A DNA stretch of 62,727 nucleotides, the filler included, from an uncultured bacterium (GTDB taxonomy: Bacteria; DAOPZR01), in assembly GCA_964637655.1 (NCBI GenBank). It is 30 parts of 30 records of this genome, joined end to end, with 100 filler letters (N's around TTAATTAATTAA, not from the genome) between each part and the next. Parts side by side here need not be neighbours in the genome. Positions count along the whole stretch, not along the records: positions 37,132 to 39,076 come from CAZWUZ010000456.1; 29 more parts are not named here. One strand, given 5' to 3'. A model generated the notes under the pieces. It saw only the letters and a program-made list of their open reading frames with translations, was not told the DNA's origin and made no database searches. Shown here piece by piece: positions 1 to 62,727 of the stretch. The position numbers were made by a program, and so were the translations under genes. Numbering within the stretch: the first letter of the stretch is position 1; each line of letters opens with the position of its first letter.

Positions 1-1196
1 AGCAGCACCCGCGCCGCCCGGGCCGCCGCGGTCCCCGGGTACTCGGTGAGCAGCCGTTCGAGACGGCGTTTCGCTTCCGCCGCGTCACCGGCGCGCAGGT
101 AGGTGCGGGCGATGGCGAGCAGCGGTTTCTCCTGCGGCCAGTCACCCAGTGTCACCGTCGTGCGATAGGCCGCGCGCGCCGCCTCGTGCTCGCTCCCCGC
201 CATGAGCAGGTCGCCCAGCGCGAGCACCGCCTGCGCCCGCGCCGGATCGGTCGGCGGGAAGCGGTCGATCAGTTCCGCATAGACCTGCCGCGCCGCGCCC
301 GTATCACCCAGTCGCTCCCAGTACTGCCCGAGGTAGAGTCCGGCCTGCCCGGCGAGCGGGTCGTTCGCCTTGCGATAGAGTTTTTCCAGCCAGTCGCGTC
401 CCGCGCTGTTCTCCCCCGCGTCGAACGCGAGCGACGCCAGCGCCAGCAGCGCGCGCCCCGCCCCCTCGCTCTCCGGGTGGCGGCTGAGCACGGCCCGGTA
501 CTGTTCCTGCGCCTGTGCCGTGCGTCCCTGCTGCGCGTGCCACGCCCCGAGCGCGTAGAGCGCCTCGTCACCGTAGGCGCTGTCGCGGCTGGTGATATGT
601 TCCAGGGTGCGCACGAAGAGGTCGTCCTTGCCCTGCCGCTGGTAGGTGACCGCCAGCCAGTACCTGACCTCGTCCGCCCGTGTGCTGCGCGGATACTCGG
701 CCAGAAACTTCTTGTAGTGCCGCTCCGCCGCCGCGTAATCACCCGCCGCAAAGGCGCAGTCGCCGCGACGGAACTGCGCCTCCTCGACGTACACGGAACC
801 GGGGAGACCCTGCAGTTTTTCCCAGTAGCTGGCGGCCTCCGCCGGCTGTTCCTGCTGCTGCAGCGACCAGGCGATGCCGTAGAGCGCGTCATCGTAGAGC
901 GCATGCTGCGGGTAGAGTTCCGCGAGGCGGCGATAGGCAGCGAGCGCGTCGGCATAGAGCCCGAGGCGATAGAAACTTTCCGCCTTGAGATGCCACGCGT
1001 CAGGCGCCCGCGCGTCACCGGGATACTCGCGCAGGTAGCGGTCGACCTGCTGGATGACCGCCGGGTAATCGGCGCGGTTGTAGAGCCCGGCCGCGGTGTT
1101 GTATTCGCGTTCCGCGCGGCTCATCAGCGCCGGCGCATCCGCCGCCGCCGCGGGCAGCGCCAGCAGCAGCAGGCAGAGCAGCAGGGCGTTACGCAT
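1..1196 (-). CDS. Secreted tetratricopeptide-repeat protein (BamD/CpoB-like TPRs), 3'-truncated
   Basis: Manual translation from ATG at 1196: MRNALLLCLLLLALPAAAADAPALMSRAEREYNTAAGLYNRADYPAVIQQVDRYLREYPGDARAPDAWHLKAESFYRLG. Signal peptide plus TPR YP turns. Runs off the window, so it is absent from the ORF track. Confidence 0.8.
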   Translation of the reverse strand, partial: MRNALLLCLLLLALPAAAADAPALMSRAEREYNTAAGLYNRADYPAVIQQVDRYLREYPGDARAPDAWHLKAESFYRLGLYADALAAYRRLAELYPQHALYDDALYGIAWSLQQQEQPAEAASYWEKLQGLPGSVYVEEAQFRRGDCAFAAGDYAAAERHYKKFLAEYPRSTRADEVRYWLAVTYQRQGKDDLFVRTLEHITSRDSAYGDEALYALGAWHAQQGRTAQAQEQYRAVLSRHPESEGAGRALLALASLAFDAGENSAGRDWLEKLYRKANDPLAGQAGLYLGQYWERLGDTGAARQVYAELIDRFPPTDPARAQAVLALGDLLMAGSEHEAARAAYRTTVTLGDWPQEKPLLAIARTYLRAGDAAEAKRRLERLLTEYPGTAAARAARVL

Positions 1197-2196
1197 GGTA
1201 CGGCTCCCCCGCGCGGGCGGCAGCCACCCGCGCGCGCGTCTCCGCCGCAACGTCAGCGCCCGAACGCGGCTGCCGGGCAACGCCGTCAGCCACGGCCGCG
1301 TCCGCCACCGCTGCCGCCTCGGCGGGGAAGACCCCGTCATGCAGCGGCGAGACGATGATGTTGTCCTCGCGGAGTTCCGCGTCGCTGACCTGCGCGGCGA
1401 TGGCGTGCGCCGCCGCCAGTTTCATGCTCAGCGTGACATGCCGCGCGCGCACGGAAAGCGCGCCGCGGAAGATGCCCGGGAACCCGAGCACGTTGTTGAT
1501 CTGGTTGGGATAATCGGAGCGCCCGGTGGCGACGATGCGCGCCCCGCCCGCCTGCGCCTCCTCGGGCATCACCTCGGGTACGGGATTGGCCATGGCGAAG
1601 ACAATGGCGTCTTTGTTCATGCGCGCGATTGCCGCCGTCCCGCACTGCCGCGCCACCGACAGGCCGATGAAGACGTCGGCGCCGGCGAGCGCGTCCGCGA
1701 GCGACCCGCGACAGGAGCCGAGATTCCACGGAGCAATCTCTTCCTTGTAGCGGTTCATCCCCGCGTCGCGCCCGGCATAAATGGCGCCGCGGGTATCGCA
1801 GAGCACGAGATGGCACGCCCCGGCCGCATGCAGCAGTTTGGCCGTGGCGATGGCCGCGGCCCCCGCCCCGGAAATGACTATTTTCAGTTCCCCGATTTTT
1901 TTCGGCACAATACGCAGCGCATTGAGCAGCGCCGCCAGCGTGACGACCGCGGTGCCGTGCTGATCGTCATGGAACACCGGCAGATCCGTCTCCGCATCGA
2001 GTCGCTGCTCGATGGTAAAACAGGCAGGCGCGGCAATATCCTCGAGATTGAGCCCGCCGAAACTGACCGACACCGCCTTGACAATCTCGACCAGTTTGTC
2101 CGGGTCCTTCTCCTGCAGCGAGAGGGGGAAGGCATCCACGCCGGCAAAGGTCTTGAACAGCAGGCATTTCCCCTCCATGACGGGATGCCCGGCCAG
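1189..2196 (-). CDS. NAD(P)-dependent malic enzyme, 5'-truncated
   Basis: Motifs PVMEGKCLLFK, LEDIAAP, FHDDQHGTA, SGAGAA, FAMANPVPE, TGRSDYPNQINNVLGFPGIFRG. Confidence 0.93.
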   Translation of the reverse strand: MAGHPVMEGKCLLFKTFAGVDAFPLSLQEKDPDKLVEIVKAVSVSFGGLNLEDIAAPACFTIEQRLDAETDLPVFHDDQHGTAVVTLAALLNALRIVPKKIGELKIVISGAGAAAIATAKLLHAAGACHLVLCDTRGAIYAGRDAGMNRYKEEIAPWNLGSCRGSLADALAGADVFIGLSVARQCGTAAIARMNKDAIVFAMANPVPEVMPEEAQAGGARIVATGRSDYPNQINNVLGFPGIFRGALSVRARHVTLSMKLAAAHAIAAQVSDAELREDNIIVSPLHDGVFPAEAAAVADAAVADGVARQPRSGADVAAETRARVAAARAGEPYHA

Positions 2197-2296
2197 NNNN
2201 NNNNNNNNNNNNNNNNNNNNNNNNNNNNNNNNNNNNNNNNTTAATTAATTAANNNNNNNNNNNNNNNNNNNNNNNNNNNNNNNNNNNNNNNNNNNN

Positions 2297-4374
2297 CGCC
2301 GCCACGGTTGCCAAGGCTGCGGCCTGCGCGGCTGTCTGCGCCGCGTCGTATGCCGCTGTGAGAGCGTAGCCGGTCTTGTCGCTGACCGTGGTCACGGTGC
2401 CCCCGGTAATGGTGCGCGCCACAGCTGTCCAGACCGCCGTCGCCACGTCTGCGACCAGTGTGCCGAAACCCGTCAACGTGCGTGTGCCTGCGGCCCATAC
2501 CTGCGCGGCAGTGAGTGTGCTGCGTGTGCTGATCTTCGCGTCGAGGTTATCTCCGACGAGCTTGCCCGCAGTGCCCGCGCCGTAGAGCCCCGGCAGTGCG
2601 GTACTCCACGGGTCGCCCGCGCCGGATACCGCCACGCCCATGCTGCCCGCGGCGGTGTGGTCTGCGGTTGCGGCATCCCATACTGCGTCTTCGACCTCGG
2701 CTGCGGAGAGGTCGTTCAGTGTACCCACCGCCGTCGCGGCTTCGCCTGTGAGCGCGAGCCCGCTCACATCCGCCTTGAAGTCGTTCACACCCGTTACCGC
2801 GACGCCTGCGACAGCGCCCACATCAACGGTCTCGGCAGCCGGATCGAAGTCGTTTAGCGTGCCTACTGCTGTTGCAGCTTCTCCCGTCAATGCCAGACCA
2901 GAAACATCTGCCTTGAAGTCATTGACGCCAGTAACCGCGGCGCCTGCCACCGCACCCACGTCTACAGTATCACTCGTGGGATCGAAGTCGTTCAGGCCGC
3001 CTACAGCAGCCGCAGCCGCTCCTGCCAACTCGGCCCCGTCCGTGCCACGCATATCAGTATTCGTCGTGGTTGTGTCTACTAACGTCACATGCGCTACAAC
3101 ATCGAGCGCCGGATCGAAGTCATTCAGTGTGCCGACTGCGGTAGCCGCCTCGCCTGTCGCCGCCAGACCATTCTGAATGGCCGTCACCGCCGTCGCGTTT
3201 GGAGCATCTACCAGGTCCATCTTCGCCCCTGCGGCAGCCGCCGTCTTGGCCGCGTCGTAGTCCCCGGTCAGCGTGTAGCCCGTCTTGTCGGAGTTGGTCG
3301 TGACTGTGCCGCCGGTGATAGTCCTCGCCACCGCGCCCCAGACTGCCGTCGCCACGTCTGCTACCAGGGTGCCGAACGTGCTCAGGCTGCGCGTGCCATA
3401 CTCCCACACCTGCTGCGCGGTGAGCGTGCTGCGTGTGCTGATAGCAGCATCGAGGTTCGTGCCGAGTATCTTGCCGGCAGTACCGTCGCCGTATGCGCCG
3501 GGCAGTGCCGTGCCCCACGGGTCGCCTGCTCCACCTGCTCCTGCCAGCGCGAGGCCGGTACTCCCGGCGTCGTCGTGGTCGGCGAGTGTGGCGTCCCATA
3601 CGGCGTCCTCGACGTTCGCGGCAGACAGGTCATTGAGCGTGCCGACCGCCGTCGCCGCCTCGCCGGTTGCTGCGAGGCCCGACTGTATAGCCGTCACCGC
3701 AGTGACATTCGGCGCGTCAATGAGGTCCATTTCGTCCCCGGCTTGTGCGGCAGTCTTCGCCGCGTCGTAGGCTGCCGTCAGCGTCATCGCGNNNNNNNNN
3801 NGGTGCCGATGGTTGCGCCAGGGTCGTGACTGCTGAGCGTGTTGAGCGCACTCGCGTCTATGCGCGTCGCATCGTCCACTATCGCGTCGCGTATCTGGTC
3901 GGTGGCGTCGCTGCCCTCGATGAGCGTCGCGTTGACCTGCAGCTTCGTGGTGCCGCCCGCGTAGCCGGTCCCGTCGAAGAATGCCTCTGCGTTGTTCGCC
4001 GCCGTGCTGTCGCTGCTGATCTCTGCCACGTCCACCGGCAGGTAGTCCGTGCCCAGCACGAGGCTGTCATAGACCGCCGCCGGAACCACGGTGTACTCGT
4101 GCCACACTGGCAAAGCGCCAGACTCATGCACCATGATCTTCAGTATGCCAAGCGTACCTGTGTCCGTCGTGCTGAGTGGGCAGGTGTAGTAGCCGAGTTC
4201 ATCGTGCGTGCAGCTCGTGGCGTCGCCCTTCTGCGCCATATCGCCGCCGTTCTTCGACAGGCGCACGTCAGCCTGTGATATGGTCAGCCCGGTCTCGGCG
4301 GACTTGCCGTCGCCGTCGTCCAGGAACGGACCGATGAGCAGAGTGACTGCTGTTGACTGCTTGAGCACTCGCAT
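2297..4374 (-). CDS. Phage-like Ala/Thr/Asp-rich repeat protein; probably one ORF across the 10-N gap at 3792-3801; 3'-truncated
   Basis: ORFs 3784-4374 and 2249-3787 flank a scaffold gap. The N-terminus LKQSTAVTLLIGPFLDDGDGKSAETGLTISQADVRLSKNGG and the DAVWD repeats resemble uncharacterised proteins of uncultured tailed phages (from recall, not searched). Confidence 0.6.
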
Positions 4375-4581
4375 GGCTTATCTGCTCCTCAGTTGGCGGT
4401 AGTGGTGCATGATTGCTGGTTTGGCTTAAGCGCCGCCCGCGGTGTACGTGCAGTTGAACTTGGCGGCGGACGCCGCAGATGNNNNNNNNNNNNNNNNNNN
4501 NNNNNNNNNNNNNNNNNNNNNNNNNTTAATTAATTAANNNNNNNNNNNNNNNNNNNNNNNNNNNNNNNNNNNNNNNNNNNN

Positions 4582-4987
4582 GCAGCAGCACGTTCCGGCC
4601 GCGCCCGCCGCCGAAGCGCCATTCACCAAGGATGGCCGCGTTGACGTCATGGTCGCCGAACAGCGGCAGACCGGTGGCCCGGCGGATGGCGGCGCGGACA
4701 GGAAACCCGTTCCACCCCGGCAGGTTGAAACAGCCGCCGCCGATATGGCCGTCCGCCGTAAGCAGACCGGGCGTGCCAAGCCCTACCGCCGTCGCCGCGC
4801 CCGGCGATACGGCGCTCAGTTCGCGGATCAGGTCGACCAGTGCGGCCGCGATGGCCTTGCCGCCGCGCGGCGTGCGCCGGTGCGCGCGGGCGAGAATGGT
4901 GCCGCGCGCGTCGACCAGCGCGGCCGGGATGTTAGTGCCCCCCAGGTCGATGGCGATAACCATTGCCGAAGTACGTCTGCGTGCCAT
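4582..4987 (-). CDS. ROK family sugar kinase (glucokinase-like), 3'-truncated
   Basis: IAIDLGGTN, VGLGTPG, NLPGW, HDVNAAILGEWRFGGG. Confidence 0.88.
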
Positions 4988-5084
4988 GCCGCCAAGCGTA
5001 GCACCCGCACCCGCGCCTGTCAATATAGTTACATTCCCCGCGCCTCGATTTGTGCTATACTTGGCGCAGGAGGTCGTCGTCGCC

Positions 5085-6380
5085 ATGCGTATGCTCTGCC
5101 TGCTGCTGCTTTGTCTGCCCGCGGTAGTCGCTGCTGCCGACACCGCACCGTATGCGCCCGGGTTTGCCCTGCTCGAACAACAGGACTATGCCGGGGCCTA
5201 TGACTGGTTTGCCCCGCGACTGCTGGAGACGCCTGACGACCTCGACCTGCTCTACGGGTTCGGCGTCGCCTGCCTCAACACCGGGCGTCACAGCCACGCG
5301 GTGTTCGCGTTCGAGACACTGCTCGAGCGCCAGCCGGAGGCCCATCCGGTCCGTTTCGAACTTGCCCGCGCCTACCTTGCCGTGCAGCGCTACGACGACG
5401 CGCACCGCGAGCTGCAGCTGGTGCTCGACCATAACCCGCCGGCGGCGGTGCGTCAGGCGGCAACGCAGGCGCTCGCCGCGCTGGACGAAGCGCAGCGGAC
5501 AGCGGTCGCGGTCAGCGGCTCGCTCGGTCTCTACGGGTTTTCCTGCGATAATGTCAATGCCGGCATCAGCGGCAACAATGTCCTGCTCAGCGACGTGTCG
5601 TACGCCATCGATGATGCCAGCCAGCGGCGCAGCGACAACGGGCTCATCGGGCTGGGCACGGTGGCACTTACCGGGCAGCCGTGGCGCGCTGTCCCCCTGC
5701 TGCTGCGGCCCGGGGTGACCGTCTACCAGAAGTGGCATGACAGTTTCCGCGACAATGACCTGACCTACATTGCTCCCGCACTGACGGTGCTCTGGCAGGC
5801 GCACCCGCGCCTGCTCCTCTCTGTTGGCGGCGAATACCAGCATATTGATTACGACTACCGCGCCCTGTCACGCATCTGGGAGGCGGAACTGGCAGGGAAA
5901 TTCGCCGCCACGCAGCAGGTGGCATTGACCACCACGCTCACCTATACGCATACCGAACACAAAACCACCTACGGGCGCTCGGGCAACACCTATGCCGTCG
6001 GGGAAAGCGTGGAATGGGTACTGACCCCGGCGGTGACCGCGACGTTGTCCGGCGACTATGCCCGCCAGCACGCAGTGACTGACGCCTATGCCAGCCGCGC
6101 CTGGGAAGGTGAACTCGGCCTGACCGCGCAGTTGCCCTGGTCACTCACCGGCACGCTTGCCGGCGGACTCGGGCGCACGCGGTATGACGACCCGTCAACT
6201 GCTGTTGTCACCTATGACCGCAGCGACCGCGCGTGGGACATCACCTGCGGGTTGAGCCGCACCTTTGCCGGGCACTGGACCGTCTCCTACACCTTTGCGC
6301 ACGAAAAAAACAATTCCAACACTGACATCCATGATTACACAACCAATACCCACACCTTCGGCGTGGTGTTCAGCTTTTAG
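5085..6380 (+). CDS. TPR plus outer-membrane beta-barrel protein (DUF560/Slam-like)
   Basis: Signal peptide from ATG 5085, N-terminal TPRs (VRFELARAYL), alternating beta-strand C-terminal half ending in aromatic VVFSF. Confidence 0.7.
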   Translation: MRMLCLLLLCLPAVVAAADTAPYAPGFALLEQQDYAGAYDWFAPRLLETPDDLDLLYGFGVACLNTGRHSHAVFAFETLLERQPEAHPVRFELARAYLAVQRYDDAHRELQLVLDHNPPAAVRQAATQALAALDEAQRTAVAVSGSLGLYGFSCDNVNAGISGNNVLLSDVSYAIDDASQRRSDNGLIGLGTVALTGQPWRAVPLLLRPGVTVYQKWHDSFRDNDLTYIAPALTVLWQAHPRLLLSVGGEYQHIDYDYRALSRIWEAELAGKFAATQQVALTTTLTYTHTEHKTTYGRSGNTYAVGESVEWVLTPAVTATLSGDYARQHAVTDAYASRAWEGELGLTAQLPWSLTGTLAGGLGRTRYDDPSTAVVTYDRSDRAWDITCGLSRTFAGHWTVSYTFAHEKNNSNTDIHDYTTNTHTFGVVFSF

Positions 6381-6490
6381 CGTATCCTGTTTTCAGACAT
6401 GAAGCTGCGGATTGCGTAACAAAAAGAACAGCCCGCATACCATCGTTTTCTGCTACACTTATAGTGAACGCAACACCGAAGGAGGCCCCT

Positions 6491-6752
6491 ATGCGTACAC
6501 TACTCATTCTGTTCTGTCTGCTGGCCATGCCGGTCGCCGCCGTGGCGGAAACTGCCGAGCGCATCGGCACCGTCAGTGCGCTGCAGGGCGCCGCCACCGC
6601 GAAACAGGGCAACGCCGCGCCGCGCGCGCTGGCCGTGCGCGCCCCGCTCTACCGCAACGATGTCATCACCACGGCCGCCAACAGTCGCATCGGCCTGCTG
6701 TTCACCGACATGACCCTCTTCACGCTCGGGCCGGCCACCACGCGCGGCATCC
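6491..6752 (+). CDS. Secreted FecR-domain protein, 3'-truncated
   Basis: RBS GGAGG, signal peptide, then IGTVSALQGAA...LYRNDVITTAANSRIGLLFTDMTLFTLG, a FecR-domain pattern. Confidence 0.75.
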
Positions 6753-6852
6753 NNNNNNNNNNNNNNNNNNNNNNNNNNNNNNNNNNNNNNNNNNNNTTAA
6801 TTAATTAANNNNNNNNNNNNNNNNNNNNNNNNNNNNNNNNNNNNNNNNNNNN

Positions 6853-8663
6853 CGCACCTGCTGCTCCATCGTTTTCTGCGCGGTGATATCGAGCAGCAGC
6901 CCCTGCAGGAACTGCGGCTCCCCCTGCGCGTCGCGCACCAGCGTCCCCGTGTCACGCACCCAGCGGATGCTGCCGTCGCGGGCCACGACCCGGTACTCGG
7001 CGGCGAGCGTGCTGCCGTCCGGGCGCGGGCGGCGCCGCGCGGCGTCGCGGTCGTCCGGGTGCAGCGCTTCCTGCCAGATACCGGGCCGGGCGCAAAACTC
7101 CTCCGGGGTACAGCCGAGCAGCGCGCGGATCTGCGGGCTGACATAGACGGTGCGCGGCTGCTCGTCGAGGGTCGACAGGTAGGCGACCCCGGGGAGGTTC
7201 TCCACCAGTGCGCGGAACTGCGCCTCGGAGGCATTGAGCGCGAGGTGCATGCGCATGCGCGCGGTCGTGTCGTCGATGACCACCAGCAGCCGCGTGCGGC
7301 CCGCCGCCAGCAGCGGGATGACGCGCACGTCATACCATGACTCGCTGTTGTCGGCGCGGCGGAAATGCACGTCGCGGCGCAGCCGCCGCCCGTCGCGCAG
7401 TGCCCGCCGGCCGAACAGCTGCACCCGGCGCCGCAGAACGGGAGGCACCACTTCGAGCCCGCGGGCGAGCACCTCGTCGGTCGACGGGGACCCCAGCGCC
7501 TCCGCCGCGGCATCATTGGCCAGCAGGCAGCGCCCGTCAGCCCCGAAGACGATGATGCCCAGCGGCGACGCGGCGATGATCTCGCGGTTGAACATCAGCG
7601 CCTCGTGCGCCCGCGCCGCCAGTTCCTCGCGCTCGGTGATGTCACGCACCACCAGCAGGCGCACCTGCGCCCCGCCGTACGGGACGTTGGCCAGCACCCG
7701 CACCTCGAGGCGCAGACGACCGCCGTCCAGCCGCCGCCCGTCATGCACAAACACGTCCGGTTCGCCGTCCGCGCCGCCACCTGCTGCAACCGCCGCATCC
7801 TCCGCCGGCAGCACCAGTTCGTCGGGTGCGGCGGCCAGCAGCTGTTCACGCGTGCCGCCGAACAGGCGCACGCTCTGCTCGTTGCAGTCGATGATCCGGT
7901 CGTCAGCGATAACGAGAATCCCCTCGAAACTCGCCGCCGCCAGGCGCCGCGCCCGTTCCTCGCTGCGCGCCAGGTCCTGCAGCGCGCGTTCGCGCGCGAA
8001 GTTGTCCTTGAACAGGTCGCGGGCCGAATCGCGGATGCGGGCCGCCATGGCATTGAACGCCGCTGCCAGTTCCGCCAGTTCGTCGCGGCCGGCCAGCACG
8101 ACCGGCGTGTCCAGGTGCCCTTCCGCCGCGCGCGTGATGCCGTCGCGCAGCAGGCGCAGCGGGCGCATTACGCTCAACTGCATGCTGTAGGCGCCGACGG
8201 CGAGCAGCATGAGCAGCAGGGCCAGCAGTACGCTCCCGGCCAGCAGCAGCTCGTGGCGGGTACGGTTGGCCGCAGCGCGGGCCGTGCTCTGCGCCGACAG
8301 CAGCGCCCGGGTCATCGTGGCCAGGCGCTCCCGGGCCGGGGTCGCGTCCGCCCGCCCGTTGCACCATCCCGTCACTGCCGCCCCGGTCGTCAGCGCCCCG
8401 AATTCAGGGCCGTAGCCCGTCAGCGTGCCGGCCACCTGCTGCCAGGCCGCACCTGCCGCTACCGTGTCGCCGGTTTCCAGCAGCAGGCGCAGGTCGGAGA
8501 GCATCCGCACCTGCTCTCCCAGTGCCTCGTTGTGGTCCGCCTGCCATTCCAGACGTTCGCCGCCACGGTAAAGCAGTCCGCCCAGCAGCAGCAGCAGGGC
8601 GAAAGCGAGATAGAAGGTCAGGGTGATGCGGGTGGTGAGTCGAAGGCGGCTGGTGTAGGTCAC
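6853..8663 (-). CDS. Membrane sensor with HAMP and multiple PAS domains (kinase or cyclase output lost at contig end)
   Basis: GTG start overlapping the upstream TGA (8660-8663). Two TM helices, HAMP (RPLRLL...RDELAELAAAFNAM), three PAS/PAC domains (LHPDDR, RDGSIRWVRDTG). Confidence 0.85.
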
Positions 8664-9002
8664 CGCAGCCGTCGCGCCGTTGCGCCGGGTACCGCGGGGT
8701 ACGTCTCCGCGTGCAGTTCGCCCTTGTGCAGGAAGAGGCGCTGCCAGCCGCCGTGCAGCGGCTCGCGCAGGCGCAGCTGCGCGCTGCCGATGCGCACGGT
8801 AACATTGGGGTGGATGGTGGCGGCAACGATGCTCCCGCCCGGGTCGGTGACCGCCACCAGCGTTGCGGTTTCCGCCGCACTGCCCAGCACGGCCACGTGG
8901 ACGAGGCGCGACGCCGCGGTCTCGCCGCCGGCCAGGCGGCGCTCGGCGCCGTCGCACATAACCGCGCGTGCGGCGGGGAGGGTACTCTGCGGCACGGCCT
9001 GT
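8660..9002 (-). CDS. Hypothetical protein, C-terminal fragment
   Basis: Open frame whose stop overlaps the sensor start codon (GTGA). Confidence 0.45.
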
Positions 9003-9102
9003 NNNNNNNNNNNNNNNNNNNNNNNNNNNNNNNNNNNNNNNNNNNNTTAATTAATTAANNNNNNNNNNNNNNNNNNNNNNNNNNNNNNNNNNNNNNNNNN
9101 NN

Positions 9103-11241
9103 AGCGCGCTCACGGAATATACCGACACCTGGGGCGTCACCGGGCTGACGCAGTCGGTCAGCGCAGCCGGTCTCGATTTTGTTGTCACCATCGACACGCA
9201 GGGTACGCTGACCGACGGGCAGTGGTTCCGGGGCCGGCTTGAAGCCGGGGGCTTGTACCTCACCGCCGGGCTCGCCGCCCCGGCCAGCACCCAGAGCAAC
9301 AGCGACGCGCGCATCGTCAACACCGTCATCCGCAAAACGGAACTGCACCACTACGGCGTGGCAGCCGCCACGGTCTACCCGGGCGATGACAGCATTCCGG
9401 TCATGGCATTCACCATCCCCGCCAATATCAGCCGCGCCGACACGCTGACCCATATCGCCATCGACAATGCCGGCGACCTGAATGATGCCATGGTGCGGGC
9501 GGTCTACCTGCACCGCGACGGCGGCACTGCCGGCACCTACCAGCCGGCCAGCGACCCGCTCATCAGCGTGCTCACGCCGCAGGGCGGCATCTGGCGCAAC
9601 GGCTCCGCGCTGGCCGCCGCCGTCCCGGCCGGCGACTCGCTCGCCCTGCTGGTGCTCATCGACCTCTACGACACCGCCACCAGCGCCGGCGACTTCCAAG
9701 GGCGCCTGCCGGTCAACGGCTGCACCACCGCGGCCGGCCTGCACGGCCCGTCAGACGCGGCGCTCGACAACAGCGTCACGCAGCACCTTGCCTACGCCTC
9801 GCTGCGCATCTCCGAGGTGGCCCCTGCGGGCACCCCGGGAGTCGACAGCGGCTGGGTCGAGATCTACTGCGTCAGCGGTCCCTTCGACGGCAGCAATCTC
9901 TACCTGACCGACATGGAAGGCGCCCCGACCCGCCTCGCCGCGACCGCGGTCACCATTGCCACCGGCGACCTTGTCCTCGTCCACCTCAACAGCGCCACCG
10001 CGGACGAGGACGACGGCAGCGGCAAGGGGGCCAACGGCGTCTGGGACCTGTACCTCAGCGGCACGGGTGAAAACCTCAACACCGACGATGACCAGGTGGC
10101 CATCACCGCGAGCAGCACGCTCGCGGGAATGACCGAAGCCAACACCTACGACGCTGTCATCTTCACCGCCGGTGACGGCACGCTCCCCGCCGCAGAGCAG
10201 GAGCAGGCGGATTCGCTCGTCGCCCTCGGCCACTGGGGCGGCAATTTCGCTACGGGCGGGCAGGCGCATGCCGTGCTGCTCACCGGTGGCGACACCGTCA
10301 TCGCGCGCTACCCGTCCACCACCACCGACAACGACACGAAGGCCGACTGGACGGTGGCCCACCGTATCACCGCGGGCCTGAAGAACCGTTACCTCGACGC
10401 CCCCGATGCCTCGGGCGGCGGCGGCAGCGCTTCAGTCACCGTCACCCTGCGTGATGCCTCCGGGGCGGCGGTCACCGGCGACAACACCACGTACTTCTCC
10501 GCCGCGGTCACCGGCAGCGCCGCCATCACCACCGCGCAGCCGCTGCGGCTCACTGCCGGGCAGGTCTCCATCACCGTCACCGATGCGGTGGCGGAGGCGG
10601 TGACACTCTCCTTCAGCGAGACCGCCGGCAGCGGCTACTGCTTCGCCGACACCGCCGTCATCACCTTCTCCTCCGTGCCGACCTGCACGTTTGTCGTCCC
10701 GGTCGATGGCGAGACTTACAGCCGCACCATCACCTGCACCTACGTCATCTTCGGCGGGGGCACCTGCAACGTCACGGTCGAATACTCCGCCAACGGCGGC
10801 AGCTCCTGGGCGGCGGCTTCGGTCAGCGGCAGCGTCAGCGGCGTCACCGCCGACGCCAACGGCGAAACCCACACCTTCACCTGGGCAAGCGAGAGCGATA
10901 TCGGCTACACGGAGCAGAACGACATCCGCCTGCGCCTGATTCCCGCCTGCGGCGCCAGTATCGGGCCGGGCGACACCACCGGGAATTTCGGGGTCAGCAA
11001 CACCCTCCCCGCCGCGACCTTCCGCATCAACGAGGTCTACTACCAGCCGGGCGCAGGGCCGAGCAGTGTCCTCTGCGAGTGGTTCGAACTCGCCAACCTG
11101 ACGGGTGACACCGTCGACCTGGGCGGCTGGCGCATCACCGAGAACGGCGAGGGCTGGTATACCATCCCGGCCGGCTACGCGCAGGTCGGCCCGTCCGGCT
11201 ACGTGGTCATCGCCCGTGACACCACCACCAGCGGCCGGTCT
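9103..11241 (+). CDS. Large extracellular/surface protein fragment with two lamin-tail-like domains and Ig-like repeats
   Basis: Open across the whole contig. LRISEV...GWVEIY and FRINEVYY...EWFELANLTGDTVDLGGWRI are LTD signatures. VTVTLRDASG is a Big-like motif. Confidence 0.75.
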
Positions 11242-11404
11242 NNNNNNNNNNNNNNNNNNNNNNNNNNNNNNNNNNNNNNNNNNNNTTAATTAATTAANNN
11301 NNNNNNNNNNNNNNNNNNNNNNNNNNNNNNNNNNNNNNNNNCGGAGGCAGCGACCAAGCGCGGGTAAGGAGGCGCGCCGTGTCGCTGCCGTTGCCGAATG
11401 CTCT

Positions 11405-11438
11405 CCCTCTCCCTGCGGGAGAGGGTTGGGGTGAGGGG
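11405..11438. repeat. CCCTCTCCC...GGGAGAGGG...GGGGTGAGGG palindromic intergenic repeat, copy 1
   Basis: Hairpin CCCTCTCCC-TGC-GGGAGAGGG followed by TTGGGGTGAGGGG. Second copy at 36797-36832. Confidence 0.7.
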
Positions 11439-11540
11439 AAATCTTTCAGGGCATCAGCGGAAACAGGTGTCTGACAGGATGACGCACTGTCACGCCTGAG
11501 GTATACTTGCCGCGGCCGGTATCCCGGCGAGGAGGAGACC

Positions 11541-12113
11541 ATGCAGGTTATCGCGTTCAACGGCAGTCCGCGGGCAGCGGGCAATACCGCCGCGCTGCTG
11601 CGCCGGCTCGGCACGAAACTGCAGGAACAGCAGGTCGGGTTCGAGATCATCCACATCGGCGGGCGCCCGGCGCAGGGATGTACCGCCTGCTTCCGCTGTT
11701 TCAGCGCCAAGGACGGGACCTGCGCGCTTACCGGTGACGACATGAATACGTGGATTGCCAGGATGCGCACGGCTGACGCCATCATCCTTGCCTCCCCCAC
11801 CTATTTCGCCGACCTGACCCCGGAACTGAAGGCGCTGATCGACCGCGCCGGCATGGTCGGCCGCGCCAACCAGGACTGCTACAAACGCAAACTGGGCGCG
11901 GCGGTGGTCGCGGTGCGGCGCGGCGGCGCCATCCATGTCTTCGATTCCATCAACCATTTCTTCACCATTTCCCAGATGCTGATCGTCGGGTCCAGTTACT
12001 GGAACATGGGCATGGGGCGCGAGCCGGGCGCGGTAGAGAAGGATGACGAGGGAATGCAGACGATGGACGATCTCGGGGAGAACCTCGCCTGGGCGCTGCG
12101 CAAACTCGTCTGA
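11541..12113 (+). CDS. Iron-sulfur flavoprotein / NADPH-dependent FMN reductase (flavodoxin-like)
   Basis: NGSPRAAGNT, CTACFRC...C cluster, ASPTYF, RRGG. Confidence 0.88.
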   Translation: MQVIAFNGSPRAAGNTAALLRRLGTKLQEQQVGFEIIHIGGRPAQGCTACFRCFSAKDGTCALTGDDMNTWIARMRTADAIILASPTYFADLTPELKALIDRAGMVGRANQDCYKRKLGAAVVAVRRGGAIHVFDSINHFFTISQMLIVGSSYWNMGMGREPGAVEKDDEGMQTMDDLGENLAWALRKLV

Positions 12114-13450
12114 CGCTCCCGCCCGCGGCGGCGGCACTGCCGGTTGCCGCGCTGCTGCCGGCACTGGTGCAGCAGCTGGCGGTTGCACCGCAGGTGCTGC
12201 TGCACGCGCCGCCGGGAGCAGGCAAGACCACCGTCGTGCCGCTGGCGCTGCTGGCCGCGCCGCAGTGTGCCGGGCAGCGCCTGCTCATGCTCGAACCGCG
12301 TCGGCTGGCCGCGCGCGCTGCGGCACAGCGTATCGCGTTCCTGCTCGGCGAAGCTGCCGGGGAAACAATTGGCTATGTCACCCGCTACGACCGCTGCATC
12401 TCCGCGCGCACCCGCCTCGAGATACTCACCGAAGGGATTCTCGCGCGGCGGCTGCAGCATGACCCGACACTCGACGGCATCGGTGCGGTCATCTTCGACG
12501 AATTTCATGAGCGCCATCTGCACACCGACTTGTCGTTGGCGCTTGCGCTCGATGTGCAGCGTCAGGTGCGGCCCGACCTGCGCCTGCTCATCATGTCCGC
12601 CACGCTGGCGGTGGAACGTCTGCAGGCGCTGTTGCCGCAGGCGGTCACGCTCGGTTGTGACGGTCGGCTCTTTCCGGTGGATGTCAGCTACCTGCCGGTG
12701 ACACCGGCAGGCGATCCGGCCGCGTATACCGCCGCTGCGGTACGGCGCGCGCTGCGTGACCATGACGGCGATATCCTTGCCTTTCTCCCGGGTGGCGGTG
12801 AAATCCGCCGCGCGCAGGAACTGCTCGCGGATGACGGGTGTGACCTGGTGCCGTTGTATGGCGACCTGCCACGCGAGGAACAGGACCGCGCCCTGCGCGC
12901 CGGCACCCGGCGCCGCGTCGTGCTGGCCACCCCGCTGGCGGAAACCAGCATCACGGTGGAGAACATCAGCGTGGTCATCGACAGCGGCTGGATGCGGCAG
13001 CCGGAGTATGATGCCGCGCGCGACATGTCACGCCTCGTTTCCGTGCGCGTGAGCCGGGCCAACGCGGAACAGCGGGCGGGACGCGCGGGGCGACTGGCGC
13101 CGGGCACCTGCTATCGTCTCTGGAGCGAAGGCACGCAGCACGCGTTGCTCGAACATCCCGTACCCGAAATCCTGCAGGCCGACCTCACGCCGCTGCTGCT
13201 GACCATCGCGCTCTGGGGGACAGCAGCAACTGAACTAACCTGGCTTGACGAACCGCCGGCAGGTGCCTGCGCGCGGGCGCGACAGACGTTGCAACTGCTT
13301 GGCGCGCTCGATACTGACGGGCGCCTTACCGACAGCGGGCGCGCCATGGCGGCGCTGCCGGTGCATCCGCGGCTCGCGGCGCTGCTGCTGCAGGCGAAAG
13401 CAAAGCGCCTCGGCGGATTGGGCTGCGATATCGCCGCGCTGCTCGCTGAG
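12110..13450 (+). CDS. hrpB: ATP-dependent helicase HrpB, 3'-truncated (start uncertain, 12110-12167)
   Basis: APPGAGKTT, LEPRRLAAR, DEFHER, MSAT, LATPLAETSITV, QRAGRAGR. Confidence 0.92.
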
Positions 13451-13550
13451 NNNNNNNNNNNNNNNNNNNNNNNNNNNNNNNNNNNNNNNNNNNNTTAATT
13501 AATTAANNNNNNNNNNNNNNNNNNNNNNNNNNNNNNNNNNNNNNNNNNNN

Positions 13551-13881
13551 TCATTATTGTATCGCCGTTTTCCGCCAGCGTTGCTGTCACCAGCACCGGG
13601 CCGGACGCCTCCCAGCATGCCGCAACCACCGTATAGGTGCCGCTACTGAAATCATATGACACCTGCCCGCGCAGGTTTTCCGTCTCCGTATAGGTGCGGA
13701 ACGCGAACCGTTCTTCACCCGTAAAATCAGCCGCATCGCACAGGTAGCCGGTGTCCGACCAGAGTTCGAGGTCGATGTCGGCCTCCCCCGACCAGGCCAG
13801 TGACACCTGCGTCGGCGGCGGCGTTGCCGCTCCCGTGCATCCCGCCAGCAGCACCAGCAGAAGTATCAGGCGGCGCATCAT
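13551..13881 (-). CDS. Hypothetical lipoprotein, 3'-truncated
   Basis: MMRRLILLLVLLAGC lipobox. Start overlaps the stop of the endonuclease III gene. Confidence 0.65.
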
Positions 13882-14531
13882 TTCCTCCCCGTCAGGCAGT
13901 GCCGCCGCAGCGGGCAGTCCGCGCAGCGCGGCTGCGGGCGGCAGCAGTCCTTGCCCAGTTGCACCAGCAGCGCATGGTACTCGTTGAACAGCTGCTCGTC
14001 CGGCGGCAGGTGCGCCATGAAGTATGCCTGCGCCGCCGCGTACGTGCAACCGCGCGGCAGCAGCCCGAGCCGCTCCCCGCTGCGCCGCGTGTAGGCATCG
14101 ATGACAAACACCGCCCGCCCGTAGCCGTACAGCAGGATGCAGTCCGCCGTCTCCGGCCCGATGCCGCGGATGTCGAGCAGTTGTGCGCGCAATACTGCCG
14201 TCGACACCCGTTCCGCACGCCGCAGCGCACCGCCCTGCATGCCGTCGAGCCACGCCAGCAGCGCCCGCAGCGTCTTCGTCTTCTGGTTGTAGTAGCCCGC
14301 CGGGCGGAGACACCGCCGCAGTTCCGCGTCGGGCATGGCGCGCAGGCCTGCCACGCTCAACGCCCGTGCCCGCCGCAGGTTCGCCAGCGCCTTCTCCACG
14401 CTGGTCCACGAGGTGTTCTGCGTCAGCACCGCGCCGACCATCATCTCCCAGCGTGTGCGCGCCGGCCACCAGTGCTGCGGCCCGTACGCGGCAAACAGTA
14501 TCCGGTAGACCTGCCGTACGTGCAGTGGCAT
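13878..14531 (-). CDS. Endonuclease III-related HhH-GPD protein with 4Fe-4S motif
   Basis: YGPQHWWP, GAVLTQNTSW, RGIGPETAD, VIDAYT, C-terminal CRPQPRCADCPLRRHC. Confidence 0.9.
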   Translation of the reverse strand: MPLHVRQVYRILFAAYGPQHWWPARTRWEMMVGAVLTQNTSWTSVEKALANLRRARALSVAGLRAMPDAELRRCLRPAGYYNQKTKTLRALLAWLDGMQGGALRRAERVSTAVLRAQLLDIRGIGPETADCILLYGYGRAVFVIDAYTRRSGERLGLLPRGCTYAAAQAYFMAHLPPDEQLFNEYHALLVQLGKDCCRPQPRCADCPLRRHCLTGRK

Positions 14532-14599
14532 GCGGTCGCTGTCCCCCGACAAAAAAACGGCTTCCGTCGCAAAAACGGAAACCGTGGCCTGTGCAAAAA

Positions 14600-14677
14600 T
14601 GGTACCGGCGGGGGGACTTGAACCCTCGACCTCAACATTATGAATGTTGCGCTCTAAACCAGCTGAGCTACGCCGGC
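14600..14677 (-). tRNA. tRNA with CAT anticodon (elongator Met; Ile2 not excluded)
   Basis: GCCGGCGTAGCTCAGCTGGTTTAGAGCG CAACA-TTCATAA-TGTTG AGGTCGAGGGTTCAAGTCCCCCCGCCGGTACCA. Cloverleaf with encoded CCA. Confidence 0.92.
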
Positions 14678-14746
14678 ACATTGGCCGGAAGTATAATCTG
14701 CCGGCCGCCATTTGTCAACTGCTTTCCTGCCTGCTATGCTGCGCCC

Positions 14747-15597
14747 ATGCGCACGTTTTTCGGGCACGGTACCGCGCTGTTGCGTGCCGTTGCCGCCCAG
14801 CTGCTTGAGATCCGCCTCATCGGCATGGCCGCCGAGATTGCCTTCTACCAGCTGTTCGGCTTCTTTCCCTTCCTGCTCTTCTGCGTTTTTCTGCTTTCGC
14901 GCTTCCCGCAGGAGGGGCTGCTCGACCTCGCACTCGACCTGTTTGCCGGCATCTCGCCCGACATGGTCAACATTCTCGTCAGCAAGTGGCTCGACCGTGC
15001 CTACTCGCTGGCCGACTATACCCTGCTGTCGTTCTCCGGGCTGGGCATCATCTGGGCCGGGTCGGCCGGTATCGGCGCGCTCATCGACGCGTTTGCCACC
15101 ATCAACCGCCGACGCCGCGAGATCACCCTCGTCCGCAGCGCCATCCTGCAGGTCGCCTTCACCCTCGNNNNNNNNNNATCATCCTCCTGCTCTGGGTCAT
15201 CGCCCCCGCGCTCGCCGGAAAACTCGCCGCCGCCGCGGGCTTCGATGCCGCCTGGCAGGCCGCGTGGTTCCTCATCCGCTGGCCGCTCGTTGCCCTGTTC
15301 GTCGTCAGTATCGTCGCGGTCATCTACCATGCGCTCAGCGTGCGCGCCCGCCCGCTGCGCTGGAGTTTTCCCGGGGCGCTGGTCGCCGCGCTGCTCTTTG
15401 CCGGTGCCTCACAACTTTTCGCCCACTACATCCGCAACCTCGCGGTCCTCTCCGTCACCTTCGGCACCCTCAGCGTCATCATCGTGCTCATGCTCTGGCT
15501 GCAGATGCTCAATCTCGCCGTGCTCATCGGCGAGGTGGTCAACCACCAGTGCTGGTGCCGCTGCGGCGGCGGCGACGACACCCGCTGCACCCCCTGA
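14747..15597 (+). CDS. YihY/BrkB family membrane protein (split by a 10-N gap)
   Basis: AAEIAFYQLFGFFPFLL, LIRWPLV, SFPGALVAALL, TFGTLSVIIVLMLWL, VLIGEVVN. Confidence 0.85.
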
Positions 15598-15746
15598 CCA
15601 GTCACTTCTTTCATCGCTGGCAACTGTTCAGTCCGTAGGTTCCCTNNNNNNNNNNNNNNNNNNNNNNNNNNNNNNNNNNNNNNNNNNNNTTAATTAATTA
15701 ANNNNNNNNNNNNNNNNNNNNNNNNNNNNNNNNNNNNNNNNNNNNG

Positions 15747-15800
15747 GGAGTATACGCCGCTTGTCTTTAGCCGTCTATCCCCAACATTTGTTTATACCTC
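15747..15800. mobile_element. Probable IS terminus (54 bp, identical to 53166-53219)
   Basis: The same 54-mer starts two contigs with unrelated flanks. Confidence 0.7.
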
Positions 15801-16337
15801 TTACAACAACCGCGATTACGCTGAGTATTTCATACGCTCTGTCCTGTCGACTAATCGATGTAAAATGTATTGATGTTTTATCAGAATGTACGTTTGTCAT
15901 TTTATCTCGTTCTCCGGCTAACTTGTTATTCTACTGATCCGTGTATCGTTGGGACCGTTGCTCACATTATACCGCGACGGGGGCATGCTGTCAATAGAAA
16001 TTTCAGGATAATACCGTGGCTGACTCACGGTTGTAGCAAGGTGACAGCAGGGATGGACGCGCGACTATTTCGGACATTTCGGACAATAGCCAGGTAAACA
16101 GCCCGGCAAACAGCGACAACGCTGCCAGACAGGGTTGTTACACGACAGGCAGGAGCAACTCGCGCAGTTGCTCACCGCGGTCAGAACACCGGCAACCGCA
16201 GTAACCGGTAAACGCCGTGAAACGGTAAGCGCACTTACCGCCAACTGCACCATGCGGAGGCAGAAAAGCAGCAACGACAAGGATATAACATCTTGCGGAA
16301 CAGACAGAAAAGATGAATGTCAAATGGAAACGTGTGA

Positions 16338-16353
16338 CTGGCAAGGGGGGTGC
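16338..16353 (+). promoter_or_regulatory. Possible sigma-54 -24/-12 promoter for flp
   Basis: CTGGCAAGGGGGGTGC has GG-N10-GC spacing, about 210 nt upstream of the pilin ATG. Confidence 0.35.
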
Positions 16354-16560
16354 GTTAGGAGAAGGTGTGGCGCAAACGTCAAACATGGAAGGGCGGGCGG
16401 ACTGATAACAACGGTGGAACGGACAACAGCGAACGGTCAGCCGCCTGTACCAGCCGCGGCGTATGAGACGCCGGACAGAAACGACGAACGATATCAGCAG
16501 GAGGTGATGGCGGATAGTGGAAGAACGACGGGAAAATCACAGGGAGAGGAGGTGAGCAGC

Positions 16561-16764
16561 ATGCAGAAATCATTTTTCGCGGATGAACGGGGGCAGGGCA
16601 TGGTGGAATACGGGCTGATCATCGGGCTGATCGCGATTATCGTTATCGCGGTGTTTGTCGCACTGGGCCCGCAGATCAAGAACATGTTCACCAATGCCGT
16701 CGATCAGCAGGCACTTGATGACACACGCGCCTTTTTGAGCGAGAAACTGTACACCGACCAATAG
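16561..16764 (+). CDS. flp: Flp family type IVb/Tad pilin
   Basis: MQKSFFADERGQGMVEYGLIIGLIAIIVIAVFVALG: class III signal and Flp EY motif. RBS GGAGGTG. Confidence 0.92.
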   Translation: MQKSFFADERGQGMVEYGLIIGLIAIIVIAVFVALGPQIKNMFTNAVDQQALDDTRAFLSEKLYTDQ

Positions 16765-16775
16765 CCACTAATAAC

Positions 16776-16809
16776 GCGCCATCGTGAAGTTTAGCGATGG
16801 CGCTTTTTT
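16776..16809 (+). terminator. Rho-independent terminator after flp
   Basis: GCGCCATCG-loop-CGATGGCGC followed by TTTTTT. Confidence 0.8.
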
Positions 16810-16859
16810 CTGCATGAGAGCAAGATATGACAATTGTCGAGCAACAACCGCAATAATAC

Positions 16860-16888
16860 TTGACAAAACAAGTCGTGTATGTTATAAA
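16860..16888 (+). promoter_or_regulatory. Sigma-70 promoter of metY
   Basis: TTGACA-17 nt-TATAAA with TGn extension. Confidence 0.7.
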
Positions 16889-16945
16889 TGGTGCATAACG
16901 ATGGCGCGAAACGCATATACGCGCTTACCAAAGGAGAAGGAAAAC

Positions 16946-17834
16946 ATGGCACACAAGTTCAGTACGCTGGCAGTGCACGCGGGGCAGCAGCCCGACCCGA
17001 CTACCCTGGCGCGGGGCGTTCCGGTCTATCGTACCAGTTCGTTTGTCTTCAAGAACACGCAGCACGCGGCAAATCTGTTTGCCCTCAAGGAACTCGGCAA
17101 TATCTATTCGCGGCTGATGAATCCGACCAACGATGCCCTCGAGCAGCGGGTCTCCGCCCTCGAGGGAGGAGCGGCGTCGGTGGCTATCGCGTCGGGCACC
17201 AGCGCCATTTTCTACGCCCTCATCACCCTGGCGCGCGCGGGCGATGAAATCGTCTCGGCGAGCAATCTCTACGGCGGCAGTTACACGATGTTCGACGCCA
17301 TCCTGCCGCAGTTCGGCATCACGGTGAAATTCGCCGACCACCGCGACCCGTCGTCATTCGCGAAACTCATCACCCCGAAGACCCGCGCGCTGTTCATCGA
17401 AGCGATCGGCAACCCGGTGCTCGAGGTGACCGACATCGCCGCCGTGTCGGCCATTGCGAAGCAGCACCACCTGCCGCTTATCGTCGATGCGACCTTCACC
17501 ACGCCCTACCTGCTGCAGGCCATCGAGCACGGAGCGGATATCGTCGTCAATTCGCTGACCAAGTGGATGGGCGGGCACGGGACGGCCATCGGCGGCATTG
17601 TCACCGACGCGGGGAAATTCGACTGGACCGACCCGAAGTTCGCGCTGTTCAACGAACCCGACCCGAACTACCACGGCCTGCGCTGGGCGCATGACCTGCC
17701 GCCGGCGCTGGCACCCATCGCCTTCGCGCTGCGGCTGCGCACGGTCCCGCTGCGCAATCTCGGGGCCTGCCTGTCGCCGGACAATGCCTGGATCTTCCTC
17801 CAGGGGCTGGAGACACTGCACCTGCGCATGCCGC
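16946..17834 (+). CDS. metY: O-acetylhomoserine aminocarboxypropyltransferase (sulfhydrylase), 3'-truncated
   Basis: TLAVHAGQ, GNIYSRLMNPT, LYGGSY, SLTKWMGGHG (PLP lysine), QGLETLHLRM. Confidence 0.92.
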
Positions 17835-17934
17835 NNNNNNNNNNNNNNNNNNNNNNNNNNNNNNNNNNNNNNNNNNNNTTAATTAATTAANNNNNNNNNN
17901 NNNNNNNNNNNNNNNNNNNNNNNNNNNNNNNNNN

Positions 17935-18099
17935 CGTCACAGCTTTGCCACCCATCTTCTGGAAAACGGCTATGACCTCCGCGTCATCCAGGAATTGCTC
18001 GGTCATTACGATGTGAAGACGACCATGATCTACACGCATGTGGCCAGCCGCAACCGGCTGGGTGTCAGGTCACCGCTGGACAATCCGGCACAAGCATAG
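17935..18099 (+). CDS. intI: Integron integrase-type tyrosine recombinase, C-terminal fragment
   Basis: Manual translation [54 protein letters not shown]. The TTMIYTHV...GVRSPLD tail is typical of IntI. attC sites lie downstream. Confidence 0.8.
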
Positions 18100-18246
18100 G
18101 GTTTTGGCGACTGTGAGAAACTTCACAGCGCCTTACCGGTGTGCAGCTCTGCTGTTCCGGCCCTGCCGGAAAACGGCGTGTGGCGGGGGTCCTCCGGCGA
18201 AAGCGTGACGGGGAAAAGGCGCCAGAACCGCTGCGAAAATTCTCCC

Positions 18247-18276
18247 TTGACATGATGATAGCATTGTGATATCATC
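18247..18276 (+). promoter_or_regulatory. hicAB promoter with overlapping operator palindrome
   Basis: TTGACA(18247)-17 nt-TATCAT(18270). Inverted repeat GATGATA...TATCATC. Confidence 0.7.
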
Positions 18277-18281
18277 TTTGT

Positions 18282-18479
18282 ATGCCACGGAAGATACGGC
18301 AACTGATTGCCGATCTGGAAAAGTGCGGCTTTGTCAATAAGGGCGGCAAAGGCAGCCACCGGAACTTTCTCCATCCGCACTGCCCGTACGTGGTCACCCT
18401 CTCGGGCAAACCCGGGGCTGACGCTTTGCCCTATCAGGAGAAGGCCGTTGCCAGGGCCATCAGGGAGAGTGCACAATGA
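18282..18479 (+). CDS. hicA: HicA family toxin
   Basis: 65 aa, GF...GGKGSHRNFLHP motif. ATGA overlap with hicB. Confidence 0.88.
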   Translation: MPRKIRQLIADLEKCGFVNKGGKGSHRNFLHPHCPYVVTLSGKPGADALPYQEKAVARAIRESAQ

Positions 18480-18811
18480 AACATACCGGCGACAATTACC
18501 TGAAGATTGTTGAGTGGTCAGAGGAGGACCAGTGCTATATCGGCACGTCGCCCGGCCTGCTCATTGGCGGCGTACACGGCAAAGACCAGAAGAAGGTGTT
18601 TGTCGCTCTCTGCAAGGCAGTGGATGAGGCCCTGCACGTGCTGCGCCAGGAGGGACGTCCGCTGCCGGACGCAACGGTAACTAAAAACTATTCGGGCAAG
18701 ATCGCCTTGCGCATCCCTGCGCAACTGCACCGACGTATCGCGGCCAGGGCACTCCAGGCAGGGGAAAGCGTAAACAAGCTGATCCAGCATACCTTGGAGA
18801 AGGCCGTATAA
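18476..18811 (+). CDS. hicB: HicB family antitoxin with RHH domain
   Basis: VEWSEEDQCYIG...GVHG; YSGKIALRIPAQLHRRIA...GESVN. Confidence 0.88.
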   Translation: MKHTGDNYLKIVEWSEEDQCYIGTSPGLLIGGVHGKDQKKVFVALCKAVDEALHVLRQEGRPLPDATVTKNYSGKIALRIPAQLHRRIAARALQAGESVNKLIQHTLEKAV

Positions 18812-18868
18812 CGTCGCGCCTTCACGGGCGCTGTTGTTTTCCGCGCTCGCTGCCGCGCGAAGTTAGCC
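18806..18868 (+). other. attC recombination site 1
   Basis: GTATAAC (contains the hicB stop)...GTTAGCC. Imperfect palindrome pairing GTCGCG/CGCGAA and GGGCGC/GCGCTC; 63 bp. Confidence 0.75.
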
Positions 18869-18871
18869 GAT

Positions 18872-19132
18872 CTATTGTAATGGGTCGATTTTGATTAGCG
18901 TTTCCTGACTTTGTGCCCGGCGCCAGTCTTCCACGAGCTCTTGCTGGTGAAGTGCCGCCCACTCAATCACCAAGCCAAGAACCCGCGCGGGAACTTGCCC
19001 GGAAAATACCGCGAGGGTTTTGATCTCGATCAGGGCATTATCATCACCGTAGCTTACATGAAAATGTGGTGGATTGTGGTCATCGAAAAACATCTTGATC
19101 ACGATTCCGAAGAATCGGGATATTTCAGGCAC
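18872..19132 (-). CDS. DUF4160 domain protein (putative toxin)
   Basis: MPEISRFFGIVIKMFFDDHNPPHFHVSYG...EWAALHQQELVEDW...IDPL. Confidence 0.85.
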   Translation of the reverse strand: MPEISRFFGIVIKMFFDDHNPPHFHVSYGDDNALIEIKTLAVFSGQVPARVLGLVIEWAALHQQELVEDWRRAQSQETLIKIDPLQ

Positions 19133-19418
19133 AGGACGCTGCTCGCCTCAGAGCGGGAAATATGTCTTCTGGCTTTTGCCGGGTTATCGCAAGATAAAGG
19201 GCGTCGGGGCATAGGTCAACCTGTTCGTTCCACAATAATTCCCCTGATTCACCGATACGTACTTGCTTGAAAGCAGCAGGATCTGTCCACAGAGAAAAAA
19301 CACCTCTTCCGACAAGATGGGACAAATCTACGGTTCCGCTCTTGCCGTCTTCAAACGAGAGGTGCAATCTGTGTGCCTCAAGCGCCTGCACACGAACTAT
19401 TTTATGCATGGCAACCAC
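19125..19418 (-). CDS. DUF2442 domain protein (putative antitoxin partner)
   Basis: LHLSFEDGKSGTVDL...GVF...F...LLW...VDLCPDALY. Confidence 0.85.
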   Translation of the reverse strand: MVAMHKIVRVQALEAHRLHLSFEDGKSGTVDLSHLVGRGVFSLWTDPAAFKQVRIGESGELLWNEQVDLCPDALYLAITRQKPEDIFPALRRAASCA

Positions 19419-19435
19419 CCCCCCTGCCTACCCCC

Positions 19436-19464
19436 ATTATATCAGATATCTGCATCGCGAGCAA
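19436..19464 (-). promoter_or_regulatory. Cassette-borne promoter for DUF2442-DUF4160
   Basis: Minus strand TTGCTC-17 nt-TATAAT with TGn. Palindrome CAGATATCTG in the spacer. Confidence 0.6.
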
Positions 19465-19529
19465 TAGGTAGGCAGGCATTTTCTATCTGCGAATAATGGT
19501 CAATCGTAGTCATCTATCTATCGCTGTAG

Positions 19530-19600
19530 GGCTAACGTCGCGCCTTCACGGGCGTACAGCACTTCATCCGCCGGGAACGCAGCGTACACAAAAGGCGGCC
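19530..19600 (+). other. attC site 2 (left half intact, right half degenerate)
   Basis: GGCTAAC followed by GTCGCGCCTTCACGGGCG, identical to attC1. GGCTAAC is the exact complement of GTTAGCC at 18862. No clear closing GTTRRRY. Confidence 0.6.
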
Positions 19601-19638
19601 GCCGCGCTTGCGCGCAGCGACCGCCACGGGGGACGGAA

Positions 19639-20022
19639 TCAGTACGCGTTATGCTCGCCAGCGCCGGTGCTGGCCGTGGTGGCCGGCGTGCCGCTGCCGG
19701 CCAGCAGGGTCTGCGCATAGGGGCGGCGGGCGCCCTGGAAGCGCGCCGAATAATAGTCGCTGTCGAGCGACGTGGTGGTGATGTCGAGGCCGGTGCGCGG
19801 CGCATGCACGAACTTGCCGTCACCGATGGCCATGCCGACGTGGCTGATATTGTCGGGACCGGTGCCGAAGAAGACGAGGTCGCCCGGCTGAATGTCCTCG
19901 CGCAGCACGGGGCGTCCGTAGCCGAACTGGTCCTGCGCCACGCGCGGGATGCTCACCCCGGCTAAACTGTACATCGCCTTGGTGAAGCCCGAGCAGTCGA
20001 AGCCGAAGATGGTGTTGCCGCC
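19639..20022 (-). CDS. NlpC/P60 (C40) cell-wall peptidase, 5'-truncated
   Basis: GFDCSGFT, PGDLVFF, ISHVGMAIGDGKFVHAP. Confidence 0.9.
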   Translation of the reverse strand, partial: GGNTIFGFDCSGFTKAMYSLAGVSIPRVAQDQFGYGRPVLREDIQPGDLVFFGTGPDNISHVGMAIGDGKFVHAPRTGLDITTTSLDSDYYSARFQGARRPYAQTLLAGSGTPATTASTGAGEHNAY

Positions 20023-20122
20023 NNNNNNNNNNNNNNNNNNNNNNNNNNNNNNNNNNNNNNNNNNNNTTAATTAATTAANNNNNNNNNNNNNNNNNNNNNN
20101 NNNNNNNNNNNNNNNNNNNNNN

Positions 20123-20321
20123 TATCGGGGCGAAGATCGCCCGGCATGCCAAGCACGCGTTCGGCGATGATGTTGCCGACGTAGTACGGCATGCCGCAGT
20201 TGGCGAACGACACATACTCCCCGCGCTCGAGGATGAGGATCTCCGCCCGCTCGTCGAGCCGCCGCAGGCGCGCCGCGCAGGTCGCCCCGCCTGCCACCCC
20301 GCCAATGATGACCGTCTTCAT
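20123..20321 (-). CDS. CoA-disulfide reductase-like FAD oxidoreductase, N-terminal fragment
   Basis: IIGGVAGGATCAARLRRLDE...SFANCGMPYY. Confidence 0.85.
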
Positions 20322-21529
20322 TGCGTATCCCCCAGCGCACGCACCGAGGCGACATCCAGCGCGCGCTCATAGGTGTAGTTGCTCGTTTCACCCTTTGCGC
20401 GGTGCCGCGCCAGCAGCCGCGGCACGGTCAGGTTCGGCTCAAGTCGCACGAATGACAGGATCATCCGTGGCGGTGCCGCCGCCGCCGCCTGCTCCGTCTG
20501 GTGCAGCACGGTTTCCCCCGTCTGCGTATCCTCAGCCACAGTGTAGAGAAAGCGCGGACGGGGTTCCGGCTCGGGCAGCAACGGCACCGCCGGTTCCGCG
20601 ACCGGCGTATCGGCGGCATGCAGCGCGCGCATTGCCTCCTCGTACGGGACTTCCTCTCCCGAGTTGAAATCGATCCACGCGGGCGTGCCCGGCATGACAA
20701 AGCGTTCGATATTCCCCTGCGTCACCGCGCGGTAGTGCACCGACAACGCCAGCACCTGCTCCGCCGTGAGGTCGGTCTCGAGCACGGCAAGCGCGCCGCG
20801 CACCAGCGCCGCATACAGGTCGGGATTGTCATGCCGCAATTTGAGCATGTAGGCAAACCCGCGCACGATGAAGAGCTGATGCTTCTTCATCCGGTCGTTG
20901 TCACCCCCCGCGCTCGACCGCGAACGCAGCCAGGTGAGCAGCCCGTCGAGGTCGCGCAGCAGGTCCTCAGCGCCGATCAGTTTCCCGTCGAGCGTCAGCG
21001 TCTTGACCGTTTGCGCCACCTTGACGAAGGTGACGAAATCGACGGTCACGTACCCGTCACAGGTGATGCCAAGCAGTTTTCCCGTCTCGCGCATCGCCAG
21101 CGCCGCCCCGCCGAAGGCATACGCGGCGTTGATCTTCTGCGGCGAACCGCTGCCGTTGAAGTGCACCACCGCGTCGCGCGGCACGGAGATGAGCGACAGT
21201 GTGTCGGACTCGCAGCGCAGCACCGCCATCGCGTCGCTGCGGCACTGCTCGTCACCGCGCCGGTCCACCCCGAGCAGCAGGATATGCACCGGCGAATCGC
21301 CCAGCGTCGCCAGGCGCGGCCAGAGTGACGCCGGGTCGGGCAGGTTCGCCGCCGCCACCTCCGGCGCACGGTACGACAGCACTGTCCCGGGTCGGAACAC
21401 CTCGGCCAGCGCCGCCGCCATCAGCGCGATGACCGCGAGCAGCGTCAGGTTGATGAGCACGAGCCGGCGGCGGTTGCGCACCGTCGTCACGCGCGGGAAT
21501 TCAGGAGTTTCGTCTGTCTTGTCGGTCAT
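20318..21529 (-). CDS. LytR-CpsA-Psr (LCP) family protein
   Basis: TM anchor, ILLLGVD, RSDAM, ISVPRD, KINAAYAFGG, DNDRMKKHQ. Confidence 0.85.
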   Translation of the reverse strand: MTDKTDETPEFPRVTTVRNRRRLVLINLTLLAVIALMAAALAEVFRPGTVLSYRAPEVAAANLPDPASLWPRLATLGDSPVHILLLGVDRRGDEQCRSDAMAVLRCESDTLSLISVPRDAVVHFNGSGSPQKINAAYAFGGAALAMRETGKLLGITCDGYVTVDFVTFVKVAQTVKTLTLDGKLIGAEDLLRDLDGLLTWLRSRSSAGGDNDRMKKHQLFIVRGFAYMLKLRHDNPDLYAALVRGALAVLETDLTAEQVLALSVHYRAVTQGNIERFVMPGTPAWIDFNSGEEVPYEEAMRALHAADTPVAEPAVPLLPEPEPRPRFLYTVAEDTQTGETVLHQTEQAAAAAPPRMILSFVRLEPNLTVPRLLARHRAKGETSNYTYERALDVASVRALGDTQ

Positions 21530-21668
21530 CGTTCACGCAGGGATTTACCCTGTTGTTCTCCGTTCCGCAGCATCTGCCTCTGCCGGATGCATCCATTATA
21601 GATTGCCGCTGCCGTAATGACAAATTGTCCTATTTGCCGCCACCACCGCATTCAGATATACTCCGTCC

Positions 21669-22191
21669 ATGATTTTTTCACACCGCATTTTCCTGTTCGC
21701 CTGTCTTCTGCTCGCCACTGCCGGATGCGCCACCACCTCACCCTGGTTGGAACAACAACCCGGCCGCATCGTGGTGTCGGAAAGTGCTGCCAGTTTACTG
21801 GCCGGCATGCGCGAAGCCGACCGCGAGCGCATCGCTGACGCGTGGATCGTGGTTGTCGCCACCGCTGCTCCCGGTGACACGCTCGGCACCCTCTCCTGCT
21901 ATTCGCCCAATCAGTGGTGCTGGGTACGCCGGTTCGGGCCGGTGCCGGCGGTGTTCGGGCGTAACGGCATAGCCCCGCCCGGCGAAAAACGCGAAGGCGA
22001 CGGGCGCACGCCGTCAGGACTGTTCACCCTGACCGAATGCTTCGGCTACGGTGACACACCCGTCACCGGATTACAGTATACGCGGGTGTCGGACAGCGAT
22101 ATCTGGGTGGATGATGCCGCGCATCCCGATTACAACCGCTGGGTGCACTTGCCGACCACAGCCACCTCGTTCGAATACCTGAAACGTCAGG
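21669..22191 (+). CDS. L,D-transpeptidase (YkuD-like) lipoprotein, 3'-truncated
   Basis: Lipobox TAGC; GRNGIA...KREGDGRTPSG...WVDD...YNRW. Confidence 0.8.
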
Positions 22192-22291
22192 NNNNNNNNN
22201 NNNNNNNNNNNNNNNNNNNNNNNNNNNNNNNNNNNTTAATTAATTAANNNNNNNNNNNNNNNNNNNNNNNNNNNNNNNNNNNNNNNNNNNN

Positions 22292-22414
<123 letters not shown>

Positions 22415-22428
22415 CAGACACGACGCAC

Positions 22429-22460
22429 GGCGGGACGGGCGCGGCCCGTCCCGCCTTTTT
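22429..22460 (+). terminator. Rho-independent terminator after eno
   Basis: GGCGGGACGGGC-GCG-GCCCGTCCCGCC followed by TTTTT. Confidence 0.75.
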
Positions 22461-22516
22461 CCCCGCCCGGGTGCGGGAGATCGGGTGCCCCTGACGGCAC
22501 GCTACGGAGATGTCTC

Positions 22517-23386
22517 ATGAAACTGGTATTCGGCCTGCCCAAGGGCTCACTGCAGGAATCGACCATCACGCTGTTCCGCCGCGCCGGCTGGACCATCAAC
22601 GCCAGCTCGCGCTCGTACTACCCGACGGTCGACGACAAGGAACTGGAATTCATCCTCATCCGCGCGCAGGAAATCTCGCGCTACGTCGAGCAGCAGGTGC
22701 TCGATGCCGGGCTGACCGGCTACGACTGGATCCGCGAGAACCGCTCGGACGTGGTCGAAATCGGCGAACTCAACTATGCCAAGTCGGGACGCAACCCGGT
22801 GCGCTGGGTGCTTGCCGTCCCGGAAAACAGCGCCATCCGGTCGGCGAAGGACCTGCAGGGGAAGCGCATCGCCACGGAACTGGTGCAGGCGACGAAGGAC
22901 TGGCTGGCGGCGCAGGGCGTGACGGCCGAGGTCGAATTCTCCTGGGGCGCCACCGAGGTCAAGGCGCCGCGCCTCGTCGATGCCATCGTCGAACTGACCG
23001 AGACGGGCAGCTCGCTGCGCGCCAACAAGCTGCGCATCGTCGACACCCTGTTCGAGTCGAAGACCATGCTCGTCGCCGGCAGGCAGGCGTGGGCGGACCC
23101 GGAAAAACGCGCCAAGCTCGAAAACCTCTACCTGCTGCTGCAGTCGGCACTCGATGCCGAGACGCGGGTCGGCCTCAAGATGAACGTGCCCGCCGCGTCG
23201 CTCGACACGGTGGTCAAACTGCTGCCCGCGCTGCAGAATCCGACGGTGTCGGCGCTCAGCGACAAGAACTGGGTGGCGGTGGAGACGGTGCTCGACGAGG
23301 TGGTGGCGCGCGACCTCATCCCGCAACTGAAGCGCGCGGGCGCCACCGGCATCATCGAGTACGCGCTGACCAAACTGGTGCGCTGA
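22517..23386 (+). CDS. hisG: ATP phosphoribosyltransferase (long form)
   Basis: [38 protein letters not shown]. Confidence 0.95.
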
Positions 23387-24344
23387 TGCGCGCCTGCCTG
23401 CTCCTCGCCCTGCTGCTGCTGGCCGCCGCGGCGGCGGCTGCGCCGCCGGTCATCACCCCGGCGGAAATCAGGCCGGGGATGCAGGGGTACGGGCTCACCG
23501 TTTTCAGCGGCACGGAGCCCGAGACCTTCGCGGTCGAGGCGCTGGGCGTGCTGACCAACGCCTTCCCGGGGCGCGACCTCATCCTCATCCGCGCCCACCA
23601 TCCCGTCACGGAAAAGGCGGGGATTATTGCCGGCATGAGCGGCTCACCCGTCTACTTCGACGGGCGCTGGGCGGGCGCGGTCGGCTATTCGTTCTCGTTC
23701 CAGAAGGAACCGCTCGGGCTGGTCACGCCGGCCGCGGCGATGCTCGCCACGCTCGACGATACCGCGCCGGCGGCGGGCGCGGCGCGCCGCCTGGCCGCGC
23801 TGCCGGACGACGACGACGGCACGCGCCTGCGCGCCATCGGCGCCCCGCTCGCCATCGGCGGCATCACCCCGCGCGTCTGTGCCGAGGCGGGGCCGCTGCT
23901 GCGCCGGGCCGGGCTGCTCCCCGTGCAGGGGGGCAGCGGCGGGACACTCGCGGACGAACCGGGGAGCGGACCCGAAGCGCTGGTGCCGGGCGCCGCGTTC
24001 GGCATCCAGCTGGCCCGCGGCGACGTCGATTTCACCGCCATCGGCACCGTCACCTGGCGCGAAGGGGACCGCCTGCTCGGGTTCGGCCATCCGATGTTCC
24101 AGTTTGTCGAGGGGGAATACCCGCTCTGCACCGCGCGCATCCTCGCGGTCAACGCTTCGTATGCCAGTTCTTTCAAGCTCGGGGTCGGGTTGCGCGAGGT
24201 CGGGGTCATCACCAGCGACCGCGCCCCCGCGGTGGGCGGGGTTATCGGCCGGCACACGCCGATGGTGCCGGTCGAGGTGGCGGTCACGCTCAACGGGCGC
24301 ACCCGCGAAATGAAATTCGAGTGCGTGCGCCATCCCTATGTCTT
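23386..24344 (+). CDS. Secreted SpoIVB/peptidase S55 domain protein, 3'-truncated
   Basis: Signal peptide; PGMQGYGLTVFSG, GIIAGMSGSPVY, GTVT...GFGHP. Confidence 0.85.
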
Positions 24345-24444
24345 NNNNNNNNNNNNNNNNNNNNNNNNNNNNNNNNNNNNNNNNNNNNTTAATTAATTAA
24401 NNNNNNNNNNNNNNNNNNNNNNNNNNNNNNNNNNNNNNNNNNNN

Positions 24445-25113
24445 GCCGGGCGCAGCGTCTGCCGGGAGCGTCAGGATGGTGCCCGGGATGAGCTTGCGCA
24501 GTTCGCGGAAGATGGTGTACGGGGCGGGCACATAGTTGTGGCGCAGGAAGAGGGTGAGCGCCTCGCGGTCGATGGTGCCGGTAAAGGCGGGATGCGCGCG
24601 CAGCGCCTTGAGTTCGGAGCCGAAGAGGAAGATGCCGCCGCTCCAGCCGTAGTAGAGCGGCTTTTCACCGATGCGGTCGCGTGCCAGCGTCAGCGTGCGC
24701 TCACGGCGGTCCCAGAGCGCGAAGGCGAACATGCCCGTGCTGCGCTCGAGTGCAGCGCGCACCCCGAAGCGGGCGATGGCGGCGAGCAGCACCTCGGTGT
24801 CGGAATGCCCGCGGAAAGCGCAGCCAGCGGTCTCGAGTTCCTGCCGCACAACGGTGAAGTTGTAGATTTCCCCGTTGAAGATGATGACGTAGCGGCCGCA
24901 GGCAGAGTGCATCGGCTGATGTCCCTGCGGGGACAGGTCGATGATGGAGAGGCGGCGGTGTCCCAGCGCGATGCCGGCAGCGGCATCGGACCACGCGCCC
25001 CCGTCGTCAGGACCGCGGTGGCGGATGGCGTCGGCCATGCGGGTGACAGTCGCGGTCAGCGTCTCTGTCGCGGTCGCCCGGCTGCTGTCAAGAAATCCCG
25101 CAAACCCGCACAT
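24445..25113 (-). CDS. asnB: Asparagine synthase (glutamine-hydrolysing) family amidotransferase, 3'-truncated
   Basis: MCGFAG, HRGPD, GHRRLSIIDLS, FNGEIYN, ARDRIGEKPLYY. Confidence 0.92.
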
Positions 25114-25232
25114 GTTCCACCTTGCCGCAACCACGGAGCAAGCCGTGGGCATGCCTTCCCGGATGGTATAACCGATGATGCTCACGCATAATAGCGCTGT
25201 GCACGGGAAAAGTCAACGACGGGGGGGACGGG

Positions 25233-25436
25233 ATGGAAGCGGCAGCGCGGCGGCTGGCGGAATACCTGCAGCGGGCAGAGCAGGTGGTGGCGCTGACCGG
25301 GGCAGGCGTGTCGACCGCGGCCGGCCTCCCCGATTTTCGCGGTCCGCGCGGCGACATGCTTCTCCCTCCTGGTGCCGGGCAGAGCAATACGGAGAGTGAG
25401 CGGTTCCTGCGGCCGGTGACGACAGCGTTGAAATAG
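25233..25436 (+). pseudogene. Sirtuin (CobB/Sir2) N-terminal remnant or assembly chimera
   Basis: LTGAGVSTAAGLPDFRGPRG, then unrelated sequence and a stop at 67 aa. Confidence 0.65.
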
Positions 25437-25609
25437 AGAAACCGCCGCCATCCCGCCACGAACAAATCATAATACACCATAATACAAGAAGATATGGCAC
25501 GAGTACAGCCGGGCGATAAACCCGTTATTTTGCGTTCAGTTTTACCCGGTTCCTGCCGATAAAAGGGTATACGCGCCCGGGGAGGGCGCAACCCGGTGGG
25601 AGGGAAACG

Positions 25610-26314
25610 ATGCTGCGGGCCCTGAAATTATCCTCATTATTCCTGATGACCATGCTGGTGATGATCATGCTGCAGCTCGAGGCGAACGCCGAATCGCTCT
25701 GGCGCAACCAGAGCATGTACGACGACCGCTGCGCGCGCAACGTCGGCGACATCGTCACCATCATCATCGCCGAGAACGCGAACGCCACGCACGAGGCGAC
25801 GAACGAGCGCGAGAAGCAGCTGCGCATTGGCGGCTCCTCGAATGCCAACCTCGACGCGACGGCGACGACAACCGAGGCGGTGGGGGCGACCGGGCAGGCA
25901 ACGGCGACGGACGGGGTCCTGAGCATCGGCGGCAAGGTGGCGACGTTTCTCAATTCGCTGGCGTCGTACATCCCGCTGTTCGGGGCGACGATCAGCGGCG
26001 GCTCGTCGTACGACGCGGACAACGAGCAGACGCGGCGCGGGGTGCTGAACGCGCGCATCAGCGTGGTGGTGGACGAGATCGACGAGAGCGGCAACCTGGT
26101 GCTGAAGGGGACCAAGACGGTCAACATCAACAGCGAGGAACAGGTGATCGAGATCCGCGGCAAGTGCCGTCCGGACGACATCACCGCGGAGAACACCATC
26201 AATTCGAACCTGATCGCCGACGCGAGCATCCGCTACAACGGCGAGACGGTCTACGCGGAGAGCGGCAGTTTTCTCGGCAACGTCTGGAACAAAGTTGCCG
26301 ACTGGCTGTTCTGA
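25610..26314 (+). CDS. flgH: Flagellar basal-body L-ring protein
   Basis: [21 protein letters not shown]...NSEEQ...GKCRPDDI...[11 protein letters not shown]. Followed by flgI. Confidence 0.9.
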
Positions 26315-26336
26315 GGACATGGGGGAGGGGACGGAC

Positions 26337-26486
26337 ATGGCATTCACCAAAATCATCCTGACGGCGCTGCTGATGGTGCTGCTCACGGGCGCGGTGGCGG
26401 ACGGCACGGCCGTGCGCATCAAGGACCTGGCGTCGGTGCGCGGGGTGCGCGACAACCAGCTGATCGGCTACGGGCTGGTGGTCGGT
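26337..26486 (+). CDS. flgI: Flagellar P-ring protein, N-terminal fragment
   Basis: [24 protein letters not shown]. Confidence 0.92.
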
Positions 26487-26586
26487 NNNNNNNNNNNNNN
26501 NNNNNNNNNNNNNNNNNNNNNNNNNNNNNNTTAATTAATTAANNNNNNNNNNNNNNNNNNNNNNNNNNNNNNNNNNNNNNNNNNNN

Positions 26587-26862
26587 ATCGACAGCGGCCG
26601 GAACCGCAACGTGCAGGTGCGCGATCTCGTCGGCAGCATCGCCAACGAGGCGCACCTCTCCGGCGCACAGATCGGCAAGGTCCGCATCTTCGACGACTAC
26701 TCGTTCGTCGAGGTCCCCGCCGACGCCGTGGCCACGGTCACCGCCGCGCTGCAGAACACGCAGCTCCGCGGGTTCCCGGTTACCGTCACCCGGGGGGCGC
26801 CGGCCGGGAAGCGGCGTCCCGGCGGCGACCATGGCCGGCGCTTGACAGGCACCCGGCGGTAA
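26587..26862 (+). CDS. DEAD-box RNA helicase C-terminal DbpA-type RNA-binding domain
   Basis: DLVGSIANEA...IGKVRIFDDYSFVEVP. Confidence 0.8.
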   Translation: MDSGRNRNVQVRDLVGSIANEAHLSGAQIGKVRIFDDYSFVEVPADAVATVTAALQNTQLRGFPVTVTRGAPAGKRRPGGDHGRRLTGTRR

Positions 26863-26913
26863 TATATACAGGCAGCACAACTGACAGAGAGAGGACACGC
26901 GCGCAAACTGCCG

Positions 26914-27330
26914 ATGCACCAGATCAAGCGCTACGCGCTGCTGCTGCTCATCCTCGCTATCGCCCTCTGGTTCCTGTTCTTCAGCCATCACGAAGAACGG
27001 GACCCGGCGCTGCATATCGAGCGGCAGCAGCAGCAGATACGCGAGCTGACCGCCGCCGGCGAAACCGCCGGGGCGATGAAACAGGAGTTCGAACTCGGCC
27101 TGTACTACGAGAAACTGGGCGAGTACGACAAGGCGGTGGCGCAGTTCGAGCGCGTGTTCAGGTTCCCGTATCCGGATATGCATTACGGGTACCTGCACGA
27201 CGAAGCGCAGTGGAAGATCCGCGAGTTGCACCGCCTCGGCCTGGTGAGCGACACCACCGCCGCTTCCCTGCTTGGCCGCCCGGTGCCTGCCGTCGACACC
27301 GTGCCGCCGCCCGTGCCGCTCAACGAATAA
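26914..27330 (+). CDS. Membrane-anchored TPR protein
   Basis: N-terminal TM; FELGLYYEKLGEYDKAVAQFERV..FP. Confidence 0.7.
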   Translation: MHQIKRYALLLLILAIALWFLFFSHHEERDPALHIERQQQQIRELTAAGETAGAMKQEFELGLYYEKLGEYDKAVAQFERVFRFPYPDMHYGYLHDEAQWKIRELHRLGLVSDTTAASLLGRPVPAVDTVPPPVPLNE

Positions 27331-27336
27331 ACACGA

Positions 27337-27412
27337 GCCCGTGTAGCTCAGCCGGTAGAGCATCGCATTCGTAATGCGAAGGTCACCAGTTCGATTCTGG
27401 TCGCGGGCTCCA
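27337..27412 (+). tRNA. tRNA-Thr(CGT)
   Basis: GCCCGTGTAGCTCAGCCGGTAGAGCA TCGCA-TTCGTAA-TGCGA AGGTCACCAGTTCGATTCTGGTCGCGGGCTCCA. Confidence 0.95.
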
Positions 27413-27434
27413 TTTTTTTCCGCGGGGGCGGTCG

Positions 27435-28325
27435 ATGGCTGACGCGATGGAACCTTTCATCCGCAAGGCGGAAGTGCTCATCGAAGCGCTCCCCTATATC
27501 CGTGCCTTTCGCGACAGCATCGTCGTCATCAAGTACGGCGGCAGCGCCATGGTCGACGACGCCCTCAAGGCGAGCGTCCTCCTTGACCTGCTGCTGCTCA
27601 AGTACGTCGGCATCAAGCCGGTGGTCGTCCACGGCGGCGGCAAGCAGATTTCCGCCCTGCTCAAGAAGGTGGGCAAGCAGCCGACCTTCATCAACGGCCT
27701 GCGCGTCACCGACGCCGAGACCATGGATATCGTCGAGATGGTCCTCGCCGGGCAGATCAACAAGGACATCGTCGCTGACCTCAACCGCCAGGGCGGGCGC
27801 GCCGTCGGGCTCACCGGCAAGGACGGCAATATCCTGCTGGCCAAAAAGATCGCCGGCGAATACGATTACGGGCAGGTGGGCGAAGTCGACAAGGTCGACA
27901 CCGACCTGCTCACCCTGCTGCTCGAACGCGACTACATCCCCATCATCGCCCCCATCGGGGTCGATGCCGCCGGGGTCACGCTCAACCTCAACGCCGACAC
28001 CGCCGCCGCCGGCATCGCCGCCGCGCTGCGCGCCGAGAAGTTCATCCTGCTCACCGACGAGCTCGGGGTGCTGCGCGACCAGCATGACCCGGCCACGCTG
28101 ATCAAGACCATCACCATGGCCGACCATCAGCAGCTGCGCAAAGACAAGATCATCGACGGCGGCATGCTGCCCAAGCTCGATGCCTGCATCGACGCGCTGC
28201 AGCGCGGGGTGCGCAAGGCCCACGTCATCAGCGGCATGGTGCCGCACGCCCTGCTCATCGAGCTCTTCACCGAGACCGGGGTCGGCACCGAAATCGTACT
28301 CAAGAAAGGCCGGCGCGCGAAATGA
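27435..28325 (+). CDS. argB: Acetylglutamate kinase
   Basis: LIEALPYI, VIKYGGSAM, VHGGG, GLRVTD, NLNADTAA, GGMLPK. Confidence 0.96.
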   Translation: MADAMEPFIRKAEVLIEALPYIRAFRDSIVVIKYGGSAMVDDALKASVLLDLLLLKYVGIKPVVVHGGGKQISALLKKVGKQPTFINGLRVTDAETMDIVEMVLAGQINKDIVADLNRQGGRAVGLTGKDGNILLAKKIAGEYDYGQVGEVDKVDTDLLTLLLERDYIPIIAPIGVDAAGVTLNLNADTAAAGIAAALRAEKFILLTDELGVLRDQHDPATLIKTITMADHQQLRKDKIIDGGMLPKLDACIDALQRGVRKAHVISGMVPHALLIELFTETGVGTEIVLKKGRRAK

Positions 28326-28626
28326 ACATCAGTGACTTTCTCGCCAACACGCGCGTCTTTGCCACGCTCGCCCCCGAGGAGATCGATTTCATCAAGAAGT
28401 ACTTCGTGACGGAATACGTCAAGGAGAACCGTACCGTCTTCACCGAGGGCGAACCGGGGCACGCGCTCTACATCATCGTCCACGGGGGCGTCGCCATCAC
28501 CAAGCAGCTCGAGGGGGGCAAGACCAAGCTCCTCGCCCAGCTCAACGGCAACGAGTGCTTCGGGGAGCTCGCGCTCATCGACGGCGACACGCGCTCGGCC
28601 ACGGTCAAATCGCGCAGCGACAGTTC
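28322..28626 (+). CDS. Cyclic nucleotide-binding domain protein, 3'-truncated
   Basis: FTEGEPGHALYII..G; FGELALIDGDTRSATV. Confidence 0.85.
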
Positions 28627-28821
28627 NNNNNNNNNNNNNNNNNNNNNNNNNNNNNNNNNNNNNNNNNNNNTTAATTAATTAANNNNNNNNNNNNNNNNNN
28701 NNNNNNNNNNNNNNNNNNNNNNNNNNCAGCAGAAGCGCGTTGCCCGCTTGGCTATTGCTGCACGCTGTGCGCGACTGCGGCAACAACGCATGCTGCTGAT
28801 AACCGATAGCAGGAGCGCGTA

Positions 28822-28851
28822 AAAAAACCGCCGGGGAAATCCCCGGCGGTT
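28822..28851 (-). terminator. Rho-independent terminator after the PPIase gene
   Basis: ACCGCCGGGGA...TCCCCGGCGGT hairpin with a U-tract on the minus strand. Confidence 0.8.
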
Positions 28852-28869
28852 CGTGGTGTGCGGCAGGTG

Positions 28870-30441
28870 CTAAAAGAGCTGCGGGGCCTGCTGGCCGCCG
28901 GCACTGCGGTTCTGCAGCGGGGCCAGGTTGCCGTTCTGCGGGTTGAGCTCCGCTTCCGTGAGCTTGATCTCGATATCGTAGGCGGCGCGGCGCGCGGCAT
29001 ACCAGCGGTTGAAGATGTCCTGCTGCAGGCGGTTGCTCAGTTCACGCTCCACCTGCCCGCGGAACTCCGCGAAATGGGTCTCGTCCGCCTCGCTGACAGC
29101 GCCGACGCGCACGATGTGGTAGCCGAAGGGGGACGTGATGATCCCGCCGGGCGTGCCCGGGGCCAGGGTGTCGAGGCGCTCTGACACGGGCGTGATAATG
29201 AACGAGTTGTTGACCAGTTCCTTGTCCAGCCACGCGTACTCCTCCTGGTCGAAGAGGAGCGGGTCCATGAAGCGGGCGAGAGTGCCGAGCGACCCGCCGC
29301 GTGCTGCGCTTCCCGCGTCGGAGTACTTGCGCGCCACCGCGGCAAAGGCAGCGCCGTTCTTCAGTTCCGCCAGTGCCGCTTCCGCCCGCGCTTTGGCCTG
29401 CTGCCGCTCGGCGTCGCCGACGAGGCGGCGGCGCAGTCCGTCGCGCAGCTTGTCATAGGGCCACGGCTCGTTTTCCAGACGCTGCAGCACCTCGATGATA
29501 TGGAACCCGAAGTCGGTCTGTACCACGGCGGAAATCTCGCCGGGGCGCAGGGCGAATGCGGCGCCCTCGAACGGCGCCACCATCTGGCCCATGCCGAAGA
29601 TGCCCAGGTCGCCACCCTTGACGGCCGAGGTGGTGTCGCTGGAGTACTGTTTCGCCGCGGCGGCGAAATCGAGCCGGCCGGCGACGATCTCCTCGCGCAG
29701 GTTCTCCGCGCGCAGGCGGGCCTTGCTGAAGACCTCGGCGTCGCTGCCGCGCGGCGCGGCAATCAGGATGTGCCGGGCCCGCACGCGCAGCGGCTGCACG
29801 TAGGTGTCCTTGTTTTCCTCGTAGGAGGCGCGCACCCGCTCCTCGCTGACGAAACTCTCGGGGCGCACCAGCACCTGCGCCAGTTCGTAGCGGCGGTAGT
29901 AGGTGCGGTAGTAGTTGGTCAGGTCGGAGAGCGACACGCGCAGGTTGCTGGTGATGCCGTCGCTCAGTTTGGCGAAGAGCAGCTGCTCGCGCTTGTAGCG
30001 CTCGAGATTCTGCAGCACGCGGGCCGGCTGGGTGGTGCGGAACTGCTCGTAGCGGCCGCGGTCGGGACGCCCCTGCTCGTCGCGGAACGCGGGCTCGCTG
30101 AGCAGGATGTACTGCAGCAGTTCCTCGTCTGCCACCGCCAGGCCCATGGCGTCCGCCTCGCGCAGCAGGATCAGGCGGCGGATCATCTGCTCGAGCACGT
30201 CGCGCCGCAGTTTGCCCTCCTCGGCCGGGGTGAGGTCCCCGTTCTCCCGCGCGCGTTCCAGCGCGTCGTTGAGTTCGACCCGGTACTCCTGATCGGCAAT
30301 CGGCTCGCCGTCGATGATGGCGACGCTCATCTCGCTGGCGATGTCGCCCTGCTTGCCCCAGGCGAAGAAAATGAAGCCGACGAAGGAAACCACGACCACC
30401 CAGAACACGGGTTTCATGATGCTGCGCAGCCACGTGAACAT
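28870..30441 (-). CDS. SurA/PpiD-like peptidyl-prolyl isomerase
   Basis: N-terminal TM, SurA_N region, parvulin motifs RARHILI, GGDLG, FGFHII, FGYHIV. Confidence 0.88.
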   Translation of the reverse strand: MFTWLRSIMKPVFWVVVVSFVGFIFFAWGKQGDIASEMSVAIIDGEPIADQEYRVELNDALERARENGDLTPAEEGKLRRDVLEQMIRRLILLREADAMGLAVADEELLQYILLSEPAFRDEQGRPDRGRYEQFRTTQPARVLQNLERYKREQLLFAKLSDGITSNLRVSLSDLTNYYRTYYRRYELAQVLVRPESFVSEERVRASYEENKDTYVQPLRVRARHILIAAPRGSDAEVFSKARLRAENLREEIVAGRLDFAAAAKQYSSDTTSAVKGGDLGIFGMGQMVAPFEGAAFALRPGEISAVVQTDFGFHIIEVLQRLENEPWPYDKLRDGLRRRLVGDAERQQAKARAEAALAELKNGAAFAAVARKYSDAGSAARGGSLGTLARFMDPLLFDQEEYAWLDKELVNNSFIITPVSERLDTLAPGTPGGIITSPFGYHIVRVGAVSEADETHFAEFRGQVERELSNRLQQDIFNRWYAARRAAYDIEIKLTEAELNPQNGNLAPLQNRSAGGQQAPQLF

Positions 30442-30555
30442 GATACGCTTCCTGTCCAAGATGCGGATATCCGGCGGCTACACCGCCGGCACACAAGCGC
30501 ACGGATTGTAGCACAGGCATAGCCGCAGCGCAACTTTTCTGCTACACTGCGGCAC

Positions 30556-30759
30556 ATGGAACCGGCGGCGGCGCGGGCGGCGATGGTGGACGGGCAGCTG
30601 CGCACGCGCGGGATCCGCGACGCGCGCGTGCTGGCAGCGCTGGCGGCAGTGCCGCGCGAGCGGTTTGTGCCGCCGGCGCTGGCGGCGGCGGCCTATGCCG
30701 ACCAGCCGCTCCCCGTCGGCTGCGGGCAGACCATGTCGCAGCCGTACATCGTCGCGCTG
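30556..30759 (+). CDS. pcm: Protein-L-isoaspartate O-methyltransferase, N-terminal fragment
   Basis: [11 protein letters not shown]...VPRERFV...[22 protein letters not shown]. Confidence 0.92.
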
Positions 30760-30859
30760 NNNNNNNNNNNNNNNNNNNNNNNNNNNNNNNNNNNNNNNNN
30801 NNNTTAATTAATTAANNNNNNNNNNNNNNNNNNNNNNNNNNNNNNNNNNNNNNNNNNNN

Positions 30860-32556
30860 GCAGGCTCGCCACGGAGGCCTACGGGGTGGCACCCGCGCCC
30901 TACCTCGAGGAATTCGCCCGGGTTGCCCGCAGCGGCGTCCCGCACGGGTTCACCACCTACTTCGCCCCCATGCAGCGCCATTTCAAAATCGCGGTCTACG
31001 CGCCGGCACCGGACAGATTCGCCACGGTGTTCGAGGACGTCACCGACCGGTTGCGCACGGAGAGCGCGCTGCGCGAATCGCAGGAGGTGTTCAGCGCCTT
31101 CATGCGTCATTCACCCGTCTACACCTTCATCAAGGAGGTTGACGCCACGTCCAGCCGGGTGCTGCAGGCGAGCGACAACTACGTCGAAATGATCGGGGTG
31201 ACCGCGGCGCAGATGCGGGGCAAAACGATGGACGAACTTTTCCCCGCCGACTTCGCGCGCAAGATTACCGCCGACGACCGGGCGGTGGTGCAGGGCGGCA
31301 CCGTGCTCAAACTCGACGAGGAACTGAACGGGCGTCACTACACGTCCATCAAGTTCCCCATCGTGCAGGGTGGGCGCACACTGCTCGCGGGCTACACCAT
31401 CGACATCACCGAGCGCGTGCGCGCCGAGCAGGAACTGCGCGCGAGCACCGAACGCTACCAGACGCTGTTCAGCGTCGAGACCGACGCCATCCTGCTGACC
31501 GACGCGGCGAACGGGCGCATCGTCGAGGCAAACCCTGCCGCCTGCCAGTGCCACGGCTACGACCACGCGGCGATGCTGCGCCTGCGCCTCACCGACCTGT
31601 CGGTGGAGCCGGAGGAAACGCAGCGGGTGCTCAACAGCGACAGCGACGAGCCGATCCGCATCCCGCTGCGCTGGCACCGCAAACGCGACGGGTCGCAGTT
31701 CCCGGTGGAGATCACCGCGCGGTTCTTCACGCTGGCCGGGCGGCGCCTGCTGCTGGGGACGCTGCGCGACATCGGTGAACGGCTGCGCCAGGAAGCGGAA
31801 CGCGAGCGCCTGCTCGCGGCGCTGACCGCGGCCAACAACGACCTGCGCTCGCTCGACGAACTGAAGAGCAACCTGCTGTCGAACGTGTCGCACGAACTGC
31901 GCACCCCGCTGGTGGCGGTGCGCGGCTACGCGGAGATGATGCGCGAGGGGATGTCGGGCCCGGTGACCGCGCGGCAGGGTGAGCAGTTCGGCATCATGCT
32001 GCGCAACATCGACCGCCTGCTCACGCTGATCGACAACCTGCTCGACTACTCGCGGCAGCAGAAGGGGCAGGAACCGCTGCAGTGTGCCGCCTTCCCGGTC
32101 GCCGGCCTGGTGCATGATACGGTGACCCTGCTGCTGCCGCGGGCGCAGGAGAAGCAGGTCACGCTGCACGTGGCGGCGGCGGGTGACGGGCTGGAACTGA
32201 CAGCCGACCGCCGCAAGCTGCAGCAGGTGCTGATCAACCTTGTCGATAACGCGCTCAAGTTCACCCCGCAGGGCGGTACGGTGACGCTGGACGCCGCCTC
32301 GCCCGCTGCGGGAACGCTCTGCCTGACCGTGCAGGACACCGGCGTCGGCATCCCCGAGCATCAGCATGTACGCATCTTCGAGCGGTTCTACCAGGTGGAC
32401 GGCTCGTCGACCCGCGGCCACAGCGGCACCGGCATCGGGCTGGCCATCGTGCGTGATATCGTGACGCTGCACGGCGGCACGGTGAGCGTCGCCAGCACCC
32501 CGGGCGAAGGCACCATCTTCACCGTGACGCTGCCGCTTGCCGGCCCTGCTGCCTGA
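30860..32556 (+). CDS. Multi-PAS sensor histidine kinase, 5'-truncated
   Basis: SHELRTPL H-box, NLVDNALKF, DTGVGI, GTGIGL. Confidence 0.92.
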
Positions 32557-32574
32557 CCAGATTCACCAACAGCA

Positions 32575-32831
32575 TTCACCGCAGAGCACACAGAGCACGC
32601 AGAGAACGGCGGGAAACCCGTCAGGGATGGCCCTGCGGGCGCACGGCACACCCTGTTCACCACGGGGCACACGGAGCACCCTGTTTACCATGGGGCACAC
32701 GGAGCACGCGGAGCACGGCAGGGCATCCCGACAGAGATAACTCTGCGGGCACCGCTCGATGTCGGGCAACTCATCGCGATACGGGCAGCCGACCGCAGGC
32801 GCTCCGTGTACTCCGTGTACTCAGTGGTAAA
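32575..32831. repeat. Cluster of 9-bp-periodic TTCACCAC(G/A)GAGCACAC-type repeats with an inverted copy
   Basis: Direct copies at about 32575, 32656 and 32685. Inverted copy CTCCGTGTACTCCGTGTACTCAGTGGTAA at 32802-32830. Confidence 0.7.
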
Positions 32832-32984
32832 ATTGTTGTAGCTATTCAGCTGGTTCCATGCTTTCCTCTCCCGACGGGNNNNNNNNNNNNNNNNNNNNNN
32901 NNNNNNNNNNNNNNNNNNNNNNTTAATTAATTAANNNNNNNNNNNNNNNNNNNNNNNNNNNNNNNNNNNNNNNNNNNNGGGGTT

Positions 32985-34160
32985 TCATGCGGCCTCCGAG
33001 GACTGCTTCGCCCGCGGCAGCACGACGCTGAAGACTGCGCCGTGCGGGTCGCGCGGCTCATGACGCAGCGTGCCGCCGCACCCCTCGGCAATCTGCGTGG
33101 CGATATAGAGGCCCAGGCCGCGCCCGGGGCGGTCGAACTTGGTGGTGGTGAACGGGTCGAAGATGCTCTCGCGCTTCTTCGGGTCGACTCCCGGTCCGTC
33201 ATCGCTCACCGCGTAGCGGGCCGTGCCGTTCTCCACCGTCAGCGCCAGCGTCACTGTACCGCCACCCTTGGCCACCGCTTCCATCCCGTTGGTCAGCAGG
33301 ATGGTGAGGAGCTGCAATGCCTCCTCCTCGTCCATATGCGAGAGCACCGGGGCGTCGGGGAGCGTCGTCTGCAGCGTCACGTTCGCCGGCAGGCCCGGGC
33401 GGAGGCGCTCCGCTGCGGTGCGTGCGGCAAAAGCCAGGTCGAGCAGCGGCCGCCCGCTGCCGCGCCGGTTGTGGAAGTTGGTGCAGCGGCGGATGATCTC
33501 GGTGATGCGGTTGGAGCCGTTGATCATCGCGTCGACGATCTTCACCAGTTCCGCGTGGCTCAGCCCGGTCGCTTCCTGCAGCAGCGCCGCGTGCTGCGGG
33601 TCGGCGAGTTTCGGCAGCACCTCATCATGCAGGAACTGCGCGTTGCCGAGAATAAAAGTGTTGGGGTTGTTGATCTCGTGCATGATCCCCGCGGTGAGCG
33701 CCCCGAGCGAGGCCATGCGCTGCGAGCGGTGCAGCTGTTCCTGCTTGTGCGCGAGCTGCTGCCTGAGCAGCTGCCCCTCGCGGATGCGGTGCAGGGTGTG
33801 AAACAATTCGCCGAGATTGTAGGGCTTGGCGAGGTAGTCGAACGCGCTGTGCCGCGTCGCCGCGATCGCCGTTTCCATGTCCTGGAAGCCCGTGACGAGG
33901 ATGACCTCGATGCCGGTGTAGCGCTCGCGCACCGCTTTGAGCAGGCCGATGCCGTCCAGCCCGGGCATGCGGATGTCGCTGACCACCGCATCGCAGGGTT
34001 CTTTTTCCAGGCAGTCGAGCGCCTCAAGGCCGCTCGCCGCCTCCTGCACCGCCATGCCGCGGTCGCGCAAAAAGGAGACGAGCGAGACACGCAGGGCCTC
34101 CTCGTCATCTACCACCAGAACGCGAAACAGTTGCGATTCGGGTATGGTTGTGCTGACCAT
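32985..34160 (-). CDS. Hybrid response regulator - histidine kinase
   Basis: VLVVDDE, SDIRMPGLDG, KP; AGIMHEINNP, DDGPG, GRGLGL. Confidence 0.92.
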   Translation of the reverse strand: MVSTTIPESQLFRVLVVDDEEALRVSLVSFLRDRGMAVQEAASGLEALDCLEKEPCDAVVSDIRMPGLDGIGLLKAVRERYTGIEVILVTGFQDMETAIAATRHSAFDYLAKPYNLGELFHTLHRIREGQLLRQQLAHKQEQLHRSQRMASLGALTAGIMHEINNPNTFILGNAQFLHDEVLPKLADPQHAALLQEATGLSHAELVKIVDAMINGSNRITEIIRRCTNFHNRRGSGRPLLDLAFAARTAAERLRPGLPANVTLQTTLPDAPVLSHMDEEEALQLLTILLTNGMEAVAKGGGTVTLALTVENGTARYAVSDDGPGVDPKKRESIFDPFTTTKFDRPGRGLGLYIATQIAEGCGGTLRHEPRDPHGAVFSVVLPRAKQSSEAA

Positions 34161-34256
34161 GCGCTCCCCCTGTCTTCGTGTCTATGGGGAGCAACTGTCA
34201 TGCCACCTTATGTTATCCCGATATTGCTTGCAATGTGATTTTGTGCCGGCTGTCCG

Positions 34257-34294
34257 GTGCTGATTTCAGCATTTTCCAGTGCTGATTTCAGCAC
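34257..34294. repeat. Tandem 16-bp palindromes next to the RAYT 3' end
   Basis: GTGCTGATTTCAGCAT and GTGCTGATTTCAGCAC separated by 6 nt. Confidence 0.65.
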
Positions 34295-34314
34295 CGAAAT
34301 TCGGGGACACAATA

Positions 34315-34946
34315 CTAATTTCTCTTCTTTCGTCCTCTTTTCCGCGGCATGACTTCAGTCCCCATGCGTGCGGTAATCTGCTCAATGAAGGCCTGCGCTC
34401 CAAGCGGTCTTCCGGTGCGGCAATGCTTGCGGAACTCCTCTCTTGCCTGCGGTGACACCGGAGCGCCCAGAAATTCCTGCCAGTCGTGCACCCTTCCGGA
34501 CAGGGCACGCATGTCGACAATCGGATCCGCGGCCAACCCCAGATGCGCCCGCGCACTGCTCCATGGGTAGTCACCGGGGTTCTCCACCAATCCTGCTGTC
34601 ACCGGGTTCAGTTCGATATAGCGTGCCGCGGCCAGGGTGTGCTGTTCATCCATTGCCGCCGACATAAATCGCCCCTGCCAGAGGAAACCCGTCCAGCCCT
34701 CCCGTTCGTTTATCATGGTCGTGTAGCGTCNNNNNNNNNNGTTTGCGGTACCGCGATGAAATGCACGTGGTTCGGCATGAGGCAATAGGCCCACACCGAC
34801 ACTCCCGCCCTGCGGCAATAGGTCTGCGCCAGTTGCAGGTAGCGCTGGTAGTCCTCCATGCGAAAAAATGTCTGCTGGCGGCGGTTGCCGCGCTGGATAA
34901 CATGGTGCGGCACTTCCGGAACGACGATGCGGGCATGTCTGGCCAT
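34315..34946 (-). CDS. REP-associated tyrosine transposase (RAYT, HUH Y1), split by a 10-N gap
   Basis: HHVIQRGNRRQ, AYCLMPNHVH (HUH), LWQGRF, YIELNPVTAGLV...YPWSS. Confidence 0.88.
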
Positions 34947-35154
34947 GCGTGTTCCTCCGGAACGTAGTANNNNNNNNNNNNNNNNNNNNNNNNNNNNNNN
35001 NNNNNNNNNNNNNTTAATTAATTAANNNNNNNNNNNNNNNNNNNNNNNNNNNNNNNNNNNNNNNNNNNNCTCACCTGGGCCGAACTCGGGCTGCATCGCG
35101 ATACCGCCGACGCCCTCCGCGCCCGCAACCTCACCTACTGAGTGGGATTTTTTA

Positions 35155-35332
35155 TTGGGGACAGGTGTTAACTAATTAACTAACTTTTTTAGAAACGGCA
35201 AATAGGGCCCGTATACGGGTCTTTTCCCGCGAACAGTTTTCTCTGAAAAATACTTTTGCGCATTTCGTCTCTACGGGCCTTTTACGGGCTTTTCCGGCAA
35301 AAGTTTGTAAGTTTGTAAACACCCGTCCCCAA
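35155..35332. mobile_element. AT-rich MITE/REPIN-like element with 34-bp imperfect terminal inverted repeats
   Basis: TTGGGGACAGGTGTTAACTAATTAACTAACTTTT (35155-35188) versus AAAAGTTTGTAAGTTTGTAAACACCCGTCCCCAA (35299-35332); 28/34 complementary. Confidence 0.6.
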
Positions 35333-35346
35333 ATTTTCTCCCACTT

Positions 35347-35937
35347 TCAGGGGCGGAGGCGGCGGAAGGGCGCCCCGTGGCCGGGGATAACGAGGTCGGC
35401 GGCATCGAGTACCAGCTGCCGGCTGAGCTGCAGCAGTCCGGGATTGACCGCGAAATGGTCGCGCTTGTGCAGCAGCGCCTGCCGCGTCAGCACCTGCTCT
35501 TCGCCATCGCTCCACCAGAAGACATCGCCGGCAATGGCCACGGTGCCGTCCTTCTCCGTCGGCACCAGCAGCGTGACGCATTCCTGCGTATGCCCTGGTG
35601 TCGATAGCAGGCGGCAGGACCAGTCCGGCAGGCGGTTGCGGTGCGGCCGCATCAGGTCATGCTGCCAGATGGCAAGCCCGTCCATGACCGGTGTTTCCGG
35701 GAAAAGCCGGATATTGAGGAAGTGGTCGGGGTGGAAATGCGTGATAAAGATCAGGTCGATATCCTGCGCCTGCAGGCCGCGCGCGGCCAGCGCCTGGCGC
35801 AGCAGTTCGGGATTGGCGCCCGGGTCGCAGAGCAGCAGTTTACCGCCGTCGCGGACCAGCACCGTGGTTGGTGAAGCGCGCCAGCCGCCCCGGTCCCGCC
35901 GGTCATAGCCGTGAACGATTATTTCGCAGGTGGCCAT
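35347..35937 (-). CDS. MBL-fold metallo-hydrolase
   Basis: THFHPDH, TPGHT, AGD, IPGHG. Confidence 0.9.
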   Translation of the reverse strand: MATCEIIVHGYDRRDRGGWRASPTTVLVRDGGKLLLCDPGANPELLRQALAARGLQAQDIDLIFITHFHPDHFLNIRLFPETPVMDGLAIWQHDLMRPHRNRLPDWSCRLLSTPGHTQECVTLLVPTEKDGTVAIAGDVFWWSDGEEQVLTRQALLHKRDHFAVNPGLLQLSRQLVLDAADLVIPGHGAPFRRLRP

Positions 35938-35991
35938 GGTTTCCTCGCTGCCCCGTAAACGGCAGCAGCCGTTTCGGGGCAGGCATTGTCT

Positions 35992-36029
35992 TTCTCCCTG
36001 ATGACGCCTGCTGGCGTCATCAGGGAGAG
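35992..36029. terminator. Strong intergenic hairpin between the SDR and MBL genes
   Basis: TCTCCCTGATGACGCC-TGCT-GGCGTCATCAGGGAGA, a perfect 16-bp stem. Confidence 0.5.
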
Positions 36030-36030
36030 C

Positions 36031-36762
36031 TTAAAATTCCCAGCCGCCGGCGACGTCGAGGATGGTCCCCGTGACGTAGGCGGGACTGTCCGCCACCATC
36101 CACCTGACAATTTCGGCGATTTCCGCGGTAGTCCCGGGACGCCCGAAGGGGACGCTTTTCGCCATCTTCGCACGTTGCGCCTTGGTCGTGCCGCGGTCGG
36201 CGATCAGCCCCGGGCCGACAGCATTGACCCGCACCCCCTCAGACGCCAGGCGTGCCGCCAGCGACTTGGTAAGGATGAGCAGTCCCGACTTGGCCGCGTA
36301 GTAGGCGGTGGCCATGTGCTGGGCGTGGCTGTTCTCCACACCGGCATAGACGAAATTGATGATGTGCCCGCGGTTCTTGCGCAGTTCGGGCAACGCCGCA
36401 TGCGTCACCCGGTAGGTCAGGTTGAGGTTGAAGAGGATCTGGTCATCCCACTCTTCGGGGGTCACCTCGAGCAGGTCCTTCCACTCGAACGGGCCGATGG
36501 TGTTGATCAGCACGTCGATGCCGCTGCACTGCACCACCGCATCCTCGATCAGCGACTGGACACCACCTGCCTGCTTGAGGTCGCGCTGGATGATCGCGCA
36601 CTTGCCGTCGTGGATTTCCGCCTCCTCGCGCAACGGCTCGAGGCGCTGCGGGTGGCGATAGCAGTGGGCGGCGATGTCAAACCCCTCGCGGATGAGGGAC
36701 ATGGCCACCGACATGCCGATATCGGAACTGGCGCCCGTAATCAGCGCCGCGCGATTGTTCAT
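36031..36762 (-). CDS. Short-chain dehydrogenase/reductase
   Basis: ITGASSDIG, YYAAK, VRVNAVGPG, VTG...VAGG. Confidence 0.9.
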   Translation of the reverse strand: MNNRAALITGASSDIGMSVAMSLIREGFDIAAHCYRHPQRLEPLREEAEIHDGKCAIIQRDLKQAGGVQSLIEDAVVQCSGIDVLINTIGPFEWKDLLEVTPEEWDDQILFNLNLTYRVTHAALPELRKNRGHIINFVYAGVENSHAQHMATAYYAAKSGLLILTKSLAARLASEGVRVNAVGPGLIADRGTTKAQRAKMAKSVPFGRPGTTAEIAEIVRWMVADSPAYVTGTILDVAGGWEF

Positions 36763-36796
36763 CGCCGCCTCCTGCCTGCGCCCGCTGCCGTATGCC

Positions 36797-36832
36797 CCCT
36801 CTCCCGCGTGCGGGAGAGAGCAGGGGTGAGGG
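36797..36832. repeat. CCCTCTCCC palindromic repeat, copy 2
   Basis: CCCTCTCCC-GCGTGC-GGGAGAGAG-CAGGGGTGAGGG. Confidence 0.7.
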
Positions 36833-36844
36833 TGATTCCGTATA

Positions 36845-37031
36845 TCATTTTTTCGCCAGTTTGCCTAATAGCTTGACCGCGCCAACCGCATCCGCCGCGT
36901 ACTGCGCCCCGATCTCCGCCGCAAACGCCCGCGTGACGACGGCGCCGCCGACCATCAGCAGCCCGCGATACCCCGCCTGCTGCAGTGCCTGCGCCGCCTG
37001 CTGGGAGGCGCCTAGCCATGAACAGAATGAA
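36845..37031 (-). CDS. Cobalamin-binding domain protein, C-terminal fragment
   Basis: Manual translation ...LMVGGAVVTRAFAAEIGAQYAADAVGAVKLLGKLAKK*. Confidence 0.7.
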
Positions 37032-37281
37032 NNNNNNNNNNNNNNNNNNNNNNNNNNNNNNNNNNNNNNNNNNNNTTAATTAATTAANNNNNNNNNNNNN
37101 NNNNNNNNNNNNNNNNNNNNNNNNNNNNNNNCGGCCGATTCGGGGCCGGCCTTTCCGCTCCGAACCATGGCAGTCTGCGACAGTATATCACATCCAGTCG
37201 CCCGCACTGCAGGTAATATATCTCGCCGGCCCGCCCACGGCGCAGCTCCGCCGTATTGCGGCCGTCCGCCTCCGGCGGAAC

Positions 37282-37466
37282 CACGGACAGACGGACAAAC
37301 GCGGACCGGCGCGGACAGGGGAGTCAGGATTGCGTGCCGCCCGAACGGCATTCCCAGGTGCACTTGGAGGCACACGCAAGTTCCTGGGGACGCCTAGCCG
37401 GAACCACGAGGTTCCCCAGGATACGCCGATGTCCTGTGGGTCCTGTAGGTCCTGTAGGTCCTGTCC
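37282..37466. repeat. Short tandem repeats (CGGAC x4; GTCCTGT(A/G)G x3-4)
   Basis: CACGGACAGACGGACAAACGCGGACCGGCGCGGAC at about 37282. GTCCTGTGGGTCCTGTAGGTCCTGTAGGTCCTGT at about 37431. Confidence 0.55.
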
Positions 37467-37654
37467 AGGCACGCGACAAGACGAACGTTCTTGTGTGCCG
37501 CCTGTTAAGTCCACTCAAAGCCGGCCGTCCACTCCCGGCCCGGCCCCGCACGCTCCGCGCCCTCTGCGCGGGCTCGACGTCTCTGCGCTGCGCCGCAGGC
37601 GCCCGGCTCCGCACACCTGGCCCCGCGCGCTTGGGTTTCTATGAGAGGCAAAGT

Positions 37655-37897
37655 CAATGGGATTTTTCGCCTAGGGCGAAATCCGCTTCCCACGGACGCC
37701 TGTTCACCTCGTTTCTATCCGCACTCTAGTCCGGCCACGTGGCCTGGTGCATGTTAAGATCCGTCGTCGGGCTGCCACTTGCGCGTCGGACTCGATGCGG
37801 TCCAAACCCAAGCTCGCAGTCACCGGGACGGGGTGTGAGCGCCGTGGGGGACGGACGCGCCGTTCGGCGAACTCCCCCTGAAATCCCCTTCCGCCCG
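37655..37897 (-). ncRNA. Putative bridge/seek RNA of the IS1111 element (boundaries approximate)
   Basis: Structured region downstream of the transposase with segments matching both target flanks and the donor junction. Confidence 0.7.
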
Positions 37898-38962
37898 TCA
37901 GAAGGCGGGTTCCGCGGCGGGGGCGAAGCGCGCGGCCAGCGCGTCGTCGTACGGCCGTCCGGACTTCAGCATCGCGAGCATGACGACGGCGAGCTTGCGC
38001 GCCACCGCCGTCTTCGCCTTGCGCCTGGCAACCTTCCCGCCGCGGGCGCAGATCCGCTCCCCGTAGCGCTTGAGCGCGCTGTCCGGAGACGACGCCCGCA
38101 GGATGTAGTTGGCGGCGTTGACGAGGAGCGTGCGGACCATCGTGCCGCCCGTCTTCGTGATGCGCTTCGGGGCGTCGCCGTCGCCCGACTGGTCCTGGCC
38201 CGGCGTGAGGCCGAAGTAGCATCCCGCGTCGCGTGCGCGCCCGAAGCCCTTCGCGTCGGGGACGTGCGCGACGTAGGCGCTGCTCGTGATCTCGCCCACG
38301 CCGGGGACGGTGCGCAGCAGCTCCGACTCCTTCCCGAAGTGCCTGCGCGAGTAGTCGCGGACCAGTTCGTCGTACTTCCGGATCGTTTCGCGGAGGAGCT
38401 CGAGCTGCGCGAGCAGGGGCTCGAACTTCCACGCCTCCCGCGCGGGGATCCCGTCCCTGGCGGCGGAGAGGAAGCACCCGGCGTCGCATTTCCGCAGGAA
38501 GACGCCGCAGGCCTTGCACATCCCGCGCACGCTGTTCACGATCCGCGTGCGCTGCGCCACGGCGATCTCGCGCAGCTCGAGCAGCTGGACCATCGCGTGG
38601 CGCTCGTCGTCCCGGAGCGCGACGGGGTGGAAGAGCTCGCGGTCGGCCCGCGCCAGCCTCGCGATCATCAGCGCGTCGTTCCCGTCGTTCTTCCGCTTGC
38701 TCGTCCAGATCGCGGCCAGCTTCCGGGCGTTGCCGACGACGGTGTCGCACCCGCACTTCGCCGAGAGTGCGCTGATCCAGCGGCAGCAGAGCCCGGTCTC
38801 CATCGCGACGGTGGCCCCGGCGTGCTGCCGGAAGAACGCCTCGAGCGCCTCCGGCGTGTTGGCGACCTCGGACCGGAACAGCACCTTGCCCGCCCTGTCG
38901 AGCGCGCAGACGACGTGCTTCCTGTTCCCCAGATCCATTCCGATTGTGATATCATTCTCCAT
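37898..38962 (-). CDS. IS110 family DEDD transposase/recombinase
   Basis: IGMDLG, VAMETG, KNDGNDA, TVPGVG, YFGLTPGQDQSG (catalytic Ser), AVARKL. RBS AGGAG before ATG 38962. Confidence 0.95.
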   Translation of the reverse strand: MENDITIGMDLGNRKHVVCALDRAGKVLFRSEVANTPEALEAFFRQHAGATVAMETGLCCRWISALSAKCGCDTVVGNARKLAAIWTSKRKNDGNDALMIARLARADRELFHPVALRDDERHAMVQLLELREIAVAQRTRIVNSVRGMCKACGVFLRKCDAGCFLSAARDGIPAREAWKFEPLLAQLELLRETIRKYDELVRDYSRRHFGKESELLRTVPGVGEITSSAYVAHVPDAKGFGRARDAGCYFGLTPGQDQSGDGDAPKRITKTGGTMVRTLLVNAANYILRASSPDSALKRYGERICARGGKVARRKAKTAVARKLAVVMLAMLKSGRPYDDALAARFAPAAEPAF

Positions 38963-39227
38963 GGCAGTTCTCCTGTTTGCAGGCCTTGATTCGTTGTGTG
39001 AACAAATCATAGCACCTCTTCGGGTGAGCTGCCTCTCATTTTACTTGCGCGCCGGCCCCCGGCGCGCGTGGTCAAGNNNNNNNNNNNNNNNNNNNNNNNN
39101 NNNNNNNNNNNNNNNNNNNNTTAATTAATTAANNNNNNNNNNNNNNNNNNNNNNNNNNNNNNNNNNNNNNNNNNNNAGCCACCGACCCCGACACCTGGTG
39201 CGGGTGAAGTGCCGGGGGAGGGGAGGG

Positions 39228-40733
39228 TCAGCGGATGGCGCGGCGGAGCTTGGCGGGGAGGATGCCGAGTTCCTCACGGTACTTGCAGACCGTGCGGCGG
39301 GCGATCTGCAGCCCCTCCTGGGTGAGGCGGCGGTGAATCTCGGAATCGGTGAGCGGGTGCGCGCTGTCCTCCTGCTCGATCATCGCGCGCAGGCGGGTCT
39401 GCACCGCGCGTGACGAGGTGGCCGGCCCGCTTCCCGCGGTGGGAATCTCGCCGGAGAAGAGCAGGCGCATGCGCACCAGCCCGCGCGGGATCTGCATGTA
39501 CTTGTTCGAGGTGACGCGGCTGACGGTCGACTCGCTCATGCCGATTGTCTCGGCGACATCGCGCAGCGTCAGCGGCTTGAGCGCGTGGAACCCCTGTTCG
39601 ATGAACTCGTACTGCGCGTTGACCAGCGTGCGCGCGACGCGGTAGATGGTGTGGTTGCGCTGGTAGATGCTGCGGATGACCCACTCCGCGTCCTCGATCT
39701 TTTTCTTGAGGTAGTCGCGCGTCGCTTTTTGCGTCTCCGCCGCCTGGAAGATCTGCTGGTAGCGGGCGCTGATGCGCAGGTGCGGCAGGTGCTCATCGTT
39801 GACCACCACCTCGTACTGCTGGTCGACCTTGCGCACGATGACGTCGGGGGTGACGTACTGCGCCTCGTCGCTGGCGAAGGTCGCCCCCGGGTAGGGTTGC
39901 AGCTGCTGCAGCCGCTCGTGCGCCTGCTGTACGCGGTGCAGGTGGATGCCGAGCTGGCGCGACACTTTCGTGAAACGCCGCCCGACGAGGTCTTCGAGGC
40001 AGCACTCGACGATGCGGTAGGTCCACGAGTCCTGCTCGCCGAGCAGCGCCAGCTGGATGAGGAAGCATTCGCGCGTGTCGCGCGCCCCCACGCCGGCGGG
40101 CTCGAACGACTGGATGAGGCGCAGCAGGCGCAGCGCCTGCGCCTCGTCGCAGCCGCAGCCGCGGGCGAGTTCCGGCAGTGAGCCGCGGTAGTAGCCGTCG
40201 CTGTCGATCTCCGAGATCAGCGCCGCGGCAATGGCCTGCTCGGGCGGCGGGAGGCGCAGCAGCAGCAGCTGCTGCTGCAGGTGCTCGTCGAGCGTCGCCC
40301 CGGCGATGGGGACGTTCTCGATCAGGCGGTCCTCGTCGTCCGCGGGGGCCGGGGCGCTGCCGCCGAAGCCGAGGTCCCGCCCGTCGTCGTAGCGGTCCCA
40401 CTCGATGCTGCTTCGTTCCGCCTCTGCCTCGGCAGGCGCGTCCGGATCGGCGTCAGGGGTGACCTGTTCGGGGGGGCGCAGTTCCGGGGTGAGGGTGTCC
40501 GCCGCCGGGGTGGTCTCGGCCGCGGCCGGGTCGGCCGCTTCGGGATCGTCGGTGATGGTGAGGTCCTCGAGCACCGGGTTCTGCTGCAGTTCCTGCTGCA
40601 GCCACTGCGCCAGCTCCAGCGTCTGCATCTGCAGCACCTGCAGCGCCTGCTGCATCTGCTGCGTCATCATCAGCCGCTGCTCGAGCCGCTGTTCGACGTG
40701 CTGCGACAGGTTGAGCCGGTAGTCGGTGGCCAT
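39228..40733 (-). CDS. rpoN: RNA polymerase sigma-54 factor
   Basis: Q-rich region I, FEPAGVGAR, ESTVSRVTSNKY, RpoN-box ARRTVCKYRE. Confidence 0.95.
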   Translation of the reverse strand: MATDYRLNLSQHVEQRLEQRLMMTQQMQQALQVLQMQTLELAQWLQQELQQNPVLEDLTITDDPEAADPAAAETTPAADTLTPELRPPEQVTPDADPDAPAEAEAERSSIEWDRYDDGRDLGFGGSAPAPADDEDRLIENVPIAGATLDEHLQQQLLLLRLPPPEQAIAAALISEIDSDGYYRGSLPELARGCGCDEAQALRLLRLIQSFEPAGVGARDTRECFLIQLALLGEQDSWTYRIVECCLEDLVGRRFTKVSRQLGIHLHRVQQAHERLQQLQPYPGATFASDEAQYVTPDVIVRKVDQQYEVVVNDEHLPHLRISARYQQIFQAAETQKATRDYLKKKIEDAEWVIRSIYQRNHTIYRVARTLVNAQYEFIEQGFHALKPLTLRDVAETIGMSESTVSRVTSNKYMQIPRGLVRMRLLFSGEIPTAGSGPATSSRAVQTRLRAMIEQEDSAHPLTDSEIHRRLTQEGLQIARRTVCKYREELGILPAKLRRAIR

Positions 40734-40735
40734 GC

Positions 40736-41106
40736 TCAGTCGAGGGAGAAGCGCTCGCCGGGAACCGCCCTGAACACAATCTCGGGGACCGCGTCCGACT
40801 CGATCACGATGCGGATGAAGAGGTCCCGCATCCGGTTCCTGAGACGGGGCGGGAGGACGAGCGCGAACGGCTCGGCCGTCTTCACGACGATCTTGTTGAC
40901 CGCGCCGTCGACGAGCTTCACCCCGCCGTCCGCGACCGTGTGCGTCACGAGGCGGTAGCGCCCCGGGGGCAGGGCCGCGTAGCGTTCCTCGGCGCCCTGC
41001 CGCCGGTGCCAAGCGGATTCCAGCCCCAGGAGGCGCGTCTCGTGCTGAATGTCGCGCTCATGGAGGTAACTCGAATGGTAATTGAGGAAAATGTTCCGAG
41101 TATTTT
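40736..41106 (-). CDS. Hypothetical protein fragment (possibly chimeric) ending GERFSLD
   Basis: Open frame upstream of rpoN. Not LptB-like except for the last residues. Confidence 0.35.
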
Positions 41107-41260
41107 NNNNNNNNNNNNNNNNNNNNNNNNNNNNNNNNNNNNNNNNNNNNTTAATTAATTAANNNNNNNNNNNNNNNNNNNNNNNNNNNNNNNNNNNNNN
41201 NNNNNNCCTGTGCGCCGCGCTCGACCGCCTGCTTACCCCGCGCGGCGGCCTGCAGCTGTC

Positions 41261-42790
41261 ATGACGGTCATCCCCGCCGCGCGGCGCGAAGCGCTGCAGG
41301 CGCTGCTCGCCGCCTGCCGCTTCCAGCAGAAGGCACTCGCCGGCGGCACGGCACCGGCCGCCGACGCGATTCACCGTCTCGGCAAGGAACTTACCGATCA
41401 GGCAGTGGCACTCGGCGTCAACGAATTGCGGGCGGCGGCCGAAGCGGCCAGCCGTGCCTCCGGCCCGCTGCTCGCCCCCACGCTGGCGCTGCTGGAACAG
41501 CGTCTCACCATGCTGCTGCAGCAGATACCGGCGCAGGAACTGACCATTCTCATCGTCGACGACGATCCGGGCGTCGCCGCGCTGCTGCGCCCGCTGCTGA
41601 CCGCCGGCGGGCGGCGGGTGCTGACCGCAGCCAGCGGCGCGGACGCCCTGACCTGCCTGGCGCAGGAGCAGGTGGCGCTGATCATTCTCGATCTGGTGCT
41701 CCCCGACATGGACGGGCGCAACCTGCTGATTGCGCTGCGCGAGAACCTGGCCACCGAAAGCATTCCCGTGATCGTCATTTCGGGCAATGCCACCGCCGCG
41801 GATACCCTCGAGTGTTTCGCCCTCGGCGCCGACGCCTGCTATACCAAACCGTTCGATCCCGCGCGCATCGCGGCGGAAGTCACCGCCAAACTGCAGCGCG
41901 CCCTGCGCACGGCCGCCACGGCACGACGCGACGCGCTGACCGGACTGCCCAACCGGGCCGCGTTCCTCGAGGCCTTCACCCTGATGCTGACCCACAGCCG
42001 GCGCGCGAGCAGCCCGCTCGCGGTCAGCATGCTCGACATCGACCGGTTCAAAGGGGTGAACGACACCTACGGCCATCCGGCGGGCGACCAGGTGCTGCGC
42101 CGCCTCGCGGAAGTGGTGGGCGGTGCCTTGCGCAAATCCGACTATTTCGCCCGCTACGGCGGCGAGGAATTCATCCTCTTCTTCCCCGACAGTTCCTGCC
42201 GACAGGCGGAGACCGCACTGCAGAAGGCGCTCGACGCGGTACGCACCGATGTTATCCGCCTCCCGGACGGCCGTTCCCTCTCCATCACCTTTTCCGCCGG
42301 GCTTACCGATACCGCCGCCTATGCCGTTCCGGCTGACGCCATCGCCGCGGCGGACAAACTGCTCTATGCCGCCAAGGCTGGCGGCCGCAACCGCATCGTC
42401 ACGCCGGCCACCGGTACCGTCCCCGCCCCGCGGCGGGTACTGCTCATCGACGATGACCCGCTGATCGCGGCGATTGTCATGCGCACGCTGTCGGCGGACG
42501 GTTTTGTCTGCACGCACGCCGCTGACGCGGCCGCCGGTCTGGCCGCAGCCGCGGACGGCGGCGTGGCGCTGTTCATCGTCGATCTGCACCTGCCCGACCG
42601 CGACGGGCACGAGGTGGTACGCGAACTGCGTGCCCGGCCCGCCACGGCCGCCATACCGGTGATCATCCTTACCGGGACCGGCAACGAAGCGGACGTGGTG
42701 CGCAGTTTCGATCTCGGGGCCAATGACTACGTCACCAAGCCGTTCTCGCCGGTGGAACTGAACGCGCGCGTGCGGCGGCTGCTGCGATGA
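41261..42790 (+). CDS. Response-regulator diguanylate cyclase (REC-GGDEF-REC)
   Basis: DALTGLPNR, DIDRFKGVND, I-site RKSD, RYGGEEF, two receiver domains. Confidence 0.92.
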   Translation: MTVIPAARREALQALLAACRFQQKALAGGTAPAADAIHRLGKELTDQAVALGVNELRAAAEAASRASGPLLAPTLALLEQRLTMLLQQIPAQELTILIVDDDPGVAALLRPLLTAGGRRVLTAASGADALTCLAQEQVALIILDLVLPDMDGRNLLIALRENLATESIPVIVISGNATAADTLECFALGADACYTKPFDPARIAAEVTAKLQRALRTAATARRDALTGLPNRAAFLEAFTLMLTHSRRASSPLAVSMLDIDRFKGVNDTYGHPAGDQVLRRLAEVVGGALRKSDYFARYGGEEFILFFPDSSCRQAETALQKALDAVRTDVIRLPDGRSLSITFSAGLTDTAAYAVPADAIAAADKLLYAAKAGGRNRIVTPATGTVPAPRRVLLIDDDPLIAAIVMRTLSADGFVCTHAADAAAGLAAAADGGVALFIVDLHLPDRDGHEVVRELRARPATAAIPVIILTGTGNEADVVRSFDLGANDYVTKPFSPVELNARVRRLLR

Positions 42791-42954
42791 ACGCCCCGCC
42801 GCTTGTGCTCGGCCTGCTCGGCAGCCCGCGCCGCAACGGCAACCGCGCACTGCTGCGGCAGACCGCGCTGGCGCAGGGCCGTCGCCTCCCCGACGTCGCG
42901 CGCGCCGTGCTGGAGCACGAGGCGTTGCTGCCCGGCGCGGCGGCGGCCGGGTGA
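42787..42954 (+). pseudogene. Flavodoxin-family N-terminal remnant or chimera
   Basis: MNAPPLVLGLLGSPRRNGN, then loss of similarity and a stop after 55 codons. Confidence 0.5.
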
Positions 42955-43228
42955 TCGCGACGGCATCCCGTCCAGGGCGTGGCGCGTTCCGGGGGGGCGC
43001 GCTTCCATCCCGTGGCGGGCGCGGCCGGGGTGTGGAATCGTGGCGCGGCGTGCCTCGCACCAGGCGGGTGCATGTGGGCGCGGGTGCTGCACCGCAGCAG
43101 TGCGGGCGGCGGGGGTTGCGCGGGGGNNNNNNNNNNNNNNNNNNNNNNNNNNNNNNNNNNNNNNNNNNNNTTAATTAATTAANNNNNNNNNNNNNNNNNN
43201 NNNNNNNNNNNNNNNNNNNNNNNNNNGG

Positions 43229-45146
43229 GCGGCACCGCGCGACTACACGCGCGCGACTTCGGCGCAGAAATGCCTGCGCGTCTCGGGCAAGCACAACGAC
43301 CTCGAGGAAGTCGGACGCACCGCACGCCATCACACCTTTTTCGAGATGCTTGGCAATTTCTCCTTTGGCGACTATTTCAAGGAGGAAGCCATCGCCTATG
43401 CCTGGGAATTGCTGACGCAGGTCTACGGGCTCGACCCGGCGAAACTCTACCCGACGGTTTTTCGCGAGGATGACGAGGCCTTTGCCATCTGGGAACAGAA
43501 GATGGGGGTGCCGAAAGAGCGCATCTTCCGCATGGGTGAGAAGGACAATTTCTGGTCGATGGGTGAGACGGGGCCGTGCGGACCCTGCTCGGAGATCCTT
43601 TTCGACCAGGGCCCGACGGTCGGCTGCGGCAAGCCCGACTGCTCGCCAAGCTGCGGCTGCGACCGCTACCTCGAAATCTGGAACCTCGTGTTCATGCAGT
43701 ACAACCGCACCGCCGACGGGAAACTCCATCCGCTCCCGAAACCCTCCATCGACACGGGGATGGGCCTCGAGCGCCTGACCGCCCTGCTGCAGGGACAGCA
43801 GAGCAATTACCATACCGACCTGCTCATGCCGCTCATCGATGCCGCGGCGCTGCTTACCAGCACCCCCTACGGGCGTCATCCCGAGAGTGACGTCTCGCTG
43901 CGCGTCTGCGCCGACCACATGCGCGCCATCTGCTTTTTGCTCATCGACGGGGTGATGTTCGGCAACGAGGGGCGCAACTTCGTCATGCGGCGCCTCGCGC
44001 GGCGCGCGCTGCGCCACGGCAAGAAACTCGGCATGGAGCAGCCATTCCTGCACAAGCTCGTCCCGACGATGATCAATATGCTCGGCGACCATTATAACGA
44101 ACTGAAGCGCAAGCAGGACTACCTCGCGCAGTCGATTCTGCGCGAGGAGGAGAGCTTCCAGCGCACGCTGACATCGGGCCTGGCGATGCTCGACACCATG
44201 ACCGACAAGGTCAAGCCGGGCGGAGTGCTGCCGGGAAAGGATGCCTTTGTCCTGCACGATACGTACGGTTTTCCGCTCGACCTGACGCAGGTCATTCTTG
44301 CGGAGCGCGGGCTGTCGGTGGATGAGGCGGGATTCAAAACGGAACTGGAGCGTCAGCGCGAACGTTCGCGCGCGGTGATGGCGCAGGCGGAAGTCAGTTG
44401 CAGCATTGACGGTATCTGCACCGTCGAGTTCAACGGCTATACCGCGCTGGACGAGTCCGCCACGGTGCAGGCGCTGGTGGTCAACGGCGCGAAGGTGGAA
44501 AAGGCCGCGGCGGGGACAGAAGCGCAGGTGGTGATCACCCCCTGCCCGTTCTACGGCGAGAAGGGCGGCCAGGTGGGCGATACCGGACTGCTGGCAGCGG
44601 GTGGCATGCGCGCGGAAGTGACAGCGGCGCGTTGGGACGGCAGCGTGCTCTTCCTGCTGGTCAAGGTGATGCAGGGTGAAGTGAAGGTTGGTGACGAGGT
44701 GCAGGCGAACGTGGACCTCGACCGCCGGCGCGCCATCGAGCGCAACCATACCGCCACACACCTGCTGCAGAGCGCGCTGCGCGAGGTGGCGGGCGACCAC
44801 GTGCGCCAGGCGGGATCATTAGTCGAGCCCGAACGCCTGCGCTTCGACTATTCGCACTTCGAGAAACTGACGCCCGAGCAGATCCGCGCGGTCGAAGACA
44901 AGGTCAACCAGGCCATCTGGGAGAACACGTCGGTCGAGACCTGCGAGATGTCGCAGGAGGAGGCCAAAAAGTCGGGGGCGCTCGCCTTTTTCGGTGACAA
45001 GTACGGGCAGACCGTGCGCGTGGTGAAGGTGGAAGGCGTGTCGAGCGAATTCTGCGGCGGCTGTCACGTGCGCCGCACGGGGGAGATCGGTGCCTTTGCC
45101 ATTGTCAGCGAGAGCAGCGTGGCGGCGGGGATGCGCCGCATCGAGG
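43229..45146 (+). CDS. alaS: Alanine--tRNA ligase, internal fragment
   Basis: HHTFFEMLGNFSFGDYFK, IDTGMGLER, NHTATHLL, EFCGGCHV. Confidence 0.97.
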
Positions 45147-45276
45147 NNNNNNNNNNNNNNNNNNNNNNNNNNNNNNNNNNNNNNNNNNNNTTAATTAATT
45201 AANNNNNNNNNNNNNNNNNNNNNNNNNNNNNNNNNNNNNNNNNNNNGAGGTCACGGACTGCTGGAGGGCGCGAGGG

Positions 45277-45519
45277 ATGGCCGGGAATTTCGACGAAAAC
45301 CAGACGGCCCGCATTCGTGAGATCGCCCAGATCGTCATCCGGGAGATGAAGCAGGAGGGGGAGATCGTCACCGCGAAGGCCTGCCACGACCGGCGCACGG
45401 AGTGCCGCGCGGCCCGGGCGCGCCCCTGGCTGACCGTGCTGTGGATGACCGTGGGCGTCATCGTGTCCATCCTGGTGACGCGGGTCCTGACGGTCCTGCC
45501 GTTCCTGGCGGGCCACTGA
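45277..45519 (+). CDS. Small single-TM protein (phage holin-like?)
   Basis: 80 aa with a C-terminal TM helix. RBS GAGGG. Confidence 0.55.
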   Translation: MAGNFDENQTARIREIAQIVIREMKQEGEIVTAKACHDRRTECRAARARPWLTVLWMTVGVIVSILVTRVLTVLPFLAGH

Positions 45520-45537
45520 GAGAGGGGGGGAAGTGTC

Positions 45538-46314
45538 ATGAAACGCATCGCATGCGCGCTGCTGCTGGCGGCGGGGCTCACGGCCGCCCTCGGATGCACC
45601 GGAGCGGCGAAGACGTCCTCCAGCCTCTACGACGCAGGCAGGGCCGCTGCGCGCCTCCAGGGGTCTTCCGACGCGCACCTGACCGCCAACGCCGCAAACA
45701 GGCCCGTTTCCGCGCGTCCCGCACCCCTTGCCGCGCCCGTCAAGGTGGACGAGCTGCCCGAGCCCCCGCGGCCCCCGGCCGCCATCGCGTTCTTCGCGTG
45801 GGGCGACGAGGTCGACCTCGACGCGGCGACGATCGCGCGACTGTGGGGGGAGGTCCAGGCGCAAGGCCCTGTGGCGCGCTCCGAGTCGTCCGAGCCGGCG
45901 GCGCCGGCCGCGGGCGCGTCCGTCATCACGGCGGGCCTGTGGTTCAAGGTCGCCGGGGGCCTCGCGCTTATCGCCGCGGCGGTGCTGCTGTGGGCCGCCC
46001 TGCCGAAGATCGCGGCGGGCGCCGGCGTGGCCGGGGCCGTCAGCATCGGCGTGGGCATCTTCCTCGACAAGGCGGAACAGGTGCCCTGGGGCTGGTATGC
46101 GGCAGGCGCGTGCGCGTTCCTCGCGCTCGTCGCGGTGATCCTCTGGCGGAAGTATCGGCAGTGGTTCGTCGACCTGGCCGCGGCGGTCAAGTTTACGGGC
46201 TCGGATGAGGTCGCGCGCGCGAACGCGGACCTCATGCCCGAGCGGCAGAAACTGGAGCAGAAGGCGGTGCTCCAGGCCAACGGTGTGCTTCTTCCCACAG
46301 ACAAGGAGGCGTGA
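45538..46314 (+). CDS. Hypothetical lipoprotein with three C-terminal TM segments
   Basis: Lipobox ALGC and hydrophobic C-terminal half. Confidence 0.65.
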   Translation: MKRIACALLLAAGLTAALGCTGAAKTSSSLYDAGRAAARLQGSSDAHLTANAANRPVSARPAPLAAPVKVDELPEPPRPPAAIAFFAWGDEVDLDAATIARLWGEVQAQGPVARSESSEPAAPAAGASVITAGLWFKVAGGLALIAAAVLLWAALPKIAAGAGVAGAVSIGVGIFLDKAEQVPWGWYAAGACAFLALVAVILWRKYRQWFVDLAAAVKFTGSDEVARANADLMPERQKLEQKAVLQANGVLLPTDKEA

Positions 46315-46315
46315 C

Positions 46316-46414
46316 ATGGGAGATTTTCTGAGCGGGCCGCTTCTCGGCGTCATCGCGGGCTTCTGCGCCGGCACTGCGTTCTGGAAGTATTTCGTGCCGA
46401 AGTGGTTCAAGTAA
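46316..46414 (+). CDS. 32-aa single-TM peptide
   Basis: AAGGAGG RBS, then MGDFLSGPLLGVIAGFCAGTAFWKYFVPKWFK*. Confidence 0.6.
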   Translation: MGDFLSGPLLGVIAGFCAGTAFWKYFVPKWFK

Positions 46415-46553
46415 CCCCCTGCGAATGCCCCCTCCCACCGGCGCCCGGTCGGCAGCGCATCGCCCCCGGGCGCCCGGTCTATTTTTTTACGACCACCCGC
46501 ATTTCCAGCCCAAAAACCGCGCCTTTCCCCACGAAAATAATCCGGATTCCGCC

Positions 46554-46581
46554 TTGACAGCCGATTAATCGGGTGTATAAT
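46554..46581 (+). promoter_or_regulatory. Consensus sigma-70 promoter with palindromic operator
   Basis: TTGACA-16 nt-TATAAT. CCGATTAATCGG palindrome in the spacer. Confidence 0.75.
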
Positions 46582-46619
46582 ATGGGCAGAGTTGAGAGGG
46601 GAAACCAAACACAGGAGGG

Positions 46620-46889
46620 ATGAAAATGGAAAACCAGACCGCAGACGAAATGATGCGCGAACTGTGCGAGGAAAACGGGGTTGTTGTGAACGACGACGGC
46701 AGTTATACGGTGCCGAGCTCTCAACCCGGCAAAACCTACCGCGTCGCGTTCGACGGACGCAGCGAGGATGGATTTGCCACGCTGTGGAGTTGCACCTGCC
46801 CGGCTGGCGAATATGGGCGGACCTGCAAACACGTTGCACTGGTTAGCGGCCTCAACAATCGGGTCTGTGATGAATTCGGGCTCGATTAA
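46620..46889 (+). CDS. SWIM zinc-finger protein (phage-like)
   Basis: YTVPSS...YRV...WSCTCPAGEYGRTCKH (CxC-xn-CxH). AGGAGG RBS. Confidence 0.82.
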   Translation: MKMENQTADEMMRELCEENGVVVNDDGSYTVPSSQPGKTYRVAFDGRSEDGFATLWSCTCPAGEYGRTCKHVALVSGLNNRVCDEFGLD

Positions 46890-47256
46890 CGCGCACCGCG
46901 GCGGAGTCGTTAGAATCGCGGGCAATCGCTTCGTTGCGGGCAGGGTCAGCCGGAGACGGAAATTTTGCAAGGGCGACACTGCGCGCTGCACGGTAGGCCC
47001 GCGAACCACATGTTTTTATGCCGTAGCAGATGGCAAACCCAGTGATTTTACCACGCTCAACACGTCGGATTTCGAGGGAATCGAAAACGCAATTTCGCGT
47101 AGGGGGGAATTCAGAGATGAGTAAACGTCCCACGTGGTTCACCCGACAGGTCACGNNNNNNNNNNNNNNNNNNNNNNNNNNNNNNNNNNNNNNNNNNNNT
47201 TAATTAATTAANNNNNNNNNNNNNNNNNNNNNNNNNNNNNNNNNNNNNNNNNNNNG

Positions 47257-48801
47257 CGCCGTCATTGGACTCATATCACCACCGCTAAGGCCAGGGCGTC
47301 GGTTGCAATCGCTCACCGGCACGGGCTCAAGGTCTACGCCACGTTCATCGTCGGCTTCCCGTGGGATGATGCCGCCTCCTTGGGCCGCCTCGAGCAGTTC
47401 ATCTTTGCCCTGAACGCGGACTTCATCGATATTTCGCTCTTCACCCCGTTTCCCGGAACCGCGCTGCACCGCGAAGCCAGCACACTCGGTCTGCTCGACG
47501 AGGCGGCGCTGCAGGGCGGCTACAACACCGCCTTCGCTACGCCGCTGCGCGGCACGTGCTATCTGTCACGCGAGGATCTGCTCGCTTTTCGCCAGCGTGT
47601 CCTGCGGCGCTACCATGCCCGTCCCGCCTATATCCTGGCGCGGTTGCGTGAACTGCGCAGCCCGCGCATGCTGCTGAACTACACCCGGCGGGCGCTGCAT
47701 CTGCGGCGGGCATGGCGGCGGGCGCTGCCGGAATACCGCCGGCCGCGGCTGCGCCGCATGCTGCACGCCGGGACGGCGGTCCTCCGCGCCCGCTTCTCCC
47801 CGTCGTTCCGCTGCCCGCTTGGACTCTATATCGTACTGACCGACACCTGCAACGCCCGCTGCACCTACTGCGACTACGAGCGTATCGTCCCCCGCGCCCG
47901 GCAGTTGCTGACTGCGCCGCTTATCTGCGACGCCCTGACCGAGTTTGCACGACTCGGCACCAGCAAGCTGAATCTCTCGGGCGGCGAGCCGCTGCTGTTC
48001 GACGGCCTCGGGCGCATCATCCGGCACGCCAAGCGTCTGGGCATGTACGTTGCCGTTTCCAGCAACGGCCTGGCCATGCCGGAGCGGATCGGCGAACTCA
48101 CGGATGTCGACGTGGTCATGCTGAGTCTCGACGGAACGCGGGCAGCGCATGACGCCCAGCGCGGCAGCGGCACGCACGACCGGGTGCTACAGGCCATGGA
48201 ACTGCTGCGGGCGCGCGGAATACGTTTTTTCATCACCACGGTCCTTACCGCACACAATCTCGGCGATGTGGACTATGTCCTCGCGGTCGCCCGGCGGTTC
48301 GGGACTGTCGCCAACTTCACCCTGCTGCACACCCTGCTGCGCGATAATCCCGACATCGCCCTGCCGGCCGCCGCACGCGTCGGCAGCCTGCTCCCCTCCC
48401 CAAAAGCCGCCCGGGCTGTTTTCGCCGGACTGCTCTCGCGCAAGCGCGCCGGTGACCCGGTCGGATCAACCGTCCCCTACCTGCGTCTGCTCCATTCCTG
48501 GCCTGATTACCGCGAGCTTTTCTCGTCGCGCCGTACCGCGCTGCGCTGCATGGCCGGCCGGCTCTACTGCCACTGGTATCCCGACGGCAAGCTCTATGCC
48601 TGCGGCCAGGGGGTCGGGGTCGTTCCCGGGATGGACGTGCTCGCGCTCGGGGCCGCGGAGGCCTTCCGGCGGCTGCCGAAGATGCCCGATTGTCATTCCT
48701 GTTTCGGTGCCTGCGACGCGGAAAACAACCTGATCTACAATCTCCACCCGCAGGCGTTGTGCAACTGGTATCAGGAACTGTTCCGCTTCATCCGGCAGTA
48801 G
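47257..48801 (+). CDS. Radical SAM protein; apparent fusion of a class B radical SAM C-terminus to a second radical SAM/SPASM-like domain; 5'-truncated
   Basis: FIVGFPWD...FTPFPGT in frame with CNARCTYC, SGGEPL, SLDG and C-terminal Cys motifs. Confidence 0.8.
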   Translation, partial: RRHWTHITTAKARASVAIAHRHGLKVYATFIVGFPWDDAASLGRLEQFIFALNADFIDISLFTPFPGTALHREASTLGLLDEAALQGGYNTAFATPLRGTCYLSREDLLAFRQRVLRRYHARPAYILARLRELRSPRMLLNYTRRALHLRRAWRRALPEYRRPRLRRMLHAGTAVLRARFSPSFRCPLGLYIVLTDTCNARCTYCDYERIVPRARQLLTAPLICDALTEFARLGTSKLNLSGGEPLLFDGLGRIIRHAKRLGMYVAVSSNGLAMPERIGELTDVDVVMLSLDGTRAAHDAQRGSGTHDRVLQAMELLRARGIRFFITTVLTAHNLGDVDYVLAVARRFGTVANFTLLHTLLRDNPDIALPAAARVGSLLPSPKAARAVFAGLLSRKRAGDPVGSTVPYLRLLHSWPDYRELFSSRRTALRCMAGRLYCHWYPDGKLYACGQGVGVVPGMDVLALGAAEAFRRLPKMPDCHSCFGACDAENNLIYNLHPQALCNWYQELFRFIRQ

Positions 48802-49131
48802 GGCACAGCGCAGGGGCGGGCGGTAGCATCCCCCGCGCCCGGTTATAGGTCTGCCACCAGTCGAGCCGCGACGGATCATACGCAGCATGCCCCGCACGAA
48901 ATGTGGCGTGGAAGGCGGCGGGAACCCAATCGTCCGCACAGCGGTCCACGTCCTCTGCCGGGCGGAAGCAGGCGCTCCAGTAGCCGGCACTGCGGTAGAA
49001 CGCCGCAGTGTCGAGCGAATCCGCGAGGGCCGCCAACCGGCGGAAATCCTCCGGTGTCCGGTCAGGACGCATCGCGGTGATCCCCAGCCCTTCCGCCAGC
49101 TCGGCACGATGTTCCGGACGAAGCCGCAGCA
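48788..49131 (-). CDS. Hypothetical protein, C-terminal fragment
   Basis: Open frame converging on the radical SAM gene (LDWWQTYNRARG). Confidence 0.4.
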
Positions 49132-49231
49132 NNNNNNNNNNNNNNNNNNNNNNNNNNNNNNNNNNNNNNNNNNNNTTAATTAATTAANNNNNNNNNNNNN
49201 NNNNNNNNNNNNNNNNNNNNNNNNNNNNNNN

Positions 49232-50855
49232 GGTAGACCTGCGCCGCCTCGCTCGTCATCCCGCGCTGTTTCAAATCGAGCGCCTCGCGCAGCAGTTCCT
49301 GCACGCGCAGCGTGCGGGTCGTCGCGTCCGCCGCCGCTGCCGGCACCCCCGCGGTTTCCGCCGCCACAGCCGGCGCCGGCGCGGGTACCGGCGGCGCAAC
49401 CGGCGGTACCGGGACCACCGGCAGCGGAGCAGCTGCTCCCGTCTCTGCCGGGACGGTGCCGGGGGCCGGCACGTAGGCGATCACTTCCAGCGGGCGCATA
49501 TCCTCGTCGGTAAATCCCGGCATGACCGGTATTGTTTCACTACCGACCGACGCCGGTGCCGGCGCACCTGCGGGAACAGGTACGGCCGGAGCCGCCGCAG
49601 CGACCGGGCGCACCGCCGGTTCCATCTCGATGATATTGACCGACAGCGTCGGCGGCGACGGGACCGCGCCCGTCACCGGGCCGGCCATCATCTCCTGCTC
49701 GCCCGCCTGCTCGGGCGTGCCGGCAATGGCCGCGAGCAGCGCCGTCGCCGAGGCGCGCATCGGTTCCTGCCCCGTGGCCGGCAGCGCGGCGAGTAATTGC
49801 ACCAGGGTCGTGCGCGCCGCCACCGGGTCGTGCCGCACGCTCACCTGCAGCGCCGCCGCCTGGTACATCGCGGTGAACCAGCGACCGCTGCCGGGACGCA
49901 CCTGCGCCGCCAGTTCATACTGCTGCAGCGCGCGCGGCGCGTCACCCGTGGCATAGGCGAGACGCGCGAGACCCAGGTGCGCCTCTTCGACCGCCACGGC
50001 ATCCGTTCCCGCCGTGATGATCTCCTCCCAGCGTTGCATCAGCAGTGCCAGCTGCTCGGTTTCCGTCGGTGCCTGCGGGACAACCGGCGCAACGGCGGCG
50101 GTTTCCGCCGCGACTGCCACCGCCACGGCCTCTGCCGGGCGCGGCTGCGCGTACTGCTCCTGCGCCGCGCTGCTCAGGCCGGAGAGCACCGACGTCTCCG
50201 GGAATTTCAGCACCTGCCCGACGGCGATGCGCGCCGGGTCAGTAAGACGGTTATGGTAGGCAACTTCGCGCCAGAGTGCGGCGCTGCCGTAGTAGCGCAG
50301 GCAGAGACCGCTCACCGATTCGCCGCTGCGCACCGTATGCTCCGCCGGCAGTTCGACCGGAGCAGCCGCAGCAGCCGGTGCTGCCGGCTCTGGTGCCGCC
50401 GGAACCGGACGCGACGGTGCCGCCGGAGCCGGCGTCGGGCGTGACGGGGACGGTACCACGGGCGCGGGCGTGCTGCTCCCCCCCGCCAGTTCAGTGAGAC
50501 GCCGCTCCGCCGTGCTGCGCAGATACGATTCGGGATACGTGGTGATAAACTGCCGGTACTGCTGCTGCGCCTCGCTGCGCCGCCCCAACTGTTCGAGGCA
50601 GCGCGCCTGGTAATAGGCCGCCTGCTGCGCCTCGAAACTCTGCGGGAAACGGGTACCCAGTTGCGCGAAGCCCGTCAGCGCCGCGCTGAGTTCCCCCTGG
50701 TCATATTTTTCCTTTGCCGCCTGCATCAGCGAGCGCGCATCCTCGGCAAAAACCGCCGGGGCAAGGCAGAACACCGCCATGAGCACTGCGCAGTGCAGGC
50801 CCGCCAGGTACCGCCGCCGCCGGAGTTCACTTACAACGTTCACTCGTCCTTGCAC
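49232..50855 (-). CDS. Secreted TPR plus LysM protein with Pro/Ala linkers, 3'-truncated (start uncertain)
   Basis: Signal peptide, TPR pair (FP/YP turns), LysM HTVRSGESVSGL...IAVGQVLKFP. Confidence 0.8.
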
Positions 50856-51203
50856 TTACGCGCGATAGCACACCCCTCCCGAGCATTGGATGATAGCACA
50901 GGGCAGGGCAGGTGTCAATTAGTTGGATGGGAAAGGATGGATTCTGGTTGCATAGCGGTTGCTGACTGCTCAGGTGGCAGTCCCCCCCTGACTGACCGCC
51001 GTCACTGAATCGCAGCGGTGCCGCGCAGCAAAAAGGAAATCGCCAATGACGAGGAACTGCGGGAGTTGGTCAAGGAGTGGGTTGAACTGGGAATCGAGGC
51101 GTCNNNNNNNNNNNNNNNNNNNNNNNNNNNNNNNNNNNNNNNNNNNNTTAATTAATTAANNNNNNNNNNNNNNNNNNNNNNNNNNNNNNNNNNNNNNNNN
51201 NNN

Positions 51204-51748
51204 CGGTGCCGTTCGTCCTCGGGCGCGGCGACCGGCTGCCGTATGCCGCCGGCAGTTTCGACGTCGTGTTCTGTTCCGACGTGCTGGAACATGTCCCGGC
51301 CGGCGAGGCGTTCCTCCCGGAGATCGCCCGCGTGCTGCGCCCGGGCGGCCGCTGCCTGCTCACCACGGTCGACGGACGCTGGCAGTCGCCGCTGCGGCTG
51401 CGCGACCGGCTGCGCCGCCTGCCGGCGCCCTGGCGCGACCGCCTGATGGGCGCGTTCGCCATGAGCGATGACGACCTGCACCGCGCGTTCATGGGCCATG
51501 TGCGCGACGACCTGGCGCCGGCGCTGCTGGCGGCGGCGTGCGCCCGCTGCGGGCTGGAGCCGCAGCGGGTGCGGCACTACTGCCGGGCGTGGGGCGCGCT
51601 GCTGATGGAGCTGTTTTTCTGCGTCGACGGGCTGCCGCGCCGCCTCGTCTTCCCGCTGCTGCGCGCCCTGCTGCCGCTCGACCGGCTCATCACCGCGGGC
51701 CGGGCGTGGCAGTATGCCCTGGTCTGCCGGAAGCGCGCTGATGCCTGA
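51204..51748 (+). CDS. Class I SAM-dependent methyltransferase, 5'-truncated
   Basis: LPYAAGSFDVVFCSDVLEHV...EIARVLRPGG. Confidence 0.88.
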
Positions 51749-52778
51749 ACTGCGGGCGGCGGCGCGGCGCGGGCTGACGGTGCATGCCGACCCGCGCATC
51801 GATGCCGCGGTTGCGGCCGGCCTCGCGCAGTGCGTGGCGCGTCTCGTCGCGGCGCTGCCGGTGCGCGCCGTCATCCTCGGCGGCGGGTTCGGGCGCGGCG
51901 AGGGGAGCGTGCTGGACGACGCGGACGGCATCCGGCCGCTCAACGATTACGACCTGTTCCTGGTGGTGCCCGACGGGTTTGCCGCCGACCTGCGCCCGCT
52001 CGGGCGCGACCTGGCGCGCGCGGCGGGGATCCGCCTCGTCGACCTCATCCCGCTGGCGGAGACGGCGCTGGCGACGCTGCCGCCGACGCAGCTGCATTAC
52101 GACCTGAAATACGGCGGACGCGTGCTGTGGGGCGAGGATGCGCTGGTGCGCCTCCCCGCCTACCCGCCGGGGCGGGTCACGCCGGAGTCGCCGCGCCTGC
52201 TGCTGCGCAACCGCCTCGTCTGCGCGCTCGAGGCGTATACGGACGCGTATGCCGCGGCGCCGCCGGCGGGCGAGCCGGCCCGCTTCCTGCTCACGCAGAC
52301 GGGCAAGGTCGTGTCGGCCTGCGTCGAGGCGCTGCTCATGCGCGACGGGCGGTATCATCACCTCGCGGCGCAGCGGCAGCAGCGCCTGGCACAGGACTAC
52401 CCGCAGCGCACGGCGCTGGTGCGGCTCAACGCGCTGGCCACGGCGTACAAGCTGCGCCCGGACGCGGCGGCGGCGGGCGACCCGGTGGCCTACTGGCGCG
52501 ACGCGGTCGCGGCGTATCTCGGGGTCATGGCGGAACTGCTGCTCCCGGACGGGGGCGACCTGGCGGCGCAGGCGGCGGCGGTGACGGCGAACCGCGTCGA
52601 GGAGGCCGAACTGCTGCTGCTGCTCGCGCAGGCGGCCCCGCCGGCAGCGCGGGGGGCGCTGCTGGACCGCGTGCGGGCGGCGCTCGGCGGCGTGGTCCGT
52701 GAACCGCTGCCGGCGGCGGCGGACTGGGAAGCACTGCGCGCGCGCACGGTGCAGGCCTGGCACGAGGTCTGCCATTGA
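51741..52778 (+). CDS. Pol-beta-superfamily nucleotidyltransferase-like protein
   Basis: VILGGGFGRGEG...NDYDLFLV (hG[G/S]...DxD). Confidence 0.65.
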   Translation: MPELRAAARRGLTVHADPRIDAAVAAGLAQCVARLVAALPVRAVILGGGFGRGEGSVLDDADGIRPLNDYDLFLVVPDGFAADLRPLGRDLARAAGIRLVDLIPLAETALATLPPTQLHYDLKYGGRVLWGEDALVRLPAYPPGRVTPESPRLLLRNRLVCALEAYTDAYAAAPPAGEPARFLLTQTGKVVSACVEALLMRDGRYHHLAAQRQQRLAQDYPQRTALVRLNALATAYKLRPDAAAAGDPVAYWRDAVAAYLGVMAELLLPDGGDLAAQAAAVTANRVEEAELLLLLAQAAPPAARGALLDRVRAALGGVVREPLPAAADWEALRARTVQAWHEVCH

Positions 52779-53065
52779 AGCCGGTCGTCCTGCTGGTGCT
52801 CGTCGACGGGCTGCGCCACGACTATCTCAATCCCGTCGCTGCGCCGTTCCTGTACGCGCTGGCGCGGCGGAATGTCGCGGCGACGCTCACCGAGACGTTC
52901 GCGTTCGAGCTGCGCCCCGCGTTCTTTGCCGGGCTGCAGCCGGAGGAGTGCAACGTCGCCAACATGTTCACCTACGACCCGGCGGAGTCGCTGTTCCGCG
53001 GGCTCGATGTCAGCCATGGCGACCGCGCGCGGATCACCGCCGACGTGCGCGCCGAGGCGCGGCGC
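52775..53065 (+). CDS. Alkaline phosphatase / nucleotide pyrophosphatase family protein, N-terminal fragment
   Basis: VLLVLVDGLRHDYL...APFL...AGLQPEE. Confidence 0.7.
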
Positions 53066-53165
53066 NNNNNNNNNNNNNNNNNNNNNNNNNNNNNNNNNNN
53101 NNNNNNNNNTTAATTAATTAANNNNNNNNNNNNNNNNNNNNNNNNNNNNNNNNNNNNNNNNNNNN

Positions 53166-53219
53166 GGAGTATACGCCGCTTGTCTTTAGCCGTCTATCCC
53201 CAACATTTGTTTATACCTC
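53166..53219. mobile_element. Probable IS terminus (identical to 15747-15800)
   Basis: 54-bp exact match to 15747-15800. Interrupts an ORF. Confidence 0.7.
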
Positions 53220-53491
53220 CTGCTGTTCGGGTCGGCGCCGCACCACAGCGCCGCCCGGGTCAGTGGCGTGATACCGTGGCGGCAGGAGAAATGCAGGAGG
53301 TGTTCGGACCCGGTAAGCACATCAAGCGCAACGCCGGTCCCGACGGCAAGGGCAACCAGCCCGACCAGCATTTTTGCCGCAGTCATCGGCCTGAACATGC
53401 GCGATTGCGTCCAGAATCTTGAAGTCAGCATCAGAGATACGCCCGAAAACAGACACGTGAAGACACGTATCCAGCGTGAAAACGCAGTCAT
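53220..53491 (-). pseudogene. Membrane-anchored ankyrin-repeat protein interrupted by an IS
   Basis: TM segment, then LLHFSCRHG...LWCGADPNS running directly into the 54-bp repeat. Confidence 0.6.
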
Positions 53492-53492
53492 G

Positions 53493-53684
53493 CTACGCCT
53501 GCCTTTCCCGCGCGGCTCCTTCGTCGTCCTCACTGCGTTCCGTCAGTACACAACGGGCAAGGGTTTCCACTCTGGCAAGCGCCTCGTCGCGTGTTTCGCC
53601 ATAACACATAACACCGGGAAATTCAGTAGCCTCGGCGAGCCAGCGGCCGTCTGTTTCCTGTTCAGTTTCCACTGACATCTTCAT
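53493..53684 (-). CDS. HicB-like antitoxin (orphan)
   Basis: EQETDGRWLAE...PGVMCYGETRDEALARV. Confidence 0.78.
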   Translation of the reverse strand: MKMSVETEQETDGRWLAEATEFPGVMCYGETRDEALARVETLARCVLTERSEDDEGAARERQA

Positions 53685-54190
53685 CAGGCGTTGGTGACGA
53701 TGGCGGGGAAATCCCGCACGGTGAGGCGGACGATGGCCTCGGGTCCGAGGTCGGGAAAGGCGACATCCACCCACGCCGTGACGGTGCTGGCGTAGAGCGC
53801 GCCGAGGCCGCCGTAGGCCGAGAGGTAGACCGCGTTGTGCTTCTTCAGCAGCGCCTGCACCGCCGGCGAACGCTGCCCCTTGCCGATGCAGACGCGCAAC
53901 CCTGCCGCGAGCAGCGGGGCCATGAAGGGGTCCATGCGCGACGCGGTGGTCGGCCCGCAGGCGCCGTAGCGCCCCGCGCGTGCCGGGGTCGGCCCGCAGT
54001 AGTAGAGCGCCGTGCGGCGCAGGTCAACGGGGAGTTTCTTTTTCTGCGCCAGTAGTGCGACGAGGCGCTTATGCGCCTGGTCGCGTGCGGTGTAGATATC
54101 GCCAGAGAGGAGCAATTCCTCGCCCGGGCGCACGCGCACCGTGCCGTCGAGCAACGCGTCGACAGACACCGCGCGCGGGGTGCGCTTCAC
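53684..54190 (-). CDS. Class I fumarate hydratase/tartrate dehydratase beta subunit
   Basis: LSGDIYTARDQAH, GPTTASRM, IGKG, DLGPEA. Confidence 0.9.
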   Translation of the reverse strand: MKRTPRAVSVDALLDGTVRVRPGEELLLSGDIYTARDQAHKRLVALLAQKKKLPVDLRRTALYYCGPTPARAGRYGACGPTTASRMDPFMAPLLAAGLRVCIGKGQRSPAVQALLKKHNAVYLSAYGGLGALYASTVTAWVDVAFPDLGPEAIVRLTVRDFPAIVTNA

Positions 54191-55027
54191 AGTGTCACCG
54201 TCGCGCGGCGCGTGGCGTGGCAGTTGATGTTCACCGCCACCGGCAGCGAGGCGATATGGCAGGGCTCCGCGAAAATATGCACCGCCAGCGCCGTCGTCTT
54301 CCCGCCGAACCCGAGCGGTCCCACCCCCAGCGCGTTCAGTACGCGCAGCAGTTTCGCCTCTTCGCGCGCGAGCGCGCGGTCGGGATTGCGTTGTGTCAGC
54401 GGGCGGAAAAGCGCGCGTTTGGCCAGATGCGCCGCGCGGTCGAAACTGCCGCCGAGGCCGACCCCGACGACCAGCGGCGGGCAGGCATCGCCCCCCGCCT
54501 TGCGGACGGTCTCCGCGACAAAGGTACGCACGCCTTCCCACCCCGCGGTGGGGAGCAGCATCTTCAGTTGCGACTTGTTCTCCGCGCCCCCGCCTTTGGG
54601 GAGCACGGTGATGGTCAGGCGGTCGCCGGCAACTTCCTCGCGCATGATGACGGGGAGGTTGGTCCCGCTGTTGGGGCGTTTGCCCGCGCCGTCATGCACC
54701 GACGAGGCGCGCAGCCCCCACGCTTTCGTCGCCTGCGCGATCCCGCGGGCGATGGCTTTATCGAGGTCGCCGCGCACGCGCACGTCGCGTCCCTGCTCGA
54801 CCAACACGACCTGCAATCCGGTATCCTGGCAGATGGGGATGCCATCACGCCGGGCGCAGGCGGCATTGGCAAGAATACGGTCGAGCACTGCCTGCGCCAC
54901 GGGTTCCGTCTCCCGCGCCCGCGCGCGGCGCACCGCCGCAACGATGTCAGCGGGGAGTTCACACGCCGCCCGCCGCGCCGCCGCCGCCGCCGCCGCGGCG
55001 AGGGCGGCGGGGTGGGGCGTGGGCAGA
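54187..55027 (-). CDS. Class I fumarate hydratase/tartrate dehydratase alpha subunit, 5'-truncated
   Basis: PICQDTG, PKGGGAEN, ACPP, GPLGFGG, CHIASLPVAVNINCHATR. Confidence 0.9.
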
Positions 55028-55127
55028 NNNNNNNNNNNNNNNNNNNNNNNNNNNNNNNNNNNNNNNNNNNNTTAATTAATTAANNNNNNNNNNNNNNNNN
55101 NNNNNNNNNNNNNNNNNNNNNNNNNNN

Positions 55128-55598
55128 CGGCCCGGCCGGGAGCGCGCGCACGGCGAGGATGGCGGCGAGCAGTGGCAGCAGCGCGTTTTCGAGCAGCGGC
55201 ACGCGCCCGAGCAGGAGCAGCGGCGCGCCCAGCGTGAACCAGGCAAGGGCCAGCAGGCCGGCGGCGGGTGCGGCATGCCGGGCCAGCGTCCCGTGCAGCA
55301 GCAGGCCGGTGAGCGCGGCGAGCAGCGCCAGCAGCCCGGTGGTGGTGGCCGGCCCGTAGCCCGCCACGGACCAGACGCTCCAGGCGAGCGCGTGCATGAC
55401 CGGAAAGAGCAGTGCGTTGTTCCAGTCGCCGACGAGCGGTTCGCCGGTGAGGACGAGCGAGCGGGCATTATTGAGGTAGAAGCCGGGATCGGTATACTCG
55501 CCGCGGCTGAAACTGAGGTACGGCGGATCGAGCGCAGGCAGCGCCGCGCGGGTGACGATGATGACCGCCAGCAGGCCCAGCAGCGTCGCGCGCCTCAT
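55128..55598 (-). CDS. GT-C (PMT/ArnT-like) membrane glycosyltransferase, 3'-truncated
   Basis: TM-rich, with YTDPGFYLNNAR acidic first-loop motif. Confidence 0.6.
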
Positions 55599-56986
55599 TT
55601 GTACGCTTCGATGCACATGCCCGCGCCGACGGGCGGATCCTCGCGGTACACGAACTTGAACAGGTGGGTTTCAAGCGCGGCGAGGAAGACGCGCGGCAGC
55701 ACCGCCCAGCGCCCGCAGAGCGCCTTGTTGAGCCGCGAGGGGATGCTCATCGGCAGCAGCAGGTCGAACCACCACATGGCGCGGCGCGAGAGGTAGAAAC
55801 TGACGCGCACGTCGCGGAAGCCGGCCGCGTGCAGCAGCTGCGTCCACTCCTCCGGCGTGAGCATGGTGTAATGCTTGAAGACGCGGTTGACCGTGGTGGC
55901 GTACCAGTCACCAAGGCGGTGCAGGCCGAGACGGTGGCAGGCGGCATACCAGAACAGGTACTGACCGTAGAGATGTGAGTGGGTGGTGAAGACGTACTTG
56001 CCGCCGTCACGCAGCACGCGGTGAATCTCGCGCAGCGGCAGCGTGTGGTCGCGCACGTGCTCGACCACGCAGTTGCTGATGACCGTGGCAAAATGCCCGG
56101 AGGCGAAGGGGAGCGCGCGGGCATTGGCGTTGGTGCGGCTGCGGTAGCGCTCGGGGAGCGCCCGCTTGCGCAGTTCGACCCGGTCGAGGTCGATGCCGAC
56201 GTCGATGTCATGGAAAAAGACGATGGAGGCGAACAACCCGTCGCCGCAGCCGATGTCGAGAATGGGCGGTTGCAGCGCGCTGCGGCGGAAGAGGCGTCCT
56301 TCCATGCTGCGCACCAGCGCCAGCGCGGCGGAGGTGTGGGTGAGGTAGTCGAAGAGCACGTTCTCGTCGTCGCGGATGTTGTGGATGAGCCGGCGTTTGA
56401 CCGTCCAGTAGAGGGCCAGCAGGAAGACGAGCAGCGTGAGCAGCGTCGTGCAGATGCCGAGGTAGAGGTCACGCGGCACGAAGCGCAGCGTGAGCCGGTG
56501 CGTGCCGGCCGGGACGTGTGTGCCGAGCAGGTAGTGATAGGCGCGGAACAGCGGCTGCGGCCGCCCGTCCAGTGCGCACTCCCAGAACGGGTACCAGTTC
56601 TCGCTGAACACGACATACGCGGGACCGTCCGCCTGCACCGTCCATTCCCGCCGGTCCGGGAGCAGCAGGCGGGGGGTGAAGGTGACCGCGGCCGGGGCGA
56701 AGGCGGCGGGCAACCCGTCGGGGAAGTGCGTGCCGGGCGGCACCAGCACCGTGCGCGGCGGGTAGAAGGCCTCCGCCTGCAAGGCGCGGGCGGTTGCCGC
56801 CTCGGGGAGTGCGAGACGTTGCGGAACGGCAAAGACCGGCGGCAGCGCGCCGCCATTGCGGTAGAGAGTGAATTCGCCGTCGCGGGCGAGCGGGGTTAGC
56901 CGCGGATGGCGCAGCGGCCACGGAGCGATGACGTAGCGCGCGGCAGCGAGGTTGAGCACGGGCGAGGCAAGGTTGCGGATGGCGAC
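55595..56986 (-). CDS. YfhO-like C-terminal domain fused to a class I SAM methyltransferase, 5'-truncated
   Basis: SENWYPFW...DG...VPAGTHRLTLRF plus TM, then LDIGCGDG...NCVVEHV...RVLRDGG. Confidence 0.75.
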   Translation of the reverse strand, partial: VAIRNLASPVLNLAAARYVIAPWPLRHPRLTPLARDGEFTLYRNGGALPPVFAVPQRLALPEAATARALQAEAFYPPRTVLVPPGTHFPDGLPAAFAPAAVTFTPRLLLPDRREWTVQADGPAYVVFSENWYPFWECALDGRPQPLFRAYHYLLGTHVPAGTHRLTLRFVPRDLYLGICTTLLTLLVFLLALYWTVKRRLIHNIRDDENVLFDYLTHTSAALALVRSMEGRLFRRSALQPPILDIGCGDGLFASIVFFHDIDVGIDLDRVELRKRALPERYRSRTNANARALPFASGHFATVISNCVVEHVRDHTLPLREIHRVLRDGGKYVFTTHSHLYGQYLFWYAACHRLGLHRLGDWYATTVNRVFKHYTMLTPEEWTQLLHAAGFRDVRVSFYLSRRAMWWFDLLLPMSIPSRLNKALCGRWAVLPRVFLAALETHLFKFVYREDPPVGAGMCIEAYK

Positions 56987-57086
56987 NNNNNNNNNNNNNN
57001 NNNNNNNNNNNNNNNNNNNNNNNNNNNNNNTTAATTAATTAANNNNNNNNNNNNNNNNNNNNNNNNNNNNNNNNNNNNNNNNNNNN

Positions 57087-57633
57087 GGTGCTTCTCCGCC
57101 TCGACCTTCACCACCAGCAGGTTGAGCATCGTGTTCTGCTCGCCCCCCATCCGGCCCGGCAGGCGCTTGCCCTTGAATACCCGCGACGGATAGGAGGAGG
57201 CGCCAATCGAGCCGGGCGCCCGGTGGAACATCGAGCCGTGCGACATCGCCCCGCCCCCGAAGTGGTGGCGCTTGACCACCCCCTGGAAGCCCTTGGCCTT
57301 GCTCACCCCGCTGACATCGACCGCCGCCACGCCGGCGAACAGGTCGACCGTCAGTTCCTGCCCGACCTGGTACGCGTCCGTGCTGTCGACACGCACCTCG
57401 CGCAGGCAGGCGAACGCCTTCGTCCCCGCCGTGGTGAAGTGGCCGGCGAGCGGCTTGCCTGCCGCCACGCGCTCCTCGAACCCGAGTTGCAGCGCCTCGT
57501 AGCCGTCCTTCGCCTTCGTCTTCTTCTGCACGACGGTGCACGGGCCGACTGCCAGCACCGTCACCGGCACCTGGTTCCCGCTCTCGTCGTATACCTGCGT
57601 CATGCCGACCTTGCGGCCGAATAGCCCGATCAT
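57087..57633 (-). CDS. rplC: 50S ribosomal protein L3, 3'-truncated
   Basis: [30 protein letters not shown]. Confidence 0.97.
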
Positions 57634-57653
57634 GATCTCTCTCTCCCGCCGCC

Positions 57654-57962
57654 CTACAGCTTGACCTCGATGTCAATCCCGGCCGGCATCTCCAGCTTGG
57701 TCAGCGCTTCCATGGTGTCCGGGGTGGGGCTGACAATCTCCACCAGCCGCTTGTGCGTGCGCACCTCGAACTGCTCGCGCGACTTGCGGTCCACGTGCGG
57801 CGACCGCAGCACCGTGTAGCGGTTGATCCGCGTCGGCAGCGGGATGGGCCCGACTACCTTAGCCCCGGTCCGCTTGGCCGTGGAGACCAGCTCCTGCACC
57901 GTCTTATCGATGAGGCGATGGTCATACGCCCGTAGCCGTATCCTGACTCTCTGCTTGCCCAT
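57654..57962 (-). CDS. rpsJ: 30S ribosomal protein S10
   Basis: GPIPLPT...[21 protein letters not shown]. Confidence 0.98.
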
Positions 57963-57992
57963 ACCCGCTCCTTTGGATCCTCCGCCGCCGTT

Positions 57993-58928
<936 letters not shown>

Positions 58929-59046
58929 NNNNNNNNNNNNNNNNNNNNNNNNNNNNNNNNNNNNNNNNNNNNTTAATTAATTAANNNNNNNNNNNNNNNN
59001 NNNNNNNNNNNNNNNNNNNNNNNNNNNNCGGCGCCGCTGCGCGCGG

Positions 59047-60438
59047 TCACCCGCCGCCTGCGCCGCCTGTTCCGCCGCTGACGCCGCGCTCCCGCGCCGC
59101 CGCCGCCTCCACCTGCTGCCACTTTGCCAGCAACGGTTCGGTGACCGAGCAGTAGTTGACCGGGATGAAGCCCAGCCCCGTCAGGCGTTCCAGCAGGTAG
59201 TCGCGGTGGAACGAACCGGTGAACAGGGCGAGATCCTCCGCGCGCGCGTGCAATGACGCCCCGGGCGCGACATAATCGTACTGCGTGTGCCAACCGCGCT
59301 TGCGACGTTCCGGCCCGAACCGCGCCCGGCGCTCGGCAATCTTCCGTTCGCCATGCGCCTGCGACCGGAGCGGGTAGTGGCGGACGAGGAAGTTGAACGG
59401 GAAGACCCGCGCGCCCGGGAACACGAGCCGGTGCCCGGCGTGCTCGGCCATGGCGATGCGGGCCGCCGGTTTCTTCCACGCCTTGACCTGTGTCCCGTGC
59501 GGGTTCGGGTCGAACAGGAAATGGCGGAAATGAGCGGCGGGATCGCTGCCGGGCAGGAACGTGTCATCGACCGGCGGGAACTCGAGCACGGTGAAATCGA
59601 CGCAGGTGAAGCCCCAGCGGTCGGCAAGCCAGAACGCATCGCGCAGGGTGAGTTCAGGCCACGGCGACTCGCGGAGTTCGTCGGCATCGTGGTTGATGAA
59701 CCAGTCGGCAGCGAGCACCTGCGCCAGCTCCTCCTTGCGCCGCATCAGTTCGAGCCACAGGTCGGCCGGGTCGGCCGGGTCGAAGCGTTCCATGCCGACC
59801 AGGCCGCGCCCGAGATAGGTATGCGCGATGGCGGCCGTGGCGTCGGTCGACCCGTTGTCGATGAGGTAGACACCGATGCCCGCGCGCGCGAAGTGCCCGA
59901 GCACCGGGCCGATAATATCCTCCTCGTTGTAGGCCGAGAGCAGCGCCAGCACGCGAAACGCCGGCGGGGCGGGCCCGGACGCGGGGCAGCCCGCCCCGGC
60001 CAGCACCGCCACCAGCGCCGGCAGTCCCCGCTCCTGCCGCGCCCAGCCGGCAAACAGCACGCGCAGTCCGCGCGCGCCGAGAGCGCCGCTGAACCCGTCA
60101 ACGAGACGCTGCCGCTCGCCGCCAGGCAGCGGGCGCAGCACCCCGAAGGGGCGCACAAGCACCGCTGCCGGCGCATGCTCGAGCATCCCGCCCAGCGTCC
60201 CCCAGGCCGGCGCCCCGGGCCGGTCGAGCAGGCTGCGCACGTCAGGGAGCAGCACGACGGCAGCGGCGGCGGCGGCGGCCGGATCAGCGACCCCCTCCTC
60301 GCCCCGCAGCCGGCAGATATGCGTGACGCCGAAGCGCTGCGCGAGGAACGCGGCACACTGGTGGAAGATGTCGCCGGCGCGGTCGGCAAGGTACGGCGCG
60401 GTTGCCAGCCGCTCGCAGCCGGCGGCAGGCGCGGTCAT
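59047..60438 (-). CDS. Glycosyltransferase family 2 protein
   Basis: SAYNEEDII, IDNGSTDAT, WFINHDADE. Confidence 0.82.
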   Translation of the reverse strand: MTAPAAGCERLATAPYLADRAGDIFHQCAAFLAQRFGVTHICRLRGEEGVADPAAAAAAAVVLLPDVRSLLDRPGAPAWGTLGGMLEHAPAAVLVRPFGVLRPLPGGERQRLVDGFSGALGARGLRVLFAGWARQERGLPALVAVLAGAGCPASGPAPPAFRVLALLSAYNEEDIIGPVLGHFARAGIGVYLIDNGSTDATAAIAHTYLGRGLVGMERFDPADPADLWLELMRRKEELAQVLAADWFINHDADELRESPWPELTLRDAFWLADRWGFTCVDFTVLEFPPVDDTFLPGSDPAAHFRHFLFDPNPHGTQVKAWKKPAARIAMAEHAGHRLVFPGARVFPFNFLVRHYPLRSQAHGERKIAERRARFGPERRKRGWHTQYDYVAPGASLHARAEDLALFTGSFHRDYLLERLTGLGFIPVNYCSVTEPLLAKWQQVEAAAARERGVSGGTGGAGGG

Positions 60439-60830
60439 GCGCGCCCCGCCGCGGCATCGGCCAGCCAGTGGTCGAGCTGCCGGGTAAAATGTTCACCCGG
60501 CCAGTTCTCCACCGCCAGGCGCGGCAGCAGGAAGCGGTCGCCCGCGGCCGTGACGCTGCCGGCCCGCGTGGTAACCGCGTAGCGGTACCCGGCGGCGCGC
60601 ACCCGCGCCGCGCTCTCCGGCGCGGCGCTGCCGTACGGGTAGGAAAACCCGGTCACCGCGCAGCGCAGCCGGGTTTCCAGGAATTCGCGGCAGTCACCGA
60701 TGGCCGGCGCCTGCTCGGCTGCCGGCCGCGCGGCAAGGTCGTCAGGGTGCACGGTGTGGGCGCCGATCTCGAACAGCGGTTCGCGCGCGAGCCCTGCGGC
60801 CTCGGCGAGCGTCAGCGGGCGCGCGGCCGG
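60435..60830 (-). CDS. Polysaccharide deacetylase (CE4), 5'-truncated
   Basis: EIGAHTVHP, FSYPYG, AGYRYAVTT, LPRL. Confidence 0.85.
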   Translation of the reverse strand, partial: PAARPLTLAEAAGLAREPLFEIGAHTVHPDDLAARPAAEQAPAIGDCREFLETRLRCAVTGFSYPYGSAAPESAARVRAAGYRYAVTTRAGSVTAAGDRFLLPRLAVENWPGEHFTRQLDHWLADAAAGRA

Positions 60831-60930
60831 NNNNNNNNNNNNNNNNNNNNNNNNNNNNNNNNNNNNNNNNNNNNTTAATTAATTAANNNNNNNNNNNNNN
60901 NNNNNNNNNNNNNNNNNNNNNNNNNNNNNN

Positions 60931-61240
60931 CTGCACCGGTGCGCACCTTCACCCCGTAGCGCAGCAGTGCATAGAATTCGCGGTTGCGGTCGTACAGGGA
61001 GAGTGTGAGGTTCCCTGCCGCCGAACTCAAGATATGCCAGGCGCGGCTGATCAGGTCGTTGCCCACCCCGCGCTGCTGCAGCGCCGCGCGGAAATGCTGC
61101 TCCTCAACATTGCGGTTGCCGTCGCGGTCCGTCCAGTCGCCCAGATGCGCATAGCCGAGCCCACCCGCCTGCGGCGGATCAGTGAACAGTTTCGCGATCC
61201 GCTGCTGCGTGCGCCGCTCGACCTGCCCGATGGTCGTCAT
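60931..61240 (-). CDS. hsdR: Type I restriction endonuclease subunit R, N-terminal fragment
   Basis: GQVERRTQQRI..LF...LGYAHLGDW.DR.GNRNVE...LYDRNREFYALLRYGVKV. Confidence 0.85.
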
Positions 61241-61244
61241 CGAT

Positions 61245-62438
61245 TCACCCGGCCTTCGCCGTGAATTCCGGGATGGCGCGCTTCATGAACTCGTCAAACA
61301 GCGGCACGGTAAAGGCCATGTCGCCGTAGGCCGGACTGTAGATCATCCCTTTTTTGATCAGGTTGGCGCGCAGCGGACCCATCGCATTGATTCGTATTTT
61401 CATGGTTTCGGCTATGTCGGCAGTGCGATATGGACCGGTTCCCAATTCAGCCATGGCCCGCAGGAATCTCCCTTCCCGCGGAGTCAGCCGGCTGAAACGC
61501 ACGCGGAAGAAATTGTCGTCAAGACGTCTGATGACCACCGGGGATATTGCACGCACCACCGCCAACGTGATGGGTGATGCCAGCGCGTGATTCCATGCCT
61601 GATAGCCCCATTCCTGAACGAAATACGGATACCCTTTGGTCAGCCGGTAAATCTCCTTCAGTGCCGATGCGGCAAACGCGGCCTGTGCCTCTTTGACCGG
61701 ATCCTGCAGCGCCGTTATTACCTCGGTTTCCGATAACGGACCGATGTCCGGAAAACTGAACAGACGCTCGGCGTATGATTTCGCTTCGCCGGCCAGCCCG
61801 GGCAGGATCGGCAGCCCGGCGCCGATCAGCACCAATGGCAGGCGGTGCTGCTGCAGTTTGTGCATCGCCATGATCAACGCGCTCAATTCAACCTGCTGCA
61901 GATATTGGATCTCATCGATCAAGATGGCTATGGCGGTTTTCCGCTCTTCCGCTGCCTCCGCCACGGCGACCAGAAGTTCCGGCAAATCAACTTCGAGATC
62001 GCCGCTATCCGCCGACCCACGCTCCGGTTCGATGTCCAAGCCGACGGTAAAATCACCGATCGACACCTTTACCGCACCGAGGAAACTTTTCAGCACGGCA
62101 ATGCCGCGTTTTACTTTTTGTCCGGCGCCGGCAAGCCGGTCAATTTCATAAAACAGTTTTCGCAGGTGCGTACCCAATAGCGCAGCCAGCGGTTTTTCCT
62201 CACTCGCTTCTATGCTGATCGTGTGATATCCCTGACGCAGCGCCAGACGCTCAATTTCATTCAATAACACGGTTTTGCCGACACCACGCAATCCGGTCAT
62301 AAGCAGGCTTTTCTCCGGCTTTCGTCTGCTCACCCGCCCCAAGAGAATAGTTGCTTGCTCCATAACATCATTTCTGCCAGCAAGTTCAGGAGGTGGCGAG
62401 CCGGCGCCAGGGGAGAAAGGATTATTGATCTTGTCCAT
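61245..62438 (-). CDS. P-loop AAA ATPase with C-terminal winged helix
   Basis: NPFSPGAG..PP.LAGR, GLRGVGKT, LIDEIQ, GYPYFVQ, FTVPLF. Confidence 0.85.
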   Translation of the reverse strand: MDKINNPFSPGAGSPPPELAGRNDVMEQATILLGRVSRRKPEKSLLMTGLRGVGKTVLLNEIERLALRQGYHTISIEASEEKPLAALLGTHLRKLFYEIDRLAGAGQKVKRGIAVLKSFLGAVKVSIGDFTVGLDIEPERGSADSGDLEVDLPELLVAVAEAAEERKTAIAILIDEIQYLQQVELSALIMAMHKLQQHRLPLVLIGAGLPILPGLAGEAKSYAERLFSFPDIGPLSETEVITALQDPVKEAQAAFAASALKEIYRLTKGYPYFVQEWGYQAWNHALASPITLAVVRAISPVVIRRLDDNFFRVRFSRLTPREGRFLRAMAELGTGPYRTADIAETMKIRINAMGPLRANLIKKGMIYSPAYGDMAFTVPLFDEFMKRAIPEFTAKAG

Positions 62439-62618
62439 TTCATTCCTCCACGTTATAGCGACTTCTATCAAGTTCTACGCTATTATACCACACTTTTGGC
62501 ATATTTGTGTAGAACTGTGGATAAGTTGCTATAACCGCGCGGTGCGCTGTCATGACAAATCTCTCGCCCAGCCATATACCCGGCCCTCTCGCCGCTTCCG
62601 GAAGGTAAAAAACACACG

Positions 62619-62726
62619 TCAGCCACCGCGCGCCGGCCGAATTATGATTTCCGCCAGCGCATGGTCGCAGTCCATCACCTCAAAATACTCCGGAACAAAG
62701 TCACCCAGCCACTCGCGCGCCTCTTC
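62619..62726 (-). CDS. C-terminal fragment resembling the plasmid pRiA4b ORF-3 family
   Basis: EEAREWLGDFVPEYFE resembles the family's EW.G..FDPE.F tail (from recall). Confidence 0.4.
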   Translation of the reverse strand, partial: EEAREWLGDFVPEYFEVMDCDHALAEIIIRPARGG

Positions 62727-62727
62727 G

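Follow-up and report, generated by a model that had tools for sequence, protein, structure and literature searches.

The insertion sequence at window positions 37638 to 39044 (minus strand; 1407 bp, excluding the core copy) is, on the strength of its sequence and that of its relatives, very probably an apparently intact element of the IS1111 group (IS110 family) that carries its own two-loop bridge/seek RNA. By "the window" we mean the whole stretch of DNA analyzed, 62,727 nucleotides from an uncultured bacterium. What is new here is the orthologue; the mechanism is already known, since bridge RNAs have been predicted in 93.0% of catalogued IS1111 elements, where they lie in the right end (Durrant et al. 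2024, PMC11208160), and seekRNAs have been shown for four IS1111 members, ISEc11, ISPa11, ISKpn4, and ISPst6 (Siddiquee et al. 2024, PMC11187229), both papers being cited throughout from excerpts. The element leaves the understanding of that mechanism unchanged; what it contributes is an orthologue with clear limits, from an uncultured bacterium, in which the core is AA and the guides measure about 9 to 11 nt. Bridge/seekRNA recombinases are under development as programmable tools for DNA insertion, excision, and inversion. From an alignment of some 80 relatives of the element one can read off the target guides, the right-end guide, and a handshake dinucleotide, which yields testable rules for reprogramming recombinases of the IS1111 type.

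The window is made up of about 30 contigs of about 2 kb each, separated by linkers (N44, TTAATTAATTAA, N44). The contig with the element occupies positions 37132 to 39076 (1945 bp), and all features described below lie on the minus strand. Every sequence string and coordinate in the preliminary description of this DNA, which had proposed an IS1111-type element with a readable guide RNA, was found in the sequence. The limits of the element were set by comparison with a copy in another genome (locus L001, on a 46-kb contig), which is 95% identical and aligns to positions 31 to 1441 of the contig only; because this homology covers exactly the element and the flanks on either side are wholly unlike, the ends are fixed. 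The dinucleotide AA, at 39045 to 39046 (left junction) and 37636 to 37637 (right junction), is the sole sequence common to both junctions. These junctions, together with an empty-site joint in which 2 letters are ambiguous at the core, show insertion at a 2-nt core with no longer target duplication. The left end consists of a 5-nt extension, GTAAA (39040 to 39044; identical in 24 related loci with core AA), and a 10-nt subterminal inverted repeat (39030 to 39039) that is 100% complementary to its partner near the right end (37641 to 37650), from which a 3-nt extension, AGA (37638 to 37640), leads to the right junction. Outside the element, the left target flank (39047 to 39060) and the right target flank (37615 to 37635) form the 5' and 3' arms, respectively, of a GC-rich target hairpin in the predicted fold. 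Within the element, 260 nt of noncoding sequence lie downstream of the transposase gene (37897 to 37638), compared with 82 nt upstream (39044 to 38963).

The transposase gene (37898 to 38962) is an open frame of 354 amino acids followed by a stop codon; AGGAG precedes its ATG by 7 nt. Its product has the two domains of the IS110 family, an N-terminal RuvC-like DEDD domain (PF01548; E = 9.1e-22) and a C-terminal PF02371 domain (E = 3.3e-18), and scores 206.8 bits against the NCBIfam model NF033542, "IS110 family RNA-guided transposase" (cut-off, 140). An alignment of 50 relatives (59 to 98% identity) shows no variation at D10, E55, D93, D96, or S259. The four acidic residues were assigned as the catalytic D, E, D, and D by position and invariance, independently of any alignment to IS621, and S259, the serine of the G-P----SG motif, aligned to the ESG-motif serine of IS621 (chain position 243 by count). 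We take this IS621 serine to be the catalytic S241 (PMC11208158, in excerpt), which presumes that residue numbers in the deposited chain are shifted by 2. An AlphaFold model of the transposase (mean pLDDT, 86.1) had as its best structural matches IS621 (8wt9, 8wt6) and ISCro4 (9t56), with E values of 5e-14 to 8e-13 and TM scores of 0.56 to 0.67 over about 350 columns; identity to IS621 in the structural alignment was 21 to 22%. The modeled DEDD/Ser recombinase has the bridge-recombinase fold of IS621 and ISCro4. Structural knowledge of the IS1111 group is thin, and the solved structures matched are those of the IS110-group elements IS621 and ISCro4 only.

Close relatives of the transposase (55 to 98% identity) are common in metagenomes, nearly all on contigs of 1 to 5 kb; those with a name are annotated merely as "transposase" or "IS110 family transposase," and most have none. 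In a plasmid collection no relative exceeded 34.5% identity, and no named insertion sequence could be assigned. The named IS1111-group relative there was the IS4321/IS5075 family of enterobacterial plasmids ("IS110-like element IS4321 family transposase"), which aligned over residues 1 to 289 and differs from the window element in sharing just 26 to 27% identity (tblastn; E = 1e-7). An ISKpn4-family protein gave a partial match only in the same tblastn search, and phmmer similarity to IS621 was limited to residues 193 to 341.

Assignment to the IS1111 group, as the preliminary description had it, is supported by the subterminal repeats, the downstream noncoding region, and the order of the guides. 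The repeats, set in from the ends by 5 nt on the left and 3 nt on the right, are perfect over 10 bp, within the 7- to 17-bp range given for IS1111 subterminal inverted repeats (PMC11208160, in excerpt). In the RNA, the stretch that matches the top strand of the target (37815 to 37805) lies 5' of the stretch that matches the bottom strand (37787 to 37779), which is the order reported for IS1111 seekRNAs in the excerpted text of PMC11187229. As far as the excerpts describe them, ISEc11, ISPa11, ISKpn4, and ISPst6 share with the window element a DEDD transposase, subterminal repeats with short extensions, a long downstream noncoding region, a top- and then a bottom-strand RNA match that overlap at the insertion point, and an element-specific target. 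The window element differs from these four in its transposase length (354 amino acids, slightly over the 330-to-350 range given in PMC11187229), in having a GC-rich palindrome as its target and AA as its core, and in being known from sequence alone. With IS621 (PMC11208160 and PMC11208158, both in excerpt) it shares a two-loop RNA in which each loop reads both strands around a 2-nt core, handshake-like bases, a circle-junction promoter, the protein fold, and a serine aligned to the ESG serine. Unlike in IS621, the RNA lies 3' of the gene rather than 5', the guide order is reversed, the core is AA rather than CT, 10-bp subterminal repeats are present, and the outer stem encloses both modules. 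A search of the literature from 2025 on for IS1111 bridge recombinase orthologs found nothing. The lineage may already figure in the supplementary lists of predicted bridge RNAs and orthologues that accompany PMC11208160 and PMC11187229.

The preliminary description had placed a two-loop RNA 3' of the transposase, and comparison with relatives bears this out. We collected 83 related loci, 3 from species-representative genomes and 80 from metagenomes. In a first set of 39 sequences, the constant motifs GACTGCG and GTGGCAGCCCGA bracket a hypervariable segment of 28 to 40 nt. RNAalifold, applied to 36 distinct sequences, returned a conserved fold with two internal loops. Its elements are an outer stem of 4 bp, a long stem whose internal loop holds a small hairpin, and a second loop around a GCAC/GUGC hairpin. 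In a MAFFT alignment (A4), 99.0% of cells were paired, 6 of 25 pairs showed changes on both sides, and the covariation score was reached by none of 500 shuffles; in a model-fitted alignment (A5), which is biased towards structure, 17 of the 25 pairs showed such two-sided changes. A covariance model built from the relatives (R1; 132 positions) was run over the window and all 83 loci. As the check proposed in the preliminary description would have it, the model matched the window once, over its full length, at 37703 to 37837 (127.4 bits; E = 1.5e-32), defining an RNA core of 135 nt. The other 80 of its 81 matches fell in 79 of the 83 loci, each of them 3' of the gene and on the transposase strand. 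Three of the four loci with no match (L036, L040, and L082) stop inside the gene or 19 nt past it, and the fourth (L064) has downstream sequence. One locus, L022, holds two complete bridge RNAs in tandem, with differing target guides.

In the window, the outer stem pairs CACC (37832 to 37835) with GGUG (37705 to 37708), and 2 of its 4 pairs changed on both sides among 15 sequences. The stem of the target loop pairs 37816 to 37831 with 37761 to 37775; it is invariant in A4 and has two-sided changes at 9 of 13 pairs in A5. Within the target loop, a GGAC...GTCC hairpin (37788 to 37803) has covarying pairs, and the donor-loop hairpin closed by GCAC/GUGC occupies 37721 to 37750. The stems that had been read by eye as GGAC/GTCC, CTGC/GCAG, and GCAC/GTGC are therefore all present and part of the family consensus structure. 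Downstream of the RNA core lies a further conserved hairpin (37660 to 37684; 6 consensus pairs, 1 with a two-sided change among 15 sequences), which also appears in the single-sequence fold. In this fold, the outer 4-bp stem encloses two modules, a target module formed by the long stem and its loop and a donor-binding loop.

Both strands of the target loop match the DNA around the insertion. Guide 1, the 5' strand (37805 to 37815), is complementary to the top strand of the core and right flank, with 9 contiguous matches (37813 to 37805) and a single mismatch (A37814). Guide 2, the 3' strand (37779 to 37787), is identical to the top strand of the left flank and core at 8 of 9 positions, 7 of them contiguous, with a single mismatch at A37786. 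The preliminary description had drawn both matches 2 nt longer. Its match at 37817 to 37805 holds in that 12 of 13 positions are complementary to the core and right flank (13 of 14 with an extra T), and its match at 37789 to 37779 holds in that 10 of 11 positions are identical to the left flank and core. The outer GC (37817 to 37816) and CC (37789 to 37788) are scaffold, however, belonging to the conserved CUGC/GCAG and GGAC/GUCC stems, so the guides proper are 37815 to 37805 and 37787 to 37779. Guide 1 would pair with the top strand across the AA core and the right half of the target, and guide 2 with the bottom strand across the left half and the core.

A GC-rich, low-complexity flank could yield such matches by chance, with no functional RNA behind them, and we weighed this reading for the window alone by counting core-anchored matches in 20,000 dinucleotide shuffles of the 3' noncoding region. 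A guide 2 match of at least 7 was reached in 631 of the 20,000 shuffles, so that guide 2 by itself is not compelling in a GC-rich target, and no Rfam 15 family fits the region (best E values of 3.8 to 9.2, to unrelated families). Against chance, a guide 1 match of at least 9 was reached in just 13 of the 20,000 shuffles, and matches of at least 7 and at least 6 occurred jointly in 29. It is covariation across the family that settles the question. For each element we compared the longest run common to a guide and its own flank with the runs obtained against the flanks of other elements with the same core. For guide 1, the mean cognate run was 6.79 (67 distinct pairs), compared with a noncognate mean of 3.52 (2,300 pairs); for guide 2, the corresponding means were 7.24 (58 pairs) and 4.67 (1,000 pairs). 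None of 2,000 permutations reached the cognate mean for either guide. The guide/flank covariation check that had been suggested, run on the 83 related loci, is thus strongly positive for both target guides. Given these permutation tests and the structural covariation in A4 and A5, the chance reading is refuted as far as sequence analysis reaches, and we regard it as extremely improbable.

Some guide/flank pairs match poorly. The guide 1 run was below 6 in 17 of 67 pairs and the guide 2 run below 7 in 22 of 58; locus L017 is mismatched on both sides, and L008, L053, and L018 are mismatched on one. L018 has the left flank of L002, and L053 has the right flank of L003. Since several of the poorly matching flanks belong to another guide set, their sequences suggest chimeric assembly across a repeat, and we tentatively attribute the poor pairs to chimeric metagenome contigs or to paralogous sites. 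Between the window element and its close copy at L001 there are 66 differences over 1407 positions, 14 of which fall within the 37-nt target loop. Such a pattern would be expected had a recent common ancestor been retargeted.

The second loop relates to the ends of the element. Its 3' strand (37709 to 37720) contains AUAGAAA (37718 to 37712), which, as the preliminary description had recognized, repeats the final 5 nt of the right end together with the core and would pair with the bottom strand there. Across the family, 73 of 76 loci have a 7-mer here that reproduces their own right end and core exactly, through four sequence states, so that covariation is strongly positive for the right-end donor guide as well. 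The variation runs mostly between a few clades, three of them the main ones: the window's clade has left extension GTAAA and right end plus core ATAGA + AA; a clade of about 47% protein identity has GTAAG and ATAGA + AG; and a clade of about 39% protein identity has ATGGG, ATGGA, or ATGAG and ATGGA + AG. The right-end states, and with them the 73 of 76 agreements, therefore reflect few independent events. The 5' strand, AUCUUAACAU (37751 to 37760), was scanned against both strands at 15 offsets in 30 types. In the best register its complement lies on the top strand and spans the junction, reaching from the final base of the right end through base 7 of the left end, with a cognate score of 6.17 of 10, compared with 5.10 for noncognate ends (30 types), a weak signal. 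The stretch ATCTTAACAT, put forward earlier as a weaker match to the left end, does correspond to this strand; its left-end pairing amounts to just 6 of 10 in the best family register. Contiguous pairing of the 5' strand with the left end was sought in the window and is absent, leaving a discontiguous register through which the strand would pair loosely with the core and left end. Weak pairing of this kind has a precedent, since right-donor pairing in IS621 is described as discontiguous in the excerpted text of Durrant et al. (PMC11208160). In the target loop, the GU that follows the core (37777 to 37778) equals the first two left-end bases, and 61 of 68 loci show the corresponding agreement with left-end bases 1 and 2, the dinucleotide being GT, AT, or TA. 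These bases resemble the handshake guides of IS621 (PMC11208158, in excerpt), and we propose that they may act in a similar way.

The weak left-end register also bears on how much of the RNA acts as a guide. It could be that the RNA directs target choice only, as a short seekRNA comprising the first loop, with the second loop serving as a protein-binding scaffold and the ends being read by the transposase through the subterminal repeats. The poor pairing of the donor 5' strand with the left end would fit such a division of labor, as would the RNAs of 82 to 96 nt holding target matches that Siddiquee et al. report (PMC11187229, in excerpt) and the small number of independent events behind the right-end agreement. 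Set against it, the donor 7-mer tracks the right end plus core through all four states with 3 exceptions in 76, the unbiased scan (both strands, 15 offsets) gives both strands of the second loop the geometry of the target loop, and donor pairing is reported for IS1111 examples, alongside the discontiguous pairing in IS621, in the excerpts of PMC11208160. On balance we think it unlikely that the RNA reads the target alone, and we favor an RNA in which both loops act as guides. Among the matches listed in a literature search on the IS1111 donor-binding loop, none concerned the present lineage by title or abstract.

If both loops guide, they need not do so with equal strictness. We tentatively suggest, as a reading that we would put well below even chances, that this IS1111-type lineage of gut, rumen, and soil may treat its two ends differently: a strict 7-nt RNA guide would read the right end, and the left would be read mainly through the subterminal repeat, helped by loose discontiguous pairing and the 2-nt handshake in the target loop. 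As part of the same tentative reading, the tandem RNAs of L022 might give a single element a natural means of addressing two sites.

By analogy with IS621 and ISEc11, we infer that the RNA is transcribed and bound by the transposase and that the present copy is active, in a cycle that would begin with excision of the element as a circle. A consensus scan of the integrated copy for sigma-70-like promoters and intrinsic terminators found neither. Joining the right end to the left would bring together TTGACT (37652 to 37657), as a -35 half, and TAAAAT (39038 to 39043), as a -10 half formed into a promoter only at the circle junction; the joined sequence has a 17-nt spacer and matches the consensus at 10 of 12 positions. 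A junction-spanning promoter matching at least 8 of 12 positions is found in 62 of the 66 loci with both ends, a count made with no shuffle control. A junction promoter is reported for IS621 (PMC11208160), and a review states that both families have them, each source being cited from an excerpt. In the window element, such a promoter would drive transcription of the transposase gene, and read-through would yield the RNA. A complex of recombinase and RNA would then join the circle junction to a matching site, with strand exchange at AA and no target duplication. In a metatranscriptome run (X15), which may contain DNA, the whole element is covered by contigs.

The target, rebuilt by removing the element, is a GC-rich imperfect palindrome whose predicted hairpin has a 7-nt loop, the core lying at the 5' edge of that loop (-38.4 kcal/mol, compared with -30.6 ± 3.5 for shuffled sequence; reached by 12 of 500 shuffles). 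From its sequence, it looks like a repeated (REP-like) element. A search of the 62.7-kb window that allowed up to 3 mismatches turned up no further copy of the rebuilt 20-nt target. Removal of the element at the core had been noted to rebuild the target, and one contig agrees: among four public runs placed on the contig, all as assembled contigs, DNA-run contig X1 joins 37635 to 39045, skipping 1409 bases, as an exact empty site with 2 ambiguous letters, although its short side of 23 letters makes it weak evidence. In the same run as X1, a loose end at 37637 runs on into the right-hand flank. Junction sequence, fold, and empty-site joint together confirm the AA/TT core and GC-rich target of the preliminary description. 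Joints with 9 to 16 replaced letters were dropped as candidate empty sites; they resemble other copies of a target-like repeat.

These data also speak to the possibility that the copy in the window is an immobile, fixed relic whose guide/flank match merely records a past insertion. It is a single copy on a 1945-bp contig (in the window, the left end occurs once and R1 matches once; the genome of L001 likewise has one copy), each guide has one mismatch, and the consensus scan revealed no internal promoter, all of which a relic would explain. A relic would be less expected to retain an open reading frame with all catalytic residues, an RNA that fits the family model over its full length, and intact ends with both halves of the junction promoter. 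Moreover, depth over the element in the four runs was 45 to 116, compared with 15 to 31 over the distal flank (2.5 to 7 times), contigs break near the element ends as expected of a multicopy repeat, and one run holds the empty site. We therefore consider a relic quite improbable and continue to read the copy as an apparently intact element. Of 24 public runs listed, 20 contain the stretch or part of it, and 16 hold at least half of the sampled words; these runs come from 15 studies and are mostly labeled pig gut metagenome. The host is probably a pig-gut bacterium.

One of the 83 related transposase loci, L022, carries two bridge RNAs, both complete, arranged in tandem within its 3' non-coding region (L022:2590-2725 and L022:2854-2987). 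The target guides, that is, the target-loop strands that match DNA on either side of the core dinucleotide, differ between the two copies. In copy 1, a guide matches the left flank over a run of 9, and in copy 2, the first guide matches 9/10 of a stretch overlapping the right end.

In the most distant clade (~39% protein identity), the interval separating the bridge RNA from the right end contains a further long inverted repeat, conserved and ~130 nt in size, as exemplified by the stretches L063:1709-1900 and L071:1750-1940. A conserved hairpin also occurs in the window (37660-37684, minus strand), with the bridge RNA core on one side and the -35 box on the other. Among 15 sequences, this hairpin includes one pair with changes on both sides; no U run was present directly after it.

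The window itself consists of ~30 short contigs in a chain, joined by 29 linkers of N44, TTAATTAATTAA, and N44 (for example, at 37032-37131 and 39077-39176, on either side of the contig bearing the element). Adjoining "genes" in the window are therefore not genomic neighbors of the element. The next contig carries a long reading frame at 39228-41012 on the minus strand (594 aa as listed), whose C-terminal sequence suggests that it may encode a sigma-54 (RpoN) protein.

On the element's own contig, the flank contains a short tandem repeat with a 9-nt, GGACCTACA-like unit (37431-37466, minus strand), one frame of which encodes Gly-Pro-Thr. Across the four public sequencing runs aligned to this contig, depth reached a peak at this repeat, and further copies of the motif were present on loose contig ends. 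The depth peak and the extra copies on loose ends indicate that the repeat is common to other places or organisms. At position 37605, ~30 nt from the right end, 14 flank bases were missing from the element-bearing contig in three of the four runs; this gap represents either a variant of the flank or a second insertion within a paralogous repeat.

Elements of the core-AG clade were also observed within repeats. Several of them (L030, L033, L038, and L034) are inserted within short tandem repeats with a unit of 7 to 9 nt, and these repeats extend past the insertion on either side. Given such placement, a single guide set would have many successive sites.
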